Shown here: piece after piece, positions 1 to 8,206 of the stretch | Layout of the letters: every line of letters starts with the position of its first letter | Numbering within the stretch: the first letter of the stretch is position 1 | Virus record (IMG/VR): IMGVR_UViG_2690316131_000020 | Direction: 5' to 3' (one strand) | From: a virus | Taxonomy: Duplodnaviria > Heunggongvirae > Uroviricota > Caudoviricetes | Length of the DNA stretch: 8,206 bases | Made by a program: the position numbers and the translations under genes | Notes under the pieces: model-generated | The model's database searches: none | What the model was told of the DNA's origin: nothing | What the model saw: only the letters and a program-made list of their open reading frames with translations

Positions 1-942
1 CTAAATAGGCTGATTCGATGTGTTTACGGGAAAAAAATCGGCCCAGATCCGCGAAATTTTAATCAGCGAGTCAGCTTGGGAAGAAATGACCTGCTTATTC
101 GCACCTTCCCTAACCGCTCCTGATTCGGTTTTTATTACCGCCTCATCAGTTGGAGTTATAACCGTGGCTTCAACGTTAATAATCAGCTTTTGAGCGTCTA
201 TCAGCATCATGCGATCCGCCTGTTCGCTCACAATTACCGGTATTCTCAAAAGCTCTATCTGCCAGAACTCAGCATTAGTAAGCTGTAAGGCGTTTTCTAC
301 GGGCAAGATTAGCGACGACGTGGCAAGCGTGTTACCGTTCGCTATGTGCTTTTTGAAAAGCTCTATGAAGTTTTCGGCCTCATCAGCACCATTAAGCACG
401 CCCTCAGGGGATACGCCCGCCAACTCCTGGTCACTGGAAAGAAATTTTTTATCTATTTCTTTCACCGATTCCGATGTGATCAAGTCTCTGATCGCTGAAT
501 TGGTACCAGGGGTGCTAAATTTGATTAGCTCGTTATTCAGCATCACAATAGCGCCGAGTTTGTACAGTTTTAGCGAGCTTTCGCTTACTTCTCCCCCTTT
601 TACTGGGATTTCTTCGGCCTCTTTAAGCCATTTACTCCCCTTGCCTGATATTGATTGCAATTTTGCGCCAAAGGGAAGATTAAGCGCACTACTGATTAAC
701 TTGCCAGGTACAGACTGCGAAAAAATATACCCGCCCAGCTCTCTTGCTATCGGCTCAGCCACCAGCGACGGAAGGTTATCCGTGTTCATTCCTGCTACTA
801 CGGATTTTTCAAGGAATAACGAGACAGCCGGATCATTTCTTTTCGTCATCTCTATAGCGTCAGCATGGCTAAATTTACACGATGCCAGCACGCTGGCGGC
901 GCGAACTGCTGACACGCCTTTCATGTTTTTACAGATCATCAT
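1..942 (-). CDS. Putative major capsid protein, HK97-like fold (313 aa); family assignment tentative
   Basis: Complete ORF with TAG stop at 1-3 and ATG at 940-942, preceded by a strong SD (AGGAGGAGGAAG directly upstream). It lies downstream of the terS-like gene. The segment KEIDKKFLSSDQELAGVSPEGVLNG resembles the conserved FL-GDG-G-P-G-L region of HK97-family capsid proteins, and size and composition fit. No Walker A motif, so TerL is unlikely. Confidence 0.5.
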   Translation of the reverse strand: MMICKNMKGVSAVRAASVLASCKFSHADAIEMTKRNDPAVSLFLEKSVVAGMNTDNLPSLVAEPIARELGGYIFSQSVPGKLISSALNLPFGAKLQSISGKGSKWLKEAEEIPVKGGEVSESSLKLYKLGAIVMLNNELIKFSTPGTNSAIRDLITSESVKEIDKKFLSSDQELAGVSPEGVLNGADEAENFIELFKKHIANGNTLATSSLILPVENALQLTNAEFWQIELLRIPVIVSEQADRMMLIDAQKLIINVEATVITPTDEAVIKTESGAVREGANKQVISSQADSLIKISRIWADFFPVNTSNQPI

Positions 943-1090
943 CTTCCTCCTCCTGGAAGCACGGTGTTAGTGTTTCGTGAAAATATGGCATCAGAATAGC
1001 GGCGGCCTGTAACCGTATTTCGGTCGGCTGCTGCTTGTCGTTCATGATTTCCGTTAGTACCTCGATCGGGTCTGTTATGTATTCGCTCAT
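929..1090 (-). CDS. Small hypothetical protein (53 aa, MSEYITDPIEVLTEIMNDKQQPTEIRLQAAAILMPYFHETLTPCFQEEEDDDL)
   Basis: Below the ORF-track length cutoff; found by manual translation. ATG at 1088-1090 with GAGG about 10 nt upstream, overlapping the TerS stop. Its stop overlaps the start of the capsid-like gene (ATGATGATCTGTAA), suggesting translational coupling. Acidic C-terminal tail. Confidence 0.3.
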   Translation of the reverse strand: MSEYITDPIEVLTEIMNDKQQPTEIRLQAAAILMPYFHETLTPCFQEEEDDDL

Positions 1091-1101
1091 AGTTCGCTAC
1101 C

Positions 1102-1590
1102 TCAGTGTTTTAGGGCTGTTGGTGGCTTAGGGATGGGAAAGCGGTTTGATGAAACATTGGTAGCATTGAGTTTTTTTACCTCTTTTTTACCAATGCTGCT
1201 GATCTTGCGGTGGGTGAACTGGGCCAGCTTAAACGCGGCATCTAAAGCCAGTTTTGGATCTGTGTCCATGTTGTCAATCAGTATCCTGCCCATTGCTTTG
1301 ATGGGGTCGGGTAGGCCGTTATCCATCATCTCAATGGTGTTAATTGATGCCCGTTCCGGTGTAACTTTTTCGGTAACTTTCTTTGTAACTTTTTTCGGTT
1401 TTGTAACCTGAAAAGTTACATCAGAAGTTACAGCCTTAAGATACTTTTTCACCTCAGGATCATTGGATAGCTGCCAGCCTTTAACCCTTGCGGTCTTTTC
1501 GCTGTATCCCGCATGTATAGCGGCTTCCGTGGGATTTGCGCCCCTTGATAACGCATCAGCAAACCGCTTTTTTTTGGTCGTTAATGCCAT
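1102..1590 (-). CDS. Terminase small subunit homologue (162 aa)
   Basis: N-terminus MALTTKKKRFADALSRGANPTEAAIHAGYSEKTARVKGWQLSNDPEVKKYL matches the conserved HTH region of phage TerS proteins (KQ-F---Y--G-N-T-AAI-AGYS-KTA). ATG at 1588-1590 with GAGG 7 nt upstream. The longer track ORF (to 1728) would use GTG without an SD and overlap the upstream gene, so the ATG start is preferred. Confidence 0.7.
   Translation of the reverse strand: MALTTKKKRFADALSRGANPTEAAIHAGYSEKTARVKGWQLSNDPEVKKYLKAVTSDVTFQVTKPKKVTKKVTEKVTPERASINTIEMMDNGLPDPIKAMGRILIDNMDTDPKLALDAAFKLAQFTHRKISSIGKKEVKKLNATNVSSNRFPIPKPPTALKH
1361..1431. repeat. Cluster of GTAAC/GTTAC pentamer repeats inside the terS-like gene (4 direct plus 2 inverted copies); further copies upstream at 1613-1635
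   Basis: Plus-strand GTAAC at 1361, 1373, 1385 and 1403; GTTAC at 1415 and 1427. These encode the repeated KVT motif (VTFQVTKPKKVTKKVTEKVT) in TerS. Two more GTGTAACTTTT copies lie in the noncoding leader at 1613-1623 and 1625-1635. Confidence 0.55.
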
Positions 1591-1717
1591 GCAAAAACCT
1601 CGTTTTGAGGGGGTGTAACTTTTCGTGTAACTTTTTTGAAAAGCAAAATTTTCTACGAATGAGACGGGGGGCGGTGTCCAGGGCGATCGACTTTCCGGCC
1701 GGAACACTCCCCCCCTG

Positions 1718-1879
1718 TCATTGCTCACCGAGTAACGAGATCAGGCCTTCAACTTCATCACTCAGCTTGTTTATTCGTGTCTCAAGCTCTGCGATCTTTT
1801 CCATCAATGGCGCTATGGTGTCTCTTGTTTCCTCGCCAATGGCTTTAATGATGCTTGCCTCGCGTTCTGTGATAGCCAT
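1718..1879 (-). CDS. Small hypothetical protein (53 aa, MAITEREASIIKAIGEETRDTIAPLMEKIAELETRINKLSDEVEGLISLLGEQ), likely coiled-coil
   Basis: Below the ORF-track cutoff; found by manual translation. ATG at 1877-1879 with GAGG about 10 nt upstream. Tight junction with the upstream ORF stop (TAA ACA ATG). Heptad-like helical sequence. Confidence 0.4.
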   Translation of the reverse strand: MAITEREASIIKAIGEETRDTIAPLMEKIAELETRINKLSDEVEGLISLLGEQ

Positions 1880-1882
1880 TGT

Positions 1883-2077
1883 TTACGCCTCACTTGTTGC
1901 AATGCCCAGGCGTTCGCGTAACAGTACGCGCGCAAGATGCCCTATTGTTGGTGTTGCCGCCCTGCCGTAGATACCTGATTCATTCATCCGGCGCACAATA
2001 TCGAACTGCAACTTTTTAAGCTCGTTAAGGATTTCATGATCAATCATCACGGTAGCGCTTTGCTTTATCTCTTCCAC
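1883..2077 (-). CDS. Small hypothetical protein (64 aa), GTG start
   Basis: GTG at 2075-2077 preceded by a strong SD (AGGAGA, 7 nt spacer). The internal ATG at 2047 has no SD. Sequence ...ILNELKKLQFDIVRRMNESGIYGRAATPTIGHLARVLLRERL could be a small DNA-binding fold, but this is not established. Confidence 0.45.
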   Translation of the reverse strand: MEEIKQSATVMIDHEILNELKKLQFDIVRRMNESGIYGRAATPTIGHLARVLLRERLGIATSEA

Positions 2078-2164
2078 TTTGTTTTCTCCTGATACTTATC
2101 ATTGCATAACCAGTATTTTCGATAGATTATCATTAATTAACCATCTTTGAAGATATATGAGATC

Positions 2165-2189
2165 GAAAAAAAGCCGGATTGCTCCGGCT
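2165..2189 (-). terminator. Intrinsic terminator (minus strand)
   Basis: On the minus strand: 7 bp stem AGCCGGA / TCCGGCT with a 4 nt loop, followed by a run of 7-8 U. It lies about 20 nt downstream of the stop of the 81 aa ORF. Confidence 0.6.
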
Positions 2190-2207
2190 ATGTGCTCACT
2201 TCTTCGG

Positions 2208-2453
2208 TTATTCTCCAGCGCTTTTAACGTTGATGGTTGTTACCTGTTCCGCTTCGGCAATCTCCCGTTCTGTCAGCGTGGCAAAGTTTGCCGCCGCTGT
2301 GGTCATGAATGCGCTTATCAGTTCGGGATGCTCCTTCGCGTATCCTTCCCCCGCGTGGCGGTCTATCGTTCTGATTGCCACCTTTAAGGAAAGCTCTGTC
2401 ATGTCTAACGCTTTATATTTTGGCGCTGTCTTATCTCTGGTTTTTCTGTTCAT
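2208..2453 (-). CDS. Hypothetical protein (81 aa)
   Basis: ATG at 2451-2453 with GGGGAG/GGGGA SD-like sequence upstream (derived from the iteron sequence). Followed by a strong intrinsic terminator. No recognisable motif. Confidence 0.45.
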   Translation of the reverse strand: MNRKTRDKTAPKYKALDMTELSLKVAIRTIDRHAGEGYAKEHPELISAFMTTAAANFATLTEREIAEAEQVTTINVKSAGE

Positions 2454-2657
2454 TCCCCACTACTCCCCACTTTTGCTCCCCACTTTTTGAAATTACCCAC
2501 CGTCTCCCCACCTCTTTTTTTTGTGATTCTAACGTTATGTTTTTCAATATGTTTTTTACTCCCCACTTTTTTGGGTATATACAGGTGGGAAAGTGGGTAA
2601 TTATGTTTCAATTTTGTTAAATTCCCCACTCCCCCCACTTTTACTCCCCACTTTTTA
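2453..2657. repeat. Iteron array flanking an AT-rich stretch: candidate replication origin of the element
   Basis: About 9 direct copies of (T)CCCCAC(TTTT) (cores at 2455, 2465, 2477, 2495 degenerate, 2507, 2561, 2624, 2633, 2646) plus inverted copies at 2584-2597 (GGTGGGAAAGTGGG). They flank an AT-rich segment at about 2513-2557 that includes a T8 run. The array starts at the 3' end of the replication initiator gene, as in SaPI/PICI-type origins. Confidence 0.6.
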
Positions 2658-4055
2658 CAGCGGGCGCACGTCATCACCGTCAATAACGATTACGCCATCA
2701 TTTTCCAGCTTGTACAGCCAGCGCCGGAAGTGCTTCATCTCATACCCCAGCTTTTTCATATCGTCGCGGAGAAGGGCGATAGTGCACGCCTCCCCGTGTG
2801 CTGTTCGTGTTCTGATGCACTGCCATAGCGCGGCGTGATTCTCCGTCTTGTTCCCTGCCTCCTCGATGCGCTCCAGTTCAACGGGAGGGCGCGGCTTATC
2901 CACCACCACCAGCGACGTGATTAACTCCCCGTCAGCGTCGGTAAAAAGCTCCACCACGCGTAAGTCATATGCTGCTTCTTTGAGTTCCTCCGCGTCCTTC
3001 ATTTTGGTACATGAGATAACCAGCGCTTCGCTGCCTGCGTCCTCCCTGCGTATCCGGTATTCGGCGTCCAGTGATGCACGAAATGCACTGGAACCACGCG
3101 CCCCCTTTGTTTCATCCTTGCCGGAATGGTGAACCACCAGCACCGTTGCCCCTGTGCGCCGTTTCAGTTCGTCACACCCACGGATAAACGCCCCCATATC
3201 ACGGGAATCATTTTCATCATTGCCGCCAAAGCAGCGCGCCAGCGTATCCAGAATAATCATTCGAACCGGTTTACCCGTTTCCCGTTCCACCTGACGGGCA
3301 GCGATAACCATTTCCTCAACATCAAGCGGGGCAGCCGGAAAGATGGGACGGTTTACCAGATACAGATTTTTCACCTGCTCATCGTGCACAACCTCCCAGG
3401 CTTTTACACGACGCGGAACACCTATACCGCCTTCACCAACCACATAGAGAACCGCACCATGTGCAACCCTGCTGCCTCCCCACTGGCGACCAGTGGCAAC
3501 ATGGCACGCCCACGATCCGGCAAGGAATGATTTATAGGACCCGCTAGCCCCGTATATGCTGCATAGCGATACCGCCGGAATAATCCCCTTAACCACGTAA
3601 TCCAGTTGCGTGTCGTATCCGGTAGATCCAACGCTCATCGGTAGCGTGGTTTTTCGCTGGTGGTTTTTTTCTTCCGCCGGCTCTTTCCCGCGCACCCGTT
3701 CCAGGTATTCGCGCCAGTTCTCCCGCATATGGCTGTGCATCCCTTCGGGGTAATAATTCGCATCAGTTACACCCGCCGCCGCCAGCTTGTGCGCAATGGC
3801 ATTAATATTTGATGGCCTGATGTGGCCTGCCTTGTACAGCCGGACACAATAGCGCCCCTCGTCGATGATTCTCAGGTCTGCCAGTTCATCCAGTTGATCA
3901 TCAGCCAGCACAACGGGAGGCACATTATCGCCAGCCAGTCGCCCGTCCTGTTCCTGCCACTGTTTCGCATGTGCCCAGGCATCACTACCCGCAAAAATAA
4001 TGACTTCGGTCATCTTGTCGTAAGGCTGTTTTTTTAAGTTCGGTGCGCTTTTCAT
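2655..4055 (-). CDS. Replication initiator / helicase-like protein (466 aa): RecA-fold RepA-type (AAA_25-like) ATPase core, N-terminal domain of uncertain type, C-terminal winged-helix-like tail
   Basis: Walker A GASGSYKS, Walker B-like RMIILDTLARCF, and VLVVHHSGKD typical of RepA / DnaB-like loader ATPases. ATG at 4053-4055 with AGGGG SD (6 nt spacer). ATGA overlap with the upstream 99 aa ORF. The iteron origin follows immediately downstream. Confidence 0.85.
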   Translation of the reverse strand: MKSAPNLKKQPYDKMTEVIIFAGSDAWAHAKQWQEQDGRLAGDNVPPVVLADDQLDELADLRIIDEGRYCVRLYKAGHIRPSNINAIAHKLAAAGVTDANYYPEGMHSHMRENWREYLERVRGKEPAEEKNHQRKTTLPMSVGSTGYDTQLDYVVKGIIPAVSLCSIYGASGSYKSFLAGSWACHVATGRQWGGSRVAHGAVLYVVGEGGIGVPRRVKAWEVVHDEQVKNLYLVNRPIFPAAPLDVEEMVIAARQVERETGKPVRMIILDTLARCFGGNDENDSRDMGAFIRGCDELKRRTGATVLVVHHSGKDETKGARGSSAFRASLDAEYRIRREDAGSEALVISCTKMKDAEELKEAAYDLRVVELFTDADGELITSLVVVDKPRPPVELERIEEAGNKTENHAALWQCIRTRTAHGEACTIALLRDDMKKLGYEMKHFRRWLYKLENDGVIVIDGDDVRPL

Positions 4056-4351
4056 TTCTTGCCCCTGAATCCGTTAACCATGGTTTTCAGCTTCTGGATG
4101 TTTGCCCGTGCCCTGGCGTTGCTGGTGGGCACGTTATGCGGCGCGGTCTGTACCAGAGAAAAATCACGCCGGAACTGATAAACAGGCATCACGCAATCAT
4201 ATTCGTAACCTTCACGGCGGTAAGTTACGCACCGTCCCGCCACGCCCTTAATCATTACCGTGCCGCCGTACTGGTCGCGGTAAATATCACCGCGCATAAA
4301 TTTAGGGTGAGTGTTGCCACTGGCAGTTAAGCCAGAATATTTAAGTTTCAT
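4052..4351 (-). CDS. Hypothetical protein (99 aa), translationally coupled to the replication initiator
   Basis: ATG at 4349-4351 with GGAGA SD (about 10 nt spacer). Its stop overlaps the rep start (ATGA). Motif DIYRDQYGGTVMIKGVAGRCVTYRREGYEYDCVMPVYQF; family not identified. Confidence 0.6.
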   Translation of the reverse strand: MKLKYSGLTASGNTHPKFMRGDIYRDQYGGTVMIKGVAGRCVTYRREGYEYDCVMPVYQFRRDFSLVQTAPHNVPTSNARARANIQKLKTMVNGFRGKK

Positions 4352-4356
4352 TATTT

Positions 4357-4591
4357 TTATTCTCCGGTGTGCTGTTCGTTATATCTGTCGTGCAATGTCT
4401 CTATTTCCTGCAACTCATTTATTACAGGCTCAAGAAGCGTTATTAATGATGTAATAATCCGCGTTTTTTTTTGCATTACGTTCATTATCGCCAAAGGATT
4501 CAAGGCACATCCGCAATATTTCGTACATACCTTCAGCGTAAGCAAGGGCACTAAATGCGCGGTCTATTGTTTCAAGATAAATATCACGCAT
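4357..4591 (-). CDS. Small protein encoded in two overlapping frames joined at an A9 tract: frame 1 from ATG 4591 ends at 4430 (53 aa); the +1 frame continues to a stop at 4357
   Basis: ATG at 4589-4591 with GGGGA SD (5 nt spacer) gives MRDIYLETIDRAFSALAYAEGMYEILRMCLESFGDNERNAKKNADYYIINNAS. The overlapping frame (...QKKTRIITSLITLLEPVINELQEIETLHDRYNEQHTGE) lacks a good start but ends 5 nt before the next gene's ATG. The T9/A9 run is at 4464-4472. Confidence 0.35.
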
Positions 4592-4592
4592 A

Positions 4593-4814
4593 TTAATCCC
4601 CGTCCGTTGTTTTTCTTAAAACAGCTTCTGTCACGAAATCAGCATAGTTAGCGGCAATATCAAGAATATTTAGCCCTGTACCTCTGTGCTCATCAGTGCA
4701 AAGAAAGAAAAAAGCCACCCGCATAATTTCAGATATTGACGAAAGCGCATCAGCCGCATCATCAGGAACGCCGGAAAATTCTTGTTTCAGGGAATTAAAA
4801 CGATCATCACGCAT
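4593..4814 (-). CDS. Small hypothetical protein (73 aa, MRDDRFNSLKQEF...)
   Basis: ATG at 4812-4814 overlapping the stop of the upstream ORF (ATGCGTGA), with a G-rich SD-like run upstream. The track ORF was trimmed to this start. Confidence 0.45.
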   Translation of the reverse strand: MRDDRFNSLKQEFSGVPDDAADALSSISEIMRVAFFFLCTDEHRGTGLNILDIAANYADFVTEAVLRKTTDGD

Positions 4815-5028
4815 AACCCCCCCCATTTTCACAATCAGCAACAAGAATATTTTTAGCGTCATTCAGCGACCGCGTTGCGATGTATCGGATACATTCCAGG
4901 GCGAACGTTGTCCGGTCTTTCTGTTCTTCTCCCTGCGCAAGCTCTGCCGTGCATTCAATATCAATAAGCGCGTGCATCAGCGTAGTGAGCGCGGCGGCGG
5001 CTGCGTCCGGTGTGGTTTTATTGCACAT
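4807..5028 (-). CDS. Small hypothetical protein (73 aa, MCNKTTPDAAAAALTTLMHALIDIECTAELAQ...)
   Basis: ATG at 5026-5028 with a strong SD (AGGAGG, 6 nt spacer). Overlaps the 3' end of the upstream small ORF by 11 nt. Confidence 0.5.
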   Translation of the reverse strand: MCNKTTPDAAAAALTTLMHALIDIECTAELAQGEEQKDRTTFALECIRYIATRSLNDAKNILVADCENGGGYA

Positions 5029-5209
5029 GGCACACCTCCTGACGAATACGGGCGGCGAATACAGCAACACAACCGGACGGGCAACGGCTACGTGCTTCGC
5101 GTTCCGTCCAGGCGGTTACGTGGATGATTTGATGTTCTGACGCGCCAAAGATGATAAAGCGCCAGAGAAAGGCGGTTTGAGAATGTACAAGGGTAGGGAT
5201 AGTAGCCAT
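5018..5209 (-). CDS. Small protein, copy A of a tandem paralogous pair (63 aa, MATIPTLVHSQTAFLWRFIIFGASEHQIIHVTAWTE...)
   Basis: ATG at 5207-5209 with a strong SD (AGGAGG, 8 nt spacer). The N-terminal 15-20 codons are paralogous to the ORF starting at 5578, with differences mostly at third codon positions. It is the 3' part of the long 409-codon track ORF. Confidence 0.55.
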   Translation of the reverse strand: MATIPTLVHSQTAFLWRFIIFGASEHQIIHVTAWTEREARSRCPSGCVAVFAARIRQEVCHVQ

Positions 5210-5369
5210 GTTGGCAGCCTCCTCAGTGTGGTTAAGATAACCGCCACCGGAAACGCCAATTTCGCTGGTGGCGGACTGTACAGGGTTGGCGTAACCGGAC
5301 ACTGAAGAAACCGGCGCGGATTGCTCCGCCCCCGTACAGCCCACCATTGATAAGGTGTGACTATGCGGC

Positions 5370-5395
5370 ACAAAAAAACACGCGGGGCGCGTGTT
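5370..5395 (-). terminator. Intrinsic terminator-like hairpin plus U7 (minus strand), inside the stop-free frame between copies B and A
   Basis: On the minus strand: stem ACACGCG / CGCGUGU with loop CCC, followed by 7 U (the complement of the plus-strand A7 at 5372-5378). Confidence 0.4.
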
Positions 5396-5578
5396 ATGCG
5401 CTTCAGTTTTGCCCAGGACGCCAATCCCGGCACCCGTTTTATGAGGTGCGCGGGAATCATAGCTATTTTCGACACTGGCGATCAACTGGTTTTTTTCTCC
5501 GATATTCAGGGCCAGAAAACGCCACACAAAGGCCGTTTGTGTGTGTACAAGGTGTGGTATATGATTTACGGCAACCAT
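5396..5578 (-). other. Copy B of the tandem paralogous leader ORF (MVAVNHIPHLVHTQTAFVWRFLALNIGEKNQLIASVEN...); no in-frame stop before copy A
   Basis: ATG at 5576-5578 with AGGAG SD (5 nt spacer). Paralogous to copy A. The frame stays open through a terminator-like hairpin into copy A, so its real 3' end and coding status are unresolved. Confidence 0.3.
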
Positions 5579-5666
5579 AACGGCTCCTAGTTTACGTTGT
5601 TGGTTAGACGCCCCGTATGTGTTCCCAGCACTGCGGGGCGTTGATTTTTGTGTAATGGCAAGTACA

Positions 5667-5711
5667 ATGGTAATTACCATGTAGGTATAGTAATGAAGGG
5701 TAATTACCATG
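5667..5711. promoter_or_regulatory. Two palindromic operator-like sites in the divergent control region: ATGGTAATTACCAT (5667-5680, perfect 14 bp palindrome) and AGGGTAATTACCAT (5697-5710), with a -10-like TATAGT at 5686-5691
   Basis: The perfect palindrome is repeated 30 bp downstream, where it overlaps the start codon of the Arc-like gene. An AAGGG SD lies 8 nt before that ATG. The sites sit between the plus-strand RHH gene and the minus-strand leader ORFs. Confidence 0.5.
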
Positions 5712-5882
5712 TCAACACCATTAGAAAAACGTTCGCCTCCATACCAAATGCGATTACCGGAAGACTTCAGAGCGCAGCTAGAAGAAGCAGCTAAGGCCGA
5801 TGGCGACACATCTTTAGCCACTTGGATTAAACGCGTTCTCCGCAAAGAATTACAGCAACGCGGCATAGAACCCAAAGGATAA
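5709..5882 (+). CDS. Arc/MetJ-type ribbon-helix-helix DNA-binding protein (57 aa), candidate repressor
   Basis: Below the ORF-track cutoff; found by manual translation: MSTPLEKRSPPYQMRLPEDFRAQLEEAAKADGDTSLATWIKRVLRKELQQRGIEPKG. The RLPE-D/E-L...EAA...G-x-T/S...I...L pattern is typical of Arc-like RHH domains. An in-frame stop lies just upstream at 5694, and the palindromic operators overlap its promoter and start. Confidence 0.7.
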   Translation: MSTPLEKRSPPYQMRLPEDFRAQLEEAAKADGDTSLATWIKRVLRKELQQRGIEPKG

Positions 5883-5924
5883 AAACTATCAGCGCCGTGG
5901 TGTGAGGTATTACGGCGCATTGCT

Positions 5925-6113
5925 ATGCAGGACAACACAATGACCGATAAAGAATTGACCAAAACATTATCACCGGCACGGAAAAGACGGCGCAGAAAGA
6001 TAGAGCATGAATCAGAAAGATTCGCGCCATGTGCTTTTGCCCTTGAGCAATTCCTTAAAGAGTACAGGGAAAAGCGCTCATTGCAGGTATGGCAACGAAC
6101 TGAACCAGACTGA
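5925..6113 (+). CDS. Hypothetical small basic protein (62 aa); weak call
   Basis: ATG ORF downstream of the Arc-like gene and upstream of the terminator at 6209-6235, but with no convincing SD. The antisense frame is part of the rejected 409-codon ORF. Confidence 0.25.
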   Translation: MQDNTMTDKELTKTLSPARKRRRRKIEHESERFAPCAFALEQFLKEYREKRSLQVWQRTEPD

Positions 6114-6208
6114 TTGCATTGCCCACCAGCCTGATAGCGGCTATCATCCCCGTGCTTATGTTTGGGATCACATACACATAAGGCGCAGCGGGTTAATTGT
6201 TCAGAAAG

Positions 6209-6235
6209 GCGGCTCCATATCGGGGCCGCTTTTTT
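6209..6235. terminator. Intrinsic terminator, probably bidirectional, between the convergent plus-strand RHH operon and minus-strand alpA
   Basis: Stem GCGGCUCC / GGGGCCGC (8 bp with one G-U pair), loop AUAUC, then T6 on the plus strand. On the minus strand the same hairpin is followed by CUUUCU. It lies about 30 nt downstream of the alpA stop. Confidence 0.6.
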
Positions 6236-6261
6236 CGTGTTTGTCATATCTGTGATACCCG

Positions 6262-6468
6262 TTAAGCAGCCGTTCCGCGTGCTTCCTCTTCGCGTTCTTT
6301 CTGCCAGGACAACACATCATCCTCATACCATCCGCGACGGCGTAAACCAACGCGAAAACCCTGCGGAAATTCTCCGGCGTTGATCATGCTTTGCAGCGTG
6401 CTGTCTGCCTTGATGTGGATAATTTTTTTTACTTCCTGGCGAAAGATAATTTTTCTGATTGCTTCCAT
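6262..6468 (-). CDS. alpA: AlpA-family phage transcriptional regulator / excisionase-like HTH protein (68 aa)
   Basis: Motif ...FRQEVKKIIHIKADSTLQSMINAGEFPQGFRVGLRRRGWYEDDVLSWQ matches the AlpA family signature (G-K/E-FP...R..GW.E.D...W). ATG at 6466-6468 with AAGGT SD. Positioned two genes from a P4-type integrase. Confidence 0.85.
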   Translation of the reverse strand: MEAIRKIIFRQEVKKIIHIKADSTLQSMINAGEFPQGFRVGLRRRGWYEDDVLSWQKEREEEARGTAA

Positions 6469-6554
6469 CGTGATTTACCTTGTGAATCCGGTGTATTCCG
6501 GTGACAAATACGGTAAATCATCGGATATGGGTAAAAACAGTTCCCACCGTTTTT

Positions 6555-6572
6555 AAACGGTATACACCGTTT
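6555..6572. promoter_or_regulatory. Perfect inverted repeat AAACGGT-ATAC-ACCGTTT upstream of alpA, within direct repeats CACCGTTTTT (6545-6554 and 6565-6574)
   Basis: 7 bp arms with a 4 bp spacer, about 90 bp upstream of the alpA start codon and flanked by T-runs. Could be an operator or a weak plus-strand hairpin. Confidence 0.3.
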
Positions 6573-6601
6573 TTTATATTGATGATTTGAAATGGAATTA
6601 T

Positions 6602-6624
6602 AAAAAAAGCGGCATTTCTGCCGC
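6602..6624 (-). terminator. Intrinsic terminator (minus strand) after the 83 aa ORF
   Basis: On the minus strand: stem GCGGCA / UGCCGC with loop GAAA, followed by U7. It lies about 12 nt downstream of the ORF stop at 6636. Confidence 0.55.
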
Positions 6625-6635
6625 TTCCAGGATTG

Positions 6636-6887
6636 TTACCGCCATTTTTTGGGCCTGCCTCCGATCTTCATAGATGCCGGACGTACGACCTTATCAATAC
6701 TTACCGCCAGATTTCTGGAAGCGCCACGGGATACCAGAAAATCTACTACCTGTTTTTTTGATGGGGCCGTCGTTCTGTCCTCCGGATCGTAGGTTGACCA
6801 AAATTCATGCTGAACCATCAGGGCCAGTTGCAGCCCGTCGCAATTGCATCTGATATTTTTTTGCATCTTAACGGTTTCATGTTTCAC
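6636..6887 (-). CDS. Hypothetical protein between integrase and alpA (up to 83 aa; start uncertain: GTG 6887, ATG 6866 or ATG 6818)
   Basis: ORF with a basic C-terminus (GGRPKKWR), followed by an intrinsic terminator. No candidate start has a strong SD. Confidence 0.4.
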   Translation of the reverse strand: MKHETVKMQKNIRCNCDGLQLALMVQHEFWSTYDPEDRTTAPSKKQVVDFLVSRGASRNLAVSIDKVVRPASMKIGGRPKKWR

Positions 6888-6911
6888 GGCCTTGTCGTTA
6901 AATTTGATGCA

Positions 6912-6963
6912 ATTATACGACGGTTTTACATGGTTTTCGTAGTTTTTACTGGTTTTCTGTACA
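6912..6963 (-). promoter_or_regulatory. Candidate promoter: perfect TATAAT (minus strand, plus coordinates 6912-6917) preceded by phased A/T tracts with about 10 bp period (6921-6960)
   Basis: Plus strand shows GGTTTTACAT GGTTTTCGTA GTTTTTACTG GTTTTCTGTA, four T-tracts in helical phase (curved-DNA or UP-element-like), directly upstream of a consensus -10. Lies in the 77 bp gap between the integrase stop and the next ORF. No good -35. Confidence 0.35.
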
Positions 6964-6964
6964 G

Positions 6965-8206
6965 CTACACGGCTCGGATACCCCTTTTACCACTGGCGAG
7001 GGTTACGCCCGTCGCCGCAGCCTCGACAAATTCGCCCCACCAGCGCATCAGCACGATGCGTTTTTCTATGTAGTTGCTCCGGTTGTATGCCCGTCTAACT
7101 TCGTTGGTGTCGACGTGGGCAAGTGCCGCCTCTATTACGTCCGGCTCGAATCCTTCCTCGTTCGCTGCTGTGCTGAATATGGCGCGTAATCCATGAGACA
7201 CCAGCACGCCAGCGAATCCCATACGCCGCAATGCTGCGTTAGCTGTCTGGCTGTTCATCGGCTGCTGTGGGTCTTTCAGACTTGGGAAAACGTAATTGCG
7301 GTGGTGGCTGATTGGTTTCATGGCCTCCAGCACCGCCATAGCCTGACCGGAAAGCGGGATAACGTGATCCCTGCGCATCTTCATGCGTCCGGCAGGTATC
7401 GTCCATTGCTTCGCGTCCAGGTTGATTTCATCCCACCGCGTTGATGACGCTTCGGCGGGACGGGTTACGGTCAGTAACTGCCATTCAATCAGTAATCTGG
7501 TCTGCCGTTCTGTTGCCGATACTGATAAAGCCTGCATAAGCTCGGGCAGCTGTTCGGGGCGGATTGTTGGCATATGTTTTTTTACAGGTGAGGGAAACGC
7601 CTTACGCACATTCATAGCCGGATTGGCATCAATCAGCCCACTGTTGGCGGCGTAATCCATTACCTCATTAACGCGCTGTAAAACCCGCTTGAGTGTTTCC
7701 AGGTTGCCGCGCTCCTTGATGGGGGTAAGCACTTCAACGAACCTTCGGGCGGTGAGGGTATCTATTGGCGTGTTGCCGATGAACGGGAATACATATTTAT
7801 CCAGCGAACGCCAGATGTCTTTAATCGTGTTGGGGGCCAGATTCTGGCTGATTTTCACCTGGTACCATGCCGCCGCCACATTTTCGAACGTGTTCCCTTG
7901 TCTTCGGGCCTCTGTCTCTCTTTTTTGCCTCTCGTGGTCCTGCGGGTCAGTTCCGGCACTGATTAACGTCCTGTACTCGCTACGGCGTTTTCTGGCATCA
8001 GCCAGGGAAACATCTTCAAGCGATCCAAAACTCAGCAATATTCTTTTTTTGTCCGATGGTCGGTAGTAGGAAAATCTCCAGAGTTTTGATCCAGACGGTT
8101 TGACCAGGAGAAAAAGCCCTCCGCCGTCCTGCAGGGTGTACTCCTTTTGCGCTGGTCTGGCTGCTTTGATCTGCACTGTGGTTAATGGGTGTGTTTTTCT
8201 CGCCAT
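6965..8206 (-). CDS. int: Tyrosine recombinase / integrase, P4-like family (413 aa)
   Basis: N-terminal arm-binding-type region (TLQDGGGLFLLVKPSGSKLWRFSYY). C-terminal catalytic motifs HGLRA and LAHVDTNEVRRAYNRSNY (H-x-x-R and catalytic Tyr). ATG at 8204-8206 is the last triplet of the window, so its upstream signals are not visible and a longer N-terminus cannot be excluded. Confidence 0.9.
   Translation of the reverse strand: MARKTHPLTTVQIKAARPAQKEYTLQDGGGLFLLVKPSGSKLWRFSYYRPSDKKRILLSFGSLEDVSLADARKRRSEYRTLISAGTDPQDHERQKRETEARRQGNTFENVAAAWYQVKISQNLAPNTIKDIWRSLDKYVFPFIGNTPIDTLTARRFVEVLTPIKERGNLETLKRVLQRVNEVMDYAANSGLIDANPAMNVRKAFPSPVKKHMPTIRPEQLPELMQALSVSATERQTRLLIEWQLLTVTRPAEASSTRWDEINLDAKQWTIPAGRMKMRRDHVIPLSGQAMAVLEAMKPISHHRNYVFPSLKDPQQPMNSQTANAALRRMGFAGVLVSHGLRAIFSTAANEEGFEPDVIEAALAHVDTNEVRRAYNRSNYIEKRIVLMRWWGEFVEAAATGVTLASGKRGIRAV

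Follow-up and report, generated by a model that had tools for sequence, protein, structure and literature searches.

Introduction

EcCI11368.1 is an 8.5-kb phage-inducible chromosomal island (PICI) located at tRNA-Pro (proL), between yejM and yejO (Table S1 in Fillol-Salom et al., 2018, ISME J, PMC6092414), and according to the same table the yejM site also hosts EcCI11128, EcCIED1a.1, EcCIATCC25922 and SdCI1012. PmCI172 of Pasteurella multocida was shown to produce small capsids (Fillol-Salom et al., 2018). Enterobacterial PICIs of 'Type A' have five core components and a median length of 9.5 kb (de Sousa et al., 2023, PMC10085698). Capsid-forming PICIs (cfPICIs) are about 15 kb long and have 11 core components, including portal, protease, connectors, HNH and TerL.

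Here we analyze an 8,206-nt stretch of DNA, referred to as the window. Taken jointly with the mechanism proposed below, it is probable that the window holds a classical Gram-negative PICI, of the EcCI11368.1 type, almost in full. Such an island is already catalogued, and its TerS and lone capsid homolog are two of the five classical PICI core components.

Results

Identity and Ends of the Island

Positions 110-8206 were found by genome comparison to be about 98% identical to E. coli O26:H11 11368, where the matching interval coincides with the catalogued coordinates of EcCI11368.1 and the intact element measures about 8.5-8.8 kb. The island unit was found by sequence search in 165 complete genomes. 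Gene content and order are established directly: the minus strand carries a P4-type integrase, an AlpA-like regulator, an immunity region, a RepA-type helicase, an iteron origin, TerS, a 53-aa gene and an HK97-fold capsid homolog, and five of five core PICI components (de Sousa et al., 2023) were detected in the window by profile searches. The gene order, these components and the match to the catalogued element bear out the PICI-like satellite layout of the original prediction; the layout is real and lies on the minus strand, except that the ribbon-helix-helix regulator is encoded on the plus strand, opposite to the rest.

The island shares with EcCI11368.1 the insertion site, the gene order and the overall nucleotide identity of about 98%. 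Positions 1710-3310 and 4910-8206 are essentially 100% identical, including int (identical at every nucleotide), alpA and the immunity region, whereas the terS/53-aa gene/capsid module is a diverged allele with 89-96% nucleotide identity. The copy in the window further differs by an ISKpn26 insertion in the capsid gene and by a frameshifted small ORF.

Positions 1..109 belong to ISKpn26, an element of the IS5 family, and represent its right end: the match, next to a transposase annotated as that of ISKpn26, is 100%, and 5603 places with this sequence were counted in E. coli genomes. The terminal inverted repeat of the insertion sequence ends at 109, the island homology begins at 110, and CTAA at 110-113 is presumably the target site of the insertion. 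Since the window lies at the end of source contig CYDD01000010.1 (GCA_001284925.1), with the contig break inside ISKpn26, the downstream flank of this copy is hidden, and the boundary was read from the O26:H11 11368 sister, in which the capsid homolog is the last island gene before the chromosomal junction with yejO.

On the integrase side of the source contig, tRNA-Pro(GGG) is located 218 nt beyond the window, and the empty site in K-12, used for comparison, locates the crossover at the 3' end of tRNA-Pro, within CTCTCGTG..CCAAA. The search for an attachment site at a tRNA 3' end next to int, which the original prediction had proposed, was thus successful: the site is the 3' end of tRNA-Pro (proL), between yejM and yejO. 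The 'att core' catalogued for EcCI11368.1 is an internal doubled repeat, in contrast to the crossover position given by the empty-site comparison. Internal doubled arm-type repeats are present in the element, and its ends are precise and bounded by the tRNA.

Integration, Regulation and Immunity Genes

The integrase (413 aa; 6965..8206, minus strand) possesses the P4-type domain set Arm-DNA-bind_3, Phage_int_M and Phage_integrase (E 5e-23 to 6e-29), which confirms its assignment to the P4 family. It is followed by a small ORF of 83 aa from a GTG start (76 aa as annotated elsewhere; 6636..6887, minus strand), with a terminator at 6628-6605 found by terminator scan. The next gene (6262..6468, minus strand; 68 aa) would encode an AlpA-like helix-turn-helix regulator/excisionase, an assignment suggested by a Pfam Phage_AlpA match of 17.9 bits, which is under the cutoff, and by a modest PHROG score ('excisionase and transcriptional regulator', E 2.5e-6). 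A stem-loop with T-runs on both strands (6203..6235), read by the terminator scan as a bidirectional terminator, separates alpA from a plus-strand operon. This operon comprises a candidate Arc-like ribbon-helix-helix repressor of 57 aa (5709..5882; phrog_228 'Arc-like repressor', E 1.5e-6; Pfam Arc, E 0.038), which the source assembly annotates as a gene, and downstream of it a 62-aa ORF (5925..6113; phrog_21027, E 1.6e-15). Repeat and promoter scans revealed a putative regulatory switch at 5666..5715, where two (A/G)TGGTAATTACCATGT palindromes, 30 nt apart, overlap face-to-face promoter-like sites (the palindromes form repeat family D15, L001 20557-20603, which corresponds to window 5666-5712).

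The immunity region lies on the minus strand. An Ash-family ORF (5240..5581; Pfam Phage_ASH, E 1.8e-16) contains both an isrK-like RNA element (5373..5449; Rfam RF01394, 66 bits with a gathering score of 50), composed of a seqA/a1b1-type target and an intrinsic terminator at 5395-5377, and a C4/CI-type antisense immunity RNA (5264..5351; Rfam RF01695, 77.6 bits with a gathering score of 45, E 2.4e-14). In frame with the Ash-family ORF is a 63-aa gene similar to Icd, a host cell division inhibitor (5018..5209; NCBIfam phage_ICD_like, E 1.4e-15), and the two jointly match the 188-aa phrog_29966. The Shine-Dalgarno sequence of the icd-like gene is covered by ACACTGAGGAGG (5218..5229, minus strand), which can pair with the 12-nt C4 RNA loop over its full length, G-U pairs included. 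Over the window the pattern complementary to this loop is not enriched (count not significant), and it is the position at the Shine-Dalgarno sequence that is suggestive of a C4 target, possibly of the b2 type.

This arrangement resembles P1 immI (C4 RNA - icd - ant) and P4 CI RNA immunity, in that an isrK/a1b1-type element and a C4-family RNA precede an icd-like gene, the RNA loop can pair with the icd Shine-Dalgarno sequence and the whole set lies inside an Ash/Eta-like ORF. It differs from P1, where an antirepressor is located downstream, by leading into a satellite replication operon, and from both P1 and P4 by the additional Arc-like repressor with its operators. Downstream follow two overlapping small ORFs of 89 and 87 aa (4593..5070, minus strand; phrog_24341, phrog_2512, phrog_5146) and a phrog_2196 homolog (4357..4591, minus strand), which is split into two frames here by a +1 change in an A-run and is an intact 77-aa gene in EcCI11368.1.

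Replication Module

The stop codon of a DUF4222 protein gene (4052..4351, minus strand; E 1.5e-23) overlaps the start codon of rep (2655..4055, minus strand), which encodes a 466-aa replication initiator/helicase of the RepA (AAA_25) type (E 2e-43; phrog_2850 over the full length; 'helicase RepA family protein' in PGAP). Profile searches detected no D5 or primase-helicase domains in this protein. Both the RepA-type assignment, as distinct from a P4 alpha-type primase-helicase, and the view that the element is not a classical P4 were upheld. Directly after the rep stop codon, two (A)AGTGGGGA iteron clusters surround an AT-rich spacer (2454..2652, minus strand); six exact AGTGGGGA copies within this segment, compared with 0.16 expected in the whole window, confirm the iteron origin. 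Next on the minus strand are a conserved 81-aa protein (2208..2453; phrog_1231, E 5.8e-48) and two ORFs that are annotated in O26, of 64 aa (1883..2077) and 53 aa (1718..1879). The latter gave no significant family match in profile searches; in our own reading it appears helical or coiled-coil in character.

TerS, Its Small Paralog and a Candidate cos Region

The 162-aa protein encoded at 1102..1590 (minus strand) is a small terminase subunit, as predicted (Terminase_2, E 1e-10; phrog_641 over the full length, E 2.6e-43). It is 45.7% (tblastn) to 49% (alignment) identical to TerS of Stx1a/Stx2 lambdoid phages, with 63% identity in the helix-turn-helix, 15% in the linker and 70% in the core. 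The 63% retained in the helix-turn-helix would weigh against altered DNA specificity as a candidate feature.

A 53-aa gene (929..1090, minus strand) is a paralog of the conserved central segment of TerS (phrog_641 positions 89-126, E 1.3e-6), and the alignment of the two shows the common motif TDP..L...MND..P.E.RL.AA..LMPYFH. It forms the conserved middle gene of a terS/small ORF/capsid cassette; a distant version of the cassette in another element (L009), about 50% identical, has an ORF of about 51 aa in the same position. All three cassette genes have dN/dS values of 0.08-0.15 against EcCI11368.1 (terS 0.09, the 53-aa gene 0.08, the capsid gene 0.15).

Upstream of terS, a non-coding segment (1649..1715, minus strand) has a counterpart between HNH and terS in lambdoid Stx phages: 67 nt are conserved at 79%, and a core of 30 nt reaches 93%. 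A G-run and a C-run flank CGATCGCCC.GGACACC within the segment. It matched 78 phage records, of which 77 come from E. coli/enterobacterial phages, Stx-converting or other, and one from a Salmonella phage, and among the matches listed it falls in unannotated phage sequence. It is a candidate cosN-type cleavage site; it could instead be a regulatory element. Next to it, just upstream of the terS start codon, two AAAGTTAC repeats with 12-nt spacing (1615..1634, minus strand) form a candidate cosB-like site, and three more with the same spacing lie in the terS linker (1361..1392, minus strand), with GTAAC/GTTAC copies nearby, as candidate TerS recognition repeats. Six copies of AAAGTTAC occur in the window compared with 0.2 expected; these are island-specific, whereas the helper phage has TGTTAAC repeats at the matching position. 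Neither the shared segment nor the repeats had been noticed in the original prediction, which also passed over the ISKpn26 end, the immunity RNAs and ORFs, the opposite orientation of the repressor and its operators.

Capsid Homolog

The 313-aa capsid-like ORF was correctly recognized as a capsid homolog, but not in its extent. Because positions 1-109 are the end of ISKpn26 and not capsid sequence, the ORF is chimeric, consisting of 277 native and 36 IS-derived codons. The native gene, of which codons 1-277 of 307 remain (112..942, minus strand), encodes a protein of 307 aa; its last 30 residues were removed by ISKpn26, so that the capsid function is probably lost in this genome. The structural model (pLDDT 90.4) has an HK97 fold and matches HK97-fold capsids in Foldseek at a probability of 1.0, including HK97, 80alpha/SaPI1 and the SaPIbov5 procapsid with Ccm. 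Protease-capsid fusions of candidate helpers align end to end with the island protein, which lacks their protease and scaffold portion and is 23% identical to the capsid protein of the candidate helper. There is, in addition, a distinct clade of stand-alone capsid-like proteins of 315-330 aa.

Discussion

Comparison With Known Systems

The island agrees with the SatelliteFinder model of 'Type A' PICIs in having an integrase, an AlpA-type regulator, a replicase, a capsid-morphogenesis gene and terS, in being close to the 9.5-kb median size and in the absence of portal, connector, tail and holin genes. It departs from this type by the less common order in which terS precedes the capsid-like gene (PMC10085698), and by a RepA/AAA_25 replicase without a recognizable primase domain. 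Like PmCI172, it is a Gram-negative PICI of about 8 kb with a major capsid protein homolog; PmCI172 differs in host, in helper type (a contractile-tailed phage) and in sequence.

The helpers of SaPIbov5 are HNH-type cos phages; SaPIbov5 carries a copy of the helper cos site, on which it depends, and is not known to encode a TerS. The Ccm protein of SaPIbov5 is 24% identical to the helper capsid protein (Hawkins et al., 2021, PMC8569155), and the lone HK97-fold capsid homolog described here, at 23%, is closely comparable. The modules read from phage genomes indicate that the candidate helpers here are likewise HNH-type phages. Unlike SaPIbov5, the present island has its own TerS, and the helper capsid is fused to a protease, a part missing from the island protein. 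A size-redirection function like that of Ccm would be a candidate role for its counterpart here. The helper-like cosN beside a satellite-specific recognition site, and a satellite protein recruiting the helper terminase, as we propose here, recall EcCICFT073 and its Rpp (Fillol-Salom et al., 2019, PMC6739421). However, EcCICFT073 has no TerS and its Rpp binds to the phage TerS, whereas the present island encodes a genuine Terminase_2 TerS; when TerS and the 53-aa ORF were searched against PDB sequences, no Rpp entry was among the hits.

Alternative Readings

The original prediction suggested a capsid-forming satellite, on the grounds that TerS and an HK97-fold capsid protein are both carried. 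A cfPICI would build small heads by itself and take nothing but tails from its helper, and the int-alpA-rep left half is indeed common to cfPICIs and classical PICIs. The intact sister of about 8.8 kb, however, ends after the capsid gene and meets yejO directly, where 11 core components and about 15 kb would be expected; as it has no protease, portal, head-tail connector/adaptor, HNH or TerL, this reading fails for EcCI11368.1, and for the window, with its hidden downstream flank, we regard it as extremely improbable. A P4-like satellite with a P2-type helper could account for the P4-type integrase, for AlpA and for a CI/C4-type RNA inside an Ash/Eta-like ORF, as in P4, but sid, psu, delta, epsilon and the alpha primase-helicase are missing, Rep is of the AAA_25 type, and the relatives of TerS and the capsid homolog are lambdoid instead of P2-like, which leaves hardly any room for this interpretation. 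It is also very unlikely that the locus is a decayed prophage remnant and not an autonomous satellite. Phage-type genes, the IS insertion and the frameshifted small gene of this copy might suggest decay; against it stand the exact ends set by the tRNA, the doubled arm-type repeats within the element, the compact unit in 165 genomes with its own replicon and origin, the purifying selection on its genes and the lack of tail or lysis gene fragments among the ORFs of the window and in the O26 annotation.

It is conceivable, though we rather doubt it, that the capsid homolog, and possibly the terS cassette as a whole, was captured from the late genes of a helper and either does not influence capsid size or serves purely as a dominant-negative decoy against helper head assembly. 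PICI late zones have been described as captured helper late genes (Tommasini et al.), and a disrupted form is tolerated in this genome. Moreover, deletion of the EcCICFT073 capsid homolog had no phenotype in interference assays, phage interference not being relieved, which leaves any role of PICI capsid homologs putative. On the other hand, the dN/dS of 0.15 and the persistence of full-length homologs in cassettes as distant as about 50% identity argue for a selected function, a capture was not recent given that the nearest capsid of an E. coli phage is 23% identical, and the stand-alone clade is distinct. The classical PICI with a functional capsid homolog is itself faced with the fact that 8.8 kb is little DNA even for a T=4 head, which we count against it.

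Likely Helpers and Proposed Life Cycle

Lambdoid Stx1a/Stx2 prophages with an HNH - TerS - TerL - protease-capsid fusion module are the likely helpers of this classical PICI. The best E. coli phage relatives of its TerS are the same phages whose protease-capsid fusion matches its capsid homolog, and modules of the helper type occur in H19 and RM6927, two strains that carry the island; the base rate of such modules in E. coli genomes is 23%. What we propose here on induction, helper identity, the cos site and capsid size is drawn from homology and position. The Arc-like repressor, bound at the two palindromic operators, would keep the island silent, while the C4 RNA would mask the icd-like ribosome-binding site in the manner of P1 and P4 and, together with the isrK terminator, stop transcription of the downstream replication operon. 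A helper phage might then set off expression that depends on AlpA, with the P4-type integrase excising the island, whereupon RepA would fire the adjacent iterons. For packaging, the island TerS may bind the AAAGTTAC repeats beside a cleavage site copied from the helper and then recruit the helper TerL and HNH nuclease. The capsid homolog, being devoid of the protease/scaffold part, could co-assemble with the helper capsid protein as Ccm does in SaPIbov5, leading either to small heads or to disturbed helper assembly, and the 53-aa paralog of the TerS core may bind the helper TerS or TerL.

Identity and gene content of the element

A block with about 98% identity to positions 110-8206 occurs in 165 complete E. 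coli genomes, several O26 strains being among the top matches. In E. coli O26:H11 11368 this block is located between tRNA-Pro(GGG), which adjoins yejM, and a yejO pseudogene, with the capsid gene as its last gene, and the contig from which the window derives carries the same flank (yejK-yejL-yejM-tRNA-Pro-int). The O26:H11 11368 element is already listed as the phage-inducible chromosomal island (PICI) EcCI11368.1 in Table S1 of Fillol-Salom et al. (2018; PMC6092414), where it is given as AP010953.1 3041660-3050231, 8.5 kb, 'yejM-luxR'. Literature searches yielded no paper devoted to this island in O26.

A scan of the window for ORFs placed all long genes on the minus strand, the exception being one small operon on the plus strand. 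The minus-strand series starts with a tyrosine integrase of 413 aa (from 8206 down; Arm-DNA-bind_3, Phage_int_M and Phage_integrase, E down to 6e-29), which stands at the end of the element and adjoins the tRNA-Pro; the tRNA itself lies just outside the window, within which no tRNA was found. The integrase is followed by a small ORF with a terminator downstream and by an AlpA-like HTH protein of 68 aa, which matched a PHROG excisionase/regulator family (E 2.5e-6) and reached 17.9 bits with Pfam Phage_AlpA, below the cutoff of 21. Several small conserved ORFs lie between the immunity region and a DUF4222 gene that overlaps rep. The 466-aa Rep is a RepA/AAA_25 helicase (E 2e-43), and family scans detected no primase domain in it, so that the original prediction of a RecA-fold replication protein distinct from P4 alpha proved correct. 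Directly 3' of the rep stop codon lies an iteron origin, in which two clusters flank an AT-rich spacer; 2454-2652 holds six exact copies of AGTGGGGA, where 0.16 would be expected for the entire window. Three small ORFs separate the origin from a cassette consisting of terS (1590..1102), a 53-aa ORF (1090..929) and the capsid-like ORF (from 942 downwards). The 162-aa TerS belongs to Terminase_2 and matched phrog_641 end to end (E 2.6e-43), as had been anticipated for this gene. PADLOC, run on the small ORFs and Rep, reported no defence genes.

Divergence from the O26:H11 11368 locus over 110-8206 is mosaic. The segments 1710-3310 and 4910-8206 are essentially 100% identical, whereas the terS-orf53-capsid module and parts of rep are 2-11% different. 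Within a near-identical element the cassette shows the greatest divergence, which suggests that the packaging module was exchanged by recombination. Two single-base differences from EcCI11368.1 were also seen: an additional base in an A-run within 4357-4591 leaves a 77-aa phrog_2196 homologue in two separate frames, and one base is missing from a G-run at about 4824, between two small ORFs (G8 versus G9 in EcCI11368.1). These could be real changes or homopolymer errors of a draft assembly.

Classification among phage satellites

According to de Sousa et al. (2023; PMC10085698), a classical PICI consists of an integrase, an AlpA-type regulator, a replicase, a capsid-morphogenesis gene and terS; the capsid-morphogenesis gene is 'more frequent in Proteobacteria', and 97% of the five-component elements are found in E. 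coli. All five components are present here, the AlpA/MerR/Stl-type regulator being the weakest of them. The replicase with its own origin immediately 3' is a PICI feature, the size agrees with the range of about 8-12 kb for classical PICIs, and the capsid-morphogenesis component is present, but cut by ISKpn26 in this copy. Scans of the window for ORFs and families, together with the annotation of the intact sister element EcCI11368.1 with its chromosomal flanks, revealed no portal, connector, tail or lysis genes.

The combination of TerS with an HK97-like capsid candidate had led to the proposal of a capsid-forming satellite. Capsid-forming PICIs (cfPICIs) are about 15 kb in size and encode capsid, protease, portal, head-tail connectors, HNH, TerS and TerL (Alqurainy et al.), and the SatelliteFinder model for them comprises 11 core components. 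A head maturation protease, a portal, a head-tail connector or adaptor, an own HNH nuclease and TerL are all absent from the window and from intact EcCI11368.1, in which nothing follows the capsid gene, and a capsid-forming PICI is thereby ruled out. A P4-like satellite would share the P4-type integrase and the CI-type RNA immunity of the element, yet both are common to other Gram-negative PICIs and therefore not diagnostic. Family scans gave no match to P4 Sid, Psu, Delta or the alpha primase-helicase, Rep being AAA_25 only, and the absence of these proteins rules out P4, in agreement with the original prediction of a PICI-like satellite. Having all five components and none of the cfPICI extras, the element is an ordinary representative of the described PICI family.

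Since the element was catalogued in 2018 and its five-component layout corresponds to SatelliteFinder's definition of an enterobacterial PICI, its novelty is low and it matters little as a discovery. It may rather serve as a worked example that the presence of terS and a lone capsid gene is not enough to call a satellite capsid-forming. What interest remains concerns the proposed role of Stx-converting phages as helpers and the conserved mini-ORF within the cassette.

Attachment site and boundaries

The original prediction had looked to the flanks for att direct repeats, possibly at a tRNA next to int, and for further head genes. The tRNA-Pro next to int was indeed found, the intact sister element has no further head genes, and the direct repeats turned out to be internal. 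A perfect 26-nt direct repeat, which consists of a doubled CGTATAACTAAA motif, is present near both ends of the O26:H11 11368 element (14614-14639 and 23160-23185 of locus L001), and the end coordinates published for EcCI11368.1 (Fillol-Salom et al., 2018) coincide exactly with it. This repeat is absent from the empty site of K-12, and comparison with that site placed the chromosome-island junctions at the tRNA 3' end, in CTCTCGTG(CCGA)CCAAA. The doubled repeats therefore lie within the island, which has a size of about 8.8 kb. They are probably arm-type integrase sites, a reading that agrees with the 'doubled motif' described in attP regions by Tommasini et al. The published att core for the tRNA-Pro site thus appears to be the internal arm-type repeat and not the crossover.

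Regulation and immunity region

The gene order of the original prediction was largely right; it had missed two RNA elements, the insertion sequence at the left end and the strand of the RHH regulator. Rfam identified, well above the gathering score, a C4/CI-type antisense RNA (5351..5264, minus strand) and an isrK-type element with an intrinsic terminator (5449..5373, minus strand). The two lie in tandem inside an Ash-family ORF that shares its reading frame with an Icd-like gene (5209..5018). The same arrangement of RNAs, Ash-type ORF and Icd-like gene is known from P4 CI/eta and P1 c4-icd, and a CI/c4-icd-like arrangement has already been described for Gram-negative PICIs. A duplex scan with the full-length C4 RNA gave no usable signal, since the GC-rich stems of this RNA find partners everywhere, whereas a pattern search with the loop only gave a match at the Shine-Dalgarno sequence of the icd-like gene. 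There, the 12-nt C4 loop is fully complementary (G-U allowed) to ACACUGAGGAGG. The degenerate loop pattern showed no enrichment across the window as a whole, and the predicted pairing with the icd-like Shine-Dalgarno is suggestive only.

The Arc-like RHH gene is real, but it is located on the plus strand at 5709-5882 (phrog_228, E 1.5e-6); it is followed by a 62-aa ORF and a bidirectional terminator. Two (A/G)TGGTAATTACCATGT palindromes lie 30 nt apart amid face-to-face promoter-like sites, and the RHH start codon overlaps one of them. From this layout, the RHH gene and the palindromes look like a repressor-operator switch for the minus-strand replication operon.

An uninterrupted frame of 409 codons (5018-6247, minus strand) crosses the immunity RNAs, with family matches only in its last ~187 codons. 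It was rejected as a gene (6247..5018, 409 aa), because it lies opposite two plus-strand ORFs and extends across the promoter/operator region. In the PGAP annotation pieces of this frame appear as Icd-like and ash pseudogenes.

Insertion sequence and chimeric capsid ORF

Bases 1-109 are foreign to the island, and homology to the island in other genomes begins at base 110. This sequence matches thousands of places in E. coli chromosomes and plasmids and in P1-like phages, with 96-100% identity among the matches listed, and in strain ML35 it directly follows an annotated ISKpn26 (IS5-family) transposase gene. The window thus starts within ISKpn26, and CTAA at 110-113 is taken to be the IS5-type target site. 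Consequently, the 313-aa 'capsid-like' protein is a chimera, the 'stop codon' of its ORF being IS sequence. Residues 1-277 share 94% identity with the 'phage major capsid protein' (307 aa) of O26:H11 11368, whereas the last 36 residues are translated from the IS. In the predicted structure, the 30 native C-terminal residues that are missing make up the last beta strands, and in this genome the capsid gene is therefore probably inactive. A search for the exact chimera found it on one contig, CYDD01000010.1 of GCA_001284925.1, which stops one base beyond the ORF, implying an assembly break inside the IS. The case illustrates that ORFs touching contig ends need checking for IS-derived codons.

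The packaging cassette and its likely helper

The best E. coli phage relatives of the island TerS are the TerS proteins of Stx1a/Stx2 phages, with 45.7% identity by tblastn and 49% over the aligned length. The N-terminal HTH and the core share 63% and 70% identity, respectively, and the linker 15%. In these phages the gene order is HNH - TerS - TerL - protease/capsid - portal. Just upstream of the island terS, a non-coding segment of 67 nt (1649-1715) is 79% identical to the phage HNH-terS intergenic region, with 93% in a 30-nt core, which is far above the coding similarity. The segment occurs in 78 phage records, 77 of them from Stx-converting or other E. coli and enterobacterial phages and one from a Salmonella phage. 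Right downstream of it, AAAGTTAC is repeated at 12-nt spacing, with two copies before the terS start and at least three in the terS linker (six in the window versus 0.2 expected); at the counterpart position the phages carry five TGTTAAC repeats. We infer from this arrangement that 1649-1715 may be a cosN of the helper type beside TerS binding sites specific to the satellite, so that the island TerS would bring the TerL and HNH of the helper to island DNA. The same logic underlies Rpp/cosB of EcCICFT073 (PMC6739421), from which the island differs by using a genuine TerS. The literature provided no usable mapped cos ends of HNH-type Stx phages.

The 53-aa ORF is paralogous to the conserved core of TerS, and its counterpart in the diverged cassette of another element, where terS, small ORF and capsid follow in the same order, is 51% identical. 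All three cassette genes show dN/dS of 0.08-0.15 between this copy and EcCI11368.1, which indicates purifying selection. Searches of PDB sequences gave only weak matches to the N-terminus of TerS and none for the 53-aa ORF. That the 53-aa protein might act on the helper terminase is speculation.

A word-indexed protein search returned only 3 clusters for the capsid homologue, and an exhaustive HMMER scan was needed. With an alignment of 4 sequences the structure model was unusable (pLDDT 42); the model from 32 homologues reached pLDDT 90.4 and pTM 0.86. Foldseek matched it with probability 1.0 to HK97-fold capsid proteins, among them HK97, 80alpha/SaPI1, P2 in the P4 procapsid and the SaPIbov5 procapsid with Ccm. 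In tblastn, the native protein aligned end to end with residues 291-633 of the 645-aa protease-capsid fusion of Stx1a/Stx2 lambdoid phages at 23% identity, and thus corresponds to the fusion without its protease and scaffold half.

The closest characterised analogue is Ccm of SaPIbov5, an HK97-fold protein 24% identical to the helper capsid, which occupies pentons and forces small isometric heads (PMC8569155). Like Ccm, the island protein has the HK97 fold and is homologous to the capsid protein of its candidate helper. Moreover, small heads are made by PmCI172, a Gram-negative PICI of ~8 kb that likewise encodes a capsid homologue (Fillol-Salom et al., 2018). However, knockout of the capsid gene of EcCICFT073 had no interference phenotype, and the gene tolerates disruption in the present genome. 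Weighing these analogies, we consider the chances for and against a Ccm-like role to be about equal.

The homology of TerS, capsid and cos-like segment to one phage group points to Stx-converting lambdoid phages as the probable helpers. Helper-type modules were present in 1255 of 5426 genomes and are co-resident with the island in at least H19 and RM6927. If these phages are the helpers, the islands could affect the spread of Shiga toxin phages. One could go further and regard the entire cassette as a compact hijack kit for HNH-type lambdoid Stx phages, in which TerS would redirect TerL/HNH to a copied cosN and private AAAGTTAC sites, the mini-protein would be a Ppi/Rpp-like terminase poison or capture factor and the capsid homologue would act like Ccm. 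We hold this full combination to be rather unlikely; if true, the islands would reduce Stx phage output in EHEC O26, O111 and O157 strains.

Relatives of the capsid homologue in other satellites

Relatives of the capsid gene were observed in several further contexts. On a contig from SRR25033244 a 51%-identical capsid homologue is the last island gene before chromosomal genes, next to a type III secretion cluster, and here too there is a contig break shortly upstream of the homologue. A satellite-like contig of 9.3 kb (SRR32866296) has int, AlpA and a D5-type primase-helicase along with a portal and a near relative of the short capsid protein, with no TerS called, and indicates that the 'late zone' of satellites combines head genes in several ways. 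In loci L008 and L010, a second satellite-like gene set (Terminase_2/DUF3950, DUF4222) begins with another P4-type integrase no more than ~450 nt after a relative of the capsid gene, an arrangement that looks like a tandem satellite array. Finally, positions 233-273 of the capsid profile (40 residues) matched 23 separate stretches of a 5994-aa protein (P0016), apparently a giant repeat protein that has a short motif in common with the capsid clade.

Follow-up and report, generated by a model that had tools for sequence, protein, structure and literature searches.

Short repeats within and upstream of a terS-like gene as candidate small-terminase recognition sites of a cos-type Escherichia coli phage satellite

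The terS-like gene of an E. coli phage-inducible chromosomal island (PICI) carries AAGTTAC repeats in its coding sequence and in its leader. With a probability of about 65%, these repeats are recognition elements for the small terminase (TerS), equivalent to the 'R' sites of cosB and part of the satellite's own cos site. They are clustered, conserved at the nucleotide level and adjacent to a cos-like core, and their sequence changes together with the TerS clade. The earlier note on this DNA had proposed a recognition element common to coding and non-coding sequence in a packaging region, and the comparison of homologues supports such an element at the level of nucleotides.

The window, the whole stretch of 8,206 nucleotides that was analysed, is an E. 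coli PICI with int, alpA, rep, ori iterons, a TerS-like gene and a capsid-like gene. The gene content is that of a Gram-negative PICI: int (6965-8206), an AlpA-like gene (6262-6468; a weak Pfam match, below the cut-off) and an AAA_25 rep gene (2655-4055) followed by ori-like iterons (2444-2656), all on the minus strand. The iteron word, CTCCCCACTTTT, differs from AAGTTAC, and the iterons come directly after rep, which is where the PICI origin has been placed; some Gram-negative PICIs also carry a terS homologue (PMC6092414). Neither an HNH nor a TerL gene is present in the window. An orthologous island of ~9 kb lies between tRNA-Pro/yejM and yejO in the O157:H7 strain NE 1092-2, and the island family occurs in 220 of 5426 complete E. 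coli genomes (~4%), including O157:H7, O26 and O111 strains. The terS/cos query also matched these genomes partially at up to four other places, some of which are prophage-type cos regions. A literature search retrieved no experimental report of induction, replication or helper-phage transfer for this island. Membership in the cf-PICIs, considered for the sake of the capsid gene, is ruled out by the size of ~9 kb and by the lack of TerL, portal, protease and HNH genes.

The terS-like gene (1102..1590, minus strand, ATG at 1590) encodes 162 aa, and its RefSeq orthologue bears the same annotation, 'terminase small subunit'. Its ribosome-binding site, as read from the sequence, is ACGAGG (GAGG; 1598..1603, minus strand). 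The product matches PF03592 (Terminase_2) with an E value of 1.2e-10 and 42.6 bits (gathering cut-off 26.1), and the match is confined to residues 3-57, corresponding to profile positions 1-55 of 141. The protein is laid out as a helix-turn-helix (HTH) domain (~3-57), a disordered linker rich in Val-Thr (V-T) dipeptides (57-84) and a helical C-terminal part; AlphaFold2 pLDDT falls below 50 across residues 57-84, which predicts disorder there. Identity to the TerS of Stx phages is 46% overall and 60%, 19% and 55% in the HTH domain, linker and C-terminal part, respectively, making the V-T linker the least conserved part of the protein. The C-terminal part is common only to enterobacterial clades. 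A PDB sequence search with TerS returned weak matches to the SF6 chains 2CMP, 3ZQP and 4ZC3. Identity with Rpp of EcCICFT073-type islands is rejected on the Terminase_2 assignment and on an all-chain PDB sequence search, which gave no Rpp-named chain and nothing better than E = 0.02; crystal structures of Rpp have been reported but may be missing from the chains searched. A small ORF of 53 aa (929..1090, minus strand) follows on the 3' side of terS, and a gene of ~50 aa occupies the same place in related satellites and in a phage-like TerS-TerL contig. Beyond it lies a capsid-protein homologue of 313 aa (1..942, minus strand), which shares 24% identity with the capsid portion of the protease-capsid fusion of Stx phages and belongs to the same packaging/interference module as terS.

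GTAAC occurs 22 times on both strands of the window against 12.1 expected. Eight of these copies fall within 1361-1633; the terS-like gene contains six of them and its leader the other two, with starts at 1361, 1373, 1385 and 1403 (plus strand), 1415 and 1427 (minus strand) and 1615 and 1627 (plus strand). None of 2000 first-order Markov simulations of the window gave six copies in 75 bp or eight in 275 bp, and the clustering that the earlier note described for GTAAC/GTTAC in gene and leader is real. The extended core AAGTTAC is found eight times in the window where 0.73 would be expected (0/200 shuffles matched), with seven copies inside 1361-1633; the eighth site of the cluster is the variant AGGTTAC at 1403-1409.

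Positions, statistics and codon-level conservation define a distal, intragenic array of six AAGTTAC-type sites (1361..1431) in both orientations. Four sites read AAGTTAC or AGGTTAC on the minus, coding strand (1361-1367, 1373-1379, 1385-1391 and 1403-1409) and two are reversed (1413-1419 and 1425-1431). Successive sites in the gene start 12, 12, 18, 12 and 12 bp apart, and the two leader sites 12 bp apart. The array encodes the V-T repeats of TerS residues 54-77, which translate as A-VT-S, D-VT-F, Q-VT-K, K-VT-K, K-VT-E and K-VT-P, so the repeated K-V-T peptide first noticed is accurate for three units, while all six share Val-Thr. The A-VT-S and D-VT-F copies run in the DNA orientation opposite to that of the other four and of the leader copies; the same extended word in both orientations is what would be expected of a site in double-stranded DNA. 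The proximal pair, AAAAAAGTTACAC and GAAAAGTTACAC (1613..1637, minus strand), sits in the leader 23-47 nt upstream of the ATG; the earlier note had indeed placed two copies there, and their measured distance is 23-45 nt before the start.

Codon usage separates the DNA from the peptide. The comparison covered nine genes of seven lineages with 55-62% protein identity; these lineages are related, and the counts are not fully independent. The Val codon of the V-T dipeptides is GTA or GTT in 36 of 36 cases, in the pairs GTA-ACT or GTT-ACA/C, whereas Val codons elsewhere in the same genes are GTC or GTG in 14 of 34. For Thr, forward copies have ACA (or ACC) and reverse copies have ACT, as a single oriented word AAGTTAC(A) predicts. 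At invariant amino acids outside the motif, third positions of fourfold- and sixfold-degenerate codons are 14-52% pairwise identical (two exceptions reach 0.71), and the three motif columns that all lineages share reach 1.00, 1.00 and 0.71. Because V-T codons keep to these choices while other synonymous positions have reached saturation, selection acts on the nucleotide sequence and not on the peptide. The non-coding leader tells the same story: the 11-mer AAAAGTTACAC recurs in every lineage for which a leader is available, with at least one copy at the same place and a single copy in most lineages. Different V-T codons and missing upstream copies, which would have spoken against a shared element, were not encountered in these lineages; every V-T dipeptide is encoded GTW-ACN, and an upstream copy is present wherever there is a leader to inspect.

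Homologues show indels in the linker-coding region. Between close alleles, the difference is one of whole 12-nt units, and the sites stay intact. Site number per locus is 8 in the window, 10 in L082, 4-6 in L086, L088 and L173, and 4-5 in two phage-like loci; the idea that satellites are always richer in sites than phages is inconsistent with the counts for L086, L088 and L173. Scans of genome contigs and metagenomes detected no further lineages of the GTTAC clade, yielding mostly unrelated phages (matching in the N-terminal domain only), near-identical copies and GTTAAC clades. The scan of viral contigs added four near-identical copies and L096.

A cosN-like core, GGACAC-CGCCCCCCGT-CTCATTCGTAGAAAA (1649..1679, minus strand), emerges from alignment to the Stx1 phage Lys8385Vzw, and its conserved block GGACAC-CGCCCCCCGT-CTCA lies 31-49 bp upstream of the leader copies. 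Lys8385Vzw is a cos phage with 10-nt 3' cohesive ends of the sequence CGCCCCCCCT (PMC7946995). The 10-mer at 1664-1673 (CGCCCCCCGT, minus strand) equals this cohesive end with one mismatch and, with its flanks GGACAC and CTCA, aligns to the phage ends by homology; the 10-mer and flank together differ from Lys8385Vzw by a few bases. The Lys8385Vzw record ends in ...GGACACCGCCCCCCCT and starts with CTCACGCAGAGAAAAAA, exactly at the conserved block. All phage relatives keep GGACAC-N10-CTCACGC-AGAAAAAA. A G-run, CAGGGGGGGAG (1707..1717, minus strand), upstream of cosN is conserved in all relatives; the G-run and the cosN C-run make up an imperfect inverted repeat, and the G-run is possibly a cosQ-like or nuclease-positioning element. 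In the window, the conserved block lies 59-127 nt upstream of terS. Assignment of a cos site to the island is a prediction based on likeness to a phage whose TerS is 46% identical and on the end determination in that paper.

The relatives are genuine phages with the order HNH-[intergenic]-TerS-TerL-protease/capsid-portal. The Hafnia prophage L084/L085 and the Stx phages L091/L090 have HNH, an intergenic region bearing the block, then TerS-TerL; the Hafnia prophage is arranged HNH-TerS-TerL-capsid-portal and keeps AAAAGTTACAC in its leader. The word itself differs between clades. In the Stx-phage clade, five (A)TGTTAAC sites occupy the leader, and both the V-T linker and GTTAC sites are missing. 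This clade has no intragenic copy, implying that the distal site is not obligatory in the TerS family. Two further clades (L096 and the L002/L006/L195 group) have GTTAAC in the leader, and most of their members also have it in the linker-coding region, where it is translated as Val-Asn; in L096, the leader and intragenic copies have the 10-mer GTTAACCCTG in common. The repeat word therefore co-varies with the TerS clade, GTTAC in seven lineages versus GTTAAC in the Stx phages, L096 and L002/L006/L195, while the cosN flanks stay constant. The suggestion that helper phage terS genes might carry the island motif holds for the Hafnia prophage and a phage-like contig, which share it in leader and gene, but not for E. 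coli Stx-type phages, which have GTTAAC.

The earlier note had set these repeats beside the packaging sites of pac-type phages and SaPIs; a pac-type, SaPI-like headful framing is unsupported. A headful system would have no fixed cohesive ends and no HNH partner; here HNH stands beside terS in the related phages and the island has a homologous cos core. A cosB-like rather than a pac reading is preferred because the relatives combine HNH-TerS-TerL with one published 10-nt 3' cohesive end that aligns to the conserved block. The expectation that a recognition sequence would lie within terS is borne out, as six of the eight sites fall in codons 54-77.

These features suggest how packaging might proceed. 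Along the minus strand, the predicted cos site would run from the G-run through GGACAC, the cohesive end CGCCCCCCGT and CTCATTCGTAGAAAA to the two proximal AAAAGTTACAC copies, with AAGTTAC cores at +31 to +49 from the predicted cut. The ribosome-binding site would come next, then terS from +74, with ~160 bp of its coding sequence ahead of the six distal sites at +233 to +303. We infer TerS to be the binding protein, and likewise infer the geometry of the complex, the identity of the helper and the effect on packaging. With its HTH domains, an oligomer of the island TerS would bind the A-tract-flanked sites in their 12-bp phasing, and the DNA would wrap or loop to bring the proximal cluster to the distal one. 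Through its conserved C-terminal half, TerS could then recruit the large terminase and HNH nuclease of the helper, which would cut at the conserved cosN and package the island. The V-T peptide would be a translated by-product of DNA sites placed in a sequence-tolerant linker, and the leader sites may secondarily permit autoregulation by TerS. As resident Stx-type helpers use GTTAAC with their own TerS, GTTAC, one base different, would give the island a private packaging specificity. Small terminases are often weakly sequence-specific in vitro.

A fuller version of this account is possible but tentative. The island would be a cos satellite of HNH-dependent (Stx-type) phages that encodes a TerS paralogue and has most of the sites recognised by this protein written into its disordered-linker codons. 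V-T, like V-N in the sister clades, would then be a translated packaging signal, and clusters ~200 bp apart would wrap a single TerS ring. Gain and loss of 12-nt units, giving 4 to 10 sites, may tune competition with the helper.

Other roles for the repeats are less probable. The earlier note had also raised an operator, at which TerS or another island or helper regulator would bind leader and array to repress or time the terS-capsid operon. As the principal function this is unlikely, even though the leader copies come shortly before the ribosome-binding site and the sites in two orientations, ~200 bp apart, resemble looping operators. The SPP1 pac, moreover, overlaps the gene 1 promoters and ribosome-binding site, and a paper cited there states in its title that the terminase represses its own synthesis. 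A sigma-70 scan of 1000-2700 found no promoter candidate, leaving phage-type late promoters as an option; the sites of the phage relatives sit in the HNH-terS intergenic region beside the cos core, and the motif follows the TerS clade, with no regulator gene linked to it across lineages. Autoregulation is compatible with TerS-directed packaging but at best as a secondary function. An RNA element, either a hairpin in the terS mRNA or pairing of leader and reversed copies over 175 nt that would control translation or mRNA stability, is somewhat less probable than the operator. Two 25-nt arms, 1411-1435 and 1611-1635, show 84% complementarity, local inverted repeats occur in 1354-1432, and the minimum-free-energy fold has a hairpin across the array (z = -2.0 versus shuffles). 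Across lineages, this structure dissolves: the seven-lineage consensus fold is weak (-6.2 kcal/mol) with an unfavourable covariation term, and its 14 consensus pairs show no compensatory changes and are confined to invariant motif letters. Spacers between motifs vary without keeping complementarity, so that sequence is conserved and pairing is not; most lineages have a single leader copy, and the arrangements of the palindrome GTTAAC in the sister clades do not reproduce the hairpin.

Recognition by a factor other than TerS, such as a replication initiator, a host nucleoid protein or the helper's HNH or large terminase, is more improbable still. Origins and nucleoid-protein sites typically contain phased A-tract repeats, and the identity of TerS as the binding protein is deduced. 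Replication iterons are ruled out as the identity of the repeats by the separate CTCCCCACTTTT word at 2444-2656, beside rep. The motif also stays with terS across different replication modules (AAA_25 rep in the window, a primase-family gene in L001, unrelated genes in prophages), and the cos core, the expected nuclease target, stays constant from clade to clade, unlike the repeats, which follow the TerS clade. The least probable account confines function to the protein: a flexible K-V-T-rich linker would have grown by 12-nt slippage, the leader copies and codons being inherited accidents. Lys/Thr-rich linkers are common, the array is a 12-nt tandem repeat, and alleles differ by whole units. 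Slippage fails to explain copies in opposite orientation or in non-coding DNA, and it fails to explain identical synonymous choices in lineages with saturation at their remaining synonymous sites; in the sister clades, where the leader word is another one, the dipeptide is V-N or the repeat is missing.

Literature searches found no description of the motif or of packaging in TerS-encoding Gram-negative PICIs. PICI packaging in the searchable literature is of three types: a copied helper cos, Rpp and pac-type TerS. If the TerS-site reading is true, an island that joins a TerS of its own and private cosB repeats to cos-type packaging would add a fourth. On the fuller, tentative account, Shiga-toxin phages could mobilise the island in O157:H7 and other STEC, the one-base change from GTTAAC to GTTAC setting the site specificity. 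The sites could be destroyed by synonymous recoding with the protein untouched, and this recoding, together with the one-base specificity switch between GTTAC and GTTAAC, would offer a handle on how HTH-type small terminases read DNA, a matter that a recent review calls elusive and controversial. The repeats would also be a clear case of a putative protein-binding DNA signal that dictates a peptide repeat in an overlapping reading frame.

Among the closest known systems is lambda, in which the HTH domain of TerS (gpNu1) binds the R3, R2 and R1 sites of cosB beside cosN. In both systems, short sites recur in either orientation on the side of the nick that faces terS, with the first site tens of bp from the cut (R3 at bp 50-65; +31 to +49 in the island), and in both the site sequence changes with TerS specificity while cosN is constant. 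The systems differ in TerS family (Phage_Nu1 versus Terminase_2) and in their ends, a 12-nt 5' overhang in lambda versus a predicted 10-nt 3' overhang with an HNH partner in the island, where no IHF site was recognised. In lambda, Nu1 starts at bp 191 and every R site precedes it; in the island, six of the eight sites are inside the gene. The distal array, 233-303 bp from the predicted cut, is beyond the position of R1 and far beyond the single site of HK97. HK97 TerS binds one 15-bp A-tract site, +15 to +29 from the cut. It resembles the island family in the order HNH-TerS-TerL, the 10-nt 3' overhang and an A-tract TerS site just downstream of the cut, but that single site is bound through a different substructure, without repeats and without intragenic sites. 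HK97 TerS is not known to have a Terminase_2-type N-terminal HTH domain.

SPP1 and SF6 share with the island the Pfam family of the DNA-binding domain. In SPP1, gp1 binds pacL and pacR, and gene 1 overlaps pac with its promoter, ribosome-binding site and 5' part. The island likewise has a two-part region overlapping the ribosome-binding site and the 5' TerS coding sequence, and an autoregulatory side effect has been reported in SPP1. SPP1 packages by a headful (pac) mechanism with the cut between the binding regions, in contrast to the island, where the predicted cos-type cut has both clusters on the same side and the intragenic part falls in the region coding for the linker, not the DNA-binding domain.

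Among satellites, the EcCICFT073-type PICIs are likewise E. coli islands with a helper-like cosN and their own cosB, read by an island protein that redirects packaging. Their Rpp is a MerR/Nu1-like winged-helix protein that pairs with a lambda-type TerS, whereas the present island encodes a full paralogue of the helper TerS and would depend on an HNH cos phage; repeated R sequences have not been reported in the cosB of Rpp islands. The SaPIs provide the parallel of a satellite TerS homologue (TerS-S) that confers private specificity and, in cos SaPIs such as SaPIbov5, of a capsid homologue (Ccm). TerS-encoding SaPIs are pac-type, and known cos SaPIs have the helper cos and lack TerS, whereas this island appears to unite its own TerS with a cos-type site.

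The GTAAC/GTTAC repeats clustered in the terS-like gene and in its non-coding leader are best supported, on sequence grounds, as a DNA recognition site, and the packaging system they belong to appears to be cos-type, not pac-type. The window contains 22 occurrences of GTAAC or its complement, eight of them at 1361, 1373, 1385, 1403, 1415, 1427, 1615 and 1627. Six copies in 75 bp, or eight in 275 bp, never arose in 2000 Markov simulations, which confirms the clustering described in the earlier note. AAGTTAC is found eight times against 0.73 expected, seven of them inside the cluster; the cluster's eighth site is AGGTTAC, and the shared word is thus longer than five bases. Spacing is 12 bp except for one 18-bp step. 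The leader copies, AAAAAAGTTACAC and GAAAAGTTACAC on the coding strand, lie 23-47 nt ahead of the ATG. Intragenic copies 1 and 2 are reversed (GTA-ACT-TCT, GTA-ACT-TTT) and copies 3 to 6 are forward (CAG-GTT-ACA, AAA-GTT-ACA, AAA-GTT-ACC, AAA-GTT-ACA). The peptide repeat once described as K-V-T is more exactly six V-T dipeptides, only three of which are preceded by lysine.

The window is a small integrative element, encoding an integrase (6965-8206), a weakly matched AlpA-like regulator (6262-6468), an AAA_25 replication protein (2655-4055), three small ORFs, the 162-aa terS-like product (1102-1590), which matches the Terminase_2 small-terminase family over its first 57 residues, a 53-aa ORF (929-1090) and a 313-aa capsid-protein homologue (1-942), all on the minus strand. 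This layout is that of a Gram-negative phage-inducible chromosomal island (PICI). An orthologous island in E. coli O157:H7 strain NE 1092-2 (98% identity over 1000-2100) spans ~9 kb between tRNA-Pro/yejM and yejO and lacks genes for the large terminase, portal, tail and lysis. Of 5426 complete E. coli genomes, 220 carry the terS region, in every case on the chromosome. A 2018 survey of Gram-negative PICIs reports a terS homologue in some islands, with EcCICFT073 and PmCI172 the only ones characterised (PMC6092414). An Rpp-type PICI was ruled out, since the Pfam family is Terminase_2 and PDB sequences gave no Rpp-like match; the capsid-forming PICI type was likewise ruled out for this island.

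Several other features of the island accompany terS. Stx phages encode a 645-aa protease-capsid fusion, to whose capsid part the capsid homologue is 24% identical; by analogy with SaPIbov5 Ccm, the homologue may redirect capsid size or cause interference. The ORF 3' of terS has ~50-aa counterparts in related loci (L087 1701-1856, L088 2651-2803, L173 552-704, L172 533-682), both in satellites and in a phage-like contig, there between TerS and TerL; no family match was found for it. Two relatives, L086 (1532-7993) and L088 (2187-5341), carry a satellite-type terS and capsid-like module with large-terminase, protease-capsid or portal genes immediately behind it, and may be satellites embedded within the late regions of helper prophages. 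Rfam matches above the gathering score place C4 antisense RNA (77.6 bits) and isrK (66 bits) at 5264-5351 and 5373-5449 on the minus strand, and the 409-aa ORF listed at 5018-6247 (minus strand), which overlaps them, is probably not a gene.

Some relatives of this TerS reside in phages. One of them (57% identity) lies in a true Hafnia prophage, which has lysis genes together with HNH, TerS, TerL, protease-capsid fusion and portal genes. By tblastn against phage records, a 46%-identical TerS occurs in 116 records, mainly Stx1a, Stx2c and Stx2a phages including BP-4795, 2851, 1717 and Lys8385Vzw, likewise in the order HNH-TerS-TerL. The window, the Hafnia prophage and the Stx phages have in common a non-coding block upstream of terS, consisting of a G-run, ~35 nt, GGACAC, a variable 10-mer and CTCACGC-AGAAAAAA. 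The Lys8385Vzw record ends ...GGACACCGCCCCCCCT and starts CTCACGCAGAGAAAAAA, and the published account of this cos phage gives it 10-nt 3' cohesive ends (PMC7946995). In the window, the cos-like core GGACAC-CGCCCCCCGT-CTCATTCGTAGAAAA lies at 1649-1679 (minus strand). Counting from the base after the 10-mer, the leader sites fall at +31 to +49, the terS start at +74 and the intragenic array at +233 to +303. Homology to a phage with a 46%-identical TerS supports the assignment of this block as cos, and the pac-type framing of the earlier note gives way to a cos-like block shared with HNH-TerS-TerL phages, Lys8385Vzw among them.

The surroundings of the cos-like core hold further elements. In 1664-1717, the C-run of the 10-mer makes an imperfect inverted repeat with the G-run at 1707-1717 (GGGGGGAGTGT / ACACCGCCCCCC). 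All relatives keep a G-run at a like distance from the core, perhaps as a cosQ-like or nuclease-positioning element. A predicted coiled-coil ORF of 53 aa (1718-1879, minus strand) ends exactly at the G-run, and its C-terminus, ...EVEGLISLLGE, is kept upstream of cos in L086 and L088. In a second E. coli satellite type (L082 5348-5836, TerS 62% identical), a gene with a weak HNH match lies immediately upstream of the cos region, and the longer leader carries six GTTAC/GTAAC copies and one GTTAAC.

Conservation of the repeats extends to the DNA itself. A protein search returned 13 relatives, and DNA could be recovered from seven lineages whose proteins are 55-62% identical: two E. coli satellite types, the Hafnia alvei prophage, the phage-like TerS-TerL contig, a Salmonella element and two metagenomic elements. 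These seven, in part short contigs, make up the sample of the GTTAC clade. AAAAGTTACAC stands before the ribosome-binding site, at the same position, in every lineage with an available leader. Across nine genes the valine codon of V-T is GTA or GTT in 36/36 dipeptides, against GTC or GTG in 14/34 other valines of these genes. For threonine, forward copies have ACA (rarely ACC) and reverse copies have ACT, the expectation for one oriented word, AAGTTAC(A). Outside the motif, a codon alignment gives 14-52% pairwise identity (two exceptions, 0.71) at fourfold- and sixfold-degenerate third positions of invariant amino acids, which places synonymous sites near saturation, whereas the three motif columns common to all seven lineages score 1.00, 1.00 and 0.71. 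The lineages are related and the counts not fully independent, but the contrast of motif columns with the remainder of the gene is clear. The recognition site proposed in the earlier note survives this comparison: homologues with other V-T codons and no leader copies, the result that was to count against it, did not turn up.

The position of the intragenic sites suits a tolerant stretch of the protein. An AlphaFold2 model built on a 14-sequence alignment has a four-helix N-terminal domain (residues 5-56, pLDDT 81-89), a segment at residues 57-84 with pLDDT <50 and a helical C-terminal part; the V-T repeats (residues 54-77) fall almost wholly in the low-confidence linker. This linker is where TerS homologues carry indels, and island and Stx-phage TerS are least alike there (19%; the N-terminal domain has 60% and the C-terminal part 55%). 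Close alleles differ in length by whole 12-nt units; locus L175 is exactly 24 nt shorter and retains four intact sites.

The repeated word changes with the TerS clade. GTTAC sites and a V-T linker are both missing from the Stx phages, whose 230-nt leader contains (A)TGTTAAC five times. In a third clade (L096, 45% identical), GTTAACCC occurs twice in the leader, and the 10-mer GTTAACCCTG recurs within the linker-coding region, translated V-N. In a fourth, Citrobacter-type clade (~30% identical, eight loci examined), GTTAACGTGTTAAC spans the start codon and GTTAAC lies in the linker-coding region of 6/8 loci, again translated V-N, weaker evidence as the surrounding peptide is conserved too. Across clades, then, the cos core is constant while the repeated word and the linker dipeptide change together. 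A constant core with a changing repeat word is the pattern that separates cosB specificities in lambda-like phages, and the parallel points to TerS as the protein reading the repeats. At residue 39, in the third helix (codon 1474-1476), all GTTAC-clade proteins have W, C or Y and all GTTAAC-clade proteins seen have S, which serves as a lead only to a candidate specificity determinant.

Other roles for the repeats fare less well. A protein-only repeat generated by slippage leaves the non-coding copies, the opposite orientations and the synonymous-site conservation unexplained. The inverted copies can pair as RNA structure; the seven-lineage consensus fold is weak, however, with no compensatory change and pairing limited to invariant motif letters. 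Against origin iterons, the motif accompanies terS across elements whose replication genes are unrelated, and the tract that follows rep directly (2444-2656) repeats another word, CTCCCCACTTTT. That tract (minus strand), directly downstream of the AAA_25 gene, contains several copies of CTCCCCAC(T)TTTT in repeat families of 18-45 nt, probably the iterons of the island's replication origin.

The operator offered as an alternative in the earlier note is plausible as a secondary, autoregulatory role only. SPP1 terminase represses its own synthesis through pac, according to the title of a cited reference; against this, no sigma-70-like promoter was found in 1000-2700, and in the phages the repeats belong to the cos region.

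If the repeats are a recognition site, the island TerS would bind AAGTTAC sites through its helix-turn-helix domains, with successive ring subunits engaging successive sites on bent DNA, an arrangement that would suit sites phased at 12 bp and each preceded by an A-tract. The proximal and distal clusters could be joined through ~200 bp of wrapped or looped DNA. [quoted passage not shown] The helper-type phages that reside in E. coli would read GTTAAC instead, which would leave the GTTAC sites to the island alone.

The array would work like cosB of lambda, whose R sites lie beside cosN. It resembles SPP1 pac in its Terminase_2 protein and in overlapping a ribosome-binding site and gene, and shares with HK97 the order of genes, the type of overhang and an A-tract site close to the cut. 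Neither the motif nor such a packaging mode in Gram-negative PICIs was found described in the searchable literature. Unlike in lambda, SPP1 and HK97, the repeats form a two-part array mostly inside the linker-coding part of terS, in a satellite that supplies its own TerS and none of the nucleases. Rpp islands follow the same logic, keeping the helper's cosN and carrying their own cosB, and SaPI TerS offers a parallel private packaging specificity; what would differ here is a full TerS paralogue in a cos system relying on a helper-encoded HNH nuclease.

Follow-up and report, generated by a model that had tools for sequence, protein, structure and literature searches.

A probable Rep-dependent replication origin in the Escherichia coli PICI EcCI11368.1 and its co-variation with the C-terminal domain of Rep

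Introduction

Phage-inducible chromosomal islands (PICIs) have their origin directly 3′ of the gene for the replication initiator, according to the text of Fillol-Salom et al. (2018; PMC6092414). For E. coli PICIs it describes two iteron sets around an AT-rich region 3′ of rep, and it states that this organisation of iterons is common to all PICIs identified by its authors. According to the same text, the rep-ori segment of EcCICFT073 maintains a temperature-sensitive plasmid only when rep and ori are both intact, and P4 is treated as a separate lineage. The papers on cf-PICIs and on EcCIMP1 contain no origin detail.

For SaPIs, the Rep protein is both an initiator and a self-loading helicase, and its C-terminal winged helix recognises iterons of five or six nucleotides (Qiao et al. 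2022; PMC9371898). The SaPI origin consists of 6–12 iterons right after the rep ORF, with an AT-rich centre and opposed iterons beside it, and the motors of SaPI Reps are of the AAA+ SF3/MCM-like 3′–5′ type (Qiao et al. 2022; PMC9371898).

Here we describe a repeat array located directly after the rep gene in an 8,206-nt stretch of DNA (IMG/VR record IMGVR_UViG_2690316131_000020; Caudoviricetes), which we refer to as the window. An original prediction, made from the letters of the DNA, had proposed that this array forms an iteron-controlled origin. Our comparison with related islands and with described systems indicates that the array is very probably the replication origin (ori) of the PICI EcCI11368.1. 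A Rep-dependent origin is supported because its position, its anatomy and the comparative evidence agree. The island is already catalogued and the layout of such origins is already published, and the array is thus a known feature.

Results

The island and its gene content. The window matches E. coli O26:H11 strain 11368 at NC_013361.1 3041748–3049953. Table S1 of Fillol-Salom et al. (2018; PMC6092414) lists EcCI11368.1 at AP010953.1 3041660–3050231 (8.5 kb, yejM-luxR site), and because the window coordinates fall within the listed interval, the island is an already catalogued PICI of E. coli O26:H11. Many Shiga-toxin E. coli chromosomes contain the DNA of the window with 100% identity, flanked by tRNA-Pro/yejM on one side and by yejO on the other, and EcCI11368.1 is 100% conserved across many O26, O111 and O103 Shiga-toxin strains. 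The genes are all on the minus strand and include those for an integrase, an AlpA-like regulator, DUF4222, a RepA/AAA_25 helicase, a small terminase and a capsid-like protein. A PICI is characterised by int, alpA, unidirectional genes and its own att site, and by having no lysis or tail genes; the element conforms to this description, with int, an AlpA-like gene, rep, terS and a capsid gene on one strand beside tRNA-Pro/yejM. Pseudogenes are present in the 8.5-kb island, and because of these and of its shortness the replicon could be inactive in this one strain.

Islands with the same integrase and the same tRNA-Pro/yejM site differ in their right-hand modules (window 1–2100 compared with 1–5900 of locus L007). 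The island of strain Ch1 has SSB, PerC, ProQ/FinO, capsid and decoration genes in this module; that of the window has only two small ORFs, the small terminase and, at the end of the island next to yejO, a capsid-like gene. It may be that the 8.5-kb island is reduced or recombinant. Elsewhere in the window, Rfam detects a C4 antisense RNA (77.6 bits) and an isrK Hfq-binding sRNA (66 bits), which are adjacent at 5264–5351 and 5373–5449 on the minus strand. This stretch contains Icd-like and Ash pseudogenes according to RefSeq and yields a spurious 409-aa ORF (5018–6247); it resembles a c4-icd immunity-like module of the P1/P7 type, here carried by a PICI.

The repeat array. The array occupies the whole interval from the rep stop codon (2655–2657) to the start codon ATG (2453) of the next gene. 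As had been predicted, about nine direct and two inverted copies of the repeat lie within some 200 bp: nine CCCAC cores start at 2456, 2466, 2479, 2496, 2507, 2562, 2625, 2634 and 2647, and two inverted GTGGG cores are found at 2585 and 2593 in plus-strand coordinates, all within 2456–2651. The cores of 5–6 nt are spaced 9–17 nt apart, and the best copies extend to CTCCCCACTTTT(T), or 12–13 nt (families D1 and D2), which agrees with the 10–12 bp motif of the prediction. The repeats were also said to abut and overlap the 3′ end of rep, and they do so, by two bases of the stop codon, which belong to the last repeat (2644–2656); the first repeat abuts the ATG.

Such a concentration of repeats is far from what the composition of the window would provide. 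Exact CCCCAC occurs ten times in the window on both strands together, compared with a mean of 3.7 in whole-window shuffles, none of which (0/200) reached ten, and eight of the ten copies are at 2455–2651, all on the plus strand. Eleven of the 25 copies of the 5-nt core fall within 205 bp, where 0.36 would be expected from the rest of the window (Poisson P = 2.3e-13); across 500 Markov-1 randomisations, the largest 205-bp cluster contained six core copies.

The array is likewise confined to one setting in other genomes. Searched alone, it matches 376 places in 333 of 5426 E. coli genomes, with one to three matches per genome, all of them chromosomal and all at this locus, and of the 36 occurrences of the 10-mer CCCCACTTTT in 833 kb of loci, 33 fall in the first 330 nt past rep. 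These distributions dispose of the concern, raised together with the original prediction, that the repeats might be a common interspersed repeat of many unrelated loci. RefSeq has no annotation under the array in 29 of 30 cases among the matches listed, and the three ORFs that overlap the array, at 2375–2620 (+), 2450–2683 (−) and 2593–2838 (+), exist mechanically; the original prediction had called them spurious. An Rfam scan of the whole window gave no match within the array.

Anatomy of the candidate origin. The features of the region are collected in Table 1. Read in the sense of rep, their order is three direct iterons, AT-rich tract 1, one or two inverted iterons, TATATAC, one direct iteron, AT-rich tract 2, four or five direct iterons and the next gene. 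The prediction had placed a single AT-rich core among the repeats; AT-rich DNA is indeed present within them, but as two tracts and a central dyad.

Table 1. Features of the candidate origin and of the genes on either side of it (window coordinates)
Feature	Position	Strand	Remark
81-aa conserved PICI gene	2208–2453	−	Directly downstream of the candidate origin; phrog_1231 E=6e-48, no assigned function
Rep-distal iteron cluster, five direct copies	2453–2511	+	Cores 2456, 2466, 2479, 2496, 2507
AT-rich tract 2	2512–2557		78% AT; 40-mers in the top 0.15% of the window; second most AT-rich stretch
Dyad core	2562–2597		CCCAC 2562–2566; 26-nt spacer with TATATAC 2576–2582; GTGGG 2593–2597
Two inverted iterons	2585–2597	−	GTGGG at 2585 and 2593 on the + strand; the outer copy (2593) is the family-wide dyad arm
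AT-rich tract 1	2598–2623		88% AT; separates the inverted iterons from the proximal cluster
Rep-proximal iteron cluster, three direct copies	2624–2656	+	Cores 2625, 2634, 2647; last copy overlaps the rep stop codon
rep, 466-aa initiator-helicase	2655–4055	−	N-terminal domain of ~125 aa, RepA/AAA_25 RecA-fold helicase core, C-terminal winged helix
Rep C-terminal winged-helix domain, presumed iteron-binding	2658–2855	−	Residues ~401–466
His442 codon (CAC)	2730–2732	−	Residue directly before helix 3; read from sequence

Conservation of repeat number in related islands had been proposed as a check. In an alignment of the gap downstream of rep in seven diverged E. coli islands, the repeat positions are kept. 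Those of the proximal cluster are kept in all seven and across the wider Rep family described below. The dyad, defined as an inverted iteron, a spacer of 20–30 nt and a direct iteron, is present in 70 of the 79 family loci and starts at a median of 54 nt past the rep stop codon. Its spacer is 24 nt in 56 loci and 26 nt in 10, and contains TATA in 68; only four dyad-like patterns occur in the remaining ~789 kb of the family loci. Tract 1 is only moderately AT-rich across the family (median 64%), and tract 2 is the family's most consistently AT-rich element, with a median of 78% AT in 70 loci compared with a background of 52%. On this basis the unwinding region is most plausibly placed in tract 2. 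For the dyad, a role as hairpin or cruciform is not supported, as single-stranded DNA folds there no better than shuffled sequences do (z = −0.33).

An exact-consensus search of 2400–2700 on both strands found no DnaA box (TTWTNCACA), IHF site (WATCAANNNNTTR), GATC or oriC-type 13-mer. No sigma-70-like site was detected in a promoter scan of 2150–2950, and the only relevant terminator-like hairpin in that interval is at 2189–2172, past the 81-aa gene. This hairpin (2172–2189, minus strand) is followed by a T-run and lies ~20 nt after the gene. Its placement suggests a single transcription unit whose last part comprises rep, ori and the 81-aa gene, so that transcription would run through the origin. 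On the gene strand, the second of the distal repeats has the sequence GGGGAG and lies 9 nt upstream of the next gene's ATG; judging from the sequence, it could serve as a Shine-Dalgarno element. In E. coli PICIs the origin is invariably followed by the 81-aa gene (phrog_1231), irrespective of the Rep allele, and an SSB gene comes next in relatives; the 81-aa protein may be a replication accessory factor.

The Rep protein. Rep matches Pfam AAA_25 (E=2e-43) and phrog_2850 over its full length, and its RefSeq name is 'helicase RepA family protein'. In a PDB sequence search it gave a weak match to RSF1010 RepA (1G8Y, E=0.004, residues 150–321) and none to P4 alpha or SaPI Rep. The full-length AF2 model has a mean pLDDT of 62 and is poor outside the N- and C-terminal domains. 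Its C-terminal domain has a pLDDT of 85–93, with helices predicted at 405–419, 426–435 and 443–452 and strands at 456–459 and 462–465, and the C-terminal 72 residues modelled alone by AlphaFold (pLDDT 85) also form three helices followed by a beta-hairpin wing. In the full-length model His442 lies just ahead of helix 3 (443–452), the presumed recognition helix. Foldseek relates the domain to PcaR, DtxR/IdeR (including DNA complexes) and the MCM4 winged helix, with TM scores of 0.6–0.73; the weak E-values are to be expected from the small size of the domain.

Several further features of the Rep family were noted. The Walker A motif, GASGSYKS (residues 169–176; 3528–3551, minus strand), is atypical in that it has Tyr, or Phe in some relatives, in place of the usual Gly before Lys, and it is invariant in 30 aligned homologues. 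Residues 1–125 (3681–4055, minus strand) share 62% identity with the N-terminal part of the Pri-Rep of EcCICFT073 (L089:2242–2616), despite the unrelated cores of the two proteins. This N-terminal domain has no Pfam match and is modelled as an alpha/beta fold with a pLDDT of 70–90; it is a portable domain with no assigned function. Longer family members of ~690 aa in Xenorhabdus, Serratia, Pectobacterium and others (loci L010, L050 and L057 among them) contain this helicase and winged-helix domain as well, but fused to an N-terminal zinc finger and Toprim-like primase. The 466-aa Rep of E. coli is without a primase domain, and priming must therefore come from elsewhere.

Co-variation of Rep and iterons. 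Among the seven E. coli islands, the core type shifts jointly at every copy of the repeat, including the inverted one, from CCCAC (the window, Ch1, AR_0085, O43 and AR145.2) to CTCAC (two O157-type islands). The corresponding Rep proteins are mosaic. Rep of the window and Rep of O157 are 97% identical and differ in the last ~60 residues, and the E105 Rep, at 64% identity overall, nevertheless has the O157 C-terminus together with O157 iterons. At the DNA level, the window and O157 are 100% identical over most of rep, fall to 52–73% from ~210 nt before the stop codon to ~200 nt after it, and return to 83–100% in the 81-aa gene (comparison with locus L002), although their iterons differ. O157 and E105 show the complementary profile, with 45–80% identity across rep and 98–100% from −221 nt onward. 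The C-terminal domain and the array are therefore inherited as one cassette of ~400 bp.

We extended the comparison by scanning one genome per species, which yielded 80 more loci with a member of the Rep family; hosts include Xenorhabdus, Pantoea, Kosakonia, Pectobacterium, Serratia, Morganella and a metagenome-assembled Oceanospirillaceae genome. Co-variation was scored in the 72 loci with at least four sites, out of 79 compared, which represent ~25 genera. The Rep position scored is the residue that precedes F/L in the motif K-x-[FL]-x-[RK]-W, which is His442 in the window, and it was compared with the fourth base of GTGNG. The two agree in all 72 loci without exception: His (14/14) and Lys (25/25) are found with G (GTGGG), Asn with A (GTGAG; 25/25) and Ser with C (GTGCG; 8/8). 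When mapped on a neighbour-joining tree of the C-terminal domain, five changes of the iteron base are inferred, and all five clades have an altered residue too, with Asn arising in three separate clades and Ser in two.

Together with the predicted fold, these comparisons are strong indirect evidence that the C-terminal domain of Rep would be the part that reads the repeats, and the iterons appear by the same token to be cognate to the island's own Rep. At the level of sequence, co-variation shows a cognate Rep/iteron pair and is silent on what binding achieves. The 81-aa protein and the DUF4222 region were also considered as iteron binders and were rejected, since neither co-varies with the iterons; for example, EcCICFT073 encodes an 85-aa homologue that is 77% identical to the 81-aa protein of the window, and yet its iterons are unrelated.

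Comparison with other replicons. The segment 2453–2657 lies directly 3′ of rep, the site of Gram-negative PICI origins (directly 3′ of rep or pri-rep), and has two iteron sets, of 5+1 direct copies and of three direct and two inverted copies, around the tracts of 78% and 88% AT. The island with a tested origin, EcCICFT073 (L089:1–8655), has the order DUF4222, rep, a 288-bp gap, the 85-aa gene, SSB, PerC and capsid. The window resembles it in the succession of DUF4222, rep, ori and an 81–85-aa gene, with SSB and PerC next in relatives, and in having iterons near AT-rich DNA. The initiators, in contrast, are non-homologous in their cores, which are of the D5_N/DUF5906/Pox_D5 (P4-alpha-like) type in the Pri-Rep of EcCICFT073 and RepA/AAA_25 in the window, and the iterons are TCTACC-type as opposed to CCCCAC. 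Because only the first ~125 residues of Rep are common to both and the iterons differ, the window has a different Rep/ori allele of the same module.

Another member of the Rep family is found in CP018459.1 (locus L090), which was deposited as a circular Klebsiella pneumoniae plasmid of 16,971 bp. It has int, capsid, head-tail adaptor and terminase genes, a rep gene at 5081–6445 and an ori at 4867–5080 of the same layout; its iterons are GTGCGGC, and the C-terminal domain of its Rep is of the Ser type. This record is really a capsid-forming-PICI-like element, and it may be an excised, replicating form captured by assembly.

The resemblance to SaPI origins is also close. There are 11 copies of a 5–6-nt core after rep, including a dyad of opposed copies, and Rep has a predicted C-terminal winged helix. 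SaPI-type origins are also characterised by ATP-independent binding and melting that needs no loader. The motor of the window Rep, however, is a RecA-fold enzyme (AAA_25, RSF1010 RepA-like), and not a homologue of the SaPI motor. By analogy, the origin of the window would work like a SaPI origin without belonging to that group by descent, the likeness being one of architecture and not of motor homology.

The closest solved relative of the helicase core is RSF1010 (IncQ) RepA (1G8Y). IncQ plasmids use a separate RepC, which binds iterons of ~20 bp, and a separate primase. The relationship is limited to the helicase core, as the DNA-binding domain of the window Rep is fused to its helicase, and no gene for a RepC-like initiator or a RepB primase was found among the window ORFs scanned. 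P4 alpha is a satellite primase-helicase whose C-terminal winged-helix origin-binding domain reads short repeats, and the longer members of the Rep family, in Xenorhabdus, Serratia and Pectobacterium, are similar to it in having an N-terminal primase. The P4 helicase is, however, of SF3 type, and ori and crr of P4 are separate sites and not one array after the gene.

The origins of pSC101, R6K, F, P1 and RK2 have iterons of 17–22 bp, a dedicated non-helicase Rep, DnaA boxes and host DnaB loading. Like these, the window has repeated initiator sites beside AT-rich DNA and the rep gene. Unlike these, its cores are 5–6 nt, its sole Rep is a helicase, and 2400–2700 contains no exact DnaA or IHF consensus. 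The original prediction of a classic iteron-controlled origin is thus upheld in so far as a Rep-dependent origin is supported, but the origin is of the PICI/SaPI kind and not of the classic plasmid kind.

Discussion

Beside the observed anatomy, its conservation and the observed co-variation of Rep domain and iterons, we infer a series of events by analogy with SaPI Reps and with the tested rep-ori of EcCICFT073. The island would excise after induction. Rep, as a RecA-fold, RSF1010-RepA-like helicase that would act as a hexamer, would bind the GTGGG(G) cores via its C-terminal winged-helix domain, in which the N-terminal end of helix 3 (Lys441-His442) is the probable point of contact. Copies of Rep would bind on both sides of the central dyad and at the flanking direct clusters, three iterons being rep-proximal and five rep-distal, and hexamers would assemble on either side of the dyad. 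Bound Rep would then open AT-rich DNA, at 2512–2557 and/or at the TATATAC centre, and would load itself as the replicative helicase, without DnaA.

There are other scenarios for the array. It could be mainly an operator through which Rep or another island protein controls downstream transcription or translation, the origin being elsewhere or absent. The distal repeats do abut the next start codon, where one of them provides the Shine-Dalgarno-like GGGGAG, and there is no terminator between rep and the downstream gene, so that the array is co-transcribed. A regulatory site of this kind is nonetheless difficult to reconcile with the lack of a sigma-70-like promoter in or near the array, or with a dyad and AT-rich layout that is retained in 70 of 79 loci whatever gene comes next. 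Co-variation, moreover, points to the helicase as the binder and not to a regulator, and neither the 81-aa protein nor the upstream DUF4222 region changes with the iterons. We consider it improbable that the array is mainly an operator, and possible that it has a secondary autoregulatory role.

Because the gene for the island's small terminase (1102–1728) is ~0.7 kb downstream, the array might alternatively be the pac site of that enzyme. Arrays of the same type accompany different packaging modules, however, which are cos/Rpp-like with capsid and decoration genes in locus L002, capsid-forming with portal, HNH and TerS in locus L003, and TerS in the window; the core sequence follows the C-terminus of Rep and not the packaging genes, and a pac site is accordingly very improbable. 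We give still less credence to the view that the array is a simple repeat, non-functional or interspersed, without any role that depends on its sequence. The C/T-rich, low-complexity look of the array and the spurious ORFs across it might invite such an interpretation, but it is at odds with the restriction of the array to one chromosomal locus in E. coli and of CCCCACTTTT largely to the DNA just past rep, and with an architecture and concerted core changes that are conserved across genera.

For the Rep-dependent origin that we favour, a more detailed proposal can be made. Recognition would be nearly a matter of one residue and one base, with His or Lys specifying G, Asn specifying A and Ser specifying C; the cassette of C-terminal domain and array would be exchanged between unrelated Rep backbones; and a RecA-fold helicase would have converged on the self-loading design of SaPIs and viruses, with the TATATAC dyad as the site of assembly and melting. 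As a joint account we hold this tentatively, and regard it as somewhat more apt to fail in one of its parts than to be correct in all of them. We did not find the residue–base rule, the exchangeable cassette or the conserved dyad described in the PICI and SaPI origin papers (for PMC6092414, in its text), and they are refinements of what those papers describe.

Finally, we note what the origin means for these elements. It would be the place where a phage satellite starts to copy itself after induction by a helper phage, and this copying underlies the very high transfer frequencies of PICIs among pathogenic E. coli. A practical consequence for annotation is that the 200-bp gap after a gene for a 'helicase RepA family protein' in such islands deserves the label of an origin, and that ORFs spanning the gap should be ignored. 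If the co-variation rule is confirmed, it would allow one to predict from sequence which co-resident PICIs cross-activate each other's origins, and how a Rep might be re-targeted to another origin.

Follow-up and report, generated by a model that had tools for sequence, protein, structure and literature searches.

What is the chain of small overlapping genes at positions 4052-5028, and why does it lie directly in front of a replication gene? The window, by which we mean the whole stretch of 8,206 nucleotides that we analysed, carries this chain between its leader ORFs and rep, and the original prediction saw there a run of probably co-translated ORFs without a placeable motif, at a position where satellites and phages keep helper-interference, anti-defence or replication accessory genes. 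Our analyses suggest that positions 4052-5028 form the central part of the early (replication) operon in a small E. coli phage satellite of the Gram-negative PICI type; this, taken as one explanation together with the mechanism described below, we consider probable. RefSeq already annotates the chain, which represents the early operon conserved in a very common family of E. coli phage satellites; as a chain of small genes it is an ordinary finding, and its notable gene, rgdR, was characterised as early as 2012.

The satellite and its chain of small genes

On the minus strand, the window encodes in order an integrase (int), an alpA-like gene, an Ash-domain ORF, genes A, B and C, RgdR, a RepA-type replicase, terS and a capsid gene (Table 1). 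The Ash-domain ORF ends as an Icd-like leader. Within the ORF lie two RNA elements, one isrK/seqA-like and the other a C4/CI-type antisense RNA. Integrase, alpA, replicase and packaging genes in this order, in an element far smaller than a phage, are what identifies Gram-negative PICIs and cf-PICIs, and the satellite setting of the original prediction is supported by int, the alpA-like gene, the replicase, terS and the capsid gene. The alpA-like gene matches Pfam Phage_AlpA weakly, below the cut-off (17.9 bits for a cut-off of 21), and RefSeq names the gene of a relative 'helix-turn-helix transcriptional regulator'. The nearest relatives of the island are found at tRNA-Pro, adjoining yejM. Judged by its gene content the element is a phage satellite, with putative induction and transfer by a helper. 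Like EcCICFT073 and EcCIEDL933, it combines int, an alpA-like gene, a Bro/Ash zone with an immunity RNA, a replication zone and a late zone (Fillol-Salom 2018; Alqurainy 2023 preprint; four-zone model of Tommasini 2023); rgdR is common to these islands and the window, and many of them have this chain of small ORFs in their annotation. In contrast to them, the island measures only 8.2 kb from int to capsid, which is very small, and besides terS and a short ORF its late zone has nothing but a single gene of the capsid family.

Table 1. Positions of genes, RNA elements and homopolymer tracts in the window
Feature	Position	Strand	Properties
int	6965-8206	minus	
alpA-like gene	6262-6468	minus	
isrK-type element (P4 seqA-like)	5373-5449	minus	Rfam RF01394, 66 bits (gathering 50); holds upstream C4 targets a1 (5418-5424) and b1 (5401-5407)
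C4 / P4-CI-type antisense (immunity) RNA	5264-5351	minus	Rfam RF01695, 77.6 bits (gathering 45), full-length model 1-87
Downstream C4 targets	5216-5259	minus	a2 UUGGCGU (5253-5259); b2 ACACUGAGGAGGCU (5216-5229)
Icd-like leader ORF	5018-5209	minus	63 aa; NCBIfam phage_ICD_like, 57.1 bits
Gene A	4807-5028	minus	73 aa; ATG start; SD AGGAGG; pI 4.5; PHROG 5146
Poly-G tract, G8	4817-4824	minus	A/B junction
Gene B	4593-4814	minus	73 aa; pI 4.3-4.4; PHROG 24341; G8 run as SD
Gene C	4357-4591	minus	intact form 77 aa, acidic; PHROG 2196
A9 homopolymer (T9 on plus strand)	4464-4472	minus	frameshift site in C
rgdR orthologue (gene E)	4052-4351	minus	99 aa; SD GGAGAA; DUF4222; pI 10.2
rep	2655-4055	minus	466 aa; RepA/AAA_25 helicase; Pfam AAA_25 2e-43; PHROG 2850
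terS	1102-1728	minus	
Capsid gene	1-942	minus	

The chain comprises four co-oriented and tightly coupled genes, A, B, C and the 99-aa gene, followed by the replicase. The Icd-like ORF upstream of A stops 11 nt inside it, A and B overlap in ATGCGTGA, B and C join in TAATATG, rgdR begins 5 nt past the end of the continuation of C, and an ATGA overlap leads into rep. The predicted overlaps (ATGA, ATGCGTGA and 11 nt) are all there, with the qualification that ATGCGTGA is just one state of a length-polymorphic poly-G tract. Each small gene has a Shine-Dalgarno sequence of its own, so that coupling may be only partial. The 11-nt overlaps, the 5-nt gap before rgdR and the ATGA into rep are kept in islands where A is only 38% and C only 32% identical. 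RefSeq carries the identical chain annotation in hundreds of E. coli genomes, in islands that differ in integrases, replicases and packaging modules, and the 1.4-kb chain stretch finds matches in 2367 of 5426 complete E. coli genomes (599 at >=80% coverage). Pooled pN/pS ratios are 0.30 for A, 0.37 for B, 0.41 for C and 0.30 for rgdR. Because of this annotation, prevalence, selection and conserved stop-start geometry, the small ORFs lie far beyond chance: all four genes are real and under purifying selection, and we agree with the original prediction that they share one orientation and are arranged so that translation can be coupled through to rep.

The leader and its antisense RNA

The leader is the in-frame end of an open 409-aa Ash-domain ORF (5018-6247; Pfam Phage_ASH matches the long ORF). 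The N-terminal half of this ORF looks non-coding and two plus-strand ORFs with PHROG matches lie antisense to it, which makes an Eta-like full-length translation uncertain. Two RNA elements within this region, both new here and missed by the original prediction, best explain the coupled layout of the chain. The isrK-type element ends in a terminator hairpin, with a terminator-like site at 5395-5377. The a' segment of the C4 RNA (ACGCCAA) is complementary to UUGGCGU at two sites, and its b' segment (GGUUUCUUCAGUGU) is complementary to ACACUGAGGAGGCU in b2, a site that takes in the Shine-Dalgarno of the leader (its ATG is at 5209), and also to ACUGAAG upstream. The duplex between the C4 loop and the Shine-Dalgarno has a predicted energy of -25.7 kcal/mol, against -13.9 +/- 2.8 for shuffles, none of 1000 of which reached it. 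Across islands, four specificity types (the window, L005, L075 and L088) differ in a', in b' or in both, with compensatory changes in the two targets. In Gram-negative PICIs, C4 and isrK are related to the CI and seqA of P4, whose eta follows a logic of translation and anti-termination (PMC10111431).

The closest known arrangements are the immI region of P1 and P7 (c4, icd, ant) and the P4 immunity region with its left operon (seqA, CI RNA and seqC within eta/kil; then cII, epsilon, orf151 and alpha). In P1/P7 and in P4 (PMC10111431 for P4), the RNA represses the downstream genes through a block of translation and premature termination. As in these phages, a C4-family RNA would be processed from the very transcript that it controls (in the window, by homology), complementarity involves two elements on both sides, and the downstream site falls on the ribosome-binding site of an Icd-like leader; as in P4, a run of small genes then leads to the replicase, which in the window is nevertheless of the RepA type and not P4 alpha. 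With respect to the icd-ant module of P1, the Icd-like leader is present and the Ant-family antirepressor is absent, A, B and C matching neither Ant nor any phage protein. A further difference is that many islands have the same chain and no detectable C4: we detected C4 and isrK only in window-type islands (L001, L005, L075 and L088) and found neither in L002, L003, L004, L006, L007, L008, L050, L081, L089 or Sakai Sp7, although their chain is the same or similar. Gating by RNA is accordingly one of several regulatory front ends and not a property of the chain.

Where the RNA is present, it plausibly gates the whole coupled chain, rep included. By homology with P1/P7 c4-icd-ant and with the P4 left operon (CI/seqA-eta), we think it probable, for the explanation as a whole, that the early operon is C4-gated and coupled. 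In the integrated state, the C4-type RNA would block translation of the leader and provoke premature termination, leaving the chain and the replicase silent. A helper phage would turn on an alpA-dependent upstream promoter, ribosomes would translate through the leader, and the stop-start overlaps would hand translation down through A, B, C and RgdR into rep. RgdR would then act as a transcription co-factor, its barrel contacting a partner such as RNA polymerase and its basic helix assisting, while A, B and C would most likely be cooperating protein-binding modules built as helical hairpins.

RgdR in front of the replicase

The 99-aa ORF was among those said to have no placeable motif; it does have one. 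Its product matches Pfam PF13973 (DUF4222) over residues 16-68 with 82.6 bits (cut-off 27), is 79% identical to ECs1581 of E. coli O157:H7 and, by sequence, is an RgdR orthologue. ECs1581, encoded on OI-51/CP-933C/Sakai Sp7 (the cf-PICI EcCIEDL933), has C1493 (EcCICFT073) and ECED1_1787 as orthologues; it was characterised in 2012 as an activator of the LEE1 promoter and of type III secretion and a repressor of motility (PMC3378721). Like ECs1581, the window protein has 99 aa, a DUF4222 domain, a pI of about 10 and an ATGA overlap with a satellite replicase, as well as R20-G21-D22, which is the RGD motif at residues 20-22, and K35, all of them residues on which activation of type III secretion was found to depend (PMC3378721). 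Among 107 alleles, only G21 and D22 of these are invariant, and position 20 is R in 55, N in 23, P in 21, C in 4, S in 2, L in 1 and H in 1. Activity was shown for ECs1581 and C1493 only (PMC3378721); the identity of 79% lies within the range of functional orthologues, active C1493 being reported at 83% similarity. The window protein differs from ECs1581 in A10 and R45 (D10 and H45 there) and in the sequence of the C-terminal helix, and its gene is preceded by A-B-C and followed by a RepA/AAA_25 helicase, whereas ecs1581 is preceded by the ECs1578-1580 set and followed by a DUF927 primase (ECs1582).

The AF2 model of RgdR shows a Tudor/SH3-like barrel of five strands over about 50 residues plus a basic helix, and Foldseek matches it to DUF1653 phage proteins. 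The predicted barrel resembles those that sit on RNA polymerase (the C-terminal domains of UvrD and PcrA, the N-terminal domain of CarD/CdnL, the KOW domain of NusG/Spt5), and in CarD, as in the RgdR prediction, the barrel is followed by a basic helical part that contacts DNA; RgdR nevertheless lacks sequence similarity to the polymerase-docking Tudor domains, and its fold, a very common one, is no guide to function. RgdR binds DNA weakly (PMC3378721). On the basis of the model, RgdR is most likely a transcription co-factor whose barrel contacts a protein partner, for example RNA polymerase, and whose basic helix binds DNA weakly; the responses of LEE and motility to it would be by-products of a function in the satellite.

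An alternative relates this function to the neighbouring gene, with RgdR, and possibly A, B and C, as accessory subunits of the replicase (a loader, an origin-binding or a regulatory partner), RgdR working with the N-terminal domain of Rep and the LEE and motility effects being off-target. We found rgdR in 1238 of 5426 genomes, always immediately upstream of a replicase and usually with the ATGA overlap, whatever the replicase type (RepA, primase/D5_N-DUF5906 or DUF927), and it was stated to be in all analysed E. coli PICIs (PMC6092414). Moreover, a homology block at 3690-4366 is common to islands with primase, DUF5906 or DUF927 replicases: it covers rgdR and the first ~120 rep codons and then breaks, so that the first ~120 residues of Rep are shared with islands of other replicase types. 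The strong basicity of RgdR, its weak binding of DNA and the likeness of its barrel to the Tudor domains of the UvrD and PcrA helicases would also suit such a partner. However, ecs1581 alone in trans restores type III secretion in a strain deleted for the whole island (PMC3378721), and RgdR therefore acts without Rep or a satellite origin; the satellite-like record vB_KppS-Ant has the same Rep N-terminal domain without a DUF4222 gene upstream, the homology block may only mark a recombination breakpoint, and many islands do without A, B and C. We regard this accessory role as possible, if on balance unlikely, and retain the transcription co-factor in the C4-gated operon as our reading of RgdR.

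Genes A, B and C

For the other three genes, the statement that no motif can be placed stands: A, B and C match nothing in Pfam, NCBIfam, PADLOC or PDB, a tblastn search against 50,697 phage records returned nothing, and our literature search found no paper on any of them. They are confined to Escherichia/Shigella satellites and are all acidic (pI 4.3-4.7, net charge -5 to -8 each, against +11.6 for RgdR), with residues conserved across alleles. The original prediction held that absence of the ORFs from closely related functional islands would refute its reading, and this is in part what we observed, at the same or other att sites: A/B/C are missing or swapped for other small ORFs in E. albertii L005, Sakai Sp7 and L075/L088, which makes them accessory rather than core. 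The slot is mosaic: six or more families of small ORFs replace one another there, and alleles diverge.

Gene A corresponds in relatives to the RefSeq CDS WP_001372127. Gene B is known from only 75 protein clusters, all of E. coli/Shigella, and is optional among related islands, being absent in L075, L088, L008 and L005. At their junction, the poly-G tract encodes the Gly-Gly-Gly tail of A and doubles as the Shine-Dalgarno of B, and a new observation is that its length toggles the two genes between split and fused: G8 and G11 split them, G7 and G10 fuse them, and G9 gives A a short alternative tail. Run lengths in the fetched islands were G7 (n=16), G8 (n=25), G9 (n=13), G10 (n=2) and G11 (n=1), and in 7 of 10 groups of islands with identical 300-nt flanks the length varies; among complete RefSeq genomes with the flanks of the window, G7, G8 and G9 occur in at most 10, 43 and 129, these counts being upper bounds. 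The view that A and B act together is based on their fusion into a 154-aa CDS in an O157 strain (WP_000551675), on PHROG 2512, whose first half matches A and second half B, and on natural fusions, A-B often and B-C hybrids occasionally, in some islands.

The ORF of '53(+)' residues is coding as predicted but is not a separate short gene. In relatives C has 77 aa, and it is a single intact CDS in strain 2013C-4187 (a 97.7%-identical island) and in strain 2013C-4991 (a 99%-identical allele); in the window a +1 frameshift breaks it into a 53-aa ORF (4430-4591) and a C-terminal remainder in another frame. The run of A9 accounts for this split by one extra A, all six other copies of this allele type having A8 (five, plus one with near-identical upstream context). 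Owing to the frameshift, 78 nt in front of rgdR go untranslated, which would make coupling weaker except in the case of a sequencing error or of rescue by slippage. C-type proteins form 440 clusters in a word search and have only 15 representatives among 1.84 billion proteins. The AF2 model of C is a confident two-helix hairpin (pLDDT 93; helices 2-33 and 37-75) with no significant PDB match by fold or sequence; fold search gave generic hairpins only, and a match to the cGAMP sponge Vs.4 of T4 was not significant (E = 1).

It was from this slot that helper interference or anti-defence had been expected. A, B and C could indeed be effectors directed at helper or host (helper derepression or interference, anti-defence), by analogy of position with P4 epsilon or P1 Ant, since they occupy the place of ant in P1 immI and of cII, epsilon and orf151 in the P4 left operon (PMC10111431 for P4). 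Small, acidic and satellite-specific proteins in a mosaic slot, with a variable central patch in C, would fit this role; yet neither the defence-system models of PADLOC (which none of A, B, C, RgdR, Rep and the Icd-like ORF matched at E <= 0.1), nor the phage tblastn, nor the fold search gave anything that points to it. We detected no similarity of A, B, C or RgdR to Ant, cII, epsilon or orf151, nor of A, B and C to any other P4 or P1 protein, the overall pN/pS of 0.3-0.4 speaks for purifying selection rather than an arms race, and the helpers of the cf-PICI EcCIEDL933, an island with a C-type gene, suffer no interference from it (preprint 10.1101/2022.09.08.507074). An effector role seems to us unlikely. 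More elaborate, and distinctly improbable in our judgement, is a cooperating module in which RgdR would be a CarD-like factor (a polymerase-docking Tudor barrel with a basic helix) re-programming host or helper transcription, a complex of the acidic A, B and C would partner, chaperone or antagonise RgdR or the Rep N-terminal domain, the hypermutable poly-G tract would convert A/B from split to fused and back, and heteroimmune C4-type RNAs would license the module. That the small ORFs are non-functional, either spacers or leaders whose translation alone keeps ribosomes on the mRNA or chance ORFs, is hardly credible. In favour of it, every junction suits coupling, its geometry is conserved while sequences fall to 32-38% identity, B can be absent, as can all three of A, B and C in some islands, and C is frameshifted here, but pN/pS is 0.30-0.41 for all four genes, C has a confident fold, small-gene residues are conserved across alleles, and single-residue changes alter RgdR function at the protein level (PMC3378721).

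The C4-gated early operon remains the reading that we favour, and within it A, B and C, as compact and satellite-restricted ORFan families with natural fusions, are reasonable candidates for functional screens of satellite and helper. As RgdR alters the expression of EHEC virulence genes, the barrel and helix of its model, its fixed position before the replicase and the travelling N-terminal domain of Rep lead to testable hypotheses on its native role. Finally, a chain placed behind a C4/CI-type RNA with compensatory variation offers a simple test of how satellite induction is coupled to replication and, via rgdR, to virulence.

The satellite and its small-ORF chain

The window holds a small phage satellite of the Gram-negative PICI type, and its features are collected in the table below. 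In E. coli 2013C-4187, an island 97.7% identical to it occupies the tRNA-Pro locus, with yejM and yejO on either side; there RefSeq annotates an Icd-like CDS (63 aa), hypothetical proteins of 73, 73 and 77 aa, a DUF4222 protein (99 aa) and a "helicase RepA family protein". Of 5426 complete E. coli genomes, 2367 match the 1.4-kb stretch surrounding the chain, including 599 in which the match covers 80% or more of it. The late zone of this 8.2-kb island (1-1728, minus strand) holds only terS, a 53-aa ORF and the 313-aa capsid-family gene; it is without portal, protease and large terminase genes, a point on which cf-PICIs such as the comparison island L002 differ.

Features of the island, with signals and scores
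Feature	Coordinates	Strand	Remarks
Capsid-family gene, 313 aa	1-942	-	
Small terminase subunit (terS)	1102-1728	-	
Three short ORFs	between replicase and terS	-	
RepA/AAA_25 replicase (rep), 466 aa	2655-4055	-	Pfam 2e-43
Small-ORF chain	4052-5028	-	
E (rgdR)	4052-4351	-	SD GGAGAA; junction with rep ATGA
C	start 4591	-	junction TAATATG
B	4593-4814	-	overlap with A ATGCGTGA
A	4807-5028	-	SD AGGAGG; 11-nt overlap with the Icd-like ORF stop
C4 antisense RNA, full-length	5264-5351	-	Rfam 77.6 bits (gathering score 45)
isrK (P4 seqA-like) element	5373-5449	-	Rfam 66 bits (gathering score 50)
Open frame, 409 aa	5018-6247	-	start 15 nt past the alpA-like stop; two Icd-like repeats
Arc-like ribbon-helix-helix ORF, 57 aa	5709-5882	+	PHROG 228 (1.5e-6); antisense to the 409-aa frame
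ORF, 62 aa	5925-6113	+	PHROG 21027 member; antisense to the 409-aa frame
Small HTH/AlpA-like gene	6262-6468	-	
Integrase	6965-8206	-	

The coordinates and junctions of the original prediction were borne out by a check of ORFs and junctions, and its view that the ORFs are probably real and co-translated holds well, the genes being coupled and real, since pooled pN/pS lies at 0.30 for A, 0.37 for B, 0.41 for C and 0.30 for E and the stop-start geometry is retained even where the A and C of an island show only 38% and 32% identity. The ORF first listed as 53(+) aa is present, but comparison with relatives reveals its real nature as a frameshifted gene C, which encodes 77 aa in intact alleles: the run at 4464-4472 is A9 (T9 on the plus strand), against A8 in all six further copies of this type of allele. 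The A9 run may be due to an error in sequencing, or else to recent mutation or pseudogenisation, and it is conceivable that RNA polymerase slippage on the run might partly rescue C.

RgdR and the replicase

None of the ORFs had been thought to carry a placeable motif, which stands for A, B and C but not for the 99-aa ORF, whose product matches Pfam DUF4222 (82.6 bits) and is the known regulator RgdR. This protein was identified as ECs1581 in O-island 51 (CP-933C) of O157:H7 and described as a protein of 99 aa (11.7 kDa, pI 10.1) with an RGD motif at residues 20-22, an activator of LEE1 and type III secretion and a repressor of motility that also changes Congo-red binding, binds DNA only weakly and non-specifically, and depends on residues 20 and 35 for its activity (Flockhart et al. 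2012, PMC3378721). RgdR is stated to be encoded by every E. coli PICI analysed (PMC6092414). Identity between ECs1581 and the window protein is 79%, and R20, G21, D22 and K35 are all present in the latter. At the Sakai locus ECs1581 is preceded by ECs1577 (Icd-like), ECs1578, ECs1579 and ECs1580 and lies directly 5' of the replicase gene ECs1582, exactly the position it has in the window. Across 107 full-length RgdR alleles the sole invariant residues are G21 and D22; at position 20, 55 alleles have R, 23 have N and 21 have P.

The gene was found in 1238 of 5426 genomes, and the next gene downstream is always a replicase, be it a RepA helicase, a D5_N/DUF5906 primase or a DUF927 protein. Islands that differ in their replicase share nucleotide homology from the small-ORF slot across rgdR up to a point some 350 nt inside rep; rgdR therefore travels together with the N-terminal ~120 residues of Rep, a segment (3690-4055, minus strand) with no Pfam match. 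The idea that RgdR and the Rep N-terminal domain form an obligatory pair is weakened by the satellite-like vB_KppS-Ant, which has the Rep domain without a DUF4222 gene.

The AlphaFold2 model of RgdR, built on a 74-sequence alignment, reaches a pLDDT of about 92 over residues 20-70 and consists of five short strands and a short helix, resembling a Tudor/SH3-like barrel, followed by a basic helix (77-96). Several Tudor/SH3-like barrels dock on RNA polymerase, and in CarD a barrel of this kind is joined to a helical part that contacts DNA. Given this predicted likeness and the published pleiotropic effects on promoters, we infer that the most economical model is one in which RgdR would act as an RNA-polymerase-associated co-factor.

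Probable antisense RNA control at the leader

Both the C4 RNA and the isrK element are found just 5' of the Icd-like leader ORF, within the open 409-aa frame, whose end is the Icd-like ORF itself and in which Pfam also recognises a Phage_ASH domain (1.8e-16). The N-terminal half of this frame is rich in Cys, Ser and Arg, is non-coding in appearance and is overlapped by the two antisense ORFs with PHROG matches; in RefSeq, the corresponding region of relatives is annotated as Icd-like and Ash pseudogene fragments. Relatives also have a YlcI/YnfO-family gene annotated on the plus strand of this same zone, and the antisense ORFs may represent a divergently transcribed satellite regulator.

The C4 and isrK profiles pick up RNAs related to CI, the immunity RNA of P4, and to seqA, its target, and they match a number of Gram-negative PICIs; when P4 translates eta from the upstream, alpA-linked promoter, termination is blocked, so that downstream genes are read (Tommasini et al. 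2023, PMC10111431). In the window, the loop of C4 hairpin 2 (b') is complementary to 5216-5229, a target (b) that includes the Shine-Dalgarno sequence of the leader, with a duplex energy of -25.7 kcal/mol against -13.9 +/- 2.8 for shuffled sequences (0/1000). A second C4 element (a') is complementary to sites (a) at 5253-5259, downstream, and at 5418-5424, in isrK. The same a'/b' logic is known from the c4 RNA of P1/P7, and compensatory changes in C4 and its targets are seen across four island types, as listed below, which amounts to good comparative evidence for a functional pairing.

C4 elements and their complementary targets in the window and three comparison islands
Island	b'	b target	a'	a target
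Window	GGUUUCUUCAGUGU	ACACUGAGGAGGCU	ACGCCAA	UUGGCGU
L005	GUUUCCUGUAAC	GUUACAGGAGGC	GUGGUAA	UUACCAC
L075	UCCUGUAGU	ACUACAGGA	CUGCUAA	UUAGCAG
L088	UCCUGUAGU	ACUACAGGA	CUGUCAA	UUGACAG

Because C4 pairs with the leader Shine-Dalgarno sequence and the changes are compensatory, the tight coupling that runs from the leader through A, B, C and rgdR to rep in window-type islands is best read as a relay, by which the ON/OFF decision taken at the leader RNA would be passed through the coupled genes to the replicase, a reading limited by the fact that each chain gene has its own Shine-Dalgarno sequence and by the non-coding appearance of the N-terminal half of the 409-aa frame. Such control is not a universal feature of the chain. 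Islands L002, L006, L007, L008 and L090 (Sakai Sp7) combine the same or a related small-ORF chain with other integrases, and neither C4 nor isrK was detected in them, as is the case for C4 in most chain-bearing islands with other front ends; therefore at least two regulatory front ends feed the same chain.

The acidic genes and the poly-G tract

The products of A, B and C are acidic (pI 4.3-4.7; RgdR 10.2), gave no usable match in Pfam, NCBIfam, PADLOC or PDB sequences, and fall into PHROG families that are all of "unknown function"; no study of these small ORFs was found in the literature on EcCICFT073, cf-PICIs and synthetic PICIs. B is represented by just 75 protein clusters, all from E. 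coli or Shigella. The families of RgdR and C both appear narrow, since a contig profile scan with the RgdR alignment met two loci only (Shigella and E. albertii) and an exhaustive HMM search of 1.84 billion proteins returned only 15 representatives of C (a word search gave 440 clusters). In tblastn, 50,697 phage genomes yielded one weak match for RgdR, in an 8.6-kb "Klebsiella phage" record, and nothing for an A-B fusion or for C; a phage origin, or homology to P4 or P1 genes, is thus unsupported by this search.

C is predicted as one long two-helix hairpin (pLDDT 93), and a fold search with it returned generic helical hairpins only; even the best of them, a designed heterodimer (E = 0.35) followed by T4 Vs.4 (E = 1), fell short of significance. 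Natural B-C hybrids in E. coli (P0052, P0053), in which the N-terminal helix region of B is joined to C or to its C-terminal helix, suggest that B shares this hairpin topology. Common descent of A, B, C and the slot families X and F1 from one hairpin family is either to be rejected or undetectable, hhalign probabilities being all below 2% with shallow profiles. Across 89 loci, a sample biased toward RgdR alleles near that of the window, the slot is a mosaic: the orders Icd-A-B-C-R, Icd-X-A-B-C-R and Icd-Y-A-B-C-R (Y being another slot family) are common, and Icd-A-C-R, Icd-F1-X-C-R (Sakai type), Icd-F1-R (E. albertii) and Icd-R also occur. A, B and C are therefore accessory.

From their sequences A and B appear to work together; A-B fusions are on record as PHROG 2512 (154 aa) and as a CDS of that same length annotated in an O157 strain. 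Their junction reads GAAAAT-G(n)-TTATGCGTGA, with G8 at 4817-4824 in the window, and among the islands retrieved n takes the values 7 (16 loci), 8 (25), 9 (13), 10 (2) and 11 (1). Runs of G7 and G10 give an in-frame A-B fusion, G8 and G11 the overlap seen in the window, and G9 a short alternative tail of A. Run length varies within 7 of 10 groups of islands with identical 150+150-nt flanks, and complete RefSeq genomes with the 40+40-nt flanks of the window (class of at least 99% identity) comprise 10 with G7, 43 with G8 and 129 with G9, counts to be taken as upper bounds, since they may include a few perfect matches that are only partial; the tract is therefore truly variable and not merely an artefact of draft assemblies. 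As the start of B and its Shine-Dalgarno sequence (the G-run itself) are present in every state, this variation probably alters protein architecture and does not switch expression off.

The observation thus stands, and the interpretation first placed on it is supported in part: the genes are real and coupled, and three of the four are uncharacterised. The fourth encodes a known regulator, the whole arrangement is a known, widespread satellite module, and the proposal of a slot for helper interference or anti-defence found no indication in this analysis. It is not the ORF chain as such that is of interest, but the native mechanism of RgdR, the C4-gated coupling with its heteroimmune covariation and the poly-G split/fusion polymorphism.

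Follow-up and report, generated by a model that had tools for sequence, protein, structure and literature searches.

Do two overlapping reading frames that meet at a run of nine adenines make two products from one small gene, or are they the remains of a single gene that has been broken? The question arises at a locus in the middle of an 8,206-nt window, by which we mean the whole stretch of DNA that was analysed; it corresponds, in reverse-complement orientation, to bases 1-8206 of contig CYDD01000010.1 (GCA_001284925.1) and covers positions 1386-9592 of the locus that we call L006. A preliminary description, made from the sequence, had proposed that the two frames belong together and had left three readings side by side, namely a homopolymer sequencing error, a phase-variable or slippage-prone site, and genuine production of two isoforms. 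We consider that the window probably carries a non-programmed +1A frameshift allele of a conserved 77-aa gene (phrog_2196), at a slippage-prone A8 tract. The elements of the locus, all on the minus strand, are as follows.

4601-4597, minus strand: GGGGA, a Shine-Dalgarno-like sequence 5 nt upstream of the ATG at 4591, read from the sequence
4595-4593, minus strand: TAA of the upstream gene, one base ahead of the ATG at 4591
4591..4430, minus strand: 5' ORF of 53 aa with an ATG start, from the ORF reading of the window
4464-4472, minus strand: A9 run (T9 on the plus strand), the frameshift site; intact orthologues have A8
4464..4357, minus strand: 3' part of the gene in the +1 frame, 35 codons (T43-E77) plus TAA
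4432-4430, minus strand: TGA, the stop codon of the 53-aa ORF, read from the sequence
4365-4362, minus strand: GGAG of the DUF4222 gene, inside the end of the 77-aa reading frame

Two halves of one 77-aa gene

When the sequence was read again, all that had been described for the frame with the ATG and the Shine-Dalgarno-like sequence, from its start at 4591 to its stop at 4430, held true. Residues 1-42 of the 53-aa ORF are native and reach from helix 1 through the turn into the beginning of helix 2; the remaining 11 aa, NADYYIINNAS, are an out-of-frame tail. On the minus strand the overlapping frame stays open from 4551 to the TAA at 4359-4357. This stop ends 5 nt before the ATG (4351-4349) of the DUF4222 gene and falls within that gene's ribosome-binding region (GGAG at 4365-4362), just as had been noted. 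The 3' part at 4464..4357 holds most of helix 2 together with the most conserved stretch of the family, and it is fully intact. The two frames part at the A9/T9 run at 4464-4472, which is the sole homopolymer of nine or more bases in the 8.2-kb window, and removal of one A gives a continuous 77-aa ORF (MRDIYLETIDRAFSALAYAEGMYEILRMCLESFGDNERNAKKTRIITSLITLLEPVINELQEIETLHDRYNEQHTGE). The junction peptide of the restored product reads ..NAKKTRIITSL or ..NAKKKTRIITSL.

The restored sequence is not hypothetical, as a look-up in the protein collection found an exact copy of the 77 aa on 542 contigs. A search for homologues found 440, of which 120 were listed, and almost every one of these 120 has a length of exactly 77 aa. 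Against phrog_2196, the restored protein covers profile positions 1-74 of 74 (E = 1.4e-30). Judged by sequence comparison, the match to recorded proteins is far beyond chance. Both ORF pieces align colinearly and completely with full-length, single-ORF homologues, and KKTRIITSL, which had been predicted as the fusion peptide, is exactly what intact orthologues encode. The earlier suggestion that the two frames are halves of one 77-aa gene, split by one extra A, is thus borne out by the intact orthologues.

The gene region is found in 982 of 5426 complete E. coli genomes. The closest of these is NZ_CP027355 (99.5% identity over 601 nt), in which the tract is A8 and the gene is annotated as an intact CDS of 234 nt. 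The extra A is the sole indel in 261 alignment columns between the window and this genome, and within the gene the two sequences differ by that A and one SNP, and by nothing else. The codons of the A8 tract, GCA AAA AAA ACG, are read as A K K T and are a feature of one sub-clade. Other clades have DKQKSR, DVRKAR or DVKNAR at the position of the tract, where the DNA run is interrupted (ACAAAAAT), and most of the family is without the A run. Since relatives have either A8 in frame or an interrupted run, A8 is the normal state and the window carries a +1A frameshift allele. The pattern that had been named in advance as speaking against a broken gene, that is, A9 and a conserved stop as the rule among relatives, was not seen.

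The family itself is narrow, as HMMER, run exhaustively against 1.84 billion cluster representatives, found no more than 8 representatives that belong to it. A Pfam search of the 77-aa protein gave no match above threshold, and a PHROGs search gave only phrog_2196, a family to which no function is assigned. A separate observation concerns a 78-aa database protein (P0164), which is a chimera of an N-terminal part from the upstream gene (MRDDRFNSL..., 4593-4814 in the window) and the conserved C-terminal helix of the 77-aa gene (LLEPVIMELQEIDLLHDRYKEQHTGE, 4357-4430 in the window); it implies an in-frame deletion that fused both genes in some island.

The consequence of the break can be judged from a predicted structure. 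An AlphaFold2 model of the 77-aa protein, built with a 58-sequence alignment, is an antiparallel two-helix hairpin with helices at 2-32 and 37-74 joined by a GDNE turn (mean pLDDT 92.4, pTM 0.76). A Foldseek search of this model against the PDB returned generic helical hairpins only, none of them at E <= 0.001. The A tract codes for residues 40-43, at the start of helix 2, and 17 of the 28 invariant columns in the family alignment fall after the break. The 53-aa product keeps helix 1, and nearly all of helix 2 is swapped for 11 unrelated residues. As almost all of helix 2 is lost together with the most conserved residues, loss of function is likely, and from the model and the conservation we infer that the 53-aa product is probably non-functional. 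The frameshifted reading also terminates 78 nt ahead of the DUF4222 start (stop 4432-4430, ATG 4351), compared with 5 nt normally. This early stop may weaken translational coupling to DUF4222, which retains its own GGAG.

Tract-length alleles across genomes

The length of the homopolymer was compared in related islands, as the preliminary description had proposed, and was found to be mostly A8, with rarer A7 and A9. Complete E. coli genomes with the run, of which 60 were listed, have A8 in 58 cases, A9 in one (NZ_CP027573) and A7 in one (NZ_CP022279); PGAP tags the gene as 'frameshifted' in both of the latter. Counted by exact product, the intact A8 form is the majority, with 542 contigs, compared with 5-15 for A9 and at least 35 for A7. 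Pattern scans of metagenome and IMG/VR contigs gave eight A8, one A7 and no A9, and exact look-ups in the protein collection for A5, A6, A10 and A11 alleles found none. The A7 product is 48 aa long, ends in ..NAKKRGLLHH and occurs in 53 index blocks of the collection. The A7 allele is widespread, in many island contexts, and it is found on three N-terminal protein backbones, A9 being found on two. The two look-up tools disagree (5 or 15 contigs for A9; 35 contigs or 53 index blocks for A7), so allele frequencies are rough. At this rough level, A7 and A9 both circulate at 3-10% beside the dominant A8, in several island backgrounds. The out-of-frame 35-codon tail is intact and consensus-like in 21 of the 21 A7 or A9 loci that could be assessed (L014, in which the contig end cuts the tail, was left out), and this persistence of the tail points to recent events. 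The idea of a slippage-prone site is therefore supported in one specific form, as a recurrent A7/A8/A9 polymorphism of the DNA.

Two other A8 tracts in the same type of island, both coding and on the minus strand, served as controls: one in alpA (6423-6430) and one in terS (1568-1575). Among the 60 listed complete genomes, a length change was seen in 2/60 for the tract of the split gene, 1/60 for alpA and 0/60 for terS, which with such small samples is a weak test. The alpA variant is NZ_CP031922, which matches the 89-nt query over just 88 nt and may represent an alpA frameshift; the terS tract had no length variant among the 60 matches listed. These counts give no sign that the tract is more mutable than any other A8 run. 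In draft data variants are somewhat more frequent, for which weak selection on an accessory gene is as good an explanation as any.

The island and its early operon

The neighbourhood of the split gene was annotated from the window as follows.

8206..6965, minus strand: P4-type integrase (Pfam Phage_integrase)
6468..6262, minus strand: AlpA-like regulator (Pfam Phage_AlpA, weak match)
5709-5882, plus strand: 57-aa ORF, Arc-like ribbon-helix-helix repressor (phrog_228, E = 1.5e-6), divergent from the operon
5449..5373, minus strand: isrK (Rfam RF01394, 66 bits, above the gathering score)
5351..5264, minus strand: C4 antisense RNA (Rfam RF01695, 77.6 bits, above the gathering score)
about 5209..5018, minus strand: Icd-like ORF, directly downstream of both RNAs
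4817-4824, minus strand: G8 homopolymer (C8 on the plus strand), length-variable, in the same operon
4814..4593, minus strand: upstream gene of 73 aa (MRDDRFNSL..., phrog_24341), in the same operon
4351..4052, minus strand: DUF4222 protein of 99 aa, the next gene downstream
4055..2655, minus strand: RepA-type AAA_25 helicase, following DUF4222
1-942, minus strand: start of a capsid-like gene (weak Phage_capsid match), inside which the window and the source contig end

By its gene content, the host element is a phage satellite of the PICI or cf-PICI type. It shares with the PICI and cf-PICI of Enterobacteriaceae (PMC10085698) a P4-type integrase, AlpA, a RepA-type replication module, TerS and an HK97-type capsid gene. 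The cf-PICI markers portal, head-tail adaptor/connector and TerL would, if present, lie beyond the end of the window for this copy, and no tail or lysis genes were found within the 8.2 kb. The relative in NZ_CP027355 lies in a complete cf-PICI whose insertion site is tqsA. That island has capsid, protease, portal, connectors, HNH, TerS and TerL, and its packaging module is arranged differently from that of the window.

The early operon runs in the order isrK-like RNA, C4-like RNA, icd-like gene, two 73-aa genes, split gene, DUF4222 and RepA-type helicase; beyond the helicase lie small ORFs, TerS (Terminase_2) and the start of the capsid gene. We take the isrK and C4 RNAs and the Icd-like ORF to resemble the immI (c4-icd-ant) arrangement of phage P1, and with such a layout the split gene would belong to an early operon controlled by antisense RNA. 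The 57-aa ORF at 5709-5882 is a candidate satellite repressor. A 409-aa minus-strand ORF at 5018..6247, which overlaps both the 57-aa ORF and the RNA genes, looks spurious and was set aside. The papers found on DUF4222 had nothing in their titles and abstracts on the function of this operon.

The G tract lies at the 8-nt overlap of the two 73-aa ORFs (..CENGGGYA* / MRDDRFNSL..), just upstream of the split gene. Among related loci it is G8 in 7 and G9 in 5, and one G9 locus (L008) is otherwise identical to a G8 locus (L007) over 742 aligned nt. G9 turns the tail of the upstream ORF into ..GGGLCVMIVLIP*. A single family, phrog_2512 (154 aa), covers both 73-aa ORFs, and in NZ_CP027573 PGAP calls the two of them one 'frameshifted' gene.

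Explanations of the ninth A and their meaning

The simplest doubt about the locus is that the true sequence is A8, with the ninth A a homopolymer miscall and the gene intact. The break does fall precisely in a homopolymer, and the gene of the nearest relative differs from that of the window by the extra A and one SNP alone. One of the two frameshifted complete genomes has an adjacent gene flagged as frameshifted too, which would fit an indel-prone assembly, and both genomes could themselves contain homopolymer assembly errors. However, the exact 53-aa product (P0121) is found on at least 15 contigs, all of which have A9 in the DNA. Isolate assemblies at NCBI, Logan assemblies of public runs and metagenome assemblies at ENA all contribute such contigs, so that different projects, assemblers, sample types and island contexts are represented. 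The island backgrounds of A9 vary in the integrase (409 aa or 413 aa), in the replication gene (RepA-type helicase or D5-type primase) and in the adjoining module (SSB/PerC/Phage_cap_E or TerS/capsid). The haplotype of the window differs from the A8-bearing locus of NZ_CP027355 (L001) at 2 of 745 positions and from another A9 haplotype at 59 of 742, and a metagenome scaffold (L012) carries the identical 745-nt haplotype, A9 included. The 53-aa product is also held in two separate NCBI protein records, and no other gene in the window looks frameshifted compared with its relatives. Since the same A9 recurs across such a number of independent assemblies, metagenomes among them, an isolated miscall is unlikely, and we infer that the allele is probably real. 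The sequencing error that had been raised at the outset is conceivable in principle, but we judge it unlikely. The gene sequence of the A9 carriers is identical, so recombination could have spread a single event across these backgrounds, as an alternative to independent origins.

If the ninth A is real, it might be put to use, either by transcriptional slippage or by ribosomal frameshifting, which would decode A9 into useful isoforms of 53 aa and 77-78 aa. Bacterial RNA polymerase slips efficiently at runs of nine A or T, mostly by insertion (review, PMC5009743). Precedents for productive transcriptional slippage include the A9 of Thermus dnaX, the T9 of Shigella mxiE, the A9 of IS elements and the A11 of Citrobacter tssM, and some disrupted ORFs regain their frame by such slippage (PMC1088944, PMC5009743, PMC4256274). 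As at the dnaX, mxiE, IS and tssM sites, a 9-A-type sense run here joins overlapping frames, and realignment could restore a long product. In addition, the A9 holds an A_AAA_AAA heptamer, and the RNA downstream folds better than its shuffles.

4395-4462, minus strand: two predicted RNA hairpins past the A run (MFE -16.6 kcal/mol; z = -3.06 compared with shuffles)

Homologues in the known slippage systems, however, keep both the run and the two-frame layout, and each of the two products has a use, whereas members of the present family are normally single ORFs with A8 or with no run. Rescue of the frame in this case takes one A fewer or two more in the RNA, unlike in those systems, and in an E. 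coli reporter study no deletion slippage by RNA polymerase was detected on poly(A) runs, the longest of those tried being 8 (PMC6260861); a paper on nonprogrammed frameshift suppression (PMC10861913) offered no figures that could be applied to A runs. A -1 ribosomal frameshift on the heptamer was considered and rejected, as the -1 frame dead-ends in ..KKKRGLLHH* and the conserved tail lies in the +1 frame. A stimulatory RNA structure was rejected as well: the predicted hairpins start 1-2 nt and ~35 nt past the run, compared with the usual 5-9 nt, and sit in invariant coding sequence. This region codes for the invariant LITLLEPVINELQEI segment, so the structure is inseparable from coding constraint and covariation is untestable. 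By analogy with the known sites, slippage by RNA polymerase that drops one A or adds two, or a ribosomal +1 slip, could yield a little full-length or +Lys protein. Genuine production of two isoforms, as had been suggested, is unsupported, since neither the run nor the two-ORF layout is conserved in the family, and we hold programmed recoding to be very improbable indeed.

A different use for the tract is suggested by simple-sequence contingency loci, in which phase variation arises by slipped-strand mispairing. The A tract might be a selected, reversible ON/OFF contingency switch, and the upstream G8/G9 tract may act likewise. As in contingency loci, the tract differs by one base among related strains and toggles the frame. 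Closely related islands carry A7, A8 or A9 on backbones that are the same or nearly so, and a second length-variable homopolymer (G8 or G9) is present in the operon. The out-of-frame tail has stayed intact throughout, as it should if OFF alleles can revert. Compared with contingency loci, however, the tract is short, one length is dominant (~90% or more of alleles are A8, with one-base changes only), and most members of the family are without the run, so the tract is not conserved. Its variability is no greater than that of the control A8 tracts of the same island, though the samples compared are small. By our own reasoning, an A8 is also the expected chance product of two A-flanked AAA lysine codons under E. 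coli codon usage. We therefore regard a selected switch at this tract as quite improbable. A fuller version, in which the A8 and the upstream G8/G9 tracts form a selected switch in the early, immI-like PICI/cf-PICI operon, turning the hairpin protein ON or OFF, with slippage at A9 giving a low tunable dose, strikes us as a little more doubtful again. If such a switch did operate, it would diversify satellite induction, replication or helper-phage interference within the host population.

The ordinary frameshift allele that we prefer can be described in a few steps. In the intact state, A8 codes for Ala-Lys-Lys-Thr at the start of the predicted second helix. The change from A8 to A9 most likely arose when the strands slipped and mispaired as the DNA was replicated. 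With A9, a ribosome that starts at the normal ATG leaves the frame after Lys42 and stops at 4430, and the outcome is a 53-aa protein that lacks nearly all of helix 2 and is probably non-functional. The tract is a recurrent indel site, at which the A7 and A9 events are recent. This kind of variant is already known, and annotation pipelines flag the same gene in NZ_CP027573 (A9) and NZ_CP022279 (A7). It is like the homopolymer pseudogenes that PGAP labels 'frameshifted' and the 9A/9T 'authentic frameshift' genes of E. coli (Baranov et al. 2005, PMC1088944), in which the gain or loss of one base in an A run has divided an ORF that other strains keep single and intact. There is no substantive difference from the 'authentic frameshift' genes; the gene here is an accessory gene of a satellite.

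The general significance of the finding is little, and its consequences are mainly practical. In annotation, the 53-aa 'putative prophage protein' and the unannotated frame downstream of it should be read as one frameshifted copy of a 77-aa gene. Owing to the A7/A8/A9 polymorphism, one family will come apart into spurious short proteins in pangenome and gene-presence analyses. For the biology of the satellite, the frequent inactivation of the gene suggests that it is dispensable while the satellite is chromosomal, and this dispensability is a small clue for work on the protein of the cf-PICI/PICI early operon.

Follow-up and report, generated by a model that had tools for sequence, protein, structure and literature searches.

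A probable P4/P1-type RNA immunity module in an Escherichia coli phage-inducible island, headed by a duplicated icd fragment

Introduction

In the satellite P4, the eta frame is translated through the RNA genes, and transcripts from the upstream promoter thereby escape immunity-dependent termination, according to PMC10111431, which summarises Forti 1999. In the isrK-orf45-anrP unit of Salmonella Gifsy-1, the IsrK terminator is leaky and the read-through RNA is translated across a C4-like region, and the downstream gene depends on this translation; the nucleotide sequence of orf45 is conserved and its amino-acid sequence is not (PMC4825925). In several Gram-negative phage-inducible chromosomal islands (PICIs), C4 and isrK Rfam matches fall within “Bro network” (Phage_ASH) genes, as described in PMC10111431.

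The locus studied here lies in a stretch of 8,206 nt (IMG/VR record IMGVR_UViG_2690316131_000020), hereafter called the window. The window is a Gram-negative PICI, a P4-like satellite, and is 99% identical to the island at tRNA-Pro of E. coli E2865. The region 5018–5715 is probably the P4/P1-type RNA immunity module of this island. It adds one more instance to a type of regulatory module already described, with no new kind of gene.

Results

Genomic Context of the Module

The gene upstream of the whole module is an alpA/vis-type excisionase-regulator gene (6262–6468, minus strand, 68-aa ORF). Pfam Phage_AlpA matches it weakly, falling short of the cut-off (17.9 bits vs. 21, E = 0.0028); the identical gene in E. 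coli E2865 is named an HTH regulator by PGAP. The terminator hairpin at 6203–6235, with a 14-bp stem, has a good T-run on the plus strand only, where TTTTTT comes after the stem; on the minus strand, CTTTCT follows. The RHH-ORF62 operon, which runs towards alpA, stops at this hairpin. The Arc/RHH-type (YlcI/YnfO-like) repressor gene of this operon (5709–5882, plus strand) is divergent from the icd operon. It was assigned by matches to the PHROG 228 Arc-like repressor (E = 1.5e-6) and to NCBIfam YlcI_YnfO_N (E = 0.0014), and at the related locus L168 PGAP places a YlcI/YnfO gene at the equivalent position.

Two copies of the palindrome ATGGTAATTACCAT (5665–5712), corresponding to repeat family D2 and inverted repeat I5, have arms at 5667–5678 and 5699–5710 that are 100% complementary. 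They are putative RHH operators and overlap both the RHH start codon and a predicted upstream promoter, P_up (5687–5715, minus strand; TTGACA-17-TACTAT, 10/12 positions of the sigma-70 consensus). P_up is identical in sibling islands that lack the RNA genes described below, and is the sole candidate promoter seen there upstream of the single icd gene. By analogy, it may correspond to an immunity-insensitive upstream promoter such as PLL of P4. At the other end of the module, the next operon gene (4807–5040, minus strand) encodes 73 aa from ATG 5028 and matches PHROG 5146 (E = 1.6e-12). Its SD sequence is AGGAGG (5040–5035), and its start overlaps the end of the preceding icd/kil gene. The window also contains a helicase gene at 2655–4055.

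The icd/kil Gene

This complete icd/kil gene, designated copy A (5018–5209, minus strand), comprises 63 codons and a stop, with an ATG at 5209–5207 and an SD sequence GAGGAGG at 5224–5218 (spacer 8 nt). The product matches NCBIfam NF033153 (phage_ICD_like) with 57.1 bits against a cut-off of 25. The AlphaFold model shows a strand-strand-helix-strand pattern with a pLDDT of 65–80. Among relatives, substitutions in kil concentrate at third codon positions (ratio 1.45), and of the codon pairs that differ, 31% are synonymous. By its sequence, copy A is a member of the Icd/Kil toxin family, and its toxicity is presumed from the family.

The Internal Promoter and RNA Genes

Two catalogued RNA genes were found upstream of copy A, both on the minus strand and both at full length. 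The first, at 5373–5449, is an IsrK-like leader RNA (the P4 seqA or P1 a1-b1 target; RF01394, 66.0 bits vs. a gathering score of 50), which ends in a terminator with a stem at 5394–5378 and a U-run extending to 5372. The leader contains AUUGGCG (5426–5420) and ACUGAAG (5407–5401), each complementary to C4 loop sequences; the Rfam c4-a1b1 model gave 21 bits on it, below threshold. The second, at 5264–5351, is a C4/CI-type antisense immunity RNA (RF01695, 77.6 bits vs. a gathering score of 45, model positions 1–87). The hairpins reported earlier from the letters alone are both present, one followed by T7 (5394–5372) and the other at 5274–5241, and they belong to these two RNA genes: the former is the IsrK-like terminator, and the stem of the latter (5274–5267/5248–5241) overlaps the C4 3′ end.

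A predicted internal promoter, P_int (5456–5485, minus strand; TTGATC-18-TATGAT, 9/12 match), lies inside the long eta-like ORF discussed below. A sigma-70-like promoter ends 7 nt before position 1 of the IsrK model at 18/18 loci, namely the window, P4 and all 16 of the 16 independently sampled E. coli loci. Judged by sequence and position, P_int would be the analogue of P4 PLE, a constitutive promoter directly before the leader.

The downstream C4 target (P1 a2/b2, P4 seqC) occupies 5218–5260 on the minus strand and consists of AUUGGCG (5260–5254) and CACUGAGGAGG (5228–5218), with the kil SD included. The C4 loop sequences are CUUCAGUG (5308–5301) and CGCCAA (5291–5286). The latter is complementary to UUGGCG at two sites, and the former both to ACUGAAG and to CACUGAGG(AGG), which overlaps the kil SD. 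An 11-bp C4 duplex including G-U pairs, paired by hand, would cover GAGGAGG. These pairing statements are direct readings of short complementary segments; RNAduplex on the whole RNAs gave uninterpretable structures with long interior loops. Across 44 distinct C4 variants, the C4 loops co-vary with both target sites, and cognate C4/target sets have 4.1 complementary 6-mers vs. 1.2 for non-cognate sets. Of 5,426 complete E. coli genomes, 2,971 carry the cassette; its copies in E. coli number 6,112.

Copy B and the Direct Repeat

The second minus-strand start, copy B (5495–5588), consists of an SD sequence (AGGAG, 5588–5584, spacer 5 nt), an ATG (5578–5576) and 28 codons (MVAVNHIPHLVHTQTAFVWRFLALNIGE). 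The sequence-only reading had described both starts with their SD sequences and the peptides IPHLVHTQTAFVWRF and IPTLVHSQTAFLWRF, all correctly, and had called the copies homologous. This agrees with a 46-nt direct repeat (5156–5201 and 5516–5561, 360 nt apart) that is identical at 35/46 positions (76%), a count that 100 shuffled versions of the 1.4-kb region never reached (maximum 29), and with the BLASTP comparison of copy B with copy A (E = 7e-10, 20/42 identical). The earlier hand count is exact, with 11 differences in 45 nt distributed 3/1/7 over codon positions 1/2/3. Read as minus-strand coding selection, this third-position excess is valid for the repeat, both copies deriving from a real gene; it does not extend to translation of copy B today. 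The copy B region alone gave no match to NCBIfam NF033153.

The source of copy B is visible in siblings, islands almost identical to the window, with an intact single icd (L034, L041, L002 and others). Its DNA is near-identical to their SD, ATG and first 28 icd codons, and PGAP sets the sibling icd start at the ATG homologous to that of copy B. The sibling gene is the 5′ end of copy B joined in register to the 3′ part of copy A, and the window has 360 extra nt, in frame. No C4 or IsrK match was found in the islands of the single-icd relatives compared. By these comparisons, in-register recombination between icd copies left part of a second icd allele upstream of the RNA cassette, and copy B is this part, with an intact ribosome-binding site and the first 28 codons. 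Of the three readings first offered for this region, a degenerate duplication is thereby supported and is partly right, the copy being a 5′ fragment of an allele that is intact in siblings without the RNA cassette. Because the recombination was in register, the 360-nt difference is in frame, and it is hence in itself no evidence of selection. Some relatives, such as L022, carry tandem C4-icd units.

The homology between the copies as extended by BLASTP (42 residues) was not retained, since relatives put the icd-derived end at codon 28; comparison with them identifies the continuation of copy B beyond that codon (KNQLIA...YDS) as the cassette promoter region. The 46-nt repeat was also considered as a C4 target pair and rejected, the C4-complementary sites lying elsewhere (5426–5401 and 5260–5218); none were found in the translation start region of copy B. 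A terminator-like hairpin within copy B (5543–5523) is taken as incidental, being unconserved in copy A and lying within the coding region of the sibling icd.

Another of the first readings made copy B a leader peptide controlling the terminator at 5394–5372 by classical attenuation. The start does look like that of a short peptide, with a good SD and an intrinsic terminator downstream. However, no stop codon precedes the terminator, nor does one occur anywhere for 186 codons, and there is no regulatory codon run. The terminator is that of the IsrK-like small RNA, whose own position-locked promoter lies downstream of copy B and opens a separate transcription unit at ~5449, and in siblings the same start heads an ordinary icd gene with no terminator. 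The attenuation reading fails on these points, and we regard it as highly improbable.

The 186-aa and 409-aa Frames

From the ATG of copy B, an eta-like read-through ORF of 186 aa (5018–5578, minus strand; annotated “Ash” or “Icd-like”) runs through copy B, then through the promoter, IsrK and C4 DNA, and then through kil. The other two minus-strand frames contain 8 and 3 stops over 5210–5578. The stop-free frame that was first noticed is real and longer still, extending from 6247 to 5018 (409 aa); over 5579–6247, the other two minus-strand frames have 20 and 10 stops.

This ORF could be taken for a genuine multi-domain “Ash/Bro-network” protein, in its 186-aa or 409-aa form, with a functional middle and the repeat as a structural element. 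Pfam Phage_ASH (PF10554) matches it with 63.3 bits against a gathering score of 26, PHROG 29966 spans the whole 186-aa ORF, and 775 database ORFs share its layout under the PGAP name “ash family”. Against this, the Pfam match covers residues 40–133, which is exactly the region of the two RNA genes. In this RNA-encoding part, third-position variability relative to the first and second positions is 0.83–1.10 and the synonymous share of differing codon pairs is 11–14%, compared with the values of 1.45 and 31% for kil. The apparent “residues” co-vary just as RNA pairing partners would. AlphaFold gives a pLDDT < 50 for residues 1–128, with the kil domain at 65–80. The RNA-encoding part shows no sign of amino-acid-level selection in these sequences and is predicted to be disordered. 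With flat substitutions over the codon positions, low pLDDT and stops in 6/16 loci (see below), PF10554 appears neither to evolve nor to fold as a protein domain here.

The 5′ extension has its own arguments on both sides. Its 669 nt would stay open by chance with a probability of only ~6e-4 in the window, which speaks for a protein. The 409-aa frame does begin 15 nt past the alpA stop, though without an SD. On the other hand, only ~5–7 of 25 related alleles remain open over that distance; most have stops in the 5′ part. The 186-aa ORF starts 684 nt downstream of the alpA stop and has an SD to itself. The earlier judgement that the 409-aa ORF is not credible, its 5′ part being antisense to the RHH gene, is thus probably right given the stops in most alleles; its openness, at ~6e-4, is the point that sits badly with it. 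The last of the first readings, one 186-aa protein with an internal repeat, survives as an ORF, the counterpart of P4 eta with a nested kil, and not as a folded repeat protein, in view of the low pLDDT and the lack of a coding pattern in the RNA part. Overall, a genuine Ash/Bro-network protein seems very unlikely.

Annotations in this group call for caution. The “Ash family protein” (PF10554) and many long “Icd-like” proteins are translated IsrK and C4 RNA genes, and the real protein product is the ~63-aa Icd/Kil domain only.

Conservation of the Open Frame among Relatives

A scan of the genome contigs with the Icd alignment yielded one locus, and diversity was sampled from IMG/VR contigs and E. 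coli genomes. The frame was surveyed at 16 E. coli loci chosen by DNA similarity only. A second IMG/VR scan, which kept the best in-frame tblastn matches and is biased to open frames, was used for the covariation and codon analyses only. The frame through both RNAs is open and fused to the downstream gene at 9/16 loci, open and out of frame at 1/16 and interrupted at 6/16. In the six interrupted cassettes, both RNAs retain full Rfam scores and the frame has just one or two stops. Because these sampled cassettes have stops in the frame, the RNAs work untranslated. Frame openness may largely be a by-product of the conserved RNA sequence.

In the open-frame group, IsrK and C4 lie 98, 101, 140 or 185 nt apart, distances that differ from one another by multiples of three, with the open-frame locus L167 (102 nt) as the exception; in the intergenic group the distance is 97, 99, 100, 101 or 102 nt. 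This indel-phase argument draws on three or four independent events only.

Proposed Mechanism of Immunity Bypass

We propose, with moderate confidence in the explanation as a whole, that the region is an RNA immunity module with an immunity bypass initiated at copy B. By homology with P1 C4 and P4 CI, C4 would be cut out of the read-through transcript by RNase P/PNPase and confer immunity: it would pair with both targets, block kil translation and promote premature termination, with the replication operon downstream silenced as a result. In copy B, C4 targets are absent, and 95 stop-free codons connect it in frame to kil. P_up (5715–5687) is probably repressed by the RHH protein. Because of these two properties of copy B, transcripts from P_up would be read straight through: on the model of P4 eta and Gifsy-1 orf45, translation would proceed from ATG 5578 through P_int, IsrK, the terminator and C4 into kil. 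Such translation would spare these transcripts C4-dependent termination and polarity, that is, it would bypass immunity. The amino-acid sequence of the traversed part would be irrelevant, and the open frame alone would count. In this scheme, the two promoters, the part played by the RHH protein and initiation at ATG 5578 are predictions.

A simpler account would make copy B a dead remnant of an icd duplication, perhaps translated by accident and with no regulatory role, the open frame being inherited and the RNA sequences happening to lack stops. The interrupted cassettes with intact RNAs and so few stops, the RNA-encoding part free of amino-acid-level selection and the in-frame junction expected from in-register recombination would all suit it, as does the absence of a duplicated head from P4 and most other cassette contexts. 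However, the SD and ATG of copy B are the working icd start of the siblings, behind the same promoter, and ribosomes could hardly fail to initiate there. The open-frame group has indels in multiples of three, in contrast to the 1–2 nt indels of the intergenic group. The experimental precedents of P4 eta (PMC10111431) and Gifsy-1 orf45 (PMC4825925) also argue for a role. We consider the remnant account unlikely, while giving it appreciable weight.

Beyond the bypass itself, it is conceivable, although we would sooner doubt than accept it, that the IsrK-C4 cassette is a portable block within icd-type toxin genes, gained or lost when duplicated icd heads recombine in register, that selection in satellites keeps a frame which ribosomes can traverse over a promoter, a terminator and two small-RNA genes, and that the duplicated head, free of C4 targets, is a dedicated start for the bypass. 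The siblings with and without the cassette and the tandem units of L022 support such gain and loss. If it is true, one DNA stretch would serve as promoter, as two regulatory RNAs and as a translated spacer whose amino acids are irrelevant.

Discussion

The module offers a worked example of a P4-type RNA immunity switch in an E. coli phage-inducible island, with its parts placed to the nucleotide. The induction logic of the island is directly testable through its predicted elements, i.e., the RHH-controlled promoter, the internal constitutive promoter and C4. The presence or absence of the cassette in icd, flanked by diverged icd heads, illustrates, on a small scale but clearly, how the immunity of satellites evolves by modules.

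The likeness to P4 is close. The same RNA matches occur there in the same order, and the eta counterpart (8767–8168) crosses the IsrK-like RNA and the CI RNA, with kil as its last part. Both systems have, in one order, an alpA/vis homologue upstream, a promoter within a long ORF, an IsrK-like seqA leader with a terminator, a C4/CI RNA and a target that overlies the SD. In both, an ORF of 186–199 aa begins upstream of the internal promoter and has the 63–65 aa Kil/Icd gene at its end. A kil-like piece considered within P4 eta (QIMVWCVVSRADGIP vs. FVFAAVRRADRHP) was rejected (BLASTP E = 14). The differences are that eta begins at the stop codon of vis and lacks a kil-like head, whereas the ORF of the window is headed by the duplicated icd fragment with its SD; that the window has the RHH repressor operon and putative operators between alpA and the ORF start; and that the distance from the IsrK-like start to the CI start is 185 nt in P4 and 98 nt in the window. 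As P4 eta lacks it, the duplicated head is no general trait of eta-like ORFs; it may have arisen by accident in this lineage.

The immI region of P1 and P7 (c4-icd-ant) resembles the module in that two C4 loops are complementary to upstream a1/b1 and downstream a2/b2 sites, the downstream site covering the icd ribosome-binding site. The P1-type Icd of locus L167 begins with MATIPTPTHPEFIWRF and belongs to the same family as copy A. In P1, icd is followed by the antirepressor gene ant, whereas a satellite replication operon follows in the window; a duplicated icd head was not seen at the P1-like plasmid locus.

Gifsy-1 orf45, as mapped in this analysis, reads the C4-like region in the same phase as the window frame. 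Unlike the frame in the window, orf45 stands alone as an ORF of 45 codons; its context is intergenic and lambdoid, it is coupled to an antirepressor, and the short IsrK is described as a trans activator (PMC4825925). The equivalent of the orf45 ATG in the window (5347) is internal to the longer ORF, which continues into icd.

With respect to the Gram-negative PICIs, the window matches the island layout given in the available part of PMC10111431, with integration, “Bro”, replication and late zones. The present analysis adds to that part of the account the duplicated icd head, the presence or absence of the cassette within icd and an Ash part that shows no protein-level selection.

Tandem Starts and the Open Frame

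Two translation starts are found on the minus strand of the window, ATG 5578, preceded by AGGAG, and ATG 5209, preceded by GAGGAGG, which open the peptides IPHLVHTQTAFVWRF (copy B) and IPTLVHSQTAFLWRF (copy A, 5209–5018), respectively. The sequence-only reading had considered these peptides homologous, and the comparison bears this out. A 46 nt direct repeat (5516–5561 and 5156–5201) shows 76% identity, its 35 matches exceed those of all 100 shuffles (maximum 29), and the copy B ORF matches copy A in BLASTP with E = 7e-10. The earlier hand count of 11 differences in 45 nt was exact, with 3, 1 and 7 of them at codon positions 1, 2 and 3. Copy B was also correctly described as having no stop: the minus-strand frame 6247–5018 contains zero stops and runs into copy A, while in the other two minus-strand frames the 5′ part holds 20 and 10 stops and 5210–5578 holds 8 and 3.

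RNA Genes and C4 Complementarity

An Rfam scan of the window (gathering scores 45 bits for RF01695 and 50 bits for RF01394) gave two full-length minus-strand matches, C4 antisense RNA (RF01695) at 5264–5351 with 77.6 bits and IsrK (RF01394) at 5373–5449 with 66 bits. Both hairpins noticed from the sequence are present, and their identity is now specified: the supposed terminator plus U7 is the IsrK terminator (stem 5394–5378, U-run to 5372), and the second hairpin (5274–5241) is formed by the C4 stem's 3′ strand and a segment farther downstream, with AUUGGCG in its loop. The C4 loop CGCCAA (5291–5286) is complementary to AUUGGCG at 5426–5420, in the second IsrK hairpin, and at 5260–5254. The other C4 loop, CUUCAGUG (5308–5301), complements ACUGAAG (5407–5401) and CACUGAGGAGG (5228–5218), the latter including the kil Shine–Dalgarno sequence. 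For 44 distinct C4 sequences from related loci, the complementary 6-mers between the C4 loops and both flanks numbered 4.1 for cognate and 1.2 for non-cognate combinations, which is the specificity covariation expected for a C4 system.

The immunity region of phage P4 (X51522) features IsrK-like (8615–8692) and C4/CI (8420–8507) matches in the same order. In the account of these models in PMC10111431, RF01394 and RF01695 pick up relatives of P4 seqA and CI, which sit within Phage_ASH genes of Gram-negative phage-inducible chromosomal islands.

Another minus-strand frame is open at 5116–5475 (119 aa); from 5475 it crosses the 3′ part of IsrK, then C4 and the kil start. A frameshift inside C4 carries the variant database protein P0095 (153 aa) into this frame.

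Copy A and the Downstream Gene

Copy A (63 aa) matches the NCBIfam model “host cell division inhibitor Icd-like” with 57 bits (cut-off 25), and corresponds to Kil of P4 (65 aa, MATTLTPSHPEFVFVF...) and to the P1-type Icd (MATIPTPTHPEFIWRF...). It is a C4-controlled icd/kil gene. The next gene (73 aa) starts at ATG 5028 on the minus strand, with AGGAGG at 5040–5035, and the kil stop lies just downstream of this ATG. The overlap suggests translational coupling into the replication operon.

Copy B and Apparent Recombination among icd Units

A search of IMG/VR with the 186-aa ORF (5578–5018) as the query revealed two classes of relatives, window-like and single-icd. The latter includes islands of E. 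coli O157:H7 and Shigella, encodes MVAVNHIPHLVHTQTAFVWRFLALSAGESQIIHVTAWTEREAR... and shows no C4 or IsrK match within 2.5 kb. In the DNA alignment, these siblings hardly differ from the window between the RHH/operator region and the end of the copy B head (Shine–Dalgarno sequence, ATG and first 28 codons), after which they resume at codon 26 of copy A. The window is longer by 360 nt (120 codons, ~5494–5135), the junction being in register with the repeat, and the PGAP start of the sibling gene is the ATG homologous to 5578. Given this alignment and start, copy B is a piece of an icd allele, its 5′ end together with a working translation start, and the 46 nt repeat is the trace of an icd duplication on either side of the RNA cassette.

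In other relatives, the upstream fragment is longer (44 codons, ...EATSEQEARQ) or there are three Icd-like modules, in either case joined to KNQLIA, a segment common to them and the window that encodes the −35 box. In some relatives, among them the locus L022, kil is followed by another C4 and then another Icd-like gene (L022:3130–3434; second C4 74 bits, second Icd-like gene ~300 nt downstream of kil). From these forms, recombination among C4–icd units appears to be recurrent. Tandem C4–icd units were also seen by tblastn in L009, L015–L018, L020, L031, L074 and L080; no second IsrK was found at threshold in the tandem units.

Candidate Promoters and the 409-aa Frame

A predicted internal promoter, TTGATC-18-TATGAT (5485–5456, minus strand), ends 7 nt upstream of position 1 of the IsrK model. 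Sigma-70-like promoters (7–10 of 12 matches) occupy the identical register in P4 and in 16/16 E. coli loci despite diverged sequence; the P4 promoter in this register is PLE. A strong promoter-like site, TTGACA-17-TACTAT (5715–5687, minus strand), lies upstream of the copy B start and overlaps two ATGGTAATTACCAT palindromes and the start of the divergent Arc/RHH repressor gene. The leader before copy B contains a stem of 7 bp with an 18 nt loop (CGCCCCG...CGGGGCG, 5609–5640, minus strand), kept in most relatives with and without the cassette; the 5′ arm of this stem is similar in sequence to the IsrK terminator.

The full 409-aa frame had been judged not credible. Its 5′ 669 nt (5579–6247, minus strand) indeed run antisense to two plus-strand ORFs, the RHH gene and ORF62, no Shine–Dalgarno sequence is found at its start, and it is open back to alpA in only about 5–7 of 25 related alleles with detectable alpA. 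Against this, the probability of no stop in these 669 nt is ~6e-4, given the protein sequences of the plus-strand genes and the intergenic composition. The frame begins 15 nt past the alpA stop, which recalls P4. On balance, translation of the 5′ part is unlikely. A plus-strand terminator (6203–6235) follows the RHH gene and ORF62. This strong hairpin lies between convergent alpA (minus) and RHH–ORF62 (plus) with a T-run on the plus strand only, and alpA transcripts may read through it.

Possible Selection on the Open Frame

The Pfam Phage_ASH match covers residues 40–133 of the 186-aa ORF, which is exactly the IsrK–C4 DNA. When 35 distinct in-frame relatives were aligned by codon, the ratio of third- to first/second-position variability was 1.10 for the IsrK segment, 0.83 for the linker, 0.99 for C4 and 1.45 for kil, with synonymous shares of differing codon pairs of 12%, 11%, 14% and 31%. 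AlphaFold (47-sequence alignment) gave pLDDT < 50 for residues 1–128 and 65–80 for a strand–strand–helix–strand unit at ~133–180. The flat ratios, low synonymous share and low pLDDT therefore mean that the “Ash” part evolves as RNA, not as protein.

Of 5,426 complete E. coli genomes, 2,971 carry the IsrK–C4 cassette, at 6,112 places in all. PGAP labels this DNA 'ash family protein', 'Rha family phage regulatory protein' or 'Icd-like', or leaves it unannotated, and no RNA feature was listed among the E. coli matches inspected. In 16 E. coli loci picked by DNA similarity alone, both RNAs exceeded the Rfam thresholds (16/16). Nine of them keep the frame open across both RNAs and joined to the gene that follows, which is either Icd-like (a P1-like plasmid among them) or Rha/KilA-N-type, and a tenth has an open frame that is out of phase with icd. 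The remaining six are intergenic lambdoid contexts, whose targets are Ant, ORF6N, BRO-N, P22AR or hypothetical, and there the same phase is interrupted by just one or two stops. Since the RNAs stay above threshold there, they do not need the ORF.

The IsrK-to-C4 distances of the open group (98, 101, 140 and 185 nt) leave the same remainder on division by 3, apart from one locus at 102, whereas those of the intergenic group (97, 99, 100, 101 and 102 nt) do not. This suggests a frame constraint in the open group, although the independent events behind it are few. Gifsy-1 lends independent experimental support: its orf45, downstream of isrK, is translated and required for expression of the next gene, and shows conservation at the nucleotide level but not at the amino-acid level (PMC4825925). 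By our own mapping, the orf45 start corresponds to the minus-strand ATG 5345–5347 (window position 5347) within the C4 stem, on its 5′ strand (SMVGC...). A 108-aa 'ash family protein' (P0089) starting at the C4-stem ATG is recorded on 98 contigs.

One E. coli prophage (L170) has two complete cassettes (901–1090 and 1558–1746) ~650 nt apart, each located within or upstream of an ORF labelled 'ash' or 'Rha family'. At L180:621–820, in a prophage region with ydaF and a ydaE-family gene, sub-threshold DicF (42.6 bits vs. 48) and STnc100 (42.1 vs. 47) matches lie just upstream of an IsrK–C4–Rha cassette.

Comparison with Satellite Islands and P4

Window positions 4900–5800 (901 bases) are 99.3% identical to an island by tRNA-Pro in E. 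coli E2865. Its integrase, HTH regulator, RepA-type helicase, small terminase subunit and capsid genes conform to the layout of a Gram-negative phage-inducible satellite.

The P4 kil frame is likewise open upstream, via CI and the IsrK-like leader, to a triple ATG at the vis end, forming eta (197–199 aa). As PMC10111431 summarises Forti et al. 1999, Kil is a truncated form made from PLE transcripts, full-length Eta is translated from the upstream promoter only, and Eta translation blocks termination, so that upstream-promoter transcripts read through.

ORF 5578–5018 relates to the internal promoter, RNAs and kil as eta does in P4, and copy B is a duplicated icd head opening this eta-like read-through ORF. 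No C4-complementary site was found at the copy B start. By homology, translation from ATG 5578 would bypass immunity. What this E. coli satellite island carries here is an RNA immunity module of the P4/P1 type; the identity of the module's parts is secure, and the explanation as a whole, bypass included, seems to us reasonably probable. Set beside these known systems the module is only modestly new, in the duplicated head, the presence/absence polymorphism of the cassette and the recognition of Phage_ASH as translated RNA.

Follow-up and report, generated by a model that had tools for sequence, protein, structure and literature searches.

A 57-residue ribbon-helix-helix (RHH) protein and a control region of 128 bp, in which two palindromic sites are placed among predicted opposed promoters, probably constitute, in a Gram-negative phage-inducible chromosomal island (PICI), a compact switch for immunity. 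On the sequence features assembled here, the protein is most likely an Mnt/Arc-like autoregulated repressor of the leftward promoter of the island. Gram-negative PICIs and capsid-forming PICIs are widespread gene-transfer vehicles, and literature searches on PICIs and phage satellites turned up no repressor of RHH or Arc-like type; the protein is a good candidate for the repressor so far missing from accounts of such Gram-negative satellites. What is now defined is a conserved 57-aa candidate repressor, along with mapped candidate operators and a predicted switch geometry.

The window, by which we mean the entire stretch of 8,206 nucleotides that was analysed, is identical to an island of about 8.4 kb in Escherichia coli O26:H11 str. 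11368, where it lies between tRNA-Pro/yejM and yejO. Judging by its gene layout (int, alpA-like, isrK/C4, Icd-like, rep, TerS, capsid), the element is a Gram-negative PICI, that is, a PICI-type satellite, integrated at tRNA-Pro. The minus strand carries the integrase (6965-8206) and an AlpA-like HTH gene (6262-6468) and, further along, an isrK/seqA-like element (5449-5373; Rfam isrK, 66 bits against a gathering score of 50), a C4/CI-like antisense RNA (5351-5264; Rfam C4, 77.6 bits against a gathering score of 45) and an Icd-like gene (5209-5018; NCBIfam model and annotation), downstream of which follow DUF4222, a RepA-family helicase, TerS and the major capsid protein. The unit controlled by the predicted leftward promoter, P(-), starts on the minus strand within 5264-5580, where Rfam and annotation delimit, in order, an SD AGGAG (5589-5585) just ahead of an ATG (5580-5578), the isrK/seqA-like element and the C4/CI-like RNA; P(-) heads an operon that comprises the P4-type CI/C4 RNA and the Icd-like, replication and packaging genes. 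In Gram-negative PICIs, the Rfam models for C4 and isrK pick up elements related to CI of P4 and to seqA, the target of this RNA (Mageeney et al. 2023, PMC10111431), and an RNA immunity element of P1/P4 type, with C4/CI and target elements in the leader of an operon, is present at 5264-5449(-). The c4-a1b1 model of Rfam also matches the P(-) leader region, with 21 bits.

The 57-codon ORF begins at an ATG and occupies 5709-5882 of the plus strand, so that, as the initial annotation had claimed, it is opposite to the long minus-strand operon, from which it points away. It is a real gene under purifying selection. Homologues fall into 93 clusters in a single-sequence search and 238 in a profile search, nearly all of them 56-58 aa long. 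In 58 unique coding sequences, variation is concentrated in the third codon position (entropy 1.49, against 0.64 and 0.37 for the other two), and pN/pS of the frame is 0.23. An E. coli allele with 87% identity differs in a single amino acid of the RHH protein. The homologues span Enterobacterales, Pasteurellaceae and Aeromonadales, three orders of Gammaproteobacteria, with hosts that include Escherichia, Salmonella, Klebsiella, Yersinia, Serratia, Pantoea, Xenorhabdus, Photorhabdus, Gilliamella, Pasteurellaceae, Aeromonas and Oceanimonas. The module is found in 535 of 5426 complete E. coli genomes (about 10%), among them those of O157:H7, where the island carrying it is next to phoQ, and of O26:H11. 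It is also found in a packaged Pasteurella element, the 'Pasteurella phage' Pmp8, whose record of 15.3 kb resembles a capsid-forming PICI in that it has capsid genes but, of the tail genes, the tail terminator alone.

Profile matches and a strand/helix/G-x-S/helix pattern support the proposal that the gene product is an RHH protein. Its match to PHROG 228, 'Arc-like repressor', extends over residues 6-55 with an E-value of 1.5e-6. Arc is the top Pfam family for 30 of 75 family members (best E 1.5e-4); the protein of the window itself reaches 14.3 bits against the Arc cutoff of 20.4 bits, and every match in its Pfam search was under the gathering threshold. A syntenic homologue from Klebsiella phage P12620-1, with 38% identity, matches RHH_5 (5.5e-5), HicB (at the cutoff), Arc and RHH_1, and it was through the PHROGs and this phage homologue that the bridge to annotated RHH families was made. 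A profile search of a set of 5.8 billion proteins returned, among the 120 matches listed, the tight family only and no precomputed Pfam domain, and the sole RHH match in a profile search of PDB sequences was AmrZ, with an E-value of 1.1. The top matches of the latter search were designed helical-repeat proteins, which we rejected as spurious helix-loop-helix similarity. The NCBIfam model YlcI_YnfO_N gives a weak match to the protein (E 0.0014).

The predicted secondary structure comprises a strand at about residues 10-17 (PYQMRLPE), helix A (18-31), a turn formed by G32-D33-T34-S35 and helix B (36-50). In the family alignment the strand alternates as Y12-Q13-M14-R15-L16, R15 is invariant, G32 and D33 are at least 90% conserved and the G-D-x-S turn is retained. 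An AF2 monomer model (pLDDT 75) has an extended N-terminus without a partner strand and helices at 18-31 and 36-50; Foldseek comparison of this model gave no significant match (E-values of at least 0.9), and most of the matches listed are RHH proteins. Aligned by hhalign with an Arc sequence, the family gives a probability of 30% (P 6e-4) over an in-register alignment limited to the strand and helix A, with Q/P11, Q13 and R15 of the family equivalent to Q9, N11 and R13 of Arc. Significant profile similarity and the strand-helix-helix order with its G-x-S/T/N turn, both features of the RHH superfamily, are thus present, and they support, together with the model, assignment of the 57-aa protein to the Arc/Mnt type. 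The family is a new and uncharacterised one within a known kind of regulator.

Upstream of the gene, the palindrome GGTAATTACC occurs twice, at 5669-5678 and 5699-5708, 30 bp apart from start to start, and GGTAATTACCATG is common to both copies. The first copy is the core of a perfect 14-mer, ATGGTAATTACCAT, at 5667-5680. In these respects the region is as first described; the second copy ends at 5708 and abuts the ATG. We designate the 14-mer O1 and the second copy O2. The pair is non-random: chance predicts 0.10 matches to GGTAATTACC in the window, two or more copies arose in one of 200 shuffles, and 3000 first-order Markov simulations of the window did not once yield a perfect 10-nt palindrome occurring twice within 60 bp. 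With one mismatch allowed, no further copy of GGTAATTACC exists in the 8206-bp window, the neighbourhoods of int and att included. A possible third, degenerate site, GGCAAGTACA (7/10), at 5657-5666 lies 12 bp upstream of O1; in other loci a better copy, TGTAATTACA or TGTAATTGCG, is found at the same 12-bp offset, and the site is weak in the window.

Promoters and start sites are consensus predictions throughout. The leftward promoter P(-) (5687-5715, minus strand) combines a -35 of TTGACA (5715-5710), a 17-bp spacer and a -10 of TACTAT (5692-5687), matches 10/12 of the consensus and has its predicted start at about 5680. The rightward promoter of the RHH gene, P(+) (5641-5668, plus strand), has TTGATT (5641-5646) and TACAAT (5663-5668) separated by 16 bp, matches 9/12 and is predicted to start at about 5675, inside O1. 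O2 thus falls within the spacer of P(-), O1 extends over the predicted starts of both promoters, at about +2 to +11 of the leftward and -6 to +4 of the rightward one, and the possible third site overlaps the rightward -10. With predicted starts about 5 bp apart, the two promoters overlap nearly face to face. The divergent switch of the initial annotation is refined in one point: opposed promoters with operators are predicted, and they overlap and are not back to back in the classical divergent manner.

These predictions receive comparative support. The leftward -35 is the reverse complement of the first three codons of the RHH gene (aTGTCAA), and in 47 of 54 unique loci TTGACA recurs at exactly this place, a TAnnnT -10 being located 16-18, mostly 17-18, bp away. 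Codon 2 is TCA in 47 of the 48 cases in which it encodes Ser, compared with 21% TCA for Ser elsewhere in the RHH gene, a bias that argues for constraint at the nucleotide level. On the rightward side, loci of the GGTAATTACC type keep a TAnAAT -10 abutting O1 and a TTGnTT -35.

The mechanism that we infer from this arrangement, comprising dimer binding, leftward repression, autoregulation and a role in quiescence, may be outlined as follows. Dimers of the RHH protein would bind the two GGTAATTACC palindromes, O1 and O2. With O2 in the spacer and O1 over the start of P(-), occupancy would exclude RNA polymerase and shut the leftward operon, that is, the P4-like seqA/CI(C4) RNA and the Icd-like gene, then the RepA helicase, TerS and capsid genes. 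As O1 also covers the predicted start of the repressor's own weaker promoter, binding there would bring about negative autoregulation, and the overlap of P(+) with P(-) would keep RNA polymerase from holding both simultaneously. The reading as an autoregulated repressor, advanced at the outset, gains support from conservation, the RHH profiles, covariation between operators and the predicted DNA-reading strand, and the position of the operators within both predicted promoters. As a 'master repressor' the protein has candidate status, since the island also holds an AlpA-type regulator and the P4/P1-type CI/C4 immunity RNA. Experiments with related islands show that their induction needs AlpA (PMC6092414), and the RHH protein can therefore not be the sole control; full repression of P(-) would, moreover, also stop synthesis of the CI/C4 RNA from its leader.

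Of 12 loci other than the window that were screened with Rfam, a single one has C4/isrK beside the RHH cassette, and for this reason the C4/isrK RNA immunity is part of the neighbouring operon and not of the cassette. The first leftward genes likewise vary by locus, among them Icd-like proteins, a primase and a protein of about 113 aa. Both observations make the repressor, its operators and its promoters a portable cassette set before different early operons. They also bear on a reading to which we attach a low but appreciable probability, namely that the protein is a real RHH regulator and not a maintenance repressor, quiescence being kept by CI/C4 RNA and the absence of AlpA. The protein would then be either an Arc-like transient brake, made after induction or entry and limiting early expression, or a CopG-like copy control element working with the antisense RNA on the replication operon. 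A precedent for the second version is pMV158, in which the RHH protein CopG and the antisense RNA II jointly control an operon with the replication initiator; the likeness lies in the combination of RHH repressor and antisense RNA on a replication operon, whereas copG is co-transcribed with repB from the repressed promoter and the RHH gene of the island is separate and oppositely oriented. This reading is favoured by the complete P4/P1-type RNA immunity element of the island and by AlpA, the established inducer of related islands, whose data are explained without a repressor (PMC6092414). However, the RHH gene faces away from the operon and has a promoter and a terminator to itself, an arrangement like that of Mnt, the maintenance type, and unlike that of the co-transcribed Arc, and in those of the 12 loci that lack C4/isrK the RHH cassette is the only recognizable negative element.

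The maintenance repressor that we prefer may be compared with immI of phage P22, where the Pant and Pmnt promoters overlap. As in immI, a small RHH repressor gene is opposite to the operon that it would control, the (predicted) promoters overlap, operators are found in the core of the strong promoter, at its start site and between -35 and -10, and the region has an antisense RNA layer, sar in P22 and C4/CI in the island. The differences are equally clear. Orthology to Arc is not detectable (the hhalign alignment described above), two proteins with two operators act in P22 whereas one protein appears to serve both sites in the island, and the P22 operon encodes the antirepressor Ant where that of the island holds C4/isrK RNAs, Icd-like, RepA helicase, TerS and capsid. 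The cassette, which has neither the antirepressor operon nor the Mnt/Arc orthology of immI, would by this analogy work like immI without being a member of it. The RHH proteins of immI are Mnt and Arc, accompanied by the antisense sar (PMC11016777).

The leftward unit, which begins with isrK/seqA-like and C4/CI-like elements and proceeds to an Icd-like gene, resembles instead P1 immI (c4 RNA-icd-ant) and the P4 PLE leader (seqA-CI-seqC), and the AlpA/Vis-type gene upstream, in the same orientation as the operon, recalls the vis/PLL part of P4. Neither system matches the insertion of an RHH gene and operators between the alpA-like gene and the promoter: PLE of P4 is not known to have a protein repressor, and P51 of P1 is controlled by the unrelated C1 repressor. 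In P4, transcription from PLL reads through PLE (PLL-vis read-through). We propose, from these comparisons, that the island joins a protein logic of the immI type to an RNA immunity leader of the P4/P1 type.

In its proposed role the RHH protein is also comparable to Stl/Rpr, the master repressors of Gram-positive PICIs (SaPIs), with a repressor gene by the integration module and opposite to the replication/packaging operon. It is unrelated to these repressors in sequence, and no Stl/Rpr-type protein appeared in the family and homologue searches with the RHH protein. Stl genes share the transcriptional direction of int (PMC6092414), whereas the RHH gene of the island is opposite to int and convergent with alpA; neither the orientation nor the homology of the Stl/Rpr type is found.

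A closer parallel comes from EcCICFT073, the prototype Gram-negative PICI. Between its alpA and Icd-like genes, in opposite orientation, lie a 59-aa gene of the YlcI/YnfO family (WP_000190587.1) and then a second small ORF (ORF2) identical to that of the window. The operon promoter of EcCICFT073, TTGACG-18-TATAGT (10/12), has two GTGGGCCACACC repeats, one in its spacer and one at -10/+1. Position, size class, the identical ORF2 that follows and the placing of repeats at equivalent sites of the promoter are all shared with the window; however, pairwise similarity of the YlcI/YnfO protein to the RHH protein is insignificant (E 0.27), and the repeats are direct 12-mers rather than palindromes. 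The same geometry with a different gene and different repeats makes the unit look like an exchangeable immunity cassette, existing as heteroimmune alleles.

Across loci, the minus-strand leader is conserved as a hairpin followed by TCTRACCACAACRTTA, GAGGTAAYG and ATGGCT; past the hairpin the leader of the window departs from this consensus, with its SD AGGAG and a first gene that starts ATGGTT. A conserved GC-rich hairpin at 5608-5641 is followed, read on the plus strand, by a T-run (the whole spanning 5608-5649), so that it resembles an intrinsic terminator just upstream of P(+). Among 31 loci, 8 of its 11 pairs show compensatory changes, the plus strand pairs with 25 G-U and 9 mismatches compared with 6 G-U and 28 mismatches on the minus strand, and the plus-strand fold is the more stable in 26. 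The better pairing on the plus strand, in conjunction with the T-run, makes the hairpin look like a plus-strand terminator. No plus-strand promoter of at least 9/12 that could feed it was found between 5240 and 5600. By eye, the conserved TAAYGK upstream of the hairpin is a poor -10.

A wider reading, which unites these elements and which we offer only tentatively, is that the repressors of Gram-negative and capsid-forming PICIs are to be found in this cassette and in the non-orthologous one of EcCICFT073, exchangeable modules of repressor and operators that would define heteroimmune groups of satellites, with induction by read-through from the alpA unit or by a helper anti-repressor, and with the plus-strand terminator hairpin marking a sar-like antisense RNA as a third layer. 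Derepression could accordingly take either of two routes, transcription of the AlpA unit running antisense through the repressor gene into the operon, or a helper anti-repressor. The first route would be analogous to the PLL-vis read-through of P4 and to the antiterminator activity that is reported for AlpA of P. aeruginosa (PMC7969949).

The proposed assignment of the palindromes to the RHH protein draws on 72 loci, one genome per species, aligned on the start codon. A palindrome is found at -10 from the ATG in nearly all of them, and a second one 30-35 bp upstream, and O1 and O2 change jointly, in step with the strand by which the protein is predicted to read DNA. Of 29 loci with a strand of the form [QP][YF]QMRL, 28 have GGTAATTACC at O2; QFPMRL is paired with GGTATATACC in 5 of 5 loci and QYQ[IL]RL with TGTAATTACA in 13 of 16, classes that represent just some three to four independent evolutionary changes, so that the covariation rests on few events. 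A change of Q13 to P coincides with replacement of AATT by ATAT at the centre of the site, the part that an RHH dimer would read with its central strand residue. Residue 14 (M, I or L) distinguishes the GGTA from the TGTA class; a correct alignment with Arc would have it point into the protein core, in which case the residues flanking it (SP versus TD) may be what determines specificity. These natural specificity classes of protein and operator provide a small model for DNA recognition by RHH proteins.

A pattern scan of 2.9 million viral contigs located the operator pair in 24, in 22 of which it is abutted by the RHH gene; the remaining two are tandem repeats in unrelated DNA, and the same scan found no operator pair in helper phages lacking the RHH gene. 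It is very improbable, in the light of these results, that the palindromes are bound by some other factor (an AlpA-type protein, the integrase at arm sites, IHF or a helper-phage protein) and that the RHH protein has its targets at other places. A function in recombination or activation is conceivable for AT-rich palindromes near int and alpA, but the operator classes follow the RHH strand motif even though the leftward genes beside the cassette differ by locus, non-repeat pairs are seen in viral contigs only where they abut the RHH gene, and the copies in the window are confined to the pair itself, with none added near int or att.

The RHH gene is the first of two small genes in its rightward unit. 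After its stop codon, a hairpin without a T-run, GCGCCGT(N13)ACGGCGC, is read from the sequence at 5892-5918 (plus strand); it is kept in an O111-type allele and in EcCICFT073, there behind a different first gene. ORF2 (5940-6113, plus strand) encodes 57 aa from an ATG at 5940, has a basic N-terminus and matches phrog_21027, a family without assigned function (E 1.2e-15). Its core is conserved in a diverged allele, and the identical protein of EcCICFT073 is annotated, again downstream of a different repressor-like gene. The unit ends at an intrinsic terminator (6203-6235, plus strand; TTTTTT after a stem of 14 bp) that is conserved in two other alleles and convergent with the alpA-like gene.

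A second small gene within the rightward unit of E. coli raises the idea that the RHH protein is the antitoxin of a type II toxin-antitoxin pair, with ORF2 as the toxin and the palindromes as the autoregulatory operator of the pair, and the idea draws further on automatic source names of homologues, 'HicB family antitoxin' among them, and on the many RHH antitoxins among the Foldseek neighbours. We regard it as highly unlikely. The conserved co-transcribed toxin gene typical of such modules is missing: in most other genera no conserved co-directional ORF follows the RHH gene, and in many loci a terminator-like hairpin, read by eye, stands directly 3' of it, and on these two grounds a toxin-antitoxin module was rejected. 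ORF2 is moreover restricted to E. coli alleles, with no homologue at the loci from other genera in the 72-locus set, no tblastn match in the phage collection and no match to toxin families in family profile searches. Nor is there a reason for the operator of a toxin-antitoxin pair to occupy the core of the opposite promoter.

RefSeq/PGAP leaves the 57-codon ORF unannotated in the allele of the window and puts on the strand opposite to it a partial 'Icd-like' pseudogene (5732-6247, minus strand), which exposes a systematic annotation error in which the RHH gene is missed and an antisense pseudogene called instead. That it is the minus strand that codes, through a real 409-codon frame at 5018-6247(-) or the PGAP pseudogene, and that the RHH ORF is its antisense shadow, can practically be dismissed: an open frame of 1230 nt is unusual, PGAP does place a partial feature there, and pN/pS of the antisense frame is moderately low at 0.39, a value expected because its third positions coincide with those of the sense gene, but the frame is interrupted by stops in 28 of 58 homologous sequences (counted within a 147-nt core), the third-position concentration of variation fits the plus-strand frame, and the NCBIfam Icd-like model covers just residues 360-403 of the 409-aa product, its last 44 residues, equivalent to 5018-5209. 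The stops and the confinement of the Icd-like match to the C-terminal end led us to reject the 409-codon ORF as a gene, and they mark the antisense feature over 5732-6247 as an artefact.

Downstream of the candidate repressor, the ribbon-helix-helix (RHH) gene, the window carries a hairpin, GCGCCGT(N13)ACGGCGC, that lies 3' of the repressor stop codon at 5892-5918, lacks a T-run and is kept among alleles whose upstream parts differ. The hairpin marks the right-hand border of the exchangeable cassette. Beyond it lies ORF2 (5940-6113, plus strand), a second small gene whose 57-aa product contains a KRRRRK motif and the core EHESERFAPCAF and matches phrog_21027. ORF2 is identical downstream of two unrelated putative repressor alleles, whereas the cassettes of other genera lack it.

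In EcCICFT073 of E. coli CFT073, the model Gram-negative phage-inducible chromosomal island (PICI), the RHH gene is replaced by a YlcI/YnfO-family gene encoding 59 aa (L079, the CFT073 locus, 9474-9764). The operon promoter there bears two GTGGGCCACACC direct repeats, one within the spacer and the other at -10/+1; the unit has the switch geometry of the window with a different specificity. A copy of the repressor gene that is 79% identical occurs at 5007-5183 of Pasteurella phage Pmp8 (OR544139.1), in opposite orientation as in the window. This 15.3-kb record, deposited as a phage, encodes capsid, portal, protease, terminase, tail terminator, primase and an AlpA-like gene, and holds no tail genes other than the tail terminator; in gene content, Pmp8 resembles a capsid-forming PICI. 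In one Enterobacterales metagenome-assembled genome (L005, approximately 6180-6360), another small gene, which matches DUF3950 (E 1.6e-9), comes after the repressor gene and has a similar C-terminus (EIEPKG), suggesting that the gene was duplicated in tandem or that the locus has a further specificity.

The packaging module of the island (1-1728) is reduced to TerS, a 53-aa ORF and the major capsid protein, whose gene adjoins a yejO pseudogene. A head decoration gene is additionally present in the O157 and CFT073 relatives, from which portal and terminase large subunit genes are absent.

Adjoining the predicted repressor promoter on its upstream side is a conserved, covarying hairpin with a T-run (5608-5649, plus strand). 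Plus-strand pairing yields 25 G-U pairs and 9 mismatches as against 6 and 28, respectively, on the minus strand, so that the plus strand fits better, and the element looks like a plus-strand terminator. The RNA ended there would possibly be antisense to the beginning of the first leftward gene; a search of the plus strand from 5240 to 5600 found no promoter for it scoring 9 of 12 or better. An N-terminal Icd-like motif is present twice, as HLVHTQTAFVWRF from 5580 and TLVHSQTAFLWRF from 5209, and the isrK/seqA-like and C4/CI-like RNAs sit between the copies (5264-5580 region), an arrangement that recalls the duplicated a1b1/a2b2 targets of P1 immI.

Antisense across the repressor gene and ORF2 runs a 409-codon open frame (5018-6247, minus strand), on parts of which PGAP calls 'Icd-like' and 'ash family' pseudogenes. 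Because its 5732-6247 portion is not kept open elsewhere, the RefSeq annotation conceals two real small genes. A real gene is likewise masked by annotation in Klebsiella phage P12620-1 (L077, 2098-2835).
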